In this document: one piece after another, positions 1 to 64,000 of the stretch
Layout: the number at the start of each line of letters is the position of its first letter
Numbering within the stretch: position 1 is the stretch's first letter
Source of the DNA: Phyllosticta citribraziliensis
Taxonomy: Eukaryota
DNA: 64,000 nucleotides
Assembly: GCF_038025025.1 (NCBI RefSeq)
Contig: NW_027117339.1
Location: 2,108,001-2,172,000, forward strand
Reading direction: 5' to 3'
Made by a program: the position numbers and the translations under genes
The notes under the pieces: generated by a model
Told to the model about the DNA's origin: nothing
Database searches by the model: none
What the model saw: the letters and a program-made list of their open reading frames with translations, nothing else

Positions 1-327
1 TTCGCCCCCAGCGCCCTCTTCTCCCTCTCGCCTCAGTCCACCACCTTCAAACCTTGCCGTCCCTCCCATCACCAGCCTCAGCCTTGCGCTGCATGTAGTT
101 GACGACACCGCCGCGTCAACGACCTGTCGTCTGCCGCCCTACTCTTGATCCAACACGCTCCAAGCCCCTCGACCCTGCCTCTTCCTTCACCGGGCCCTGC
201 CCTCTGATTCGACAATCACTGCGTCTTGGACACCAATCGCTGGTGAGTCATACCGTCTCGACACCGCCCTCCCACTCGGTCCAACGAGTTGACCCTCTGC
301 AAAGCGGCTTATCCCCCTACCGTCAAC

Positions 328-2817
328 ATGGCTGCCAATCAAGTCAACCCCCGCCGCCGTCCTCAAAAGGACCATTCCGTCCAGATGCCGCCGCCGCCGC
401 TCATGACGAGCCATCTTCGCAAAGCCGGAACCTTCCACTCTCCAACCAACGTCTCCTCTGATCTCGTCAACCCCCTCAACCATCACTCCATGCCCAAGCG
501 CTCCGAGACCAACCCGCACTCTCTCGAGCAGCTCCTCGACGCTGGCCAGAGCAGGGTTGCTGGCCTCCTCGCCGAGTTTGACAACGTCTTGTCCGGCAAG
601 ACGGCTCCTGATGCCAGCATCCTAAAGGACGAACAGGTCCTGCCCGTTCCCTCTTTCATGTTGGGCAACCACTCCGTGGCCGACCCGGATGCTATGCAAA
701 TCGACTCCAAGCCCGCTGCTGTGGACCACCACCACGTCTCTGACAGCGGCCTTGGCTCATCTGTCAGTGGCTCCGTCCACGGTATGTTGACCTCCTCCTG
801 CTCCTCCTTGCCCGGGATGCTGACCTTTGAAGGTGCTCGCCGTGCCCGGTCTACTCAGTCTGCTGCGGCCTCACGATCGGCCGTCACTCAGTCATACTCG
901 AGTCTCTCTGGCTCTGCCACCAAGACCCGCGGCCTCAGCAAACAAGCCTACGGTGTCATCCAGACCCGCATTATCCGTCCAATTCTCCGCGAGCCGTCCT
1001 TGAGGGAATTCCACCCCTTGATCAAGGACGTTCCCTCGCGAATTGGCTCGAAGGACATCACCAACCTCCGCGACCTCGAGAAGACGCTCATCTTCCTCGC
1101 TCCCGTAAGTGTTGATTCTTCAGATATTTCAAGTTCTTTGGCTCACGTGTGTCGCCAATTAAAGCAATACGCCGCCTCGCCAGCCAAGTACAAGCGATTC
1201 TGCGAAACGAGCGTTGCCTTTATTGCCGACACTGTCTCTCACATCTGTGAAGCCGACCAACGTCTGCCGACCGACCGCCCTTATACGACTAACTATTTCC
1301 TCGACCTGGTTGAACAGATCCGTAGGTACGCCGCCATCATGGCTGCTTCCAGGGTGAAAAAGGCTTCCGGCGAAGCCGCGGGAGAGGTGGATTACTCGTC
1401 GTACGTATCTCGCAAAGTCTTGGCGTATGAGTCACAGCGCGCTAATCACGTTTATAGAGACGAAAAGGTCGTCCTCCAGGGCGGCCTCAGTAAGAACGGC
1501 CAACCCGCTCAGCTCGTCCGCGAGAAGGATGGCAAGATGATCCCCCTTGTTTCCGACGCCGAGCAGGCGGCCTCTCTGGCCCACCTCAAGCGTCCACTTG
1601 ACGCCGGTGTGGAAGAAGAGGACGACGACGTCTACCGCTCAATGGCCAGGCGCCGCAAGTCTGACCGTCCTGGTGATGTCAAGCACATTTGCTCCGAGTG
1701 CCGCAAGACCTTTGAGCGCCCGTGCGATCTGACGAAGCACGAGAAGACGCACTCCCGCCCCTGGAAGTGCCCGGAACTCAAGTGCAAGTACCACAACGCA
1801 GGCTGGCCCACGGAGAAGGAGCGTGACCGCCACGTCAATGACAAGCACACTGCTACCCCTGCGCAGTACAAGTGCCTCTTCCACCCATGCGCCTACTCGT
1901 CCAAGCGCGAGTCGAACTGCAAGCAGCACATGGAGAAGGCCCACGGTTGGACCTATGTCCGTTCCAAGGCCAACGGCAAGGGACCCAAGAAGTCGACTGG
2001 CTCCGTCAGCTCCATGGGGCCTCAGACTCCCCTCACTCCGTTCGTGGACACGCCCCCAACCGGCCACATCCAGCAACTCTCCACCCCCATGCTCTCTACT
2101 CCTGCCACTCCCTTTGACAATTCGCCCTCTGTGTCGTCCTTCCCGGAAGTTGATTTTGACAGCAATGCCTCCTCTTCCGGATTCGACACTGCGAGCATGT
2201 TCTACGGCAACAATGGACAGGAAATGTACCGCCGAGAATCAAACACAACGGCAGTAACCAACATTACCTTCTCAACCGGCTGTTCTCCGATGCCCCAGAA
2301 CACCTTTGAAGATGCCATCACCACTCCCAACACCGACTTCAATCATTCTGCTGCGGATATGATGTACGACCCAACCTTCAACTTCAACACCAACATGCAG
2401 CAACCCACCCCGGCCCTCAGCAACGACGATCTCTTCGCTGACCACTTTCCTCCGTTGGACATGTCCAAGCCGTTCAACTTCGCCGACATGAGCACAAGCG
2501 AGTTGTCGCCCCACGCGCAGCCCAACATGACCCTTTTTGCGCCGACCAACAACATGCACCTGGATGAAGGCTTTGGTGGCGACGACTACCTTCCTTCGGG
2601 CGACTTCCAGCTTTTCGGCGACTCGAGCATGACGTCGGCTCCCATGGCGGCTCCCACGTCGGCTCCGGTCAACCCTGCCCCGGTTGTTAACAACAACGGC
2701 GAGGGTGCTTCGAATTGGTTCCAGGACTTGTCCAACTTTGGCGGCCAGTTTGACAACATGATGTACAACCCCAACCCGGCTTGGAATGAGCTGGACTTTG
2801 ACTTTGGATCTCAGTAA
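328..2817 (+). CDS. ace1: C2H2 zinc-finger transcription factor of the Ace1/SltA family; introns 782-832, 1105-1164, 1401-1457
   Basis: Three C2H2 fingers (CSECRKTFERPCDLTKHEKTH; CPELKCKYH..WPTEKERDRHVNDKH; CLFHPCAYSSKRESNCKQHMEKAH), RSMARRRK basic patch and LRDLEKTLIFLAP block typical of Ace1/SltA. Three GT..AG introns with branch sites gctgac, gctcac, gctaat. First ATG at 328. Confidence 0.9.
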   Translation: MAANQVNPRRRPQKDHSVQMPPPPLMTSHLRKAGTFHSPTNVSSDLVNPLNHHSMPKRSETNPHSLEQLLDAGQSRVAGLLAEFDNVLSGKTAPDASILKDEQVLPVPSFMLGNHSVADPDAMQIDSKPAAVDHHHVSDSGLGSSVSGSVHGMLTSSCSSLPGMLTFEGARRARSTQSAAASRSAVTQSYSSLSGSATKTRGLSKQAYGVIQTRIIRPILREPSLREFHPLIKDVPSRIGSKDITNLRDLEKTLIFLAPVSVDSSDISSSLAHVCRQLKQYAASPAKYKRFCETSVAFIADTVSHICEADQRLPTDRPYTTNYFLDLVEQIRRYAAIMAASRVKKASGEAAGEVDYSSYVSRKVLAYESQRANHVYRDEKVVLQGGLSKNGQPAQLVREKDGKMIPLVSDAEQAASLAHLKRPLDAGVEEEDDDVYRSMARRRKSDRPGDVKHICSECRKTFERPCDLTKHEKTHSRPWKCPELKCKYHNAGWPTEKERDRHVNDKHTATPAQYKCLFHPCAYSSKRESNCKQHMEKAHGWTYVRSKANGKGPKKSTGSVSSMGPQTPLTPFVDTPPTGHIQQLSTPMLSTPATPFDNSPSVSSFPEVDFDSNASSSGFDTASMFYGNNGQEMYRRESNTTAVTNITFSTGCSPMPQNTFEDAITTPNTDFNHSAADMMYDPTFNFNTNMQQPTPALSNDDLFADHFPPLDMSKPFNFADMSTSELSPHAQPNMTLFAPTNNMHLDEGFGGDDYLPSGDFQLFGDSSMTSAPMAAPTSAPVNPAPVVNNNGEGASNWFQDLSNFGGQFDNMMYNPNPAWNELDFDFGSQ

Positions 2818-3711
2818 ATGGGATGTGCAGAGTGGCTGTGGAGAAGATGAGGGGTTGCTGTTGGAGGCGTTGCTGCTCTTGAAGGCGAGCCCTGTGTTGA
2901 CGAGCAATTTTGCCCCCTTTTTTCCTTCCACGCCGGCACCTTTGTGTGACCGGTCGTGCTGAGGCTTTACTATTTTTTTGACACTTTTTCCTTCTTTGGT
3001 CATATCCCCCAAACGCCACTCCCTGTCGTTTGTCATCTGGGTCAGTCACCCCGTCACTTGGGGTGTGTTTGTTGAGAGCGCCGGCAGAATCCTTCCTACT
3101 TTACTCGGTTTTCCACCTATCTGACTGAAAGAGAGTACAACACCACTCACAAATATCTGATGACTTGTCAACATTCTCTATCATTTTTACCATCTATTTG
3201 GTTTGAACAAAGCGTCATCCTCTCGTGCTCGCGCACTCTCAACTGAAAACCCAAAAACATTGAAAACTCTTCCAAACTGAGAAAAGACGGGGAAATGTGC
3301 GATGATGGATTTCCTTGCTGTCTCCGTCTTTCTTGTCCACGTCTCACTCTTCTCTGTCTTCTCTCTTGGGTCGCGACTTTCTCTTCTTCAGTACTGGAGA
3401 GGAAGGAGGACAAAATGATGGATGAGAGAGATTGATCTGGTTGGTTGGAGCACGAGGGATTGAGAGTCTTGCTTGCTTCTATAGAACCAAAAGAACGAAA
3501 TGGCGTTTTCAGAATGTTCGTTCCTGCGTCTCCATATGTGACCCAATACTCGCTCTGTCCGAACCACCAAATTCCCAAGTGAACAAAACGTCGCCCAAAA
3601 CGACTCCCAACGCCATGGCCCTCCCTCTCGTCCCACATGATACCACAACTGCTCAACCCACATGCACCCATCCATCTCAACCCACCCTTCCCTCCCGTCC
3701 ATCATCCTCAT

Positions 3712-5124
3712 TCAGCCCGCCCTCCTCCTCACCCCACCAATCAACTTCCCCCACACATTCCTCACACCCCGGCGAAGCCCAGCACGCCGACCGCCGCCGC
3801 CGCCACCGCCACTGACCGAACCGCAGCGTGCCACCAAAGAGGTCCGCGCATCAGAAACAGGCCGGGGAGGAGCGGGGTTTGTTGCGGGAGGCGTCGCAGC
3901 AGTAGGCGACGGGCGAGGCGGCGGCGGCGTCGTCGGCGGCGTCGGCGGCGGCGTGCGCGGATCTAGGAAGCGTTCGGGTTGCGGTTGCGGCGGACAATGC
4001 GAGGGAGCAGAAGAAGGAGAGGAGGTGGAGAAGGGGGACGGAGGCCGCGGCGTCGGCGTGCGCGGGTCCAGGAAGCGTTCGTGTTGCGGCCATTGCCAGA
4101 GGTCCAAGGGGGCGATTGGGGACTCGACTCGGCCACCCTCTTTGCCATCTCCGTCTTCTTCTTCTTCTTCTTCTTCTTCTTCTTCTTCTTCTTCTTCTTC
4201 TTCTTCTTCTTCTTCTTCTTCGTAGTCGTCCGCGTCGTTTGGTCTTACAGGCGAAGACGTAGTCGTGGGATCTGTAGATTCGCTCCATCTACTCGGATCA
4301 GGAGGTCGGGGCGTGGTCGAGATGGAGTCGGCCGAAGGCCGCGGGGACTCTTTCTGTTCCGACATGCCGTCTTCCCGTGTAACTGATGTCGTCGATCTGG
4401 CAGCCGTCGATGAAACGCTACCGTCGTCGTCGTCGTCGTCGCTGTCGCTGGCGCCTTCGTTGACTTCTCGCAGGGTGCTGCTGCCGATGCTGCTCATGCT
4501 TTCTTCCAAGTAGTCCTGGTATGCCTTGGGATATGCACTGCCCAAGTCATAGTCATACTCCTCCTCCTCGGTTCTTTGCTCGTCATAATGGGCTTCCCCA
4601 TTCATTCCCCAGAGGCCGGTGTTCTCTTCGACCGCGGAGTGAGACCGGGACCGGCTAGGAGTGTAGACAAGAACGGGGACTAGATTCGTAGCCATCGACA
4701 AGGTCCTCGCCGTGTAAACGCCGCTGGTAGGGGGCTTGGAAGGGAAAATATGCCAACTACTAGATTCGTCGGCTGACACTGATGGCAGGGTGGTGTTGGG
4801 TGGGAAAAGATCGGGAGCTCCAATTGGGTCTGGGGCCGCATTCTCAGGATGCGGGAACGTGAATTCGAGAGACTTTCTCTTCAGTTTGGGTGATTGGTCT
4901 TGATGGGATAGAGATGGCATGGGTCGCCAGCACCAGAGACATTGACATTCTCCGACATGAGGGCGGACAATGTGGTTGGGGAGGTCGAAGGGAATGACAG
5001 CAATTGGATCTGGTTCCTCCGGGGAGGCTGCCGTCGAGCATGGTTGCGCCAACGCTTCAGGGCTTTGCTGGTCGTGTGCGTGACTAGGCGATGCCATGAG
5101 ATCCTCGAGTAAAATGTCGTCCAT
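3712..5124 (-). CDS. Hypothetical low-complexity Pro/Ser/acidic protein with poly-Glu (ORF open to 5259; likely start MDDILLEDL at 5124)
   Basis: 515-codon uninterrupted ORF convergent on ace1; no recognisable domain. Confidence 0.5.
   Translation of the reverse strand: MDDILLEDLMASPSHAHDQQSPEALAQPCSTAASPEEPDPIAVIPFDLPNHIVRPHVGECQCLWCWRPMPSLSHQDQSPKLKRKSLEFTFPHPENAAPDPIGAPDLFPPNTTLPSVSADESSSWHIFPSKPPTSGVYTARTLSMATNLVPVLVYTPSRSRSHSAVEENTGLWGMNGEAHYDEQRTEEEEYDYDLGSAYPKAYQDYLEESMSSIGSSTLREVNEGASDSDDDDDDGSVSSTAARSTTSVTREDGMSEQKESPRPSADSISTTPRPPDPSRWSESTDPTTTSSPVRPNDADDYEEEEEEEEEEEEEEEEEEEEEEDGDGKEGGRVESPIAPLDLWQWPQHERFLDPRTPTPRPPSPFSTSSPSSAPSHCPPQPQPERFLDPRTPPPTPPTTPPPPRPSPTAATPPATNPAPPRPVSDARTSLVARCGSVSGGGGGGGRRAGLRRGVRNVWGKLIGGVRRRAG
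4156..4221. repeat. Perfect (TTC)22 microsatellite, encoding poly-Glu on the minus strand
   Basis: Read directly from the sequence. Confidence 0.97.
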
Positions 5125-5876
5125 GGTGCCGAATGGTCTCCACTGATCCTGTAGTTCTCTTCTCTCCTGACATAGGTGCAAGTCTTGCACACGCGTGCAG
5201 AATCGGTGAAGCTGTGCAAAGGATCGGAGAAAGAGAAAAGAAACCTTTGAAAAATACATGGAGAAATGCAGTCTTTAATGGCCGACGGTTGCCGCTAGAG
5301 AAGTGACTGCTCTCACGGCCATGGAAAACGGTCTTCGCCGGCCAAGTTGGCCGACCAGGAGAAAGAAGTCACAAGGCGCCATTGGGCAGAGAAGCGCCAA
5401 AATCAGTTCTCAAAAGGGCAAGCCGTTGCAATTTTGGTGCGGCTGTCCGAAGATAGCATCAGGTCGAGTGCCGTGGAAGGTTGATACTAGGTCATGAACG
5501 GGATGGCTCATCGAGACCACTTCCGTTTTTCGTCCCCTGCTAAAGAAAGTCGCAATAATCGTCCCCGAAGCTTTCGAATGGACTAGTACTCACCACACCC
5601 TGTGACGTCAAACATCGTCGACGGGGCTTGCGAGTAGAGCGTATCATTTCGTTCATCCCTTGTTCCGGACGGTAGATGGGATTCGGTGGCAAGAACGGTG
5701 CGGAGCCAGCCCATGAGCCTGAGCAAAGGGATGGCCTCGAGACAACAGAGGTTGGGTTGATTTCCTTCCTTCCTTTCGCGCTTCTCACAAAACACACCAG
5801 CCAAAGATAGCATGTGCGGCAGCGGACGCTGCCCATTCAACATTTTCTCGCTTCGTCTCCAAACGCTTTTTTCCCT

Positions 5877-7695
5877 TTAAGCCTCCTCTTCTGCGAACCT
5901 TTCAAGCAGCCCGACATTCCAGTCGCCCATCTTCTTTGCACTGGCCGGGATCCAGGCACCGCTGCTCCTCAATCTTTCTTTCAGCGCAAGGAAAACATGC
6001 ACCGGCAGTCTCGCCTCTTCAACGCTCAAAGAGAGCCTGTCGAGTGCTTGGCCCTGTTCGTGGTCCGGCTTGAGATGGGCCGCAGGCTTCCACATGACCT
6101 TCATTGCACGCGCCGGGTCGGTCGTGCCATGGTCGTTGGAACCGCCGGCATGTGGAACCGAAGAGGAGAAGGAGAGGTCAGGTGTGAAGACCCAGATCTG
6201 TGGTGGTGTTCTTAATTAGCTTGCCACTTCTCGTACTAAGATTTAAGAGGTGGGAGGGTAGCGACGCACTTCGATGGGCTCCAAGCTCTCCCCATCCTCA
6301 TCGGCCTTGCTTGCCTGTAGTTCATCGTCCGGGACCACCGTGAACTTCCTGACTCCTTGATTCTCGATCAAAGATAGAAGCTGCGCGGAAACCCACTTCA
6401 GCGGGCTGTATGACTTGGGCGAAGGGGCGTCTTTGCATGTGACGGACAAGCTCCACTTCCAAAGGCGGAATCCATTACTGCGGTGGTCGAAGAGGCCGAC
6501 ATGAGAGTTGCACGAAGAGCAGAGCAGATGTGAGCGCTGATCTGAGGAACTGTGTGTAGCAAGCTGGGAAAAGTCAGAACAGGAACTTGGCAAGAAGTTG
6601 TGGTATTGCTTGACGATGTGACTGATCGATTTTGCTACTATACATTGATGATGTATCTTGTTTTAATCGCCCCCGCCCTGTAAGTTGCCAGGCAGAAGGC
6701 TGAAAGCCAAGACAGAGACTGGCGCAGCAAGCAAGAACCGCATCATTTGCACGAGCAATGAGGGTACACAAACCCGCTGCCACCTGTCTTGTTCTTGTTG
6801 GACATTTGTATCGAAGACCGCGCCATTGATTCAACCAAGGTTGGGCCTGGCCTCCTTCTTGTTGCCCATACCTCTTCAAAAACGAAGAGCACAGAGAGAG
6901 AAGCGAGAACGCGCATGGGGGATGTTGTGCCTTGTTCGCCTGACACGAGCCGAAGCCGCTGGGGATGCTCGCAAGAGGGATTCTTACCTTGACGCCGGTG
7001 CAATCTTCTTCGGCAAGCAGCAAGTGTGCAAGATCCACGAAGCCTACGCCCTTTCTTGCCGTGAGCCTGTTACTGGCAGCATAGCCTTTTCCGCGTCCTG
7101 CATGATTGTTGTTACCATGGCTATGCTCGTCCGGTTTGTGGCAATGCCAAAAGTCCATCATTTCTGCCCAATTCTCATTCGGCAAGTCAAGCCATGACTT
7201 GACGCCCATACGTGTGTTCTCCGCACCACCGCCATTTGCGCCCTCGGAACTGGGGTCGCTTTCGTCATCGTTCCGCTTGGGGTTCGCAACGGCCAGCTGT
7301 GCTCCACACTTTGCGCACTTGACACTCTCAGCTGCTTCCAGCTGGCGAGCATCCCAGGGCACCACATTCTCAGCACCCTGCCTCGATCGCAGCAAGCCGG
7401 GGCTCTTTTCCTGCAACTGCAATCGGAGCGTCAATTCCTTGCTCGGCGCCTGAGGCAGCATCAAAGCTGCGGATCCCCCGCCTGCGATCTGCGTGGGAAG
7501 GCGAATGGAGGCGGAGTGGCCTTCATGGGTGAGGGTCAGCGTTTCGCCGTCGGCAGAGAGAACAGCCTTGGTTTCGGACGTGTGCGCGGTGCGGAGCGAC
7601 GCGAAGAGCGTGACGGTTCGGATGTGGAGAAGCAATTCGGCATAGAGGTGCAGTATCGAAGAGGGCTCGGTGGAAGGCGACGGTGGACGAGTCAT
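5877..7695 (-). CDS. IPA1: Ipa1/UBE3D-family protein (HECT_2, E2-binding); exons 7695-6988, 6563-6270, 6197-5877
   Basis: LPNENWAEMMDFWHCHKP signature, CAKC and CSSC pairs, RLWKWSL, IWVFTPD and AMKVMWK blocks. Introns 6987-6564 (gtaaga..ctgac..cag) and 6269-6198 (gtgcgt..ctaat..cag) join the frames. Confidence 0.85.
6649..6867 (-). ncRNA. Intronic box H/ACA guide RNA (snR81-like 5' hairpin), predicted U2 snRNA pseudouridylation guide
   Basis: Hairpin 1 at 6867-6800 with pocket AAGAA/GATAC and H box ACAAGA at 6798-6793, 14 nt from the pocket. Terminal hairpin at 6713-6655 with pocket GCTTTCA/GATTAAAA and ACA box at 6654-6652, also 14 nt from the pocket. Confidence 0.8.
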
Positions 7696-10600
7696 TATGC
7701 TGGATGGAGCTGAATTGGAAGAAAGCTGGACAGTGGAGTGTCGCGCAAAGGTGGTGAGTGCGACACTGACGTCGAGCGGCCATGACTTTTGGGTTCTGAC
7801 TCAGCATCCACACCAGAAGACGACGGAGTTGTGAGACATGCAGCAGCCTTCAACGGCCGCTCTCCGAAAATGCACCCAAAAATCCAATCAAGGCTTTCTC
7901 CTCAGGCGCCATACTGCTGAAAGTTCACGGTCGAAGCGTGGCTTCAGCCCTCACTCTCCATCTTTGAGCCACTTGCTTGAAGTCCAATGCTCACCAACTA
8001 CCCCGACTGCATCCTCTGGTTTCCAGCTCGCCTCGTGGCCACTCACCATCCACCACCATTTAAAAAGATGCTCCAATGAGGGCCGACGACTTGACACTCA
8101 CCTCCCCATTGACCGGTACTACGCCCTGCTGAAACGCTGCACAATATCCTACATTGCGTGCTTGACTCCAATCAAGACGCACCGTCTGACGAAAACGCTC
8201 AGCCCTCGCCTGATGCTCTGTCATGTACCCTACCTCGACGTCCCGAAGCAGCCAGCCACGCCGAGTCGAGCCCAAGCGACGATGCCACCAGAGCGTTGCC
8301 CAGGCATTTCTCGCCAAGTTTGTGCCCTCGGACGACACGAGGACAACGGGTGCAGATATGCCAGCCTCCTCAATCTCTATTATTGGCATTTAGTCCGTCG
8401 CCAATCTCTTTATCTCGCTCCCGCTTCTAGACGTGCACCCAGTGTTTAGTCGTATAAGCGCCGACGACAGCAACTACAGCGATAGCCTACCCTTCGAAAG
8501 AAGATGGAGGTAACCATGGCAACGCCACGGCCCACTTCCGCCAGCTCACTTTTGTTCGTCTCATGACTCCCCTGAACGAGCCCAACTATCAGCGAGAATG
8601 ATGTCTCCTTCCGAACCCTAGTCCCTTTCGTCCGTGGTTCATGTGGCGGGCGTGTGGTCATTGTGGCCCCCTCGCCTGCGCACCGTCTCGCCGACTCGCC
8701 AGCGCGGAAGTGCGGCATGTGCCGCCGCCGAGTTCATCAACGATGATGAAACAAGGTCTTGTGTGTGCGTGTCTGCAAATGTATATCTGGGCCGAGGATT
8801 TGACTGGACAAGGCAAGTTGATTGCAAAGGCAACCAGCTACCATTGCCCGCGAAGACGGTTGCTTTTCTGGCGGACATGACTTGACGCGATCTGCAGCGC
8901 TCCTCAACGTGTCATGGCACGCGCGCAGCCACAAGCAGGTCGCGGTGGTGGTAGACCTCAGATGCAATGCGAGCAGCAGCAGCCGCACGCGCGCTGGGGC
9001 GCACAGTTGCGCAGGCGAGACACGGTGAGAGGAGCTGGACGGCTGTTCGTGGGTGCAGATGACGCATGCAGAGTTTTGGTGTGCTGGCGCGGCTTACTCT
9101 TTCTTCTTCTGCCTTGGGTGTTGCCAGTCGGAGTGGAGGGTGGCTTGCTTCCTCGGTCGACGGGGTCCAGGCGGAGGCTGCAGGCCCTGCTTTGCCTGAC
9201 TGCATGAACCTGAGCCAGCTACGGCCAACCAAAGGAACAAGCTAGCGTAGCGACGAATCCCGCGCGGCGGGCCGGGTCGCCCGGGGCCCGACCTGGTTGC
9301 AGCATCTGCAGACCGGCCTTTGGCGATTGCATGACTGTATTGCTGTATGATGTTGTTCATGCCCCACCGTCGCATCGGGCTCTGGATGAGGTCGACAACA
9401 GACGTTGCTATGCCGCGCGTGGACGGGCGTGTGCGCACACACAGACGCGGCAGGCAAGTGGCCGGCGCGGGAGCGGGCTCGGCGAGGATGAGCGTCAGGG
9501 GTGAGCTAAGTAAGGAGCAGGGGCTGGGGCGAAGAAAGAGGGTGAAGGAAAGGTAGGTAGGGATGGCCAAGGCCACTCAGCATGACGGCTGCCGACGGCG
9601 CGGATTAAACAGAAGACACCAACAACAACCACGACGGTGAGCGGATCATCAGGAGGTGCTCTTCGCAGCATGCCGTCAGCACCGGAGAGACGACCTTGTA
9701 CGAATGGCAAAGAGGGGGGGCGTTGCAACTTGCAGCGAGGGGACGGGCCGTACAGGTTGATAGGAGGAGCTCGGGCACGCGGGGACGGGGCAGGGACCCG
9801 GACAGCGGTTGCGTTGCGCTGGGTGATGTCAGTGGGTTGCCGGCCCTGCCTCCGTCACAGCGGCCGGGGTAGCGGCAGGGAGCCAATCAGGGATGAGGGG
9901 GAAGAAGACGGGGGTCGGATTTGCAGGGGTCGTGTCCACAGTGGCGACATGTGAGGGACGACATGATGGCGGCTGGCCGTGGACTCTTCTGCTTCGAGCA
10001 TTGGAGAGAGTGAGACACGAGGGCGCGAGTTTCAACTGCGTGGGCATGCTTTGTGACGGCAGCACACCTGGAGCATGGCTGCGGCGCAGGTGCGAGCGGT
10101 ACCGGAGCTGAAGTGAGCAAGGAATCCAGGCGCGGGTTTGGGCGACGACGGGAGACTGGAGCGGCAGAATTGGCTCGTGCTGTGCTTCGAGGAGAGACGT
10201 GAGGTTGGACTCTTCTCCATTTACCGTGGTGGACGTCAAGTACAGATACTCCTGTGGCTGCTGTCCCGTAGTACACTGACTGCTGATCATGTACGTAAGA
10301 CGGGCCAATACACCTGTGTCAATGTGAAACATGGCCGAAGCTGATGGACGGAGAAGATGGCCGTGAAGTTGTTCGACTCCAGTGACGAGGCTCAGGCACG
10401 GACGCGTCACAAACCCCAAGTCAAGCATTGGACACGAAGTCTTGACGTTGATACACAGACGGTGGTATCAAGATTCCAATCTGGACAACAGGGTGCTAGG
10501 TTTGCGTCGGTCGTCCTGGTAGCCGTTAGCAATGCTCGCATCTGAGCCTCTGTGCCAACTCAGAGAGACGAGGCTGAGCATCCGACTTGACAGGGTGGAG

Positions 10601-12501
10601 GGTTAGCGCTCGCGGCTGACCGTAACTTTGAGCCGACACCCAAAGTAGATCAAAGTCTAACGGGCCGGGAAGGACGCCTGGCCGTTATCAGCTGCATGAC
10701 CGTGTTTGTGGCGTCCGTGAGTCGCGAACGCACAATCCCAAGCTCGCTCTCGAGAGCTTTTTCAGGGATTCTGATGACAGCGACAGAAGCAATTTGGCGG
10801 GGATGATCTACAACACTCGGAGGTAGTGATGGCTTGGTTGGCTTCTGTCTCGTGCCAATGGAGGATGACGGTGGTTGCTTTTCCAAGGCAAGCGGAAGGA
10901 TCTTGGATGAGCCAAAATTGATTTTGCCGAGCAAAAATCTCTGGCAGTAGTCGGGGTGGAGGGGGGCATTCTGGGCGGCATGAGAGATGTATAGGCGGAA
11001 ACAAAAGCCAACCCACGGGTCAGTTGACATGGAATTGCCTTGCACCGAGTTCTCTTTATGGGAACAGGGCCAATCAGCGACCAGGTACCAGATACTCGAG
11101 GTCCCAGATGACTGACAAAGCATGCATGCTTCGAAGCAGCCGAGAGAGACGATGACTAGGATCGAGATGGTTGAATGATGGCGATGACCGAGAGGGAAAG
11201 CTCATGTGGGCAGGCGGAGAAGCAGAGGATCCGATGTGGAAACAAGGCATCTGGTCGACAGATGGGTGGTGTGATGGGCTCGCCAGCTCAGGGTCGTTTG
11301 GCTGACAGCGACAAGCGAAGAGGATGTGGGACCTGCTTCCTTGGCTGCCCGGCGAGGAGTCGACAGAAGGGCAAAAAAAAAAAAAAAAAAAAACCAAAAA
11401 AAAAAAAACTCGAGACAGCGAACAAGGGCTCAAGAGAGCCGTCTCACGAGCTGGAGCAAAAGAGCCGTTCGCCCGTTGCATCACAGTACAGGCCGGGACG
11501 GACCGCGCAGCGACCCTTGGGCAGGGCATGGCAGCGGGTTTGCTAGAAAGTATGCGTCGGCCTTGGACGTGGGGGGCCAGCATGAAGATGGTGGAGTTGG
11601 TGATGGAGCCATCCATGATTGGAGCGACGGCGGAGGCTGAACGGCGAGAGACAGAGAGGTAGGTCATGTAGGCAGTCATGGACGATCTGCCATGGTTGAC
11701 AATCATGGCGCCAGATCGGCCGCCTGGCACTTGGGACGAGCGCGCATGGCGATCCGGCGAGTAGAGGTACATGTGCGTTGGGCCATGGGGGAGAGCAGGA
11801 GGCGGGAGGTCAACCTAACTCAACCGTAGGACGAGCGGACGACTTCCAGCACCAACTGAGTTCCATGCGCGTAGCCACAGCAGACAGATGGATACGACTC
11901 GCTTTGCTTTGTACACGATGCACAACTGTCGTCGGTCCAGTCTGGCTTTGTTTTAGTGGCCTGGCTGGTCATGTGGTCGAGAACGCGCTAGCCATGTACA
12001 TTACCTTTGGCTCTGCTGTTTTGGTGCAAAGCGGCAGCCCCGCGACTCAGAAATTCGCTCCCGCCATATTACAACCTCCAATCTTCGCTGCGCTCCACCA
12101 TCCCCCAGTCCTCCTCGTCCCTGTGCGACCCAGCCTTCGTCCTGGCCATGCTGCCTGCCGCTTGATCGCCCTCTCTCGCTTCTCGCTCGCTCAACACTCC
12201 CGCGACCTTCGGCTCCCGACGACATAAGCCATCCATCCATCCATCCATCCGTCCACGACGACGCAACCTCACCCGCCTGCCACCCTCGTCCCTCGTCCCG
12301 GGCTCCCGCCTGGTCCACCCAACACTCCACTCCGCAGCCCATCGCCATTCGGTCATGATGGTCTGTCTCTCCACTGCTGCATAATCACCGACTTTGCCTG
12401 CCTTCCCCCCGGCACGGCCTGGGGAGACGGCCAGAGGGGAACGGCCTCCGCTCGCTACCAACCTCGATTTCGCCCATCCGCCCACCCTGCAATCCTCCGT
12501 C

Positions 12502-15500
12502 ATGGAAACTCCTCAGAAACCCTCGTTGGCCCCTCCCGCCGTCACGGCTCTCAAGCTCGAGGCCGGTGCGCCCCACCGCTCCATCACCATGCAGCGCACC
12601 CTCAGCCAGAGCAACCGCCACGAGATGGAACAGCTTAGAGAGGCTGCAGAGCAGACCCTCAACGTCTTGGTGGATCTGAATTTGGACGGCACCATTCGCT
12701 CCGTCAGTCCTTCGTGGAAAGACGTCGTTGGCACAGAGCCAGAGACGGTCGTTGGGAAACCCATTGAAGACCTGCTCATTGGGAACAAGCGCGTCTTTGC
12801 CGATGCAGTCGAGAAGATGCAGAACAATGATTCCAGGAGCCGACTCATTCGCTTTTCCATAGCCATGGGTCCGGCTTCCAAGATGCAGAAGAATGAGACA
12901 TCAGACGACCAAGACGAGTCCGCCGTTGAACAGCCCGAGACGCCCGAGCCCGTTGCCTTGAACCTCGAGGCGCAGGGAATCATGTCGTACAACCCCGTGT
13001 CTGGCGAGGACGGCCATGTAAGTAAACTCCGTCGCCGTTTACGCTTGGACATTCGGCTAACTGTCTAGACAATTTGGATGATGAGGCCTTCTGTCATCCG
13101 AGAGGTCACCATTGACCTTCCAGAAATTCTGGTCAACTCTCTTGGGGTTGGTGCTGAAGTCTTAGCTCGTTACTTGACAGAACTTGCAGAAGTGGGCGCA
13201 GACGATCCCGCTGCTCATCCACCTCCGCCTCAAGTACTGTGTCGAATTTGCGAGCGGAACATCGCCCCGTGGTGGTTCGAAAAGCACACCGAGCTTTGCT
13301 TGCAGGAACACAAAGCTGAAATGGAAGTGCAAATGGCCCAAGAAAACCTGGGCGAGCATCGAAACGCAATCGTCAAAGTTCTCGATGCCCTGGAAGCGGG
13401 TTCGCAGCGCGCCACTCGTGCAACTTCCGCTGGAGATTTGAGCTTGAGTCCACAACTCATCCAACCCCCGGCCGAGTACAAAGGACTCCCCATCTCTCCC
13501 GCCTCAACGCCTTCATCCGGACTTTCCTCTGGCAGAGCCTCGCCAGCATCGCCGCCTTCAAGCTCGCGGGAACGCACCGCGCTTGGCCACCGTCGAGGAC
13601 GCTCTTTTGCCGTGCGGCGTCCCATTTCACGGATCATCGAGCTCGTGCTCGACTTGTGCGACACAGCCCTGGAAATCAACACCCCAGCAATCAAGGATAC
13701 CCGCACCCAGTTTCCAACAGAGCTCAGGACCCAGTCACCTCAGTCCGAGAATCGCATATCGCAGGTTCTCCAATGGCAATCTCCAAGCATAGGATCAAAC
13801 GATGGCGAGCAAGGACTGCTAGCCCTCTGCGACGATACTGCCAAGTTTTGCAAAGCCAAAGTCGAAGCTATTTTCCGTTATCGCCACATACTCGAGTACT
13901 CTGAGCGCATCCGTATCGAGTTTGAAGATCTTGTACAAGAGTGCATAGAGGAGGCACTTGAGAAAGCCGGGCGCTATGCTCGCGGCGAGCTGTCTGATTC
14001 ATCTTCAGATACTGCAAGCCAGATAGAGCCCGAGGAGGGTCCGACTGATGCTGATCCGCCGGAGCTCCAACAAGAAGAAGGTCTTTTTCCCTGTTCTCTG
14101 CCGGATCATCCGTCGAGCATGAGCCAAGCATTACGAAGTACGTCCGAGCTGTCGTTGTCGTCCCGCTTCGATAGACGGCCCTCATCAGCTGCTGCTTCGA
14201 CAAGGTCCAGCAGTCCACGTGGAAGCCAGACGCCAAGGTCACATGCCGGTACCATGAGCGTCAAGTCTCAGAGCAAACGCACCTCGATGCATTTCGAAAG
14301 CGATGCAGGGGCTGAGAGCGACACGAGCGTGAGGTCTTCAGTCTTTTCGGGGCACAGGCGGGCAGATTCACCAAGCTCAGAGGCTGGACTCAGCAGAGTA
14401 GCAAGTTCTCGCGAGCGCAAGCGCAAAAGTTTAATTCTTCCGAGCGTCATGTCCAGCCGCCAACATTCACCGGCCAGGGGTGGCCTGCAGCAGCCTTCGT
14501 CACCACTGAGAATGACTAGGAGTCGCATGTCGATAGGCACAGAGGCGATGCAGTCTCCCATCACCTCTCCGGTGCTCTCAACAAGCGAGATCTCCTCTCC
14601 AGCCCTTCTTGCTCAACACCATCCACACCATCATCGACGCCAATCATCTACTGCCGGGTCCGACGTAGCAAGGCCTCCTGTATCGCCTCGATTGATACCT
14701 AGCAGTAATCCCCAGCCTAGAGCCCAGCCTCCGTCAATCAAGGACTTTGAAATCATCAAGCCCATCAGCAAAGGCGCGTTCGGCAGTGTCTACTTGTCGA
14801 AGAAGAAGTCCACTGGCGACTACTTTGCAATCAAGGTGCTGAAAAAGGCAGACATGGTTGCCAAGAACCAAGTCACCAACGTCAAGGCTGAGCGAGCGAT
14901 CATGATGTGGCAGGGCCAGAGTGATTTCGTTGCCAAACTTTACTGGACTTTTTCCAGCAAGGATTATCTTTACCTCGTCATGGAGTACCTCAATGGCGGC
15001 GATTGCGCGTCCCTCATCAAGGTCCTTGGCGCCCTGCCCGAAGACTGGGCAAAGAAATATCTTGCAGAAGTTGTGCTTGGAGTCGAGCATCTGCACAGTC
15101 GTGGCATTGTGCATCGAGATCTCAAGCCCGACAACTTGCTCATCGACCAAAAGGGCCATCTCAAGCTGACTGATTTTGGATTGTCCCGTATGGGGTTGAT
15201 TGGAAGACAAAAGAGAGCGCTGAACAGTAAACCTGAAGAGCAGGCGCCAGATCTCCTCAAGACCGGCCCCTTCCACAGAGCACTCTCCGTAACCTCTTCA
15301 CGATCTGCATCATTCGACATGCAAGGCTCGCAGCCTTCGCCCTCCAATACGCCTGCGTTGACACCTGCCATGGCGGGAGAACTTCACCAACCCTCGTACT
15401 TTAGCCTTTCTCGGGAGCCCCATCGTGAGCCGTCTCGGCGGACCTCGGGAAATCGCAGCGACAGCGCCGAAAGCGAAGCTTTCCAGAACATGTTCCGTAG

Positions 15501-18500
15501 GTTTTCAATTGCTGATGAACTACTACTTCCCGGGAACCCAAAACGCTCACCTATAGAAGAGGAGGACATTAGCGAAGGAGACGGCGTTTCTCCAGACCCC
15601 TACGCGCTCCATCCTACAATAAGCCACTCTAGCGTCGCGATGCACACAGGAACCCCGCCCTCGACGTCTACCATGCTTCCCCCTCCCATGGCCTTGTTCG
15701 ATCCGGAAGACAGCAACCGCAGATTCGTCGGCACCCCTGATTATCTCGCGCCGGAAACGATCAACGGAAGCGGGCAAGATGAGGTGAGTGACTGGTGGTC
15801 GCTTGGCTGCATCCTATTCGAATGTCTCTACGGGTACCCTCCTTTCCACGCCGAAACGCCGGACCAGGTCTTTCAAAACATCCTCGAGCGCAGGATCGAC
15901 TGGCCACCTGAAGATGAGTACGAAGTATCTGAAGAAGCAAAGGATTTGATGAATCGCCTCATGTGCACTGATCCCAGCAAGCGACTTGGTGCCAACATGG
16001 ACGACAAGTACGCAAGCGGCGGAGAAGAAATCCGAAATCACCCTTGGTTTGCTGACGTTAACTGGGATTCGCTTCGAGACGACGAGGCTTCGTTCGTGCC
16101 TGCCTCGGAAAACCCCGAAGACACAGAGTATTTCGACGCGAGGGGCGCGACTATGCAAAACTTTGCTGCCGAGTTTGAAGATCAGACTTCATCACCCGCC
16201 GGAACTCCTGGAGCCGATTATCCTGAGCGACCCCACGATGCTTTATCTCGCGTGAGGTCACAAGTCCAGGTAACCTCGGCAAAGCGAAGCTTGATGCCTC
16301 TCCACATTCCTCCTCACGTCCGTGAAGGCAGGAGTAGGAGACTGAGCGAGCCCATGGGAACCGACGACTTTGGAGCCTTTGCATTCAAGAACCTGCCGGT
16401 ATTAGAGAAGGCAAACAAGGATGTGATACAGAAACTTCGCGCTGAAGCTATGCAAGCGCAGACGAAGCCGCCCTCGACCGTCACTTCTCCTTCGGTGAGC
16501 TCACCAACACCGTCGCTGGATTCTAGTCCAATGGCCCAGGTGTCAGGTCTGAAGAGGACCCAATCATCCGCCGGCAAGGGTGGAAGGCCAGGATCACCTG
16601 CTGTAAGCCAAGTCAGTTCCTCACCAAGCAGGGCATCTCAACCTTCATCACCACTCCTCGTCTCGTTCAGTACTGGTCAGCACCACGAAAGACGAAAGAC
16701 GTCCAGCGGCGCATCGTCCCTTTCGCTGCAACCAACAAGCACCAGTGGATCATTGCAACCTGGAAGCTTCTTCGACGCAAAAATGTCCCAAAGCCTCAAG
16801 CTTACGGGGCCATCTCCGATCAAGCCCACCAAAACATCAGGGAGCTCGGTAGGCTCAATATCGCAGGAAGTCAAATCGGCCGGCGCATTGCCGCGTCAAC
16901 ACGGCGGATCAGTGCCGTCACCTCGGGCACGTTCGCACACGATCGGATCTCAAGAGGACAACGTGGAAGTCGCACCGTTTCAACACACACAACACAAGCG
17001 CAGGAGTCAAGTCTTTGATATATCACCATCGTCGTCCGACACGGAGGAATCTAGACAAAAGGCGCTTCTACGCGTGCACAGACGACGACAAAGCACGCGG
17101 AGGCTTTCGCACATTGCAGCAGACGGACCGTTTTTCAGGCCTTTGGACATTCTTGTCGTCGAGGACCACCCGGTATCACGATTGGTCATGGAGAAGCTAC
17201 TCGAAAAATTGCGTTGCCGGACAATAACAGTTCAAACTGGCCCCGAGGCAATGCGCTACGCCATGAGCGAAGTCAAATTCGACATCATCATGATGGAGTA
17301 TCGCCTTCCTCAAATCAACGGCGCAGATGTTGCTCGAATGATTCGAGAGACGCGCAACCCAAACAGCCACACCCCCATTGTTGCCGTCACTGGATACCTC
17401 AAAGAATTGCAGGCCCCACACCACTTTGATGCCCTGATTGAGAAACCGCCTACCATTGCGAAGCTCACCGAGGTCATTGGGCGCCTCTGTCAATGGAAAC
17501 CTCCGCCACCAAACTGGACTCCGGCAATGCTGCCCGCATTCCCAACCTCAAGTCTCCGGCAGGAGTCGTCACGCCTGGATGACAGCCCAACATCCAACTC
17601 GTCTGGCTTTGCCCCAGTCCCCTCCGGAAGCTATCGTGGCTCTAGCCGAGAAGACTCCATCAGCTCCAGCATATTCGGCGACAATGAAAACCGCGATGAC
17701 GTGCCTGTTGTGATTTCACGCCAGCCTACCGATGAATGGCGAGATCGTGACATTGCGCGCGCGTTTGGTGGCCTTGGAATTTCAGACGAGCAAGCTGCCG
17801 AACCCAAGAACCTCATTAAGCCTCTTCCAGACATTGCTCCTCTTCGGTTGGAAGCTTCAGCACCAGCGACTTTGGAGCATCCGTCACCAGTACCAAGGAA
17901 ACAACGATCCTCGGAGCAAATCAATGCAAAGCGGCGCTCGCTCGAAAAACAGAAGCACGAATCCGCCGAGTCCGGTGACGACGAGGACGAAGAACTTGGT
18001 AGCAACCAAGTGACTCGAGCCAAGAGCCCAAGTGCGAAGTGCGGGCGAGCTCGTGGTTCCTCCAAACTCGGCGTGGAGATGATGCGCACAAATAGCCATG
18101 GCAGTGTAGTTTCGGTAGAAGACATTGCGGCTGCAGGGGCGGTTGCAGACACCATGTCCAGTCCACCGCCTGCCATCACGGAAGAACAGATGCCTCTCAC
18201 CACGCCTAAGCTCCTAACTTCGCAGCCGTCAGGACAGACCCCGAATCGCAAGACTTCCGACCCCAATCCGATACGAACGCCGGCCGGATCCCCCACCAGC
18301 GCCCCTCGTTTGGAAGTTGACTGGTCCGCCGAAGGCAAGCGCCTAGATGGCTCCCATCTCAAACCTCGGAAGTCGCCCACAAACATTTCAATCACGCCGC
18401 CCGAAATGCTTCCACGCATGCCCGGGGACGCTGTGAAAGAAATTGAAATGGATCAGGAGCAGGACATTGACGCCGAAGCCACCCCCAAGGCCAGTCACTC

Positions 18501-18582
18501 AACGGAGCTAGGCGTCGACCCGGATCCCACCCCCAAGGCGTCCGGGACGAGCAGTCCATCGAGAAGCTGTAGGGAATCATAA
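12502..18582 (+). CDS. RIM15: Rim15/Cek1 (Greatwall-like) Ser/Thr kinase with PAS, C2HC zinc finger, split AGC kinase domain and receiver domain; intron 13018-13068
   Basis: PAS (LDGTIRSVSPSWKDVVG), CRICER..HTELC finger, ISKGAFG, HRDLKPDN, DFG, long insert then FVGTPDYLAPE, DDFGAFAFKNL hydrophobic motif, C-terminal REC fold. Canonical gtaagt..ctaac..tag intron. Confidence 0.95.
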
Positions 18583-20584
18583 TTGGACTGCGGGGGCATT
18601 GGGCTGTACATTTTTTGGCAGGGGCATCCAGATTGATAGTGGAGTAAAAGAGAAGGGAGTCGGTTGTATCACCACCTCCCTCTAACATCGGCTTTAGCAC
18701 CTCGATCGAGTCCTCAACTTGAACTCACCCTGGTCCTTGTTTTTTCTCGCTCCTGAAACCACCAAGAAGACCGAAAATCCAAAAAAAAAAAGAGAAAAAA
18801 AAGCAGAAAAAAAGAAACCCCTTTTTACAATCTTTCACTTTTGTTATTGAAACTGATGTTTCATGGGGCTGTTGCGGCTGACGGTTGGTCGGTCGGTTGG
18901 ATCTTCGGTTTGGATGAATGCTTGCTTCGATGCGTAGCAGAAAAAGATTGGAACACCAACCTCTCCCCCGCCGCCTGCGGCTGTCACCTTTATCCTCTCA
19001 AAACTGCAAACACCCAGACTGTCACATGCGGTCGTTCCTCTCGTTGTTCCCGTCAGATTGTGGACAAAAATTTGGCACTTTTCCTTTGTCACGCTGTTCT
19101 CTCTCCTCTGTTCAAAGCCCAGGCGCCTGCACGAGTGTACTGCTTGCTTGGTGGGGAGAAGCCGAGCTCGGGCCTTGAAGAGCTTGAGGTGACGGGCCTC
19201 TCTTCTCACCTTTGTTTTTCTCTTCGTCAACTAGCTCCTCCTCACTTTTCTGCGCCGATCAGTTGATCCTGCGCCCCTCCTCTTCTTTTTCCTTCCATGT
19301 TTGGTCCAACTCTTGTTGAGCGGTAAAGCGTGGTGTTGGTAGGTTCCCTTGTTTGTATCTTTCAGTGTGTCTTCTGTTCGAGACCTTTTCTTCCTCTTCT
19401 CTTCCTCTCTTGTCGTCGTCGTCGACGTGTCTCCATTTTCCTTGTACCGAGTACCTAAGTAAGTAGGCAAATAAGCGAGTGGGCCGGCTGTTTGTAGCTA
19501 GCTAGTTGCTCCTGAGCTGAAACTGTAGCTGAAGCTGAGCTAAGGTGAGGTGAGATGAGATGAGTGGGCTGCGTCAGTGAGCCAATGACTGAGTAGCGGA
19601 GTGAGTGGATGAGTGAGTGAGTCAGTGAGTGGAATGGTTGTGTAGTGCTGCTGCCACTTCAAGCTCGAAGCGTGTCCAAGATTGAGTGCTGAAGCCAAGG
19701 GACATGGATCACACGCCTGTATATTTGTATTTGCCAAAGTAGAAGTGCGGGATCTGTATGAGCGCTAGCAGCGGGTTACAATTGCTTTCTTACTGGACCA
19801 TGAGACGTCGTCCGAGAATTGGAAAATGCAGGTTGAGCTTTTTGGAAAACTACATAGCACACGCAAAGACCCTTTGGATGACCTGACCAAGCGCAGGCAA
19901 CCGTGTAAAAATCAAAATGCACGATTGAACTTTTTGACGTAACAGGAGCAAAGCAGGAATCCAAGCGCGTGCAGTCAGTCTTGCTGCCCTGTTCGTGGGA
20001 AAAGTCGAAAATTTCTGAGGACGCTGAAGCCATGTTTGAGTGGAAACCACCATCGCTTCCGCCTGCCCTCCCAACGCAGGCCATCCAAGAAAGTCTCACA
20101 TCCCCCCTGCATACTGTAAGTGGCCTTTGCTCAAAACATGTAGTCGAGGGGTCCATGTCGTTGCTTGTCCAGGTTTGCGCTCCCTGGGGCGTGGCTGTGC
20201 AGCGTTGGTGCAACGCTTCATGGCGCAGATCAACCATCTCATGCGGCTGTGCTTGCCTCCACTAGAGCACACCCCTGGATGAGCCGTGTAGAGCAACTCG
20301 ACCCGGGTTCTTGCTGACGGCCCGCCGGCCATGTGTATTTGTGGTGGTTCGCTTTGCTACCTCGTTGACTCGTCGGTCTTGTGCCAGTCGTTCGCCGCCG
20401 CCGTCTATCCTCGCTCGCTATGTCATGTCGTCGTCACCGCGCATGTCGTGTTGTTGGCCCCCGGGATTCCTATTTTTCCGTAGTATTTCCAAGTTTGGAG
20501 TGGTCGTGGTCGTGGTCATGGTCATGTGTTTCTTTTTATAGAACAAAAAACGGTGTGGGTAAGCCGGACGGCAGGGGCGGCCGC

Positions 20585-21156
20585 TCACTCGCTGTTCATG
20601 GCGCGCACGCGGTTGATCTCGAGCAGCAGCTGTTGGAGGTCGTCATCGGAAATCTTGTCGACCAGCGAGGGGATCAGCGTCTTTGCCTCTTCGGCGTTGT
20701 CGCAGCAGAGGGAGCCTGTTGGTCAGTCAGCTTCGACTCGTGACGCGACGAGGCGGCGTTGGGGGGGGACTGCGCGGCGATGCGAATTGCGGGCGAACAC
20801 GTATCACGACGGCGGGGGAGGGGGTTGAGGAAGGGAAGCGTACCGAGCTGGCTCCTCTCAAAGCCGGCAAGGTCGTTGCGGGTGCGCAGCAGATTGTCGA
20901 TGCTATCGCAATCGTCACGGTCCTTGAAGCGGCTGAAGACATCGAGGTAGGCGCGCATCTTGGTCAGGGTCTCGGTCTCGTTGAGCGCGATCTTGTGCTT
21001 CTTGCGGTGCTCGACGATGGCATCGATGATCAAGCGCGCCTCGGACAGGGTCAGGGTGGTAACGTTCTGGAACTCGCCCAGCTTGAGCTCTTGGCCGGCC
21101 TCTTCGTCGCCGGCGCCCTCGCCCTTGGGACGACGGCGGCGCTGGGTGTAGCCCAT
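20585..21156 (-). CDS. RPB4: RNA polymerase II subunit Rpb4; intron 20843-20716
   Basis: ELKLGEFQNVTTLTLSEARLII and FERSQLG|SLCCDNAEEAKTLIPSL HRDC-like signature. Confidence 0.93.
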
Positions 21157-22346
21157 GGGTGCAGAGGTTCGTGGGGGGTGGGAGGGGTGTTGAAGTTGGA
21201 TTAAGGTCGAGACGTTGCGTTGCGGGCGTGCGGCTCTGTGGGTGTGAAGCTTTGGGTTCGCCGGCGGCGCCGCGGCCGAGGAAGCGACGGGATGATAAGT
21301 CGTGGCCGACCGGGGGCCACCCACGGTACTGTACAGTCTCAACACCACACCACAGCAGACGACGGGTCGGGTGCAAGTGATTCGACTGGAGGACGGGCTG
21401 CATGCATAATGTACGGCGGATTACCTAATGGCCCCTGAGCAGCGTGAGCAGGACGGATGCACTCTTGGACGGCAATCTTAATTACAGCGTACAGCAAGTT
21501 TAGGACTGCAGCGGGCGAGGGGCGGGCAATGCAACAGATAATTACACGTCTAGATGGTACAATGTAGGCTGGCTCATGGATCAACAGCTTAACGCCCGGA
21601 GCACGGCCATCTCAATCTTCCCTCCGTATACCTTGCACGCAGAGGCCATGCTCCTCTTTTTGTCCCTTTAGCCTCTGCCACCAACGTCAAAACACTCCCC
21701 CTCGCACTCGCACCTCACTCAGCGTCAGTCCTGTCGACCGCGAGGCTCCCCACAACCACCTCAGCCAGGCCAAGCTCCACTACATTACCTACTACAACCG
21801 CTCTGCCGTGCCCTCCCGTGCCGTGCCCTCTCCCCCATCCGCCCTCCGCCTCCGGCCTGCCAGACGTGCTGCAGTCCAGTCGCGCTTCCGTCGTCTAGCA
21901 GTGGTGCATGGCGGCGCCCGTCTCGTCGCGCTCGCTCGTTTCAGCCTCTACTCTCCCGCTTCCCTTTCCCCTGCAGGGATCTCTCCAACCGACGACACGA
22001 CCAACTCGAGGGTCCGACAACTCGCCGGCGCAACAATAACACCCACCGCCCATGTTAATGACCATCGCCTCAGGAGCTCCAGTCCACCACCAACAACTCT
22101 CGCTCCCTGCCCGCCGATTCCCATCCCGCCAAACCCTCGCCAAGCTGCGCCCGCCTACTCCTCTCCGCACTCCCGCTGCCTCCTCCGAGCCGCCCAACAC
22201 CACCACCTCCTCCACCGCTACCACCACACCCCCGAGCAGACAGTCCCACGCCCCGTACCGCCTGCGACCTTTGTCCACCTCCGTCAGCCTCGCCGCACCC
22301 ACAAGGGACAGCTCCGTGTGCGCATCAGGGGTGCTGGCGTCACATC

Positions 22347-25300
22347 ATGGCAACCCCTTCAGAGGGTACGCTGTCAAGAGACGGCCTAGGCCCACCTGAA
22401 GACGTTCTGTCTGGCGCTCCCGGCGATGCTGCCAGCCCAAACATCCAAGGGGATCCGTCCGCCGACCGCTCCGAGTTACGATCGCGTGGAAGAGACAATG
22501 CCGACGCCGGCGCGCTTAGCACGTCGCGAGATAGGTCGCGCAACGGTTCGCGGAGGCCGTCCGGCTCGCGCACCTGTGGAAAGTGTAAAGGCCATCTGAC
22601 TGGCCAGTTTGTCAGGGCGCTTGGCGACACGTTCCACCTCGAGTGCTTCACGTGCCATGTTAGTTATATCCCGTCGTTGCCTTTGGCTCTGCCCTCCCCC
22701 GCTGACCCAACAATAGGACTGCGACAAGATTGTGGCATCAAAGTTCTTCCCCGTTCCCGACTCAGGCCCGAACCAATACCCCCTCTGCGAAACAGATTAT
22801 TTCCGCCGGCTGGATCTGCTCTGCTACGAGTGCGGCGGCGCCTTGCGCGGCTCGTACATAACCGCTCTGGATCGCAAATACCACATTGAACACTTTACCT
22901 GTTCCGTGTGTCCCACCGTCTTCGGGGCGCAGGACAGCTACTACGAGCACGACAGCAACGTATATTGTCACTTTCATTATTCCACTCGGTTTGCTCAGCG
23001 GTGCAACGGCTGTCAGACTGCCATCCTAAAGCAATTTGTCGAAATCTTTCGGAACGGCCAGAACCAACATTGGCATCCCGAGTGTTATATGATACACAAG
23101 TTTTGGAATGTCCGACTTCACTCGTCAGGGCAGCCCGTTGTGGAAAAGGCGCGCGCCGAGGAAGAGGACAACGACGAGCTTCGAAAGCAAGTTCGTCTGG
23201 AAGAAGAACGCGTAGAAGAAAAAGTCAATTGGATTTGGAAGACGCTGTCGGCGTTTGAAGAGCGCTCGGCGACGTGCATTTCGGACATGTTGCTGCACGT
23301 CAGCAACGGCGCTTATTTCGACGGGGTCCTCGCCGCAAGACGATTCATCGTTCACATTGACCTGCTCTTTGAAGCGGCTGACGACCTGGATCGGCTGCTG
23401 GCTGAGCAGACGCCCAAAGGTGCGTCATCTTTCCCCGCGCCCCTCTCCGCTGGTGCTAACGTGCTTGCAGGGCTTTCATATTCCCGCGAGGCCAAGTTGC
23501 TGTGCAAAAAGGTTGTCGCCTTTTTCCAGCTTCTGGCCCAGTCCCAGGACACGGGAGTGCGCAGGCTGGGCGTAACCCAAGAGTTGTTGTCGCTTGTGAC
23601 GGGTCTGGCCCACTACCTAAAGCTCCTCATTCGGATATGTCTTCAGGGCGCTTTGAAGCTGGAGCGCGAGACTGGTCGCACGCAGGGGTTGACCAGCTTC
23701 ATGACCCACATCAATTCGCTCGAGCCTAAGCTCGAACAAGACAGCCAGACCGACTCGAGTAGTGAGTCGGCATTACTGGTCCATCGGACAGCAGACACCT
23801 GTCCCGTTTGCGACAAACCAGTAGAAGACAGGTGCATGAGAAAGGGCTACAGGGTCTTCCACGTCGCCTGCATGGCCTGTCAAAATTGCAACAAAGACCT
23901 CCGAGACTCGCCAGAGGCTAGATGGAGCGGCGTCCACGAGAGGCTGCTTTGCGCAGGCTGCTCTGCCAATGTTTCAGATGCTGAAGAGGGCTTTGTGCAC
24001 GTCACCAGGTTGCGTCAATACGTCCATCTCTTGCGGGTCGCCCATTCTCGTCTTCTGGCTACATTACGCACAAGTGGCGCGTTGCCGCACACATCAGGTA
24101 AGCCCAGGTCCGCCCTCACCAGTGGACTTCTGGCTGACTTTCCCCTACAGACGACCCGAATCTGGCCAACTATGATTCAAATGGTGGCCACCGCATCTCC
24201 CCACCCGGATCAGAAGCTGTTGAGCCACCCCTCCTTCGCTCAGATACAAGATCAAGGTCTTATAACGGACAGAATGTGCAGGAGAAAGCCACTCCTTCGT
24301 CGTACGAACAAACCCTGGGCGATATTCGACGATTACGATCGACTCGGCTCGATAAACACCTGTCCAACACGATGAAGCGCGCTCGGACGTCAAGGGTAAT
24401 GGACGGTCCCGAGGGTGTACGACCCGGATCGACAGGAAATGCAGGCGCTCATCCAGGCATGACCATTGAGCAAGGACGCGACCCCAACGACGGGGATGCA
24501 CTGACTTTTGGTACCAACGGCGGCATTGCCCTCGACGACATTCCCCGGATCATCGCCGCCGAGCAGGCAAAGGATCAAAGACCAAATGCCGCCAAGTACG
24601 CCGGCGGTCACCTCACCGGACGCGAGCCCAGAGCTAAGTTGGTCAACGGCCATCGCCGGGATGTATCTGGTGCACAAGAGTTGGAAAAGGCAGCTGCAGG
24701 CGAAGGCCATTACGGCAAAAAGTACTTTTCAGAGCTCACTGCTCTCGAGTACTTTATCGTTCGGCACGTAGCGGTCCTCACAATGGAGCCATTGCTCGAA
24801 GGCCACTTCAACCAGGAAGAGTTGCTCGAGCTGATTGAAAACCAAAAGAGGCCAACATTCTGGAATAAATTCGGCAAGGCTTTCAAGGGCGCCGGCAACG
24901 AGAAACCCAAGGGCGCCAAGAAGAAGGGTGTTTTTGGCAAGAGCCTTGAGTATGTCGTCGAAAAAGACGGCGCCGAGTCAACCGACTGCGTGGGTCCGGG
25001 CACACTAAAAGTCCCAGCACTTGTCCAAGACGCCGTGTCAGCAATGCGCACTATGGACATGTCGGTTGAAGGTGTATTCCGTAAGAACGGCAACATCAAG
25101 AGGCTGCGTGAGCTTTCCGAGGAAATCGACAACAAGGGGGGAGATGCCGTTGACCTTACTCGCGAGAGCCCGGTCAACCTGGCTGCCCTCCTGAAGAAGT
25201 TTCTGCGTGAGCTTCCGGATCCTGTCATGACATTCAAACTTCACAAGTTGTTCATCACCAGTGCTAAGATACAAGATGAGGACAAGCGACGTCGGGTGCT

Positions 25301-26027
25301 GCACCTAACGTGCTGCTTGTTACCCAAGGTCCACCGGGATACGATGGAGGTTCTTTTCACATTTTTGAACTGGGTATCCTCATTTTGCGCCGTTGACGAA
25401 GACACGGGCAGCAAAATGGATATCCATAATCTAGCAACTGTCATTGCTCCTAACATCCTTTACCCCAACGTCAAGAGCCCAGACATGGAGGCAAGTTTCC
25501 TTGCAATCGAAGCTGTACATGCCTTGATCGAATGCAACGACTCCATGTGCGAGGTAAGCTACCGCAGACTACCATTGCAAGCCCTCTGCTAACGTCGTCA
25601 ACAGGTCCCCGAGGAGCTTCAATCCATTCTGGCAGACTCCAACATGTTTGACCTCAGTGCTGAACTGACGACCAAGGAAATCCTGAAGCGTGTAGGCGAG
25701 ATGGGCAAGATTCCGCAAGCGACGGTGCACAGCGGACAACCCCAGACTGGCAATTCAGGCAATCGGTCATCGGCTCCCGTCGTGGCCAGGATCGAGACAG
25801 ACCCGTCACCATACCATGCCGAGTCGTCGGTCCGACATGTGGGTGACGTCCAGTCGTCCAACAACGAGGCCCTGGCGTACCCCAAGCCGGCATATATCAA
25901 CCCGACAGGGTCAGCAGAGAGCCACGGCAGTGACCGAGGGTCACCGAACCGACAGAGCCAATATCGACCCGGAGGGCCGCAATATCCACAACGGCAAAAT
26001 CCGGTAGCGCCAACTGGAGCAGGTTGA
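22347..26027 (+). CDS. LRG1: LIM-domain Rho GTPase-activating protein (Lrg1/Rga1 type); introns 22659-22716, 23420-23470, 24098-24150, 25554-25604
   Basis: LIM zinc fingers (CGKC..FHLECFTC; CYEC..HIEHFTC; CPVC..HVACMAC) and RhoGAP with EGVFRKNGN arginine finger, LAALLKKFLRELP, SKMDIHNLATVIAPNI. Four canonical introns join the ORF fragments. Confidence 0.93.
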
Positions 26028-29000
26028 AGTGATTCCCAAGGGCCAGAAGCAAGGGCGCATGAAAGAGATATCAGCAAAGCAGTGGTTGTGGCAGACATGA
26101 GGATTTCTGATTGGCATTGAGAAATGGGTCTCTTCGGTCGGCAAAAAATCACAAACGGTTGTGTGTTTGTTGTAGTGGCACTGGAGTTCTCTTTTTTTTC
26201 GTCTCTTTTTTCGTTTTCTTTCTGTGTGGTCGCTGGATTGTTGTCGTTGTTAACTTTTGCCGTGGCATGGACATGGAATGGTTTGGGGTTGAAGGATTGC
26301 TGGTGAATAATCGGGAGCGGAGCGAAGGTGGTGCTGGTGCGGTCCCGTTTTCCTGTTGTCGCGACACTTGTTTCCCTCTTTCCTCTTTCGTTTTGGGTCC
26401 TCGTCCACCGCAGCAGCCAGGGGAAGAGCTGCGGAGGGATTTGCGTCCATCCAAGCGCGCATGGCGGAGCAGCAGCATGCGGGTGTGGATGGACGTTCGT
26501 TCGTACGGTCTACGGTCATCGTGCTGGATGGATGCATGGGCGAGGAGAGGTTCTGGATATTCTCTCCGACGCTGCGTTGCTGGCTGGCACATCCACCAAC
26601 ACGATACGAAGCGGCTTTTTGGGGGAACTTGTCTGTCGTCATCTGCCCTTTTTTCTTTTCTCTCCTTTTCTTTTTCCTCCTCCTCGTCTCCGCCTGTCGG
26701 TTCTAAGCCTTAATCTTCTTCGCACCGGGGAGTTTTATCTCCTCTACGACCACCCTTTCGCTCCTCATCCCCCTCCTTCCATCTCCTCCTCTCCCTCTCC
26801 CTCCTCCTTCCTCCATCTTCGACACCAACATTATCTTTTTTTTTTTTTTTTTTTCCTCCGTGGTTTCACTCTTCTACTCCTCGGATCCGCTGTCCTTTTC
26901 ACAAAGTGTTCGACAGCAACCTCGGAAGCGGCAAGGCAAGCAAGCAAGTCTGCAGCCAAGTGCCGAAGAGGACGATCCGTTCGAGCAGACAGACGGTCAT
27001 ACAAGAAGGGAAAGACGCGCAGGCAAGCGGGGCACAGGCTGGGCGGGACAAAGAACCTAAGCGAGTGAGAAAACCAGCAGGCAGACAGGTTGTTCAGGCA
27101 TAGCAGTAGTTGGCAGTCGAGGCGAGCAAGCAGAAAGGCACGCATGCAAGCAGCGGCGGCTTTCAATTCTCTTTCCCATTGTTCTACACGTGTCTTTGCC
27201 TCGAAACGAAGGGAGACGAAGCGAAGAATGAATTCGCCTCTTATGGAGACATGGTTGATGGGGGCACTTCTTCGCGCCCTCTTCTCTCCTTTCCAGATGA
27301 ATTCATGTCCGCCAGCCAGCTTTCTAAGCTGGGTGTTGCATACGTGCGTATGTTTGTTCGGCCACAGGCCCATGGTCTGCAGACACACGGTGCCCTAATC
27401 ACAACAGTCGCAACAGTTGCAAGTTGTCCTCCCTTCCGCCCGTTGATGGTTACCGTTGGCAGATACGCCCGTAGGTTGGTGGACCCTCAGCACAACAAAG
27501 TCGATAGTCTACGCCACTGCCTTGATGACAAACAGACGGCGGCGGGTCGGGTCGCGGATGAAACAGATGTCTGTGCGCTGCTACCTAGGTGTGTATCTTT
27601 GGTGTGTTGGGTGGCTTGGTAAGAGCATTATTTTGTGTGCCAGCTAGCTGGTTTAGGCATGCAGGTACTGTAGTCGAGTGTTCTGCGTGTCTCTCTGCGT
27701 CTGGGGGTTTGCGGCAGTGCCAGGTCTGGCAGTGATGGTGACTCACACTGATTCGGCGGCTTCTGGAAGCAGAGAGAACCGGTTTGGAGCAGTCGGGCCT
27801 CTTGAGGGGCGCGGCGTGGAGGTCGTCGAGACTAGGAAGGAGTAGGCACCAAGTAGATAGGGCGAGCAATGAGGAACGAGGGAGAGCGAGAGGCACGGAG
27901 CGTTGCATCAAAACCCACAAGGGATCGGCGCAGGCGCCGGGGCGCGGGCGTTTGCGGGGTGGTGAGATAGGATCGAGTGGTTGGCCGTTATTCGCCGATG
28001 GACGAACGCCCGTTTCAGCTCTGGCGAGGAGGCGATCGAGTGAGAGGGTGGGTGGGAGGAGAGGAGAGAGCTGAGCGAGAGGTAGAGTGGTAGGTGGGAT
28101 GGGCCGAATGAAGCAATGATGGGAGTGGTGGAGTGAGGGGAAGAGAAGGAAACAGGTCATCAATCAGTCAGATTGGTCGGCGAGATGGGATACATCATCA
28201 TCGTCATCATGATTGTCGTCGTCATCCGAGAGGACAATTGTTAAGCTGTCAAGACTGGACTGTGTCGACCTCACCGCTGCTTGGGAAGTCGGATCAAAGA
28301 GGTGAGGTGAGAGAGGAAGAAGACCGGGGGGAGGCGAGGACCCTGGTGCTGGCCTCGTCGGGAGCTAGGACCATCCCTGGCAGCCCAACGGCGGCAGTTT
28401 TCTCTTGCCTTGGGCCCTTTGCCAATATTTTTGTTCATTGCTGATGCTATTTTCTGGTTGGGCGCTTGCAGAGGACGAAATTGGCCGGTCGCGTGGGATG
28501 GTTGTTTGTTTGTGGTCGATAGCTGGGTAGGATGCGCATGGTGAGGGACGTCAGGGTGTAGCCACCCGCGACTACCTACACCACCACGTCCTCCTCCTCA
28601 CGGGCCTTGGCTTGTGGTTCTCGGCTCTTTAGGGCCACCTGCATGAACCCACACGTTCTCTTCTCTCGCCCACGGCACCTCATTGAGTCACGAGTAGAAA
28701 CGACCAAGGTAGGTGCCTAGGTAGCAAAGGAACACACCATGGATGGAAGAAAGACCATCAGATGGGCAGGGATGGCGAGCATGGGCCATCCCTTCTGCCC
28801 AAAGGCTGAGACATGTTGAGCCCTGCGTCATCACCTCCATCTTCATGGCGACGGGACCAGACGCTTTTTCGTCTGTGCCTGAGGAACTGCCAGACTCGAC
28901 ATCACGGCTGTCGCGTCGGTTACAGCACCTCGCTCGACGAAAATCCCCTACACGACGCTGCCATTCGGTCCTTTCCTTTGCATCCATCTAGGTCACGACT

Positions 29001-29512
29001 GCCGCTCTATTTATTGCGCTACGCGGCCTGAAGGATTGCGACCACGACCCCGTCTTTTGCTAGCACCGACTCTCTTCAAAGCCATCTTTCGCTCCCTTGC
29101 CCTTCTGCAACACCACGCTCCGACAAGACGTTTGATCCGCTCCCACGTCGTACGTACACCTGTACAGTGACGCTTCTACGCCCGTACCCCACCATCTCCT
29201 CCGACGGCACACCACGACTACTCGACCAGCGCCTCTGACGCCGTTGCTGTGCTACAAAAACACCAAATCCCCTCACCAGCTCCAGCTCGAATTTTTTTTG
29301 GCCTGCTCACCACCACTCCTCACCCTGCCTCGACCTCTCTGCCTACCCTAGACTCTTATTCGCCGACATCGCAATCACCAACAAACATCAACACTCGACC
29401 ACAAGAGCTGCATCGAACCACCATCTCGCCGCCGCCTCGCCACCTGCAACCCTCCGCTCTTCGCGCGGCATAGCCCGCACAGGCACCCGCCACCAAAACA
29501 TAAACAGCGAAC

Positions 29513-31596
29513 ATGTTCAACATTTCGCTGCCGCGCCTGCCCTCGCTCAAGGGCCTCGTGGGCAGCGCCGGCCCGGCCGTCAAACTGCCCACCGTCGAGA
29601 TTCACGACGTCGAGACTGCCGCTGAGAAGCGACCCCGAACACTCAAGCACCTGTTGCGCGCAAACCACGCCAACCACTCGGTCATCTACAGGGAGGGCAG
29701 AGCTAGAAATGGCACGGCCGAGGTAAGATCCGGGATCAATGTCAGAGGCGAGAACTTGGGCTGACAAGACCAGCTTCTGGGAGCAGCGTACATGTTTGGC
29801 GCATCGGCAGAGCAGATGAACGAGATCTACGACAAGGAGTCGGAACAGCTGGAGCCGTGGAGAGACTCTCCCGGCGAGATCTCGCGCCACGATTGGAGAG
29901 ACTTTTTGGGCAAGAGGGAGTAAGTTGGACTCTCGTTGAGCACGAGCAGGGATACATGCTTACGGCGGGTCAACAGATATCAGCGCGCGTTCGTCGACTT
30001 CTTTGAAGACCAACTGGTTCAGTACAGCTACGACTGGAAGAAAATGTTGGACGACTTCTTGTTCTCGGGAGACGAGCCGTTGATCAACAACTTTGTGGCT
30101 GGCAGTAAGTTGCATTCGCCGATCCAGCCTTGGACTCGTTCTGACAAGTTGCAGTCGGCCATCCACTTGTCCACCTCAGCTACGCATACGAACTCAAAAG
30201 CCGAACCCTCGCCATCGAAGCTCTCGCCCTCAATTGCTGCTACCACAACTTCCTCCACAAATATCTTGACGAACCCAAGTATACCCGGCCGAGTGCCAAC
30301 CCGACTTCGTCTCTTACCGAAATATTCGAGCGTGTTGCTGCCGACAAACGCTTCGACAACCTCTTCGACGGCCCTGGTGGCGCGAACATTGAATCTGTCT
30401 TTGATCATGCCGAGGAAGCTATTCTGGAGCACTGGAATAGCTGGCAAATGGGTAGCAGTGGCCGCAACTCTGGCGGTCCCACCAGTCCGACAGCAACCTC
30501 TTCGCCGCCGCCCTCCTCCACCACGACTCCCCAGGCCACGCCGACCCCTAGCCCCAGGCCGTCACTCACAGCCCAGTTTGCCGAAGCCCAAAAACTCGCC
30601 ACCATCCTTCTCCTCGCCAAGTCGTCGTCAGGCGACCGCAAACGACGCTACGACTTTTACCTCTCTTCCCTCCTCAATACGACACATGCCCTCCGCGTCC
30701 TTCTCCCTCTCATCCCCGCGCGCTGGCACGGCCCCCTCCTGCGCCAGTGGCTGCTCTTCGCTCTGTCCATCTTCATTGCACAGCTGCGTCCCCCGCTTCG
30801 AACTCCTTCTACTACAGAAGAGGAACTGGTTGCCGAGCTCGAAGACGGTCGTGGCTGGCATGATGTCGGCAACTGCGTGCTCAAGGGTCGCTACTCGGGC
30901 GACGTTGCGTATGTATCTGTACTGCGATCGTTCCAGGCCGCTGGACAGACGTGGAGAGAGGACCGCCGGTTCTACCTGGCGTCGGCGGTACGCTTCGCAA
31001 CCGAGTTTGACGGCTGGGGCGGCTTTGGCCGCGTCGGCGGCGACGAAGAAGCAAAGATACACACGCGCAGCCGCGCCGCGAGCGTCGTCGTGGGCGACGC
31101 TTCGGGCATGGCGTCGACGGCGGACGGCGGTGGCAGCCCGTACGTGGGCGGCATTGGCATCAGCATTGGCGGTGGAGGTGGCGCGGTGAGCGGCGGCGGC
31201 GTTACTGGCGGCGGCGCCAACGTCTCCTCATCTGCTGGAGGCAGGACGCGCAAGGGCAGCGTGACGCAGGGCCGCACCGAGGAGTGGGTGGGCAGCCTGA
31301 CGGCCACGGCGCCGCCGGTGCTCGAAGAGGAAGAGGGCCTCGGGTTCCCCGGGTTCCCCTTCAGCGGCGGCCTGAGGAGCGCGTCGGGCGGCACGGCCAT
31401 GAGCGCCAGCGCGGCCAGCGCAGTGAGTGCGAATCCAAGCGGGCTGGGCGCCAGCGTCGCGTCGATTCATCCGGAGCCTGTCCGCCGCGCGAACCGGACG
31501 CGCAAGAGCAGTTCGGCAGCGGAGCGCGAGCGGAGGCGCAAGAGCGGCAGCGCCAGCAGTGGGAGCGCGAGCAGTGAGAGTGTTAGCAGGAGATGA
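29513..31596 (+). CDS. Questin oxidase-like (DUF4243, MGS207-type) protein with degenerate metal motifs and a Gly/Ser-rich tail; introns 29723-29773, 29920-29976, 30105-30154
   Basis: VEIHDVET..RTLKHLLRANHANHSVIY, EYQRAFVDFFEDQL and GHPLVHLSYAYE blocks. Spliced frames are consistent through to the 30448-31596 ORF. Confidence 0.8.
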
Positions 31597-33894
31597 TTTC
31601 TTTCTGAGAGAGACGGTGAGTGCGGAGGCGGTGGGGGGGTTGAAAAATGAACAGAAAGATCAGTGAAAAAGCGAAAAAGGAGTGCAAATGACGACGGAAA
31701 GGGAACGGGGGGGTTTGTCAAAAAGAAAAAAAGGGCGAACGAGGCTGGATGGATGACAAAAGAGGAGGATACCTGCCTGTCTATATCTTGTCATTGTTTT
31801 CTTTTGGGGCATGGTGGCATGTGCATGGCATATCAAGTGTATAATTTTTTCGGGCATTGGAGGGTGGCTGGATGGGCGCGCTTTTGCATCTTGTTTCGAT
31901 GTTGTTGTTTTTGTTAGTGTTGGAGTAGTAGCTGTAACGTCCACGTCACGTATCACGGCTTATGCATCGTTCACCATGGCATTTTCACATCATCGATCAT
32001 CATGGGCGTCGGTTGCAGCTTCATGCCTGCATAGGTAGGTAGGTGCGCACCTAGTTGAGGTGGCTCGCTGACGTCATACATCGTGCACCGTAGGTGCTCC
32101 CTGCCGACCCGGACCTTCCCGCCCACGGCAGTCGAGGGAGTCTGGCCCCGGCACCTTCCTGTTGGCCGCCCCCAACTCGCCGAATCCCTGTCGACGCGTC
32201 GCTCTTCCACTGTCCCCCCCCCCCCGCCCCTCTTGCCTCTCCTCTCATCCAATCCGCGCGCGACAGGCAGGCAAGCAGTCTGTTGGTCAGCCAGCCAGCC
32301 AGCCAGTCAGTCAGCTGGACGCGGAACGCGCGGGACTTGATTGCGCTGGTGTTGGGCAGCGGAAGGGTAAGCGGTAGGGGAGTGTGCATGCGCAGAATGG
32401 AAGGTGAAAATAGAGGGGAGGAGAGGGGGATAATCGGCAGCGCGGACCATTGAAGCCGGGCAGAAAGAAGGAAACGCCTCGGGGGCTTGTGACGATGCGG
32501 ACAAGGAAAAGGATGGCGGTTGGTTGGCGGGCGTGAGGAGGAGAGAGTGGTAGGTACATGTAGGGATTGGGCGGTTGGCAGCGAGGTGTGTGTCAGAGTA
32601 GCAGAGCAGGTGGGCGGGGAGGGGGATGAGGTAATGATGGGTGTGGGTGAGAGCGAGAATTATGGAAGAAGCGGGCAGGGTTAGGGGGTAAGGGTAGCGG
32701 TAGGTAAGGGTGCTGTAGGGTTGGTGGGTGCGGGCGGACGGGAAGAGATGCCTGGGTACGGTAGATGCGAGGCGGGACAGGGCACGGCATGGACAAACCC
32801 AAGTCGGTCGAACCCTGTCTCAGCGAAATACGGTAATATGTGTGCAAGTCCACAAAGACATGTGCCGACGGACGACGACGACGAACGAGAGATGGAAGGC
32901 CATGGTCACTGGCAGATGGCTGGTGCACCCAGGTGCTGGTGCAGGTCGGGTGCAGGTCGGGTGCAAGCCACCCGGACGACTTCTGGATGAAGGAATGGGG
33001 ATCGACGGGCTCAAGCTCACCACTTGGCAGGGCAGCGGGCGGCTGGGCTGGGCTGGTGCTTGTTTCTGTTTCGGTTTCTCACGACTTCGTTTGTCTCCTG
33101 TCGACGGGCGTGTAGGGCTGCGACATGGGAAATCAGGGATGCGACGAGTCGTTTGGTCGGTAATACGGTACTGGTGAAGAAGCAAGGGAGGACTGCACGT
33201 GGACCATGCCTGGCAACACGAAGGAACCAACCTAAGCATATCAACGGCACGTCATCGGCACCGAGATAGTAATTCATGTCCGCCATGGGAAAGATGCAGT
33301 TTCGAGGCGACAAAGCGAAGTGACCGCCCAGAATGCCGTCAGACGCACGGCCGACCCCGTCAGTCGTCACACCCACTGGACCGGCGCTGACGAGAGGGAG
33401 AGAGAGGTCGGGCGGGATCCGTCTGTTTCCGCCGCCGCCGCCGCCGCCCGGAGAGAGTCAGGTCGACGGGAGCAGGGAAAAGCACAGCACAGCAAAAGAG
33501 TCAGCCCAGACTCTCGGATGCTCGGGGTCCGTCGCGGAGCGCATCAAAGCCCGTTGTCCAAGAAAATAATCTTCATCTCAAGCAAAATTGACACGGGCTC
33601 GTCCAAGGATCGGCGCCGCCGCCCCGAACCGGCTTCCAGCCCTCCCATCGACCCCGGTACGTCATACTTTCCACCACCTTAACCTTCTGCTCCAATCCAT
33701 TGCATGCCTCCTCAAAACCAAGAACGCCCCGCCCCTCGCCCTCACATTCCGCTTACTCTGTACCTCCATTGCATCCATCCCTACCGCACCTACTCCACGC
33801 CCACGTCCCCAGACATAATCTCGTCTTAAGACGTCTGGTGGCCCGTTGCTCACTCAAACCTCCACCATACCTTCCTCTGCTACACCCACCAATC

Positions 33895-36800
33895 ATGTCG
33901 TCGCTGAAAAGAGCCCTCACCAAGCTCAAGACTGGTGGGAGGGACCACTCTAGCCCCCACTCCACCGACGACGAGAACTCGCTCAAGAGCCCCAAGCCCA
34001 ATGGCGCTGGTCCCGCCTCTCCGCGCGTCGCCTCGCCCCAGGGCGTCAGGTCGCCTGGCAGAGCCTCGCCCAGGTCCGGTTCTCCGCGCACCTCCGCCAT
34101 CTTTGGCCGTAGCAGCGGCACCTTTGAGCGCAGCCACCGCAACAGCACAAACTTTGGCGACAAGCCTTCCTCTCACAGCCCCATTCGCAACCTCAGAGAG
34201 AAGCTGCACCTCGGCGGCGATGACGACTCCGACTCGGCCGACATTCCGCTCAACCGCGACGGCGAGCCCATGAGCAGGAACCAATTGAAGAAGCAAGAAA
34301 AGGCTGCCGAGCAGGAACTTCACAAGCGCGAGGCTGAAGAGCGTCAAGAAGCCCAATTGCGCAAGCGTCGCGAAATGGAGGAGCGCGCAAAGGCCGAGGA
34401 GACGCCCGAGATGCGCGCCAAGTACGGAGAGCTCCCCATCAACAGCTACGCCAACGACAACTACGAGCACAAGGACCGCGTCATCGTCCTCGACCTCTCT
34501 TCCAAGGATGTCGGCAAGGAAGTCTTCTTCCGCGCTCGCATCCACCACTTGCGCAAGATGAGCGCCCACCTCGTCTTCTTTGTCCTGCGACAGCAAACGG
34601 CCACCATTCAGGGTGTTTTGCACGAACACGGCCACATTTTCCCACACTTTGTCTACTGGGCCGAGCATCTGGACGCCGAGTCGGTCGTCCTGGTCAAGGG
34701 CATCGTCCAGGAACCCAAGGCCAAGGAGGGCGTCATCAAGGGCACCACCGTCCATGACGTCGAAATCTCCATCCACGAGCTGCACGTCGAGTCCAAGGTC
34801 ACGACGCCGCTGCCCTTTAGCGTCGCCGAGGCCGAGGTCACCAAGGCTGAGACTGAGCAAGAAGGCGACACGCGTGTCCGCGTTAGTGACAGGACCCGTC
34901 TCTCCAACCGCATCATCGACTTGCGTTCCACCACCTCGCAGAGCATTTTCCGCATCCAGTCCGGTCTTTGCAACCTCTTCCGTTCCTACCTTGATACCCA
35001 GGGTTTCATTGAAATCCACACTCCCAAACTGCAAGGCGGTGCTACCGAGTCCGGCGCCAGCGTCTTCAAGCTCGACTACTTTGGCCGTCCAGCCTTCCTG
35101 GCCCAGAGTCCCCAGCTCGCCAAGCAAATGTGTATCTCTGCCGACTTTGGCAGGGTCTACGAGATTGGTGCCGTCTTCCGTGCCGAAAACTCCAACACCC
35201 ATCGCCACTTGACCGAGTACACGGGTCTCGATATTGAAATGCAAATCGACGAGCACTACCACGAGGTCCTCAACACGCTTGACCGCACCTTTAAGCACAT
35301 CTTTGCAGGCGTTTACGAGCGCTACCGCCACGAGCTTGATGTCGTCAAGCGCCAGTTCCCCCACCAAGACCTCGTGTGGCTCGACAAGACGCTCCGACTG
35401 CCCTTTGCCGAAGCCATTCGCCTGCTCGACGAGTCGGGCTGGCGGGATGACAATGGGAACCCCCTGGACGAGAACGAGGACATGGGTACGAGGGACGAGA
35501 TTCAGCTGGGCAAGGTCATCAAGGAAAAGTACGGCACCGACTACTACATCCTTGACAAGTTCCCCGTCTCTGCCCGGCCGTTTTACACGATGCCCGACCC
35601 CGAAAACTCCAATGTCACCAACTCGTTTGACATTTTCCTCCGCGGTCAGGAGATCTTGTCTGGTGGGCAGCGTATCCACGATGCCGACTTGCTCGTCCAG
35701 AACATGGAGAAGCTGAAGATGGACCCCAAGACTCTGGAGGAGTACATCCAGGGCTTTGAGTGGGGTGCTCCTCCTCACGGAGGCGGTGGTATCGGTCTCG
35801 AGCGCATGCTCATGCTGCTCCTCAACTTGGGCGACATTCGCCACGGCACCTTGTTCCACCGCGACCCAAGGAGTTTGCCTGCAAAGCCGCCCGTCAAGAA
35901 GCTGCGTCACCCCGAGTCCAGCACGCTCCACCCGCCTTGGGAGGGCACCGACAGGGCGGCTGCAGCCATCGATTTCCAGCCCATCGAGAAGCTCATTGCC
36001 AACTACGGCGACGCCTCAAACACGTCTTGGCTGGAGCCGCGCACGCAAATCTGGCGCGACGACCTCACCGGTGCAGCCGTCGGCTTCGTGCCGCAGGGAG
36101 ACTACGCCATTACCGTTGGCGACCCGCTCTGCCACCAGTCGCAGTACGTCAAGACCATTGCGGGTTACCTCCGATGGATTAAGAAGGATCGGAACCTCAA
36201 GCCGCTCTGGCTCCTGTGCGGTCCCGAAGTCGAAGACGTGCTCGCCACACGCTTCAACTGGCGCACATTCTCCGTCGCCGCCGAGCAGCGTCTCGACCCT
36301 ACCAACAACCCGGCCGCTCACGACCACGACTTGCAGCGCAAGATTCGTCACGCCGAGAAGGAGGGCGTCAAGATTTTCGACTTCCCCTTGGGCTCCCCGC
36401 CTCCCCAAGACGTCCGTGACAAGATTGACGCCCGCGTCAAGGACTGGCTCGCCAACCGCAAGGGCAAGCAAGTTCACTTGACCGACATTCACCCATGGCA
36501 GGACAGCGAGCACCGTGTCTACCACTACGCCGTCGACAAGGATGGCACTATTGCTGCCTTCGTCGCCATGGCGCAGCTCAGCCCCGACCACGGCTGGCAG
36601 GTCAAGTACTCGCTCGACTTCCCCGGCGCGCCCTCGGGCACCATCGAGTACATTGTGACGCACGCGCTCAAGCAGCTGGCCGCCAAGGGCGAGACCAACA
36701 TTACTTTTGGCGGCGGTGCCTCCGCGCGCTTCACGCCCGGCCACAACATGAAGAAGCCGCGCGTCAAGGTGCTGAGCAAGGCGTACCAAGCCATCTCGCA

Positions 36801-36939
36801 GGAGCTCAAGCTCACCAACAAGAGCGAGTTCCGCGAGAAGCTGGGAGCCCACGAGGACCCCGTCTACGTCTGCTACCCGCCGCACGGCCTCGGTCCCATG
36901 GGCGTCAAGGCCATCCTGTCGTTCTTCGAGGACGAGTAG
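33895..36939 (+). CDS. erdS: Ergosteryl-3beta-O-aspartate synthase: aspartyl-tRNA synthetase fused to a DUF2156 (aminoacyl-tRNA transferase, GNAT-like) domain; intronless
   Basis: OB fold (RARIHHLR..FFVLRQ), class IIb motifs (FLAQSPQLAKQ, VFRAENSNTHRHLTEY, GQEILSGGQR, PPHGGGGIGLER), then about 350 aa with YGDASNTSW, VGDPLC, LQRKIRHAEKEGV, APSGTIE, ITFG and FREKLG typical of DUF2156. Confidence 0.92.
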   Translation: MSSLKRALTKLKTGGRDHSSPHSTDDENSLKSPKPNGAGPASPRVASPQGVRSPGRASPRSGSPRTSAIFGRSSGTFERSHRNSTNFGDKPSSHSPIRNLREKLHLGGDDDSDSADIPLNRDGEPMSRNQLKKQEKAAEQELHKREAEERQEAQLRKRREMEERAKAEETPEMRAKYGELPINSYANDNYEHKDRVIVLDLSSKDVGKEVFFRARIHHLRKMSAHLVFFVLRQQTATIQGVLHEHGHIFPHFVYWAEHLDAESVVLVKGIVQEPKAKEGVIKGTTVHDVEISIHELHVESKVTTPLPFSVAEAEVTKAETEQEGDTRVRVSDRTRLSNRIIDLRSTTSQSIFRIQSGLCNLFRSYLDTQGFIEIHTPKLQGGATESGASVFKLDYFGRPAFLAQSPQLAKQMCISADFGRVYEIGAVFRAENSNTHRHLTEYTGLDIEMQIDEHYHEVLNTLDRTFKHIFAGVYERYRHELDVVKRQFPHQDLVWLDKTLRLPFAEAIRLLDESGWRDDNGNPLDENEDMGTRDEIQLGKVIKEKYGTDYYILDKFPVSARPFYTMPDPENSNVTNSFDIFLRGQEILSGGQRIHDADLLVQNMEKLKMDPKTLEEYIQGFEWGAPPHGGGGIGLERMLMLLLNLGDIRHGTLFHRDPRSLPAKPPVKKLRHPESSTLHPPWEGTDRAAAAIDFQPIEKLIANYGDASNTSWLEPRTQIWRDDLTGAAVGFVPQGDYAITVGDPLCHQSQYVKTIAGYLRWIKKDRNLKPLWLLCGPEVEDVLATRFNWRTFSVAAEQRLDPTNNPAAHDHDLQRKIRHAEKEGVKIFDFPLGSPPPQDVRDKIDARVKDWLANRKGKQVHLTDIHPWQDSEHRVYHYAVDKDGTIAAFVAMAQLSPDHGWQVKYSLDFPGAPSGTIEYIVTHALKQLAAKGETNITFGGGASARFTPGHNMKKPRVKVLSKAYQAISQELKLTNKSEFREKLGAHEDPVYVCYPPHGLGPMGVKAILSFFEDE

Positions 36940-37459
36940 ATGCATTCGCGCGCGCTTCCAAAAATTCCCACTTTTAACTACGGAGTCGAGCGTTTGGCGT
37001 GCTCCCACACCGTTGAGAATTTCCACTCGGTTTAGACCTCTTTTCTGAAAGTGCTTGAAAAAGACGCGGCTGGCTGGTAGTGGTTGGTTGTATTGCAAAC
37101 CACCGCACCGGCCTGCAAGGACTCATGTTGTAGACGCCTCCTTTTTTCCCTTTGGTCATTTTGCTTTTTACCTATCCCCCCCCCGCATTGATTCCCCGCG
37201 TGCATTTTTCCTCCGTTGACGACCCTTTTCCTTTTTTTTTTTTTTTTTTTCCTTACGTTGCTTGCCGTGTGTTGGTTGGACATGGTGGTGGGGTCCGCAA
37301 ATGGACATGGAGGGAGGCTAGGCTTCGGTGGATGGATTGATTGATGAAGTGAGGCGGAAAGGTTACCACTCTAACTAAATACCTTTGACTATTATTTGAT
37401 AAACTCTCTCTCTCTCCTATGATCCTATGAATAATTGTAATCATTGAGTCGGCGTTGTT

Positions 37460-37782
37460 GCGTCTGTGTCTGCTTTTGGTTTGAAGAGCGTGGATTGGGG
37501 AGTTGGGTTTTGCTGAAGCAGTCACGGTGAGCAGATTTCTTTCCTGGGTGTCTTTCTCTTCTCGATTCTCTCTGATGATACTCTGGAACTAGGCTCATCT
37601 CACGACCCCAGAAGCTTTGCTGCGTTTGTGTCTGCTTTTGGTTTGAAGAGCGAGGATTGGGGAGTGGGTTTTGCTTGAGCAGTCACGATGAGCAAATTTC
37701 TTTCCTGAGCGTCTTTCTCTCCTCGATTCTCTCTGATGATACTCTGGAACTAGGCTCATCTCACGACCCCAGAAGCTTCGCT
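37460..37782. repeat. Diverged tandem duplication, two copies of about 162/161 bp
   Basis: tgcttttggtttgaagagcg at 37471 and 37633; ccccagaagc ends offset by 161; roughly ten substitutions and one indel. Confidence 0.95.
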
Positions 37783-37855
37783 ACCGCACTGAGCTCTCCT
37801 GCCCTTTGCAACTTTCTCGGTGGGTGCTCTTGCGGCGACTGTCAGGGCAAGTTCC

Positions 37856-38356
37856 CTACAGCTCCTTGCCCGTTTGGTCCGACTTTCCGAGGCACTCCTC
37901 CGTTCGCAACAGCTGTACCAGAAGCTCCTCGTTAACCCCCAAGACGGCCTCAGTGAACGTCTTCAATCTCTCCTCAAACACTTGCATCAACTCTTCCTCC
38001 TCCCTGAGCGCAGCCTCCAACTCCTTCATCTTCTCTTGAAACTCTCCCATCAACTCCTCCTCCTTCCTGGTCCTGGCCTCGTACCATTCCTGCCCTCCGT
38101 ACACACGGCGTCCGGCCGCGCGCGTCATCTCAAGGCAGGACTCCATGGCCTGCTCGGCCGGGGCGTACCCAGTCGGCAACCGGTAGAATCGACCGCCCTC
38201 ATCCTCGCCGATGAATTCGTCGACGCTCCAAGCACAAACGACGCTGCTGCCGTTGGTTTTGAGGGCGCTCTGAGCGCCGCCGTCCGCCTTGACGGGCTGC
38301 AGCTGCCCCTGCAGTAGCAACGTGAGAGCAACGAGCGGAACGGCGTGGAACAGCAT
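37856..38356 (-). CDS. Putative small secreted protein with an acidic coiled coil (166 aa)
   Basis: MLFHAVPLVALTLLLQGQLQPVKA resembles a signal peptide; E/K/L-rich helical segment; no recognisable family. Confidence 0.45.
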   Translation of the reverse strand: MLFHAVPLVALTLLLQGQLQPVKADGGAQSALKTNGSSVVCAWSVDEFIGEDEGGRFYRLPTGYAPAEQAMESCLEMTRAAGRRVYGGQEWYEARTRKEEELMGEFQEKMKELEAALREEEELMQVFEERLKTFTEAVLGVNEELLVQLLRTEECLGKSDQTGKEL

Positions 38357-39053
38357 GGTCGGAGTCGGCGTTGGACTGGCTGAGCGACTGAGGGGCCGGC
38401 GAAGAGAAGAGGTGTCGCCGTTGAGGAGCGGTAGAAGGACACTGAGGAAGTGAGAGGGGTGAGTCAGTGTGGGGACGCGGGCAGTAGTTAATTGGATGAA
38501 CAGAGGGACCAACCGGTTGCTTGTAGGTGCTCGTTTGCTATCTCCGAGGGTCAGGAGCGAGGATGAAGTGATTCTTGCCGTTCTTTGCTTGGGAAGAGAA
38601 GTGGTTCCTGCAATTCCTTTCTGCAGAAGAGAAGCCGCGTGTATATGTATATGTGCCTGCCGGCCGCCTGGACCGTGATGAGAACACTAGAGCATACTGC
38701 AGAAGAGCCAAGAAAAACAGCAAACAGACGGACAGCGGGAAATGTTTCAACAGGGTATGCAAATGAAAGAGAAGGTGTGTTGTTTAGGACGGACGCTACA
38801 TGCATGGCGGGCAGTTGCGCGTTTGCTTGCTTGCTCGTTTCGGATCCTGCGGGGGGAAAGCAGGGAAGCATGCGGGATGGACTTTGGTAAACGCAGGACG
38901 GGTATGGAGAGGGGAGAATAGGCGGTGGGTTGGATGACAGGGGCAGCAAACGGGAGACTTGCATTTGGGCAGGCAGGCTTCTGCTCGTTTTGCGGGTTGG
39001 TTTGTTGAGTGGATGCGCGCATGCATGCAACTTGTGCACAATTTATTCACTGT

Positions 39054-39329
39054 TCATACATCATCTTTTGTAAAGAAAAATGTGCGACTCATTTGATAGT
39101 GCATAGGTGCTCTGAACCACTCTGCTTGAATATGGTGACCACTGTGGTCATCGGTGGCGGTATCTCTGATCGAATGGATGAACTGGATGTTGTCCACCGA
39201 AGCAATCTCGACGAATCCTTCCAGATGGATGTCGACTGGCATTGTCCTTTTGTGCTCGGTGGAAGTTATCGTCGGCGCCGCTGTCGCTGCAAAAGCGAAT
39301 AGAAGGAACAAGAGGACAGCGGTGACCAT
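39054..39329 (-). CDS. Putative small secreted protein (91 aa) with a Kex2-like KR site
   Basis: MVTAVLLFLLFAFAATA-AP classic signal peptide, then TITSTEHKR. Confidence 0.45.
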   Translation of the reverse strand: MVTAVLLFLLFAFAATAAPTITSTEHKRTMPVDIHLEGFVEIASVDNIQFIHSIRDTATDDHSGHHIQAEWFRAPMHYQMSRTFFFTKDDV

Positions 39330-39839
39330 CTTTATTTTGTCTTGTTTGTTCAATTGTTGGGGGGAAAAGGCTCCGTGTTGGTGAATCGACGAGGGTAAGG
39401 GAATTAATTCAAGGCATAGTGGTGGAAGATTGCTTTTAGAGGCTTGAGGTGTTGGAAGATGCTGTGTCGCTGCCTCCAGGCCAGAGGAACGTGGTCTATA
39501 TTGCTGGAGTCACTGTAGTCACGACGTCTGCCGAAATAGGGGAGGGAATGCAGAGAACGCGCAAGAAAAAGAAGAAAAGACAGAAGAGAGAGAGAGACAT
39601 GGCGATTGAACCAAACCGGAAAATCTGGAAACGGACGCTGCGAGACAGTCCGCGAGTGTCTACCTAACGTTGGGCAGATGAATGCTTCCTCTTTCCGCCT
39701 GCATTGCGCAATTCGGACCCGGAGCAAGTAACACTGGTTGAGATCAACATCAGTTCGTGTCTACCTGTTTCTCCTGTCCCCGCCCTTTTCCCCAAGTGTA
39801 GACAAAGTCACCACCGCCTGCCATTTCCCTCGGCCTAGC

Positions 39840-40310
39840 CTACTTTGCGCCAGCAAGCTCTCCATCTCCTGGCTTCGCACACTCCCTCATCATGCGCATT
39901 TCCTCTGGCGTAGTGCACTGTGGCTGCTTCTTCATCTCTTCCTCGCCCGGCCACCATTGCGATTTCCCCAGCGCCTGAACTCTCCTCCGGCGGTCCTGGT
40001 CGGCCATGTCTTCCAGCACCTCCGCCAAGGCGTACTCCAGCTGGAACCGACAACACTCCCACATCGAGTTGGGGTAAGTGTACCAGCTGAACGGATGAAC
40101 AAGACTCTTCTTCCTGCCCTCCCTGTCGTAACGGACGCCGAGGAAATCTCTGACTTGATAGGGGCACTCGCAGCCGGTGACGGTGCAGAGGGCCACTCTG
40201 GTGGCAGCTATGGCGGTGTTGAAGCGGCGGGTTGCTAATGGTAGGATGATTGTTGCTGCGCAGAACGCGGCTATAGAGAGAGCAACGTTGACTTTCGTTT
40301 CGAGCCTCAT
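39840..40310 (-). CDS. Putative secreted or membrane-anchored Cys-containing protein (156 aa)
   Basis: N-terminal hydrophobic helix VALSIAAFCAATIILPLA, 8 Cys, TATAAA on the minus strand at about 40447-40442. Confidence 0.45.
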   Translation of the reverse strand: MRLETKVNVALSIAAFCAATIILPLATRRFNTAIAATRVALCTVTGCECPYQVRDFLGVRYDREGRKKSLVHPFSWYTYPNSMWECCRFQLEYALAEVLEDMADQDRRRRVQALGKSQWWPGEEEMKKQPQCTTPEEMRMMRECAKPGDGELAGAK

Positions 40311-41428
40311 GGTTGCTGAGTAGCAATTGAGAGAGTTGCTGAATGGGGAGAAAAGTGGAAACCTTTGCGCAGGCTGGCGATGTTAAGAGGGGACAACGCT
40401 TCCGCAGATTTCAGCGGACGACGGAGGGGTGAAGTGGCGGGCTTTATAGATAATTGAGCAGTTCAAAAGTGCTTGGATGGATCGAGAGGAAGCAGGAATG
40501 TAGTTGACAATCAAAGAAATAATACAGTACTAGAAGCTGAACGACGCAGACAGAATAGAAATGTCGGTTCCTGAAGTCGGGAATGGAAGAGTCCATGTTT
40601 GTCGATTTGTGGCGTTGGTGACTGTTTGCCCTCCATGCCAGGGAGAGAGCAGTGGATGCCAAAGAAGCTCTAAGCACCGAGTCAGAACAGAGTGTTGTGC
40701 TGTAGGATCTCGCCTGAAATCTCGGGCGTAGCTGTTTCTGAAATCTCGGGCTTGCTGTCATGGCTGGTGAGTGAGGTTCCTCGTCGGCGCTTCAAATGCC
40801 CACGATGGATGGTCCAGGGGGATATAAATACCTGACCATCCATCCTAGCAGCGGTGGGCCGCAGGGCACGTCGGGTCAGGTCAGCCCTGCAGATGTTGTA
40901 AGCCCGGCAGCAACCCAACATGGCGAGGCATTGAAGTACCACAAGGACGGCTTTTGTGTTGCCTCCCGTAGCCAGTCGGCAGCACACGTGGAGCGGCCAT
41001 GACTAAATTGGGCTGGGGGCCGAGGGCCATGCGGGCGATGGTTCGGAGTCCGACACACGAACTACAGCTGACAGCACAAGGGGAATGCAGGGCACCTAGG
41101 TAAGCACCGCCGCTAGGCTGCTTGCTACTTAAGACGTCGCCAGCCATGGACATCTTTGTCCAATCTTTATCTTGCTGCATTGCTCGCTGTCCTGATCATC
41201 TTTGTCCGACACTCGGCTGCGACGGCGACTGAAAGAGACCATATCGACAATTGCACCCATTCCTCTGGGACGAAGCTATTTGAGCGCTCCACCCTCCAAT
41301 CTTTCAGCTGCATAAACAGCATCGACCCACTGTGCGCCCACATTGCGGAATCGACACACCATAGCTCACAGATCCGTTTGAAGACGGACGTCGAATTGCA
41401 GCACACCTTCTCAATTGCTGAACCAACC

Positions 41429-42511
41429 ATGGGTACCATCGCCATGTCAGACTCAGATCTGCACCTCCCGCGGATACTGTGTCTACACGGTAAGTGGAAG
41501 CAACTTGTTTTCTCAAAAGGCGCCGACTCGAAGACCAAACACTCCGACTGCCCTTTTGCGGATCTGGGGTTGGAGTGGGGCATCAGGTCCCCACCGCACG
41601 TCCATCGACTGGTTCCTCCGACTCATTCATGACCCAATCTCTCCCGCGGCGCAATTCACAGCTTGAATGGTTCCAATTCCGGGAATGCTACTTACAAGAT
41701 ATGTACAGGTGGCGGCGTGACGGCCGAAATCTTTCGTCTCCAATCCCGCGCCCTCCTCAACCGCCTTCGCACATCGTTCCGGCTCGTCTTCGCTGATGGA
41801 CCCTTTCTCTGCTCGGCCGGACCTGGCATCGTGCCCGTATACGCCGATCTAGGCCCCTACCGCCGCTGGCTGCGCTGGCTACCGCACGAACACGCCGAGG
41901 TCGACGCTGGCACAGCTGTGGAGGAGGTGCGGTATCAGATTGAGGCGGCCATGGCCGAGGACGACCGCCTGGGTGCGGACGGCGCGTGGGTTGGCGTCAT
42001 GGGCTTCAGCCAGGGCGCCAAGGTCGCGGCCAGCATGCTTTTCGAGTCGCAGCGGCGACGAGCAATAAAGGAGCGCGGCGGCGGAGCTGAGGACGTCCAG
42101 GGCTTCGAAGGCGACGGCGTCAAGACCCTCCTGTGGGAGCAGGACTGGCGTTTTGGTGTCTTGATGGCCGGACGCGCCCCGCTGGTCTCGCTGGCCCCAG
42201 GCGCCGAGTGCGAGTGGTTCCAGAATGCCGGCGAGTGCGATGACGGCACCAAGGGACTGGTCGACGTCCCCAGGGAGTGGAAGCTCACGGTACCTACACT
42301 ACATGTGCATGGGTTGAAGGACAATGGCCTGCATTTACACAGGCGGCTGAGTGAACACTATTGCCCCAAGGACCGCAGGATCGTTGTCGAGTGGGACGGC
42401 GACCACCGTGTCCCAATCAAGAGCAAGGACGTGGAATTGGTCTGCGAGAAATTGGTAGAGGTGGCGAGGATGGGAGGCGTGGAGCCAGGCTATGGCATTA
42501 CAAACAAGTAA
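41429..42511 (+). CDS. FSH1/DUF341 serine hydrolase (LovG/CtnB-like); intron 41490-41708
   Basis: RILCLHG|GG, nucleophile GFSQG, PTLHVHGLKD and WDGDHRVP give a Ser-Asp-His triad; gtaagt..cttac..cag intron restores the frame. Confidence 0.9.
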
Positions 42512-43498
42512 AGAGGTACGAAAGCACATCGATATCAGCATGTTTAGAGTAGGCTGGCTTTTAGAAGATATCCATTAGACTTGGTTCGGTATGCACGGGA
42601 TTGTCTTTAGAACTGGTTTCGCAGCATGCCTTGAATTCTCCTCGGACTGTGTTTGATTGAATGCTTGTGAAGGCTTCAACACGAATTGGCTTGCATGCTT
42701 AATGTTTATTGCCGATTGAGGCGTGTGAATGCTCCGCATGTGCTCTCATCACCAAATCTTGTGGTCAGTCAGCTTCATCTTTCAATGATGAATCGACAGG
42801 CCGATCAACTGCTTCCGCCGCTCCGGTTGCCTCCCCCAAATTGGTCTTGTGTGCAGTCAAGCAAGAGACTCGTAGGATTATTGACTTCGTCGTTGGTGTA
42901 TACTGTTGCAAGACTTTGTCCGTCCCAAAATTCAAGAAAAATTAAAAATTGCCATTGAAAATAAATCGAGTCCATCAACAAACACATGGTCCGTCCCTAC
43001 TGCTAGCTGACGCTGCTAGCTAACGCCCGCCTGGACCTCGGCCAATGTCAAATTCATCGATTGGCTCGCGTGCTTGAGATCCGTCTCGCTTGAATCCCTT
43101 GCGTCGTGCAACGTCCACGCCAGCATTCTGTCCACGCGTCGCAGAAGCACTTCTACCGTGAGGAACAAGTCCAAGTATCGGCACTCGCATGTGGTTCTGC
43201 TTCGAAAGCCTTGCGGAACATGCGTCGCCTCCCTCCGACACAACAAGTGCCATGATCAGTGCAGACCTCGTAAATGCCCACACTGCGATCTCGCCCGCGC
43301 AATTCGGCAAGAGACTAAACAAATACACTCCCGGTACGTTCACTCGCTCGGTCCGTCACGTTTCCACCGGCTTCCAACCCGGTTTCGGGCCGCCGAGCCC
43401 CCTCTCCACCAAATCGCTCCCAGGCCACCCCATGGCCAAAACAACATCCCTCAACACCACCACAACGCTTTGATATAGTCATAACCGGCAAAAAAGTT

Positions 43499-43612
43499 TG
43501 CGTCGGCCGGGAATCGAACCCGGGGCTGATCGAGGCTGGGAAAGAATGGTGTTGAGATGCTCAAGCTGACTTTCCATGGCAACGATCAATTTTACCACTA
43601 AACCACCAACGC
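43499..43612 (-). tRNA. tRNA-Gly (GCC) with a 43-nt intron (43576-43534)
   Basis: Acceptor stem GCGTTGG/CCGACGC, D arm GTTT-AGTGGTA-AAAT, anticodon stem GATCG/CGATC with loop TT-GCC-A^T, T arm CCGGG-TTCGATT-CCCGG, and a T6 Pol III terminator just downstream (43495-43490). Confidence 0.95.
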
Positions 43613-44045
43613 TAAATGTTGCAATTGATGAAAGGAACCCGGGAAACAGTAAATATAATGCTCAAGCCTGACGTCTCACGTCCATCCAAGTCTTAAACCC
43701 CATATTGCGACGAAAGTCTGGAAGTGAAAGAGAAAAGTCGTATGATGGCCATAGCGTGGACTTCGACCAATGGAAACTCAGAGCCTCGACGAGTTCCTTG
43801 GCTGTTGGGAAGGAAATGATCGAGCAGTTCAGGCTTGATGCAAACAATAGCAAATGGCGATATTTGCCCGTCTGGCTGTGACTTGATTGGTCCGGATCCT
43901 AACCGACCTTTGGGTTATCCAGGACGGAGCTATCCACATTGGGAAGCGTTAAGAAGATTGGCCCTCACACCCGTTGGCAAAGGAGATGTCGGTGTGCATA
44001 GTGCCACCGCCTTGCTGATGTCTTCATCGCGAGTTGGCTGGAAGC

Positions 44046-44996
44046 TCACCAAAATTTTCCCTTTTTGCTCTTTTTCCATATCGACTCATGTCGAGAGGTT
44101 CCAAATCTTGTATCTGCAACGCGATGGAGCCATCTAGGACGAATTTCTAGTCCATCTAGGGCGTTGTTGCGGAACTGAGCCTTCGAAAGTGTGTCCGGCG
44201 AAGCGGCGGTATGCGTGGATAGCTTGCTGGCAGAATACGAGACCTTGAACCCGGGTTGGCTCCTGAATTCCAGCGAAAATACCCTGTCGAAATGCTCAGT
44301 CTGATCCTCTTTCATGCAGACGTCAAACATCTGGTGACAGAGCGTTGCGTCACATCTGTACTTGGTTCCTAGAGGATTTCTTTTTGCCTTGCCCTTGCCC
44401 TTGCGTATGGTTGTCAATATCAACCTGATCCGGTATCCCCTGATGAAAGTATTGCTGCTAACATTGCATTCACTGCAAGCGATTCTCACGCGGGAAAATG
44501 GCATCGTGCGCAACTCGTAGTAGTCCAGTGCCATGTGGTCGCATACTCGGAAGACCCGCTGGTACGTGTCTTTTTGACAGGTACGATTCCAGTCGTCCTT
44601 CTGCAGTTGGTCTTTGGGAAAATCTTGCTTTCGATGGAAAAACTTGCAGCTCGCGCAAAATCGCAGACGGGATCCAGGAGACATGTCGGCGAGCAGCGCG
44701 CAAACATCGTCCCACCACAGGCGTTTGGCCATCTGTCCAACCTCGAAAATGTCAGGAGGCTTATTCGGCAACTTCGGCGGGGCGCTGCGCAGTGTCCTGG
44801 ATGTTGCGCGGAGCGCCATGTCGTCTTCAACGTCAAGAAACCTGCCGATTTCGACGAGAAGTTCGATTGGCAGTTGCTCTAGCCTGCTACGAGGCAGAAT
44901 CGGTGTTTGCGTCGATTGTCGCGAATGTTCCTTTTTCGGATGAGACACATGGTGGAACTTTCGGCGGAGACTTTGGAAGTGATTCTTGATACCCAT
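44046..44996 (-). CDS. F-box protein; 3' end uncertain, possible extra exon to 43662
   Basis: LEQLPIELLVEIGRFLDVEDDMALRATSRTLR F-box motif followed by a Cys/His-rich region (CASCKFFH, RTC, VCDH, CSEC). Confidence 0.75.
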   Translation of the reverse strand: MGIKNHFQSLRRKFHHVSHPKKEHSRQSTQTPILPRSRLEQLPIELLVEIGRFLDVEDDMALRATSRTLRSAPPKLPNKPPDIFEVGQMAKRLWWDDVCALLADMSPGSRLRFCASCKFFHRKQDFPKDQLQKDDWNRTCQKDTYQRVFRVCDHMALDYYELRTMPFSRVRIACSECNVSSNTFIRGYRIRLILTTIRKGKGKAKRNPLGTKYRCDATLCHQMFDVCMKEDQTEHFDRVFSLEFRSQPGFKVSYSASKLSTHTAASPDTLSKAQFRNNALDGLEIRPRWLHRVADTRFGTSRHESIWKKSKKGKFW

Positions 44997-45646
44997 CTGC
45001 GCAGCCTGTAAGTCTCTGAACTGGATTTCGGCACTGAATTGGGGAAGGACAGCTAGTGTGGCTTCGACAGCAAGAGCCTCTCAGAGTATATGTACTTCTT
45101 CACATGTAAATTGTCAGTTGTTCTGGTTGAGATGGAAGCGACTTTGGGTTCACGGGCGCTCCTTTTAAAGATTGATGCTTGGCATGGTTGCGTTAAGGAT
45201 CACAACCAAAACTCGTCATGCTACCAAAACACCTCAACCAAACCTTCGCACGTGGGCACGACCGCACGACCTTTTCCACAGGCAACCCGGAGCCTCCCTT
45301 TGTCATGGTAGTGTAAGTCACCGTCAGGGCCGGGTGAATGGAAATTCCATGTATTCTTCAAGTCTCGTCTGAATCTAAGTTTCCACCGGTCACGGTGTCT
45401 TTACCAGCGAATCTATTGCCTTCATCCAACACGTGTCCGAACCATTTGACCCCTCGCTTACCAAAGAGTTGTTTTACCGAAAAAGTCGAGTTGTGCCAAA
45501 AGTCTACCGCTGCCAATATGGAAACAACGAATGGGGAGTGCTAGAAGTCGGCCTCGGTACAACATTGCGGGAGTTGTTTGTCTGGTCATGGAGAGTAATT
45601 CAGTGTCTTTTGAGAGTGCCGCAGCTTTTCTGATGAAGCCGCGGAA

Positions 45647-48600
45647 TCACTCGTCATCGTCGCCAACCTCGTCGAGGCCCAACCAGTTCGCTCTGCAACG
45701 CACCGCCTCCAGTCTGACCGCTCTTTTGCAGTCGTCGAGCGCGGCAGTCAACTTCTTGACAACCTGCCTCCGGAAGGGCAACACGATTTCGCCTCGCAGC
45801 TTCTCCGGGACTAGGCCCAGGCACTTGAGCGAGACTGCCCTGACGGCCGCAGGATTGGCTGGCGTTTTGCCTTTGAGATTTCCGTCTGCACTCTTGATCG
45901 AAGCGGTCGCCGTGTTGAGTAGACGCGAAATCAGGCTCGATGCATGCTCTTCCAACCCGCGGGGGTTGTGGGTGAGCACAGCTGTCAGCGTGTCGATGGT
46001 CGCATGCTTGACGTCTTCGACAGCGTCCGGAAGGTCCAGAGATTGAAGCAGGAGGGGATTGAGACTCGCCAGTTCTGATTCGACAATCTCATAAGGAACC
46101 CAACGCACTATGCCCGAAAGTGCAATGAGGTAATTCGTCTTTGTCGAAGGGTCGGCAAATTTGAAGGATGTGGCGATGGCTGGAACCAGAAGATTAAAGA
46201 TCTTTTGCTTGTGCAGTCCAGAAATGGTGCAGTGGTTTGCCTTGGAGAGAATCTCGTCGGGAGCGAGGAGAGAGGTAAAGCCGCGTGCGACGGTCAGTCC
46301 ATGCTTTAAGTCGACAAGCAGTGCCAGCAGCGAGGGCATGACTGTGCTAAGCATGGGTGCGTTGCGCAGTGCAAGCCCTTTGATAATAGAGAAGAGGATT
46401 CGGATGTTGCCATTGGAAAGCTTTTCGGGGGAGATGAGGTTGGTCGGGTCAAATAGAATCTCGCCAATGGTGGCTTTGAGGTCCGGAGTCTTTATGAATT
46501 TGTTCACAACAAGAGAAATTTGTGAACCGATTGCGAGGCGTACCCGCAACGAAAGGTCGTCGAGCGCTGCCATCGACATTAGAGCTGAAAGAAGATCCTT
46601 CGGTTCCGCAGGTGGCGGCACGTCCTTGCGTATTGCCGCCAAGATGTGTGTCGAAACAATGAGTTTTCGCCGCTGCTCCGCGGATGCATCAATCTTGAAG
46701 GGTGGTACTTGTGCCAGAGTCTGTCCAGTTCGAAGAGTATAGACTTCAGGGACCACTTTGGACTTTTGGAACTCGGGCGTTTGCTCCCGCAAGATCTTGT
46801 TCGACAGACGGCCAATGATATCCAAAGCGATCTCGTCGTCGAATGGAGAAGGACCGGGGCCGTCAATCTGGGTCAGGAGGGTGACTATGATATCGTCAAA
46901 GTACGGGCAATGGTCATCAGTGCCCTGAAGCTTGGCGGCACCCTGAGAAAAGGCGTAAAGTAAGGCGGACAAGAGCGCGATGATGTACTGTTTTGACGAG
47001 CCCTGATGAACAGCACTGTTGATCTTGTTCTTGAGCCTGAGGACGACGGTAGAAAAGATGTGTTCTTCGCAGGCCAATTTGGCAAAAGCTTCAAGAACCG
47101 GCACGTACGCATCCGAGCCTTCCGTGTCCTTGTCTGGCAGCTCGGCCATGAATGCTGGGAATGCTTTGTCGATGACCAGCTGCGGCTGTTGGTGTGCGAT
47201 TTCCACAAGCCCTGTGATGGCTGCAGATTTGACATCGTCCTTCCCGTACGACTCCTCGGAAATGACAACGTCGTGGAAGAGAGTAATCACTTTCGTGATG
47301 TCGTTGTCATCCAAGACAAGTCTGGCTTTGGAGATTTGCAACAGGCCGTCAAGTGCTGCTAGACGGTAAGAGACCTCCTTGACAGAAGCGGTCACAAGAC
47401 CGTTGCTCATGACCTCTAGAGCTTGGTCTCGAAACTTTAGCAGCGCGTTGTCCGGCGTGCGTGCTCCTGCATGGACGACATTGCTGTCTACAAGTCGCCA
47501 CTGCCCGTAGACATCAATGTCGGCTTGAATCAACTGAACAAGCACCTCGATGAGGCCTCTTCTTTTGGCCATGTTGTCTGCTGTTTGATAAAGCGTGAAC
47601 AAGGTCGGCATCACTGCACTGAGCACGGCGTCTTCTACTTGTGGCGACACTCTGGCGATTGCATGGAGTATTTTGCCGGCGGAGGCCGACTGCTTGGTTG
47701 GAGCATCTTCCAGATGCTCGTTGCATTCCTTGGTAATGGGTTTTATGTAGGCGTTGAGCGATCCAGCAGTGTTTTGCGACAACTGTTTTGCAATCTCAGC
47801 AATGGCTTGCAAGGCCTCCTCAGCAAGGTCGTCTTCCTGGGAGCTAAGGACTTCAAATTTGAGAGCGTCCCACAGCGTCACCGCATACAGAGATACTGTT
47901 CGCGGCCCATAATCCCGGATGCAGGCAGTCAGAGTTTGGAGAACGTCTCTCTGGGATAAGTTAGTCACAGATTTGAGATGCGTGTACTATTGTATACCTT
48001 GGTATTGAGAGACGTCGAATCCAGCTTGTCGAGAAGCGCGGGGAAGGAGTACGGGGCAAATTCTGCTGTGGAGGAGATGCATTCTCGCAGACGGTCTTTG
48101 AGATGTTGGGCAGTGATGCCGTAGGGATCGTCTGGTGGCGGCCTAAACGTGATGGGAAAGTAGTTGAACACAGCGTCGAAGAGGTCCTTTGCGAGTCAAT
48201 ACCGAGCATGCATAAGGGCATGTTGATACTCACTTGAGCGTCGGCGCCTAAGGTCCACTCGGTCATGGGGACTTTGAGAATCGAAAAGACGACCATCAGG
48301 TTCCGGGGGTCTTTTTCGCCATCAAAGTATGAGATGAAGCGGGACAAGAATTCGGGAGACGCCTGGTGTAGGCTGTGTACGGCTAAGACAGTTTAGTTGA
48401 TATTGCGAGAGGATGGAAAATTGGGTGGTACCTTCTCTATACTTTGCCATGAGCAAGTCGATCAGCTTGATGACAGAGTAGCGCTCGCTTTGCGGCTTGA
48501 ATTGACGCAGAGGATGTGTGCTGTCCACCATGGTCTTGAGAACAGTCGCAACTCTCTCCTTCTCCCACGCGCCGCGTTCTTCAAGTGCCATGAGAGCCCT

Positions 48601-49106
48601 TGCACATGGACTCAAGACTTCCCTGTCATCCGCAACGCGGGAAAGAATGAAATCGCATAGCAGATTTCCTGGGACATGATCAACATCGAGGATCGCCACA
48701 AGGAAGGCACATGCAACTGAGCAGCATCCGAAATGGAGCACGACTTACGGTGTTGCCTCGTCAGGACCCTGGGAGATGTAGCCGAGAGGACGTCGGCTAG
48801 GTAGGCCATGGCTACAACGTCGAATTATTAATACACAATCAAATCACAGAACGGTTGGACACGCACCCTTTGCTCGCGTTGGGCCATCTTCGCTGTTCAG
48901 GTACTCGCCGAGCGACTCTATCAGCTCGAGAAGCTTGAGTTTTTTGGACTCGAGGCCTGCAAGCACATGGTCAACATTGGGCATTGACGTCAACAGAGTG
49001 GGCGGCCGGCGGGCGCTCACATACGGTCGGCAGACTGGGCGGCGATACGTAGAGCCTCGTCCTTGTTCTTGCCGTGCTCGAACAAGTAGAGCTGGATATC
49101 AGACAT
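45647..49106 (-). CDS. MMS19: Mms19/Met18 HEAT-repeat component of the cytosolic Fe-S (CIA) targeting complex; multi-exon
   Basis: [37 protein letters not shown] and the C-terminal [19 protein letters not shown]; several short GT-AG introns between 49024 and about 47950; start MSDIQLYL at 49106. Confidence 0.92.
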
Positions 49107-49450
49107 GGCGATGACCGGGAGAAGAGGGTCGGGCGAATGGTTGCAAGCTCTTAGGAATGCGCTGCGGGATGACGAGCGAACAAATCTGCCGCTAGGCTGG
49201 AAGAGGCAAGGCCGCGGCGAGCGATAAGATGGGCGGCCGGCGGGAGTCCGAGTCGGAGTCGGAGTCGGAGCTGGTGCGCAGCGGTGGGGATCTCGTGCCT
49301 GGCGGGGGAGAAATTTACTGTCGGCAGTTGGTCAAACTCCCATCCGCTCGCTCCCAGAAACTTTCCACCATGTGAACAAACAACGCGTCCACGGCTGTCC
49401 AGCCTCTTGCAATATCCATCCTCACCGTCCCGACGAGAAACCAACACGAC

Positions 49451-50594
49451 ATGGCTGACGCCCCAACCTGCAAAGTCATCTTGGCCGCCGGCATCGCCAA
49501 AAAGCTTCTCGCCGAGGTCCAAGAAGGCCTCGAGACGCTCAACAGGCAGCCTCTGCTCGTCGGCTTCCTCGCCAGCTCTGATCCTGCCTCGCGCGTATAC
49601 GCCGACTTCACTGGAAAGACGGCCCGCGAAAAGTGAGCTTCTCTGCCACCTTTTCTGCCCTACCCGTACCCTTCCTTTTGGCGCCCCCGCTGCACCTGAG
49701 ATTCCGTACCACGCGCCACCAAACCAACCATGCAAACATCTGACCCACTCTGGTGTCCAGCGGCTTCCAGTACGAGCTCCGCGAGGTCAACCGCGAGGAC
49801 CTTGAAGATGCCATTCTTCACGCCAACGCCGACTCCAAGGTCGACGGCATCATGGTCTATTATCCCATTTTCGGCGCGCGCCAGGACCAATACCTGCAGC
49901 AAGTCGTAGACGTGAACAAGGACGTCGAGGGTCTGACGCACAAGTACGTGTCCAACATGTACCGCAACGTGCGCTTCCTCGACGACGCCCAGCAGTGCAA
50001 GAGCATCCTGCCCTGCACGCCCCTCGCCGTTGTCAAGATCCTCGAGCACCTCCAAATCTACAACCCCATTCTGCCCTACGGCAACCGCCTCCACGGCCGC
50101 ACCATTACCGTCATCAACAGGTCCGAGGTTGTTGGAAGACCGCTGGCCGCCTTGCTGGCCAACGACGGCGCTCGCGTCTACTCCAAGGACGTTGACGATG
50201 TGCAGCTGTACCACCGAGGCGAGGGTCTGCGCAAGCGCAAGCACGAGGTCGAGGACAAGCCGGGCTGGGGACTGGAAGAGATTCTGCCCCTCAGCGACGT
50301 CGTCATCAGCGGCGTCCCGGGCGACAAGTTCAAGGTGCCCGTTCACCTCTTGCGCGAGGGTGCCGTCTGCATCAACTTCTCCAGCGAAAAGGTAAGGACA
50401 TCTTTGCTTGATATTGTGGGTGTAGTGACCCCTGACGACTTCAGAACTTTTCGCCCGAGGTCAAGCAAAAGGCGTCAATCTACGTCCCTGCCATCGGCAA
50501 GTGCACCATTGCCGTGCTGCTGCGGAACTTGGTCCGCATGTGCCAGAACAAGGAAATCGAGGCCAAGGCCAAAGAGGCAGCTCCCGCAAACTAA
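49451..50594 (+). CDS. MTD1: NAD-dependent methylenetetrahydrofolate dehydrogenase; introns 49633-49760, 50392-50444
   Basis: VDGIMVYYPIF, KDVEGL, SILPCTPLAVVKILE, INRSEVVGRPLAALLANDGA, YVPAIGKCTIAVLLRNL. Confidence 0.93.
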
Positions 50595-50839
50595 AACGAC
50601 AAAAAGTGAAATGCATTGTACATGGCGATTCGAGAATGAAAAACGGGGCGGGCAAACAAAAATCAGCATCAAGTCTTATTTATCCATTGATTCCACTACC
50701 ATGGAGGACGGCAATGACGATCGGGGAATCCATATAGACACACATGTACCAAAGAACGCCGTGATTTTTTCCTGCCAGTCCTGCGCCCTGCTCCATGCAC
50801 GAGATGAACCACAAACGAAGAATTTGGTACGCCCAGCTA

Positions 50840-51994
50840 TCACAAACGCTCGCGCTTTGGGTGCGTGTCGGGCATCATGTCCTCATCCGCATCCTCGTCG
50901 TCATCGCCCTCCTCTTCCTCGTAGCTGATTTCGTCGTCGCTGGCCCCGTCAATCATGGTCTCGTCTTCATCACGCTCGCCGCGACTCCTCTTGAGACCCT
51001 TCATCTTCCTGGTTTGCATCTGGTCGAGGTCCTGCTTGCCGACGTGTATGCGGCCGATCTTGTCGCCCATCATGTCGGTGTCAATGTTCTTCTTGGTCTT
51101 GGGCTATAGATAAAGTTAGCAGCGGCTCTGAGGCGGAAGGGGATGTAGATTCTCCGGATAAGCATACCTCAAGTTGCCTGGGCCTCTTGAGCGCGTCCTT
51201 CATCATGTGCTCGTCGGCCTCCCTGACCCTGCCAACTCTGAAGTCGATCCTCGGTCCCATCTCTTCCACTTCCACCCTGGGAAGCTTCTGTCCGCTCTTT
51301 TTCGTCCTGATCAGGTACACGCGCATCTTGATTGCCGGCTTCGCCTGGCCCTCGACCTCTTCGCCAGCCACACTGAAGTGGATCATGTACTGCAAGCCCT
51401 CGACATCGACGCTCTGCGCATCGCCGCCCCTGAAGAAGTCTGAAAAGTAGCTCTTTGCTTGGGTGTAGGCGTTTTGGGTGGGGCTGTCAAACAGGGAGCC
51501 GCTGAATGACAGCAAAGGCTTGAGGCCGACGGCGGCCTTTTTGTTCTTGAATTGCTTAAGCTCGCGGAAGCTATCCGGGTCGACGTACAGCTCGAGGATG
51601 TCGAGCACCTTCCAGTTGAAGAAGCGCAGGAACGTCAGGGCGTGCGGTCGCTTCTTGGTGTGGTGCGCAAACACCATGAGCGAGGCGTCGTTCTTCTCGG
51701 AAAAGAACTCGAGCGACGAGGGATCTTCGAACGGATGGATGTCGTTCTTCTTGTTGAACTTGATGGTCAGCGGGTCCTTGAGCGACTTGAGATCCGTCAG
51801 GGCCAGCTGTGCAATCTGGCTGCATGATGTGCCGCGCAGGAAGAGGGTCGTTTTGGGGTTTTCGTGGACTTGTGGGGCGCGCTTTTCGAGGGCGCGCTTC
51901 GTCTTGACCGACTTGGGTTTGCTGCATTGAATGTGAGCGGGAGCAGAAGAAGGATATGAGCATGGGCTCACATTTCGCGCAGAGGTAACGCCAT
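50840..51994 (-). CDS. RPF2: Brix-domain ribosome biogenesis protein Rpf2; two introns (about 51971-51923 and 51167-51104)
   Basis: KKNDIHPFED, KKRPHAL, PRVEVEEMGPRIDF and GRIHVGKQDLDQMQTRKMKGLKR motifs. Confidence 0.93.
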
Positions 51995-52703
51995 TTTGGT
52001 TATCTGTGGAGCGGGTTTGCTGGTGTTGCGACTCTGTCGTCCTGCGCGCGGGAACTTTTTGCCCATATCTGAGTGGGCCCGAGCTTTCGGCAGAATCGTA
52101 GGGCGGTGACTGTACTGGGAATCTCCTCTCCTCCACTATACATGTAGGCTGCTTTGGCAATGTATAGGTATTCTTGATTTACTGCTCAGAGTCTTTCTCT
52201 TCGGAGCGAGGTCACTACAATGCTCGAATCTACATGCTGTAATAAACACCCAGTCCAAGGCCCCAATTTCATCTTGTTCACTCGATCGCCCAACTGCATA
52301 ACAACTGATCTGAAGCCATCCCCGTGCTGTCAATTTGTGTAGAAATATCAAGCACAGCGTGATTGATGAGCCAACCCAACCTATCTCATGGTACTGGACG
52401 TCGGATTTCTGATTTGCACAACACGGCACCCAGTGATCAATTGCATACTGCGTTATGTCAGCAGATGACGTGACTAGGGCCGTGCTCCCCAGCTTCTGAG
52501 AGGGATTTTGGTTGCCGCCGAGAGGTGGAGGGGCATTTGTTCCATCTGATATCGCAACCACCCCAAACATCCCGTCCTTCTCAACGGTTCTCTCCCGCGA
52601 TTAACGAAACCTGCGCTCGACATCGTTCCCGACCTCTCCATCGCTCTATCCCACACCAACAATATCCTCCGCCATTACACCTGGTCCACATTCAACAGAC
52701 CAC

Positions 52704-53601
52704 ATGGCGACAGTAACGGAAATCGCGACCGACGCCGACTTCGCGCAGTTCAAGTCTGCCTTTCCTCAGAATGCGCTTCTGGTCACCTACTTTCACGCAC
52801 CATGGGCTGCCCCCTGCAAGCAGATGACCATGGTGCTCGAGGCCCTCGCGAGCACCTACCCCGCCGACAACTCGATTGGTTTCGTATCCATAAATGCTGA
52901 AGAGCTGCCCGAGGTGTCTGAAGTTTACGATGTGACGGCCGTCCCATACATTGTCTTGGAGAAGGACGGACAAGTGGTTGAGACCGTGTCGGGCAGCGAC
53001 GCATCAAAGGTTCGCGCCGCAGTCGAGAAGTATGCTGGCAAAGGTGGCAACCCGGGGAAACTTGGTCTGCCGCCTCCGCAAACCGTCACCAAGCAAGCAC
53101 AAGAGCCTCCGACTGCTTCAGCGAATGGGAACCTTGCCGGCTACGCTCCCAGCGCTCAGGACCCCTCAACCGCGCCCGAAAGCACATCTGGACAAACCAG
53201 CAAGGAGGAGCTATTTGAGCGATTGGGAGGCTTGGTCAAGGCTGCGCCAGTCATGCTGTTCATGAAAGGCACTCCCAGCTCACCACAGTGCGGTTTCAGC
53301 AGGCAGCTGGTGGGTATCTTGCGCGAAAAGGGCGTCCGCTACGGCTTCTTCAACATCCTGGCAGACGACGACGTCAGGCAGGGTCTGAAGGAGTACGCTG
53401 AGTGGCCCACATTCCCGCAGCTGTGGGTGGGCGGCGAGCTTGTCGGTGGTCTTGACATTGTAAGTGGCCTGTGCTTGGCTTGCGCTCATTCCTACCACGA
53501 GGACCACGTGCTGACGAGACGTACGACAGGTACGCGAGGAATTCGAAAACGACCCCGAATTCTTGAACGAGTACACAGTTGGAGGGCGCAATGCCGCCTA
53601 A
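52704..53601 (+). CDS. GRX4: Monothiol Trx-Grx glutaredoxin (Grx3/4); intron 53460-53529
   Basis: Trx domain WAAPC; Grx domain MLFMKGTP..PQCGFS and WPTFPQLW..GELVGGLDI. Confidence 0.93.
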
Positions 53602-55983
53602 TCCTTGTCCCGTGTCCATGGCCGGCGGCCCATGGAATGGTGAACAAGCGCACAAAATCATGAGATTTCCTTTTGAACGGCACTAGAGCGCTGTAGCGAC
53701 AGATACCACATCTTATAAACGACAATATACGATCATGGTTCGCCAAGCCTCGGTCCGTCAGGTGCCTGGCGCAGGTGGTAAAAGCCAGGAAACTTTTCAT
53801 GGGTGGAGAAACCAGAATATGTGGCGGGCCAAGACCCAAAGAGACCTTGACACCCAATCTTGAAACAGGCATTGGTCTTACCAACCGAATGTATTTGAAT
53901 GTATGTCTTGCAAGTGCCGCTGTCAGATCCTTTGCCCTCCTGCGGTCAAGACGGGTATCTGACGGACAAGACCACCTCGCAGCCATGTTGCAATGAACAA
54001 GCCGAGTTCCAATGATCCATAGGCTACGTTTTCCGTGCTCAGATCCATTGGAAGAGTCGCCAAGTTTGCCTGCGAAGAACGAAAGACTGACGTTCGGCCG
54101 ACCGAGTCCCTGATAGGCCCTCAGCGCCGTTGCACAGCGTCTACTGCAACGCCTAGATGCTGACTATTCTTGGCCGGCTGATGCGATCCGTAGCGTCCGG
54201 AAATTGTTATGGTCACTCAAGGACCTTTGTGTGCGCTTCTTAACCTGGCCCCATCAGCGAACATTCGCCGGTTGTGTATCCATTCTGCACTGCATCCTAG
54301 GCCGCGTGGAACGTCGGGTTGCAGGAACTGACAGCGCAAGCCACGCTCAGGGACAGCAGCACATCATGCGACAGCGAGGCCACGAGCACCAAGGCTGTGG
54401 AGATTGGACGCGACAGCGCCCGGGCTCAACGGCAGGAAGGCGAGAGAGCCATGGCGGCATACGCGTCCCTAGAGCCTGGATAAGCGCCATGCCGAGGGGC
54501 GGAAGGAAGAGAAAACAGTGGAAAACATTGTTTGCTGCCGACGGGACAGGCGCATAAACAAGACTGACATCATGTTTACAAACAGGGCGAGGCAGAGGCA
54601 ACGGTTGTTCTAGTGTCTGGGTTCAGGTCGAGGGTGAGGCGTGGAGGTATAAACATCGCCCTGGAACTGCGGTGCCCTGGGACCAACAACGCCACGTGAT
54701 GCAAGCCGGGGAATGGATCTCCTTTACTCTGGCGCTTTGGGAGGCGCCTGGCTGGACACGGTTCTAGAGCGGCGCATCGCATATTTTTTCCGCGTCGTAA
54801 GCAAAGACCGGCTAGGAGACCGTCCGGGGTCGGCTAGAGGGCCCGAGTGAAGGGCGAAGGCTCGCACCTGGTACCTGAAACTCGCCATCACGGCGAGGCA
54901 TCACCCTCTTGTCCATTGGCCCCCTTGACCGTTGCACAGCCCAAATCAACCACCGCTCCACCCTGTATGGCAGCAATCTCTGCGGGCGCATCCGCTGGCC
55001 ATCTCGGCAACCAATCATTCATGCGTCTAGCGGCAAGGCTGCGCGGCATGGTTTGTGGCTCTTCTTCCAGCGCCTTTGTTGACATCTCCATGGCAGCTTT
55101 TGACAGCCCTTCTACGTCTACGGAGATCTGCGCCAGGGTATGTACTGGCCGAGCGTTTCAATAAGCCGGTCGAACCTGGACGCTTCTGGTCTCTTGCCGT
55201 TGCGAATGCACAACATGATCCAGTCGGACGTGCTGTGGGTTTCGACCTTGGAGCCCCTGCACTCAACTCGGCGTCATGGCGCACGTCTCTGCTCTCCGTG
55301 CATGTAAAATGCGCCTAGTCTCCCCAAAGCTTTCTCTTCTCTGACTTGCCGGCCCTGGATTTCCTACTTTTTGCGCCTCTGCAACTCTGATCGTCTTTCT
55401 CTTCTTTTAGTACATTAGTACATACCCTAATATCTTCTTCTCTTTTCTCTATATCGACCTTCCTCCGTGCCGGCACGTATCACTGTCATTTCAATCCTCC
55501 AGGCCTTCCTTTCTCCTTGGAACAAGCGGAAGCCTCCGTCCTTCCGGCCCCTTGACGTGCAATGTGAGTGCTGTCTTTTGAGTCTAGCCCTTAGTCATCC
55601 CGAAGCAAACAGCTTCCCCCTCCTCCTTCGGACATTCGGCCGTGGAAGCGGCAGTTGGATCATCTAATCCTCGTACCTGTTCCTCCTCGAATCGTCTGTC
55701 TCAGGCCACTGCCTGGCCCGGAGTCAAACACGTTAGCCGCTGTGGTACATGAAAATGCCTTCAGCCTTCAAGTATCAGCAGACTTCTTCCGCTACTTCGA
55801 GAGGCTCCGTGTTTGTGCAGCCACGGCCGGCCATCTCTGCCGGCGTCCCACCACTCGATTTGCTAAGATACTAAGTTTCTTTCTATAGAGCACTTGTTCA
55901 TCTTCTGTCCTTACATCCCACCTTGATCAAGATCACTTGGTATCCAATCTCTCAAGACCGGGAATCCCATCCCATCTTTCAGG

Positions 55984-57564
55984 ATGAAGACCTCCGCCGC
56001 CTCCATCGCTCTCTTCTCTCTCTCCTTTGGAACCGCCGTTGCAACTCCACTCTTTGGACTCCCTGACCCGCCCTTTTTCACCAACAGACCAGGATTCCCC
56101 AAATTCAGTTCAAAAAATGTCAGCCCGCAAGCATCTACACCTCAAGCGGTTGGAACCCCAGTCGCAACGCCAGCTTCCACGCCTGTTGTGACGCCCCTGG
56201 CCAACCTTTCCAATGTTTCTACCCATCAGTCTGGCGGTGAACAGTACATTGTACTCTTCAACGCATCCCATCCCACCACCCCGGAAATCGAAGAGGTATT
56301 ACAACGGTTAGAACTCAACTCAAGTCATTCTGATGTCCATCACATCTACAACAATTCGGCCTTCCGTGGATTCAGCGCTTCCATGAAGTCCCACTGCATC
56401 GATGCTTTGAACGGCATGGTGGACGTCTCCCACGTCGAGAGGAGTGTTTCCATTAAGTCCCTGGCTGTCACGCAGAGGTCCGGTGCCCCGTGGGGTCTCG
56501 AGCGTATTTCGAGCGGTTCCACCATCTCCGGCGACGAAAAGGCAACTAATTTCACGTACACGTACGAGTACACCGCTTTGGGCTCGGGCGTCGACATCTA
56601 CGTCGTTGACACGGGCGTCAACGTTGACCACATCGTCTTTGACTCACGCGCCAGAAATGGATGGACTGCTTTCCCCAGTGGTGGACCCGTGAATGGTGGT
56701 TGGACAAACGCTTCTGGAGACTACACGGACGGCGCCGGCCACGGAACCCACGTCTCCGGAACCTCTGCTGGAGAAGTCTTTGGCGTTGCTTCTGGAGCCA
56801 ACATCATTGCCGTCCGTGTCCTTGATGCCAACGGAGGTGGCTCGTCCAACAACACCATTGCCGGCATCGATTGGGTCGTCCAGCAGCACGAGAAGCGCAA
56901 GACCGAACCCGATTTCGTGGGCAGCATTCTTAGCATGTCTTTCGGCACGGACGAGGTCGTAACTACGCTTTCTGAAGCCATCCGAGCGGCCACTGCAGCT
57001 GGCATCCACGCATCTGTTGTAAGTGCACTACTTTTACTTTGGGGATGCTAGGAAGTACTAAACGAATTGAAGGCATCAGGGAACAAAGGCGCTGACGCTT
57101 GTAACTTCTCTCCCTCCAACGTCGGTGGTTCTGCTGGCGATGCTGTTGTCGTCGGCTCAATCGGGATGAGCGACTCCATCTCCTCATTCAGCAACACGGG
57201 CAAATGCGTCGACATCTACGCTCCCGGCGAAAACATCCTCTCCTCCTACATTGGCAGCGAAAACACGATCCAGTATCTCAGCGGCACCAGCATGGCGTGT
57301 CCCCACGTGACGGGTGTCATGGCGTACCTGATGGCGCACAACGCGACGCTTGGACAGAGCCCGCAGGCCATGAAGGAGCTGCTTAAGACGACAGCGCTCT
57401 CGGACCTCGTGAGCGGCACCGCTTCCACTGCCGCCGGCAGCACCGTTTTGCTCAACAACGGCGTCACCAATGCGCTTCAAAAGAGGGGCAACTCCGCCAG
57501 TCAGGCCAAGGACGCCGGCCTGAACTTTTCCCTGAGCGAGGAGGAGACCAAGACTTGGTGGTAG
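55984..57564 (+). CDS. Secreted subtilisin-like S8 (proteinase K type) protease with an I9 prodomain; intron 57019-57072
   Basis: Signal peptide, YIVLF and FRGFSA prodomain, APWGLERIS, triad VVDTG, HGTHVSGT, SGTSMACPHV, oxyanion ASGN after splicing. Confidence 0.93.
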
Positions 57565-60500
57565 ACAGGAGGGAACGGGCTGATCGGAGTTTTTTTTTTC
57601 AAATTTTCATTGGCGCCGTCCGGGTTCTGCCTATTGCGCTTGTATCTGTGTATTCAATCTGTGCAGTAGCTATTAGAGATCCGACCATGTTCGTCTTGCA
57701 AGCGGAATCAAAGTCTGGAATGTAGAGCAAAAAAGCTTCATCACACTCAGACTTGTCTCAGTCGATGCTCCCGATGTCTTGACAAATCCGCCTGAGAAGA
57801 TCCAAAACACGTCCAATCTCGACGCGAGCAAAAAGCTGGACAGACGCAGCTCCCGGCGCGCATCAAACAGCGCGCGAGAAGACGTCGGGATGTTGCAAGG
57901 AAGACAGGCCTAAATTTTAAGCATACACGTTAGGCTTCCCTTGGGGGACCTTGTGCTTGTCCGAGATGATCATCCCAGTAGTGCAGCGCAGCGGAGCCAG
58001 CCACTGCGCTGGATCCTAACCGTCATCCTACCCAAGCCATCGTTGTCAGACTGTGCTTTTGCTTTCGAACTGCGCGAGAAACATGTTGGAGATGGTTTGA
58101 CGGCGGGAGGCTGGGCGGGGTCCCGAAGCATTCGAGCGATAGGGAAGGTTCTGGGCAAACGGCCCTCTGACGACTAGTTGGTGGTAGTGCGAGGTTGGTC
58201 TGGATTTTTTCTTCTCTGCCCGGGATCAGACAGGGTGTTTGCCGAATCTGAACCCCATCCCTACACAATGACTCGGAGCTGTTTGGTGTTGTAGTCAAGC
58301 ACGTTCGCTTATCCGCACAGACAGAATCAGAGCGCAACTACAAGCGACATGGAACATGCTCTACGACACGACCGTCAAGACGTTGATGAGCCATTCGTTC
58401 TCACCAAATCCTTTTGAAGCACGCGACTAGCAAACTCTAGACGATCGACTTGAAGAAAAACAGAACCAGAAAAGAGCAACCAAACAGCAAAACATTTCTC
58501 CCCCAACCTCAAACACTCCGCTTCGCCTCCTGCAACACGGTTCTCCACCCTTCCAACACATACATAAACGCCCACCCCCAGTCTCCACCGTCACCCCCGC
58601 TGTCGTTCTTGGCTCCCCGTTCCCACCTTCCCGCCAAGCTGTCAACCAGCTGTCAAAGGGCTGTCAACACGCTGCCCGGGCGTACATGCGCTGCCGTCGC
58701 ACCCGTTGCCGCCGCTGCTGTACATAGGTAGGTGCACGCAGAGCAGCCGTCGAGACCGTCGCCGCGTGCGCTTGCCCAATCCAGAGCGTCGTTGACAAAT
58801 AATCGCGGCCGCGGCTCTGCTGCATGCTGCCAAGGATGCGACACATGACGACGGGACTTCGACGGTTGTGTCGTGTACGGCCAACACAATCCAGTAGTTG
58901 GACCTTCAACAAGCTCAGCGATTCATCCATGATACCATCAGGAACATGCGCCAATCGAATTTGGACAAATGCTCAGCCTCCGCGCAACAGCCAACTCGAG
59001 AGTATTCCTGGACGAACCGTCGAGAGTATGCGCAACCGTCAATAGCAGCTCTGACCGTCATCATTCTCAAGAATTGTCATCATCGACCAATCTTCCAATC
59101 ACCTCCCAATCGCACTTCACGGATCGAGCGTGGCTAACTCGGGCGCCGTCTCGCTTCCCCGCATCGTTCCTTTGTTTGTCTGTCGAGCGACAAGGCAGGC
59201 GGGCCGTTCGGACGCGCCGAACCACAGGTTCGACTGATTGGTCTCGTCTGATCATGTGTATGGCAGCCACACCACTTTTTTCACTTCCGGACGAAGTTTG
59301 GAGAGGAAGTGATGTGACTGGCTTGCTGGCTGGACTGGCTCTACCGAGCGGTTCCATTGATTGTCCCAAGTAAAAGTATGACAGAGTCGACACATCGGCG
59401 TTTGCGATTGATCCGACGGTCACCGTTTTGGAATCAAATTACTCATGACGCGATCGGCTTTCGGAGGCCAGAAAGAGCCGTAAAATAGTATCTTCAGGCA
59501 TGACGCTACTCCGTGCTGTGTCTGCTCCACGACTGCACACACCTGGAATTTGCCCCAGAGAAGTTTAACTAGCAACAGAATTCGGACGTAAGTTTGCCAA
59601 AGAGGCCAGTAACAGCACAGTCTGGATAGAAGAATCTTGGAGCGAGACCCGCCCGCTCCTGAGGCCAGAAAAAACGAGCGCGCGGCCTCGCCGATGTCAA
59701 CGGTCCAAATCCAAGTCTCCGAACTGTGCTTTGGAAGCAAGGGATGGATAGATGCAATTCCTGGAGACGACCATTCGATGAAAACGAGGGAAATGCAGGA
59801 TGATTGGTTCAGCGGCGGCCAGACAGGCGCCAGCGGTGATGCCGAGCAAGCCAGTGCGAAATATGGTTGCCCTAACACTCCAGGGCCGCAGTAATTGGCA
59901 GGACGACTGATCAGGACCAGGCACTCACTGTCTAGTGCCCAAATGGCTGGCCGTTTGCGGAAGATTTTCCCCATCATTGGGACAGTGACAGGATGAACTT
60001 TTTCCCTTGATTGTGCTCCGACGAGACCGTGGTTCACTGGAAGCGAGCGGGCGAGAAGGACGCAGGGATCCTGATTTACTCGTGACGACGATAGGAGCGC
60101 TCGTGGTCGAGATTAATGCCATTGTATCTGACCCTGACCCAGACAGACCCGAGGTCAACGTTTGTAACCCATATTTGATGACCAGTCTGCTCCAGATCTT
60201 TCGATACACTCACGTAGTGCCAGTACGGCAATCCCGCATCACCGTGTATTCGGTGGACCGCAAGTTTCAATAGAGTGTGGCAGACTCCCGCTCCTCTAGC
60301 TACAGCCCCACCGCCTGGAGACTTGGAAGACACGATAGCTTCGCTCAAAAAGTCCAAGTTACACAGCCATGAAGAGGGCTATGGCTTATGGAAGGTCCGG
60401 TTCGGACTAAAGGGTCCTGGGCGTGGCGGTAGTGGCTGAACGCAGCCCAGAACTTTGGACGGGAGGCTAGTGCGGTCTATCAGACAGTGGCGAAGCAATC

Positions 60501-60613
60501 CGATCGCGCGTGGACTCCGAAAGAATTGGAGTGTGCCTGGTAGAGAAGACAAAGAGCCTCGTGGTTAGGGAAACAGGGGCCTGTGGTTGTTTGCCGTTGA
60601 AAGTACTTAAGGG

Positions 60614-61303
60614 ATGAACGTGGCAGCTGGTCTGCTTCCGAATCAGCATCAACGCCAATCTCTTCTCCAGCCTTGCAAAAGACTCTTGAACAATCGATCT
60701 CAACAGCCTCAACAACCTCCACAACTCAACCTTCATCAAACCTACTTCCTCCACGAAATGTCTACCACCAAGGGCGCCATGGCCACCACCACTGCTCTGC
60801 CCCCTCCCCTGCCCCTGCGGGAGGAAGGCCCCTGGCGCCGCAGGGCCTCTGTTATGAGCATCAGCAGCATAGCATCTCGACGTTCGTCTTTGAGATCAGT
60901 CGCCAGCATCTTTTCCGTCTCGAGCAGCAATCCAGATAGTCCCACTGCCATGCGCGGCCCTGGCTCACCCGAAGTCGCGACCTTCCAAGAGACCGAACAT
61001 CTACCCCAGGGACGCCGGAAGAGTTACGTGCCCAAGCACGCAGCCCAGAGCTTTGTCAACAGCACGACGCTTGTGACGCCGATGTCTTGCAAGAGTTCTC
61101 CCAATTCTCCTCTCAAGTCCTGTTTTCCAATGGCAGTCAAGGACGACAACGGTCTCTGGAACGTCGATTCTCCTCCTGAATCCGAGAACGAGGGTAAGGA
61201 GACGAAGAAAAAGACGTATAGGAAAAGTTGCTCCAGCGTGCACGGTTACGAACGCCTGGCTCCCAACGACGGCGGTTTTGTTGGAGGTTTCGTCACACAG
61301 TGA
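60614..61303 (+). CDS. Hypothetical Ser-rich protein (start may be the ATG at 60758)
   Basis: 229-codon ORF with RRASV, RRSSL and RRKSY basophilic kinase-type motifs; no family recognised. Confidence 0.55.
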   Translation: MNVAAGLLPNQHQRQSLLQPCKRLLNNRSQQPQQPPQLNLHQTYFLHEMSTTKGAMATTTALPPPLPLREEGPWRRRASVMSISSIASRRSSLRSVASIFSVSSSNPDSPTAMRGPGSPEVATFQETEHLPQGRRKSYVPKHAAQSFVNSTTLVTPMSCKSSPNSPLKSCFPMAVKDDNGLWNVDSPPESENEGKETKKKTYRKSCSSVHGYERLAPNDGGFVGGFVTQ

Positions 61304-61975
61304 TCAACCACTGCGATCTTTCGGAGTTCGGGGAAAACTTTTTTGGCATGTCGATTTGGGTCTTTTCGACCGCACTTTCCTTGTGCTGGCAAAATGGAAT
61401 TTGAAATTCAGGACGGCGTCAGGTGTTACATTGGCAGATCGAGTAATCTCTGTGGACGGTCATGGCATTGGATTGTATTTTCATAATCTGAGCAATCTCT
61501 TTCCGGGTCAAACTTTTGGCGTCGAAATCGTGTCGGATTGGACTAGTGACTTGCTGTAGACTCGTTGGTTCAAAACGATCGTGAGATCGATTAAAATGGG
61601 ATGCGAGTCAAAGGAGAGTTTGCCTGCGCGGATAGTGTTGACACGTGCTTAGCACAACTGCTACGATTCACATGGAAAGAGTATACCTCAGCTAGATCCT
61701 GGACAAAACCATCTTGATAGATCCAGAATTAGGCAGTGGAATTGGTAGAAAAAGTCCCCATTCTCGAAAGCAGCCGCTAGACGGATGGGCAGCCGGCTGG
61801 TCAATGAAGTCTATATTGTACAATGTACATCTCGTACATCCGCCAGCCCTCAAAGTCGAGCACGACGGAGTGTTGATCAGTCGCGGCCACCTCCGCTGCG
61901 CCGTTTTGTCGTCCAGATTAACGTTCTAGCGTGCCCACCGTCGCGGCGTTGTAGATACAGCGCGAGCTCTTTCGT

Positions 61976-62439
61976 CTATTTCTCCTCGGCCTTGGCCTTC
62001 AGGAACGCCTCCAGGTCAAACTTGGGGTCCTCGGGGTTCGTGATGACTACGAATCAAGAATCAGCGATCCGATGGTCGAGCAATGCTGACTTCTGTGCCG
62101 CAGATGTGCGACGCCACGGGGCCACTTACGTCCGCTCGACTTGCCCGAGAATGCAGCCTGCCTTCTGCTGTATTCCTCCTTCGCCTTCTTGATCAGCTCC
62201 TCCTTGTGCGCGTATTCCTGGTTGATCTGGTCGAGCTTGTCCTTTGCGGAAATCTTGGACTGGTGGTAGATGCCGTAGAAGACGCCGAGTCCGAGCGCTG
62301 ACCACCGAAGGACCTGGCAAAGCTTATCAGCGGGCTGCAATCATGGCACTGGAGCCGTCGGACGAGTTGGAAAGCGTCGACGGGGCTGCGGGAGCGGTAG
62401 CGGAGCGGGAAAGCGTACGTTGACCCCCGTGGATGCCAT
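61976..62439 (-). CDS. ATP21: Mitochondrial ATP synthase subunit e; introns 62418-62314, 62129-62047
   Basis: MASTGVN|VLRWSALGLGVFYG (GxxxG helix), coiled coil, |LITNPEDPKFDLEAFL. Confidence 0.92.
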
Positions 62440-62863
62440 GGTGACGAAATCGCGCGAGAAAAGACGGACGAGAGGGAGCCGACAGGTCAATTGAAGGGCC
62501 CGCGGTGTGTGTCGGCGGAGCAGGTGACGGGAGAGAGGAGCGAGGATGTCGTGGTGCTGTTGATGCAACGACGAGCAGCTTTTCCAGCGCGTGGGCGGCA
62601 GAAGTTCAACGCAGCATGCGACTTTCGCGGTCTTTCCCGAGCCGGATGCTTAGCGGCTTAATCATCCGTGGGCTCATCCTTGTCACCGCCGCGAGACCCT
62701 CTCTGAGCTGTTTACTCGCACCCAACCTGTCCACGACCACCATTATTGCCAATTTATTCCCCTCGGGCCCCGAATGAGTCGCGCGTCGATGCGCCGCCCG
62801 CTTGCCCACCGCCAGCCCACCTGAACACGCCAACGACCTCTCATCGCCCGACAAACGGCCACC

Positions 62864-64000
62864 ATGTCGGATCCTTCGTCGACGATGCAGCAGCGCCGGG
62901 ATGAAATCCTGGCCAAAAAGGCCAAGCTGGCTGAGCTTAAGCGGCAGCGCGAGATGCGCCAGAAGGAGTTTACCCAGAGCCGCCAGAGCATGTCGGACGC
63001 GTCTGATGTACGGCATTCGCGTCAGTCCTCTACAAACACAGCTAATGTAGTGTTTCCCAGCTAGTGTCGCCTACGCCAAGCCGAGCCGACAGCAGACGCG
63101 AACTGGACCATCTGATTCAAAGCTTGGTCGGAGAAAGCAGACCAGGCTCGGGAGGTCCAAGAGACCCATCCTCACCAACTGGTGGAAGAAGCAGGCCCAC
63201 GTCGGTCGTCAGCGCAAGCCAGTTGTCGAGCGCCGTAGGGGACGCCATCGAAACCGCCAGCAGTCCCGCAACGGTCCAAACGACAACAACAGTACCGCAG
63301 CCGCTCTCGATTGCCCCGCTCACGACCGTCTACGAAGCACCGTCGACGCCCAAGCCCGAAATCATCACCTACAGTAAAGGCGTGCAGACTACAGAACCAT
63401 GGTCTCCGCCGAAAAGGCGCCAGTCGGAGTCGGACGGCGAGACTGAAAGCCATGTTCCTGACTGGTCTCCGTCAAAGGCAAAGAGGTCGAGCAAACGTTG
63501 GAGCAGGATAGACCGCCTCCGAGACGATGATTTGCGCCAGAACATTCGGAAAGAAATCGAGGAGGAACTGAAGGCCTTACAAGATGGTCAGGACTCTGGA
63601 GCAGCAGCCTCGACCGAGCCAAAGTTCCCCGCAAGACAATTGACGGACGAGGAGCTCAATGCCGTCACTGGGTCCGACGACTTTTTTGATTTTGTGGAAA
63701 GGTCGACAAAGGTGATTGAGAGGGCTTTGGAGGAAGAGTATGATCTTCTTACCGACTACGCCATGGCTGGCATGGAGGATGTGGATGAAGACGAAGACGG
63801 GTTTGGCAACGCAAAGGGCAAAAAGGGTCGGAGGATACGCGAGGTCACCCAGTTTTACGACGAACGGTGGAGCAAAAAGAGAATGATAAGTGACCTGAAT
63901 TTCTCTCAAAAGGTTTGTATCTTTGCTACAAGCACCGAATTACAACAGTGGCTGACTGCCTTCAGTTCCCCGAACTCGTCCTGGCATCCTATACCAAGAA
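62864..64000 (+). CDS. nudI: Cytoplasmic dynein intermediate chain, 5' part, runs off the window; introns 63008-63060, 63913-63965
   Basis: RRDEILAKKAKLAELKRQRE coiled coil, ITYSKGVQT light-chain motif, DFVERSTKVIERAL, FYDERWSKKRMISDLNFSQK|FPELVLASY. Confidence 0.9.

Follow-up and report, generated by a model that had tools for sequence, protein, structure and literature searches.

A probable box H/ACA RNA in an intron of Phyllosticta citribraziliensis with two pockets complementary to U2 snRNA

Introduction

Does the long first intron of an ordinary protein gene of the fungus Phyllosticta citribraziliensis encode a guide RNA for the pseudouridylation of U2 snRNA, and which positions of U2 would such an RNA serve? 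The question is raised by a locus in the window analysed here, i.e., the whole stretch of 64,000 nucleotides from contig NW_027117339.1 (positions 2,108,001 to 2,172,000), in which a preliminary description placed an H/ACA RNA with both pockets directed to U2. The textbook eukaryotic box H/ACA RNA has the form hairpin-hinge-hairpin-tail, in which the hinge carries the H box (ANANNA) and the last hairpin is followed by ACA. Pseudouridines (Psi) in the branch-site region and in stem II of U2 shape the assembly of the spliceosome. Target recognition requires bipartite pairing, with 8 bp or more flanking an unpaired U-N and a distance of 14-16 nt between the target U and the box; experimentally, pocket pairing needs no fewer than 8 bp, distributed over the two sides (PMC6049503, in part).

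It is very probable that the locus encodes a genuine H/ACA guide within the intron, an RNA of an already known kind. We also think it likely that intron 1 of the host gene, a member of PF09814, encodes on its sense strand a box H/ACA RNA of ~215-220 nt which guides the modification of U2 at positions 42 and 61. This reading is built on the anatomy of the RNA, the spacing of its boxes, its complementarity to fungal-type U2, the low chance frequency of such matches, the asymmetry between the two strands and the conservation of a block in a relative, all of which were observed. Positions below are those of the window.

Host gene and host intron

The gene carrying the locus matches PF09814 (HECT_2) over its full length in three exons (Table 1) and is assigned by this sequence match to the Ipa1/UBE3D family; yeast Ipa1 is presumably a member of the same Pfam family. 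Both introns are supported by the continuity of the Pfam profile, which leaves exon 1 at position 194 and enters exon 2 at 199, with a change of reading frame, and passes from 277 in exon 2 to 285 in exon 3. The first intron is 424 nt long vs. 72 nt for the second, and as far as 6574 it has no stop in the frame of exon 1. The preliminary description had named the host as IPA1, an RNA-processing gene, and had placed the RNA in a 424-nt minus-strand intron; the family match agrees with the former, and the GT..AG ends and the CTGAC branch site confirm the latter at 6987-6564.

Structure of the candidate RNA

Table 1. Coordinates of the host gene and of the elements of the candidate guide RNA in the window.
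Feature	Positions	Strand	Remarks
Host gene exon 1	6988..7695	minus	PF09814 profile positions 1-194, E = 4.7e-50
Host intron 1	6564..6987	minus	424 nt; 5' GTAAGA, branch site CTGAC 6577-6573, 3' CAG
Host gene exon 2	6270..6563	minus	PF09814 profile positions 199-277, E = 7.3e-19
Host intron 2	6198..6269	minus	72 nt; GTGCGT..CTAAT..CAG
Host gene exon 3	5880..6197	minus	PF09814 profile positions 285-369, E = 1.5e-15
Candidate box H/ACA guide RNA, ~215-220 nt	6649..6868	minus	From fold, guide scan and end of the aligned block
5' guide hairpin	6799..6868	minus	Lower stem 6868-6863/6804-6799, upper stem 6855-6849/6819-6813
Pocket 1, 5' strand	6856..6862	minus	Core AAGAA 6860-6856, complements U2 U44-U48; from sequence and scan
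Pocket 1, 3' strand	6805..6812	minus	Core GATAC 6812-6808, complements U2 G37-C41; from sequence and scan
H box and tandem second copy	6787..6798	minus	ACAAGA 6798-6793, ACAAGA 6792-6787
Middle hairpin in the hinge, extra	6716..6789	minus	No pocket and no box of its own; from fold
3' guide hairpin	6654..6714	minus	Lower stem 6714-6708/6660-6654, upper stem 6700-6689/6680-6669
Pocket 2, 5' strand	6701..6707	minus	GCTTTCA, complements U2 UGAAA (and G, then C/U where present)
Pocket 2, 3' strand	6661..6668	minus	GATTAAAA, complements U2 UUUAAUC; from sequence, scan and U2 tally
ACA box	6652..6654	minus	14 nt past the upper stem of the 3' hairpin

The lower stem of the 5' hairpin is formed by GGGCA (6867-6863) and TGTCC (6804-6800), to which folding adds the pair U6868-A6799, and the upper stem by GGAGGCC and GGTCTTC. 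The H box follows exactly 14 nt after this upper stem and fits ANANNA. When the whole 228 nt and each hairpin alone were folded with RNAfold, the predicted hairpins were recovered with open pockets, and the minimum free energy (MFE) fold had the order hairpin-H-hairpin-hairpin-ACA. Both the 5' and 3' hairpins are in the MFE fold and both boxes are present, as is characteristic of H/ACA RNAs. The departure from the textbook form is the extra hairpin of 74 nt in the hinge, which follows the H box and precedes the 3' hairpin.

Stability of the fold is strand-specific: the whole RNA had z = -1.88 on the minus strand vs. +0.64 on the opposite (plus) strand. Separately folded, the 5' guide hairpin reached an MFE of -23.4 kcal/mol (z = -2.06) and the 3' guide hairpin -25.1 kcal/mol (z = -2.11), and the middle hairpin had z = -0.91.

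Every element of the preliminary description, which had listed two hairpins with pockets, an H box, an ACA and the 14-nt spacings, was found in the sequence. The same description had called the RNA scaRNA-like. Cajal-body scaRNAs carry in their terminal loops a UGAG CAB box, which drives localization to the Cajal body, and UGAG occurs nowhere in the 219-nt RNA; the likeness is therefore confined to the class of target, U2.

Conservation in relatives

The most divergent relative contig (record 4 of run X4) aligned to the region in three pieces at 80%. The piece 6430-6580, consisting of exon 2 and 17 nt at the 3' end of the intron, has 20 differences in 151 positions, and the piece 6967-7150, exon 1 with the first 21 nt of the intron, has 32 in 184. 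Between them and inside the intron, the piece 6699-6867 has 27 differences and 2 gaps in 169 positions, i.e., its similarity is on the level of the exons. In place of 6581-6698 and 6868-6966 the contig has 120 and 94 dissimilar letters, respectively. Because its flanks have changed in length, by 5 and 2 nt, the block does not belong to a retained coding frame. It stops at 6867, the first nucleotide of hairpin 1, and includes the middle hairpin. At its other side no alignment at 80% was obtained in this contig for 6698-6652, where the last hairpin has its upper stem, its 3' guide strand and the ACA.

Among the 40 differences listed, eight fall in the 216-nt RNA vs. 16 in the 120-nt 5' flank of the intron, and among the nine indels listed the RNA holds one and the intron flanks eight. 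The guide strands carry no change among the differences listed. C6797 is replaced by G in contigs from X4, X5 and X9, which turns the H box into AGAAGA and keeps ANANNA. Two substitutions of the middle hairpin, G6728>U and A6747>C, fall on predicted pairs, where they are the sole alternative letters in all four runs, and neither is compensated among the differences listed. In one X4 contig a U-G pair of the 3' upper stem is lost through U6696>A. Altogether, no compensatory pair changes were seen among the differences listed for the close relatives and the one divergent contig.

Two observations concern run X5, the label of which ('RNA?') is a guess. Folding the RNA with the six substitutions listed for this run, a set too incomplete to serve as evidence, kept hairpin 1 and refolded the middle and 3' parts. 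One X5 contig ends at 6565, at the 3' splice site, and another spans exon 1 through the RNA to ~6626, with no coverage of 6566-6629; the layout is compatible with RNA-derived contigs, but no inference is drawn from one study with a guessed label.

Complementarity to U2 snRNA

Pocket 1 forms 5+5 bp around the U of GUAUC-U-G-UUCUU in fungal-type U2 and leaves U42-G43 unpaired, the target being U42 in yeast numbering (vertebrate 41). Pocket 2 forms 7+5 = 12 bp with UUUAAUC-U-N-UGAAA, extended to 13-14 bp if the next letters of U2 are G and then U or C, and its target is U61 in yeast-type numbering, vertebrate 60. On the metagenomic fungal-type U2 both pockets follow the recognition rule, with 5+5 bp and at least 7+5 bp, respectively, and an offset of 14, and the pairs adjoining the unpaired U-N are intact in both. 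The pairing of 10 bp only in pocket 1 was counted against the guide reading.

The abundance of the second site was estimated from 110 copies of fungal-type U2 among 119 metagenome loci; all 20 loci tested were Rfam U2, at 101-161 bits. The sequence UUUAAUC-U-N-UGAAA is present in 71 of the 110 copies (38 of the 63 distinct 40-mers), and the other 39 copies are without the exact site; C59A and U60 variants were among those seen in the tally. A motif search for U2 in a collection of genome contigs yielded 95 loci, used only to check that the columns align without indels; every variant tallied was TTCTT[A/C]TCAG, taken to be of animal or protist type, and none of the variants tallied from these loci was of the fungal TTCTTTTCAG type. 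The collection of viral contigs gave no match to the U2 motif.

How often would such pockets arise by chance? With nt 1-110 of a fungal-type U2 verified in Rfam as the target, both strands of the window (128 kb) were scanned for 5+5 Watson-Crick pairs flanking an unpaired U-N, together with an upper stem of 5 bp, a lower stem of 4 bp and a box 13-16 nt away. Exactly two matches were found, pocket 1 with target U42 and pocket 2 with target U61, each with its box at an offset of 14. Of 150 dinucleotide-shuffled versions of the window, two had a single match and none had two, and when 2000 shuffled U2 targets were run against the real window, 57 gave one match and none gave two. Reversed and antisense U2 had no match in the real window. 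The nulls thus amount to 0.013-0.03 single matches per window, never two. The scan and the pairing agree with the earlier claim of 5+5 bp at the yeast Psi42 site, and the stem-loop IIa sequence which the preliminary description had given for filamentous ascomycetes, with a target at about human U60, has turned out to be real.

Weighing the alternatives

It seems rather unlikely to us that the locus is a real H/ACA snoRNA with rRNA or some other RNA as the chief target of one pocket or both; the 3' pocket, for example, might keep the 25S site of snR81, and the fit to U2 stem-loop IIa would be secondary or unused. H/ACA pockets often have several targets and complementarity alone is no guarantee of modification in vivo (PMC8522698 and PMC5824354, both in part). 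Indeed, the 3' pocket of yeast snR81 constitutively directs Psi1051 of 25S (PMC6049503, in part), and its action on U2, at Psi93, is conditional and induced by stress (PMC5809436). However, two U2-fitting pockets with the correct geometry never appeared in the 2000 shuffled-target controls, pocket 2 makes its 12-14 bp with the commonest form of fungal-type U2, and the position homologous to U61 is pseudouridylated in mammals (PMC8522698, in part, and PMC7960923, in part). Complete lack of a stable RNA we regard as improbable: hairpins and boxes would then be products of chance, and the conserved block an element regulating the splicing or transcription of the host gene. The intron open in the exon-1 frame and the lack of covariation among the differences listed could be explained in this way, as could the Rfam result given below, but the scan nulls, the strand-specific stability, the end of the conserved block exactly at the base of hairpin 1 and the unequal flank lengths, which leave no retained coding frame, all argue for an RNA.

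Could the RNA be a direct ortholog of Saccharomyces snR81, with unchanged functions, that homology searches miss? Rfam presumably includes a model of snR81 (Rfam/HACA_26). In an Rfam search, a check that the preliminary description had proposed, region 6400-7100 matched no family at E <= 10, snR81 included, two meaningless lncRNA fragments apart; for the whole window the gathering thresholds were passed by a tRNA alone. The 5' pocket fits the U2 Psi42 target of the snR81 family, and the sequence and structure model of that family is not matched. Similarly to the RNA described here, snR81 of Saccharomyces cerevisiae is a double guide, the 5' pocket of which directs Psi42 of U2 with U42-G43 left unpaired (PMC6049503, in part). 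Unlike snR81, however, the candidate is intronic, has three hairpins and carries a 3' pocket fitting U61 in stem-loop IIa of U2, and there is no sequence or structure homology detectable with Rfam. Moreover, in the available part of a survey of fungal snoRNAomes the snR81 family is traced within Saccharomyces only (PMC5824354). Unchanged orthology is accordingly very improbable, and we retain the intronic guide for two U2 positions as the preferred reading.

Predicted function and significance

As established for intronic snoRNAs, Cbf5, Nop10, Nhp2 and later Gar1 would bind the nascent intron, and after splicing and debranching the intron would be trimmed by exonucleases to the protected RNP. 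The RNA should accumulate and bind Cbf5, and we infer that native U2 of the fungus carries both sites and is modified there. The 5' pocket would pair with G37-C41 and U44-U48 of U2, i.e., perform the task of the snR81 5' pocket. The 3' pocket would pair with UUUAAUC and UGAAA(G) of stem-loop IIa, leaving U61-C62 unpaired, so that U61, homologous to the position of mammalian Psi60, may be converted to Psi.

We give about an even chance to this being the first natural guide RNA for a pseudouridine in stem-loop IIa of U2 (yeast-type 61, mammalian Psi60). For mammalian Psi60 a review table of 2021 lists the guide as 'NR' (not reported), and neither guide nor enzyme is given (PMC7960923). Positions 54-61 of U2 have no mention in PMC3884663 or PMC5473140. 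Concerning filamentous ascomycetes, the Neurospora survey predicted no snRNA pseudouridine sites and the Aspergillus fumigatus screen found no H/ACA RNAs experimentally; no guide for U2 pseudouridylation is reported in these or in the available part of the fungal snoRNAome survey (PMC5824354). If the assignment is true, U2 of filamentous fungi has an RNA-guided Psi in stem-loop IIa, this modification is of ancient origin, and the search for the missing guide of mammalian Psi60 gains a concrete pocket sequence to start from. It would also mean that in an snR81-like RNA, here intronic and with three hairpins, the second pocket has exchanged an rRNA target for U2. The locus offers a specific, deletable RNA with which Psi42 and the Psi in stem-loop IIa could be tested in a filamentous fungus, and it suggests that ordinary protein genes may conceal U2 guides in their long introns, out of reach of Rfam.

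Related guides in vertebrates and fission yeast

H/ACA guides for U2 are also found in vertebrates, among them ACA26, which we take to be SCARNA4. ACA26 is assigned to Psi39 and Psi41, the latter corresponding to yeast position 42, and U92/SCARNA8 to Psi43 and Psi44, so that a dual guide for U2 is not unprecedented; neither of the two is assigned to Psi60 (PMC7960923). These vertebrate scaRNAs localize to Cajal bodies; the RNA described here is devoid of UGAG. A fungal H/ACA guide for the branch-site region of U2 is pugU2-43/44 of Schizosaccharomyces pombe (BK009173), which is located downstream of RPC10, whereas the present RNA is intronic, and uses its 3' pocket for positions 43 and 44 (PMC5473140). 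It is supported by experiments, while the RNA in Phyllosticta is predicted from sequence. Absent from the earlier snoRNA lists, pugU2-43/44 was found by means of a search with pocket sequences (PMC5473140).

Host Gene and Intron

The candidate RNA lies on the sense strand of a three-exon gene (minus strand, 5880-7695), inside its first intron (Table). Pfam places the exons in PF09814 (HECT_2), which includes human UBE3D and yeast Ipa1. With the end of exon 1 at 6988 and the start of exon 2, in a different reading frame, at 6563, the stretch between them is an intron, of 424 nt vs. 72 nt for intron 2. The exon-1 frame continues through 6574-6987 (minus) for 138 codons without a stop codon, so that a transcript keeping the intron would code for a long, aberrant tail. 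A coding role for this open frame is made less likely by the length changes seen in a relative (99 to 94, 118 to 120).

Table. Features of the host gene and the candidate RNA
Feature	Position	Strand	Basis or remark
PF09814 profile coverage, three exons	1-194, 199-277, 285-369 (profile)	minus	Pfam
Intron 1, 424 nt	6987-6564	minus	GTAAGA 5' end, CTGAC branch site, CAG 3' end
Hairpin 1 lower stem	6868-6863/6804-6799	minus	sequence and fold
Hairpin 1 upper stem	6855-6849/6819-6813	minus	sequence and fold
Pocket 1 strands	6862-6856 (core AAGAA), 6812-6805 (core GATAC)	minus	sequence
H box ACAAGA	6798-6793	minus	14 nt past hairpin 1 upper stem
Middle hairpin, 74 nt, irregular	~6789-6716	minus	fold
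Last hairpin lower stem	6714-6708/6660-6654	minus	sequence and fold
Last hairpin upper stem	6700-6689/6680-6669	minus	sequence and fold
Pocket 2 strands	GCTTTCA 6707-6701, GATTAAAA 6668-6661	minus	sequence
ACA box	6654-6652	minus	14 nt past last hairpin upper stem

Structure of the Candidate RNA

The hairpins, pockets, H and ACA boxes and 14-nt spacings of the preliminary description, which had proposed a hidden H/ACA RNA with both pockets fitting U2, agree exactly with the sequence. RNAfold of the whole 228 nt gave these hairpins with open pockets (z = -1.88), and the guide hairpins folded singly took the same structures, again with open pockets (z = -2.06 and -2.11). Folded by itself, the middle hairpin was unremarkable (z = -0.91), and the opposite strand folded no better than shuffles (z = +0.64). 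The H box is tandemly duplicated (ACAAGA ACAAGA, 6787-6798, minus); the 14-nt spacing is kept by the first copy only, and in the predicted fold the second is partly taken up by the middle hairpin, at its base.

Predicted U2 Targets

Sequences of U2 were drawn from public collections with a 20-nt branch-site-region motif, part complement of pocket 1 and part known U2 sequence, and the pairings are scored on metagenome fungal-type U2. The motif found no loci, and hence no fungal-type U2, in viral contigs, 95 loci in prokaryote genome contigs (all of other U2 types, the fungal type not being found there) and at least 119 in metagenome contigs. Rfam assigned 20 of 20 metagenome loci to U2 (101-161 bits), and an HMM from 19 of the Rfam-tested U2 loci recognized U2 in 118/119 among the matches listed.

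Pocket 1 pairs with U2 G37-C41 and U44-U48; as had been claimed, the pairing surrounds U42 and leaves U42-G43 unpaired, the target arrangement that the accessible text of PMC6049503 gives for yeast snR81 at its 5' pocket. The pocket 1 site was within the search motif, so its occurrence in the recovered loci is no test of this pocket. For pocket 2 the loci do provide a test: the stem-loop IIa sequence proposed as its target, UUUAAUC-U-N-UGAAA, was recovered, among the matches listed, in 71 of the 110 fungal-type U2 copies with at least 40 nt past the motif (38 of 63 distinct sequences), the remaining 39 differing at one or more positions. With this form pocket 2 makes 7+5 pairs, rising to 13-14 in nine copies among the matches listed that continue with G (six GU, three GA). 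Its target U is position 61 when the GUAGUA start is numbered 34, as in yeast, and corresponds to vertebrate position 60, where animal-type U2 copies, aligned to the fungal type without indels, also have U. Experiments put the minimum at 8 bp over both sides (PMC6049503, accessible text); each pocket has more than this, and the pairs adjoining U-N are intact.

At least nine of the metagenome fungal-type U2 genes (L154, L205, L175, L132, L161, L181, L187, L191, L107) gave two HMM matches separated by an insertion of ~45-55 nt. The breaks follow model positions 53-70, within or just past stem-loop IIa, and in the first five of these genes the break sequence begins GTATGT, GTGAG or similar. The insertions look like spliceosomal introns, which are known in U2 genes of a few fungi. 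Tandem arrays of eukaryote-type U2 occurred on contigs filed as bacterial MAGs (L001-L011, where the repeat is ~1.4 kb, L019-L023, L034-L047, L075-L080 and others), presumably host or eukaryote DNA binned in.

Chance Controls and Interpretation

A purpose-written snoGPS-like scan demanded an unpaired U-N flanked on both sides by five Watson-Crick pairs, a 5-bp upper stem immediately above the guide strands, a 4-bp lower stem, and, at 13-16 nt from the top of the pocket, ANANNA or ACA, the target being nt 1-110 of one Rfam-verified fungal-type U2. On both strands of the whole window it found two matches, pocket 1 (U42) and pocket 2 (U61). Dinucleotide-preserving shuffles of the window gave a single match in 2/150 cases and two matches in 0/150; shuffled targets against the real window gave 57/2000 and 0/2000, and reversed and antisense U2 gave none. 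Since both matches fall in one RNA, in the correct order and in the sense orientation of an intron of unusual length, and given these null controls, the double U2 match is no chance pattern.

That the candidate is a real H/ACA RNA of whatever function is highly probable. It is also likely, with somewhat less assurance, that it forms an intron-encoded box H/ACA guide RNP pseudouridylating two positions of U2, the snR81-type one, which adjoins the branch-site recognition sequence, and another in stem-loop IIa. Biogenesis by the intronic route and catalysis by Cbf5 would then be expected from what is established for intronic H/ACA RNAs. The main rival, that one or both pockets chiefly serve another RNA, agrees with the statement, in the available part of PMC8522698, that a complementary site is not always modified in vivo; set beside the double match, this rival is considered unlikely. 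Within the reach of the sequence, fold, scan and metagenome U2, the preliminary observation is confirmed and the U2 guide interpretation supported.

Conservation in Relatives

Sequencing runs of other organisms sharing part of the stretch were aligned to 6400-7150 at 80% likeness. In the most divergent contig (X4 record 4), 6430-6580 (exon 2 and the last 17 intron nt) has 20 differences in 151 nt, 6967-7150 (exon 1 and the first 21 intron nt) 32 in 184, and the intron interior, 6699-6867, 27 differences and two gaps in 169, while 6581-6698 and 6868-6966 are exchanged for 120 and 94 unlike letters. Inside the intron, the alignment extends from the first nucleotide of hairpin 1 through the H box and the middle hairpin into the 5' side of the last hairpin, whose 3' two-thirds gave no alignment in this contig at 80% likeness.

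The listed differences, which exclude those of this contig and have 86 further rows outside them, number 40: eight in the 216-nt RNA, 16 in the 120-nt 5' intron flank, nine in exon 1 and seven in exon 2. Eight of nine listed indels lie in the intron flanks and one in the last hairpin upper stem. None of the listed differences touches the guide strands. C6797>G changes the H box to AGAAGA, still satisfying ANANNA, and C6820>U and A6848>U are at internal-loop positions. Of the three listed substitutions at predicted pairs, the middle hairpin has two and the 3' upper stem one, at a U-G pair, and no compensatory stem changes were seen among the differences listed.

Comparison with Known Guides

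Despite the snR81-like 5' pocket, the candidate falls outside the snR81 family: the Rfam search proposed in the preliminary description, run on the region around it, gave no family match even at E <= 10. A UGAG motif is absent from the RNA. In the accessible parts of the sources, a fungal snoRNAome survey (PMC5824354) follows snR81 only within Saccharomyces, the 3' pocket of snR81 guides 25S Psi1051 (PMC6049503) and, under stress, U2 Psi93 (PMC5809436), and vertebrate H/ACA RNAs are each assigned two U2 positions (PMC7960923). A dual U2 guide is therefore not new in principle, and the candidate would add one more to an already known kind of RNA.

As far as the available texts go, no snRNA pseudouridine sites were predicted in a survey of Neurospora, an experimental screen in Aspergillus fumigatus detected no H/ACA RNA, and the first U2 guide of S. 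pombe was reported in 2017 (PMC5473140). Psi60 is reported in U2 of human and rodent (PMC8522698), its guide being entered as 'NR' in a 2021 review table (PMC7960923), and the texts reached by our literature search held no description of a fungal guide for the stem-loop IIa position. The candidate would thus close a gap in the U2 guides of filamentous fungi and supply a natural pocket for a U2 position without a known mammalian guide.

Other Features of the Window

A long ORF that follows the host gene closely and in the same orientation (3712-5274, minus) contains a run of ~25 glutamates and proline-rich stretches. At 43499-43612 (minus) the 71 positions of the Rfam tRNA model are all matched, across 114 nt, probably by an intron-containing tRNA gene.
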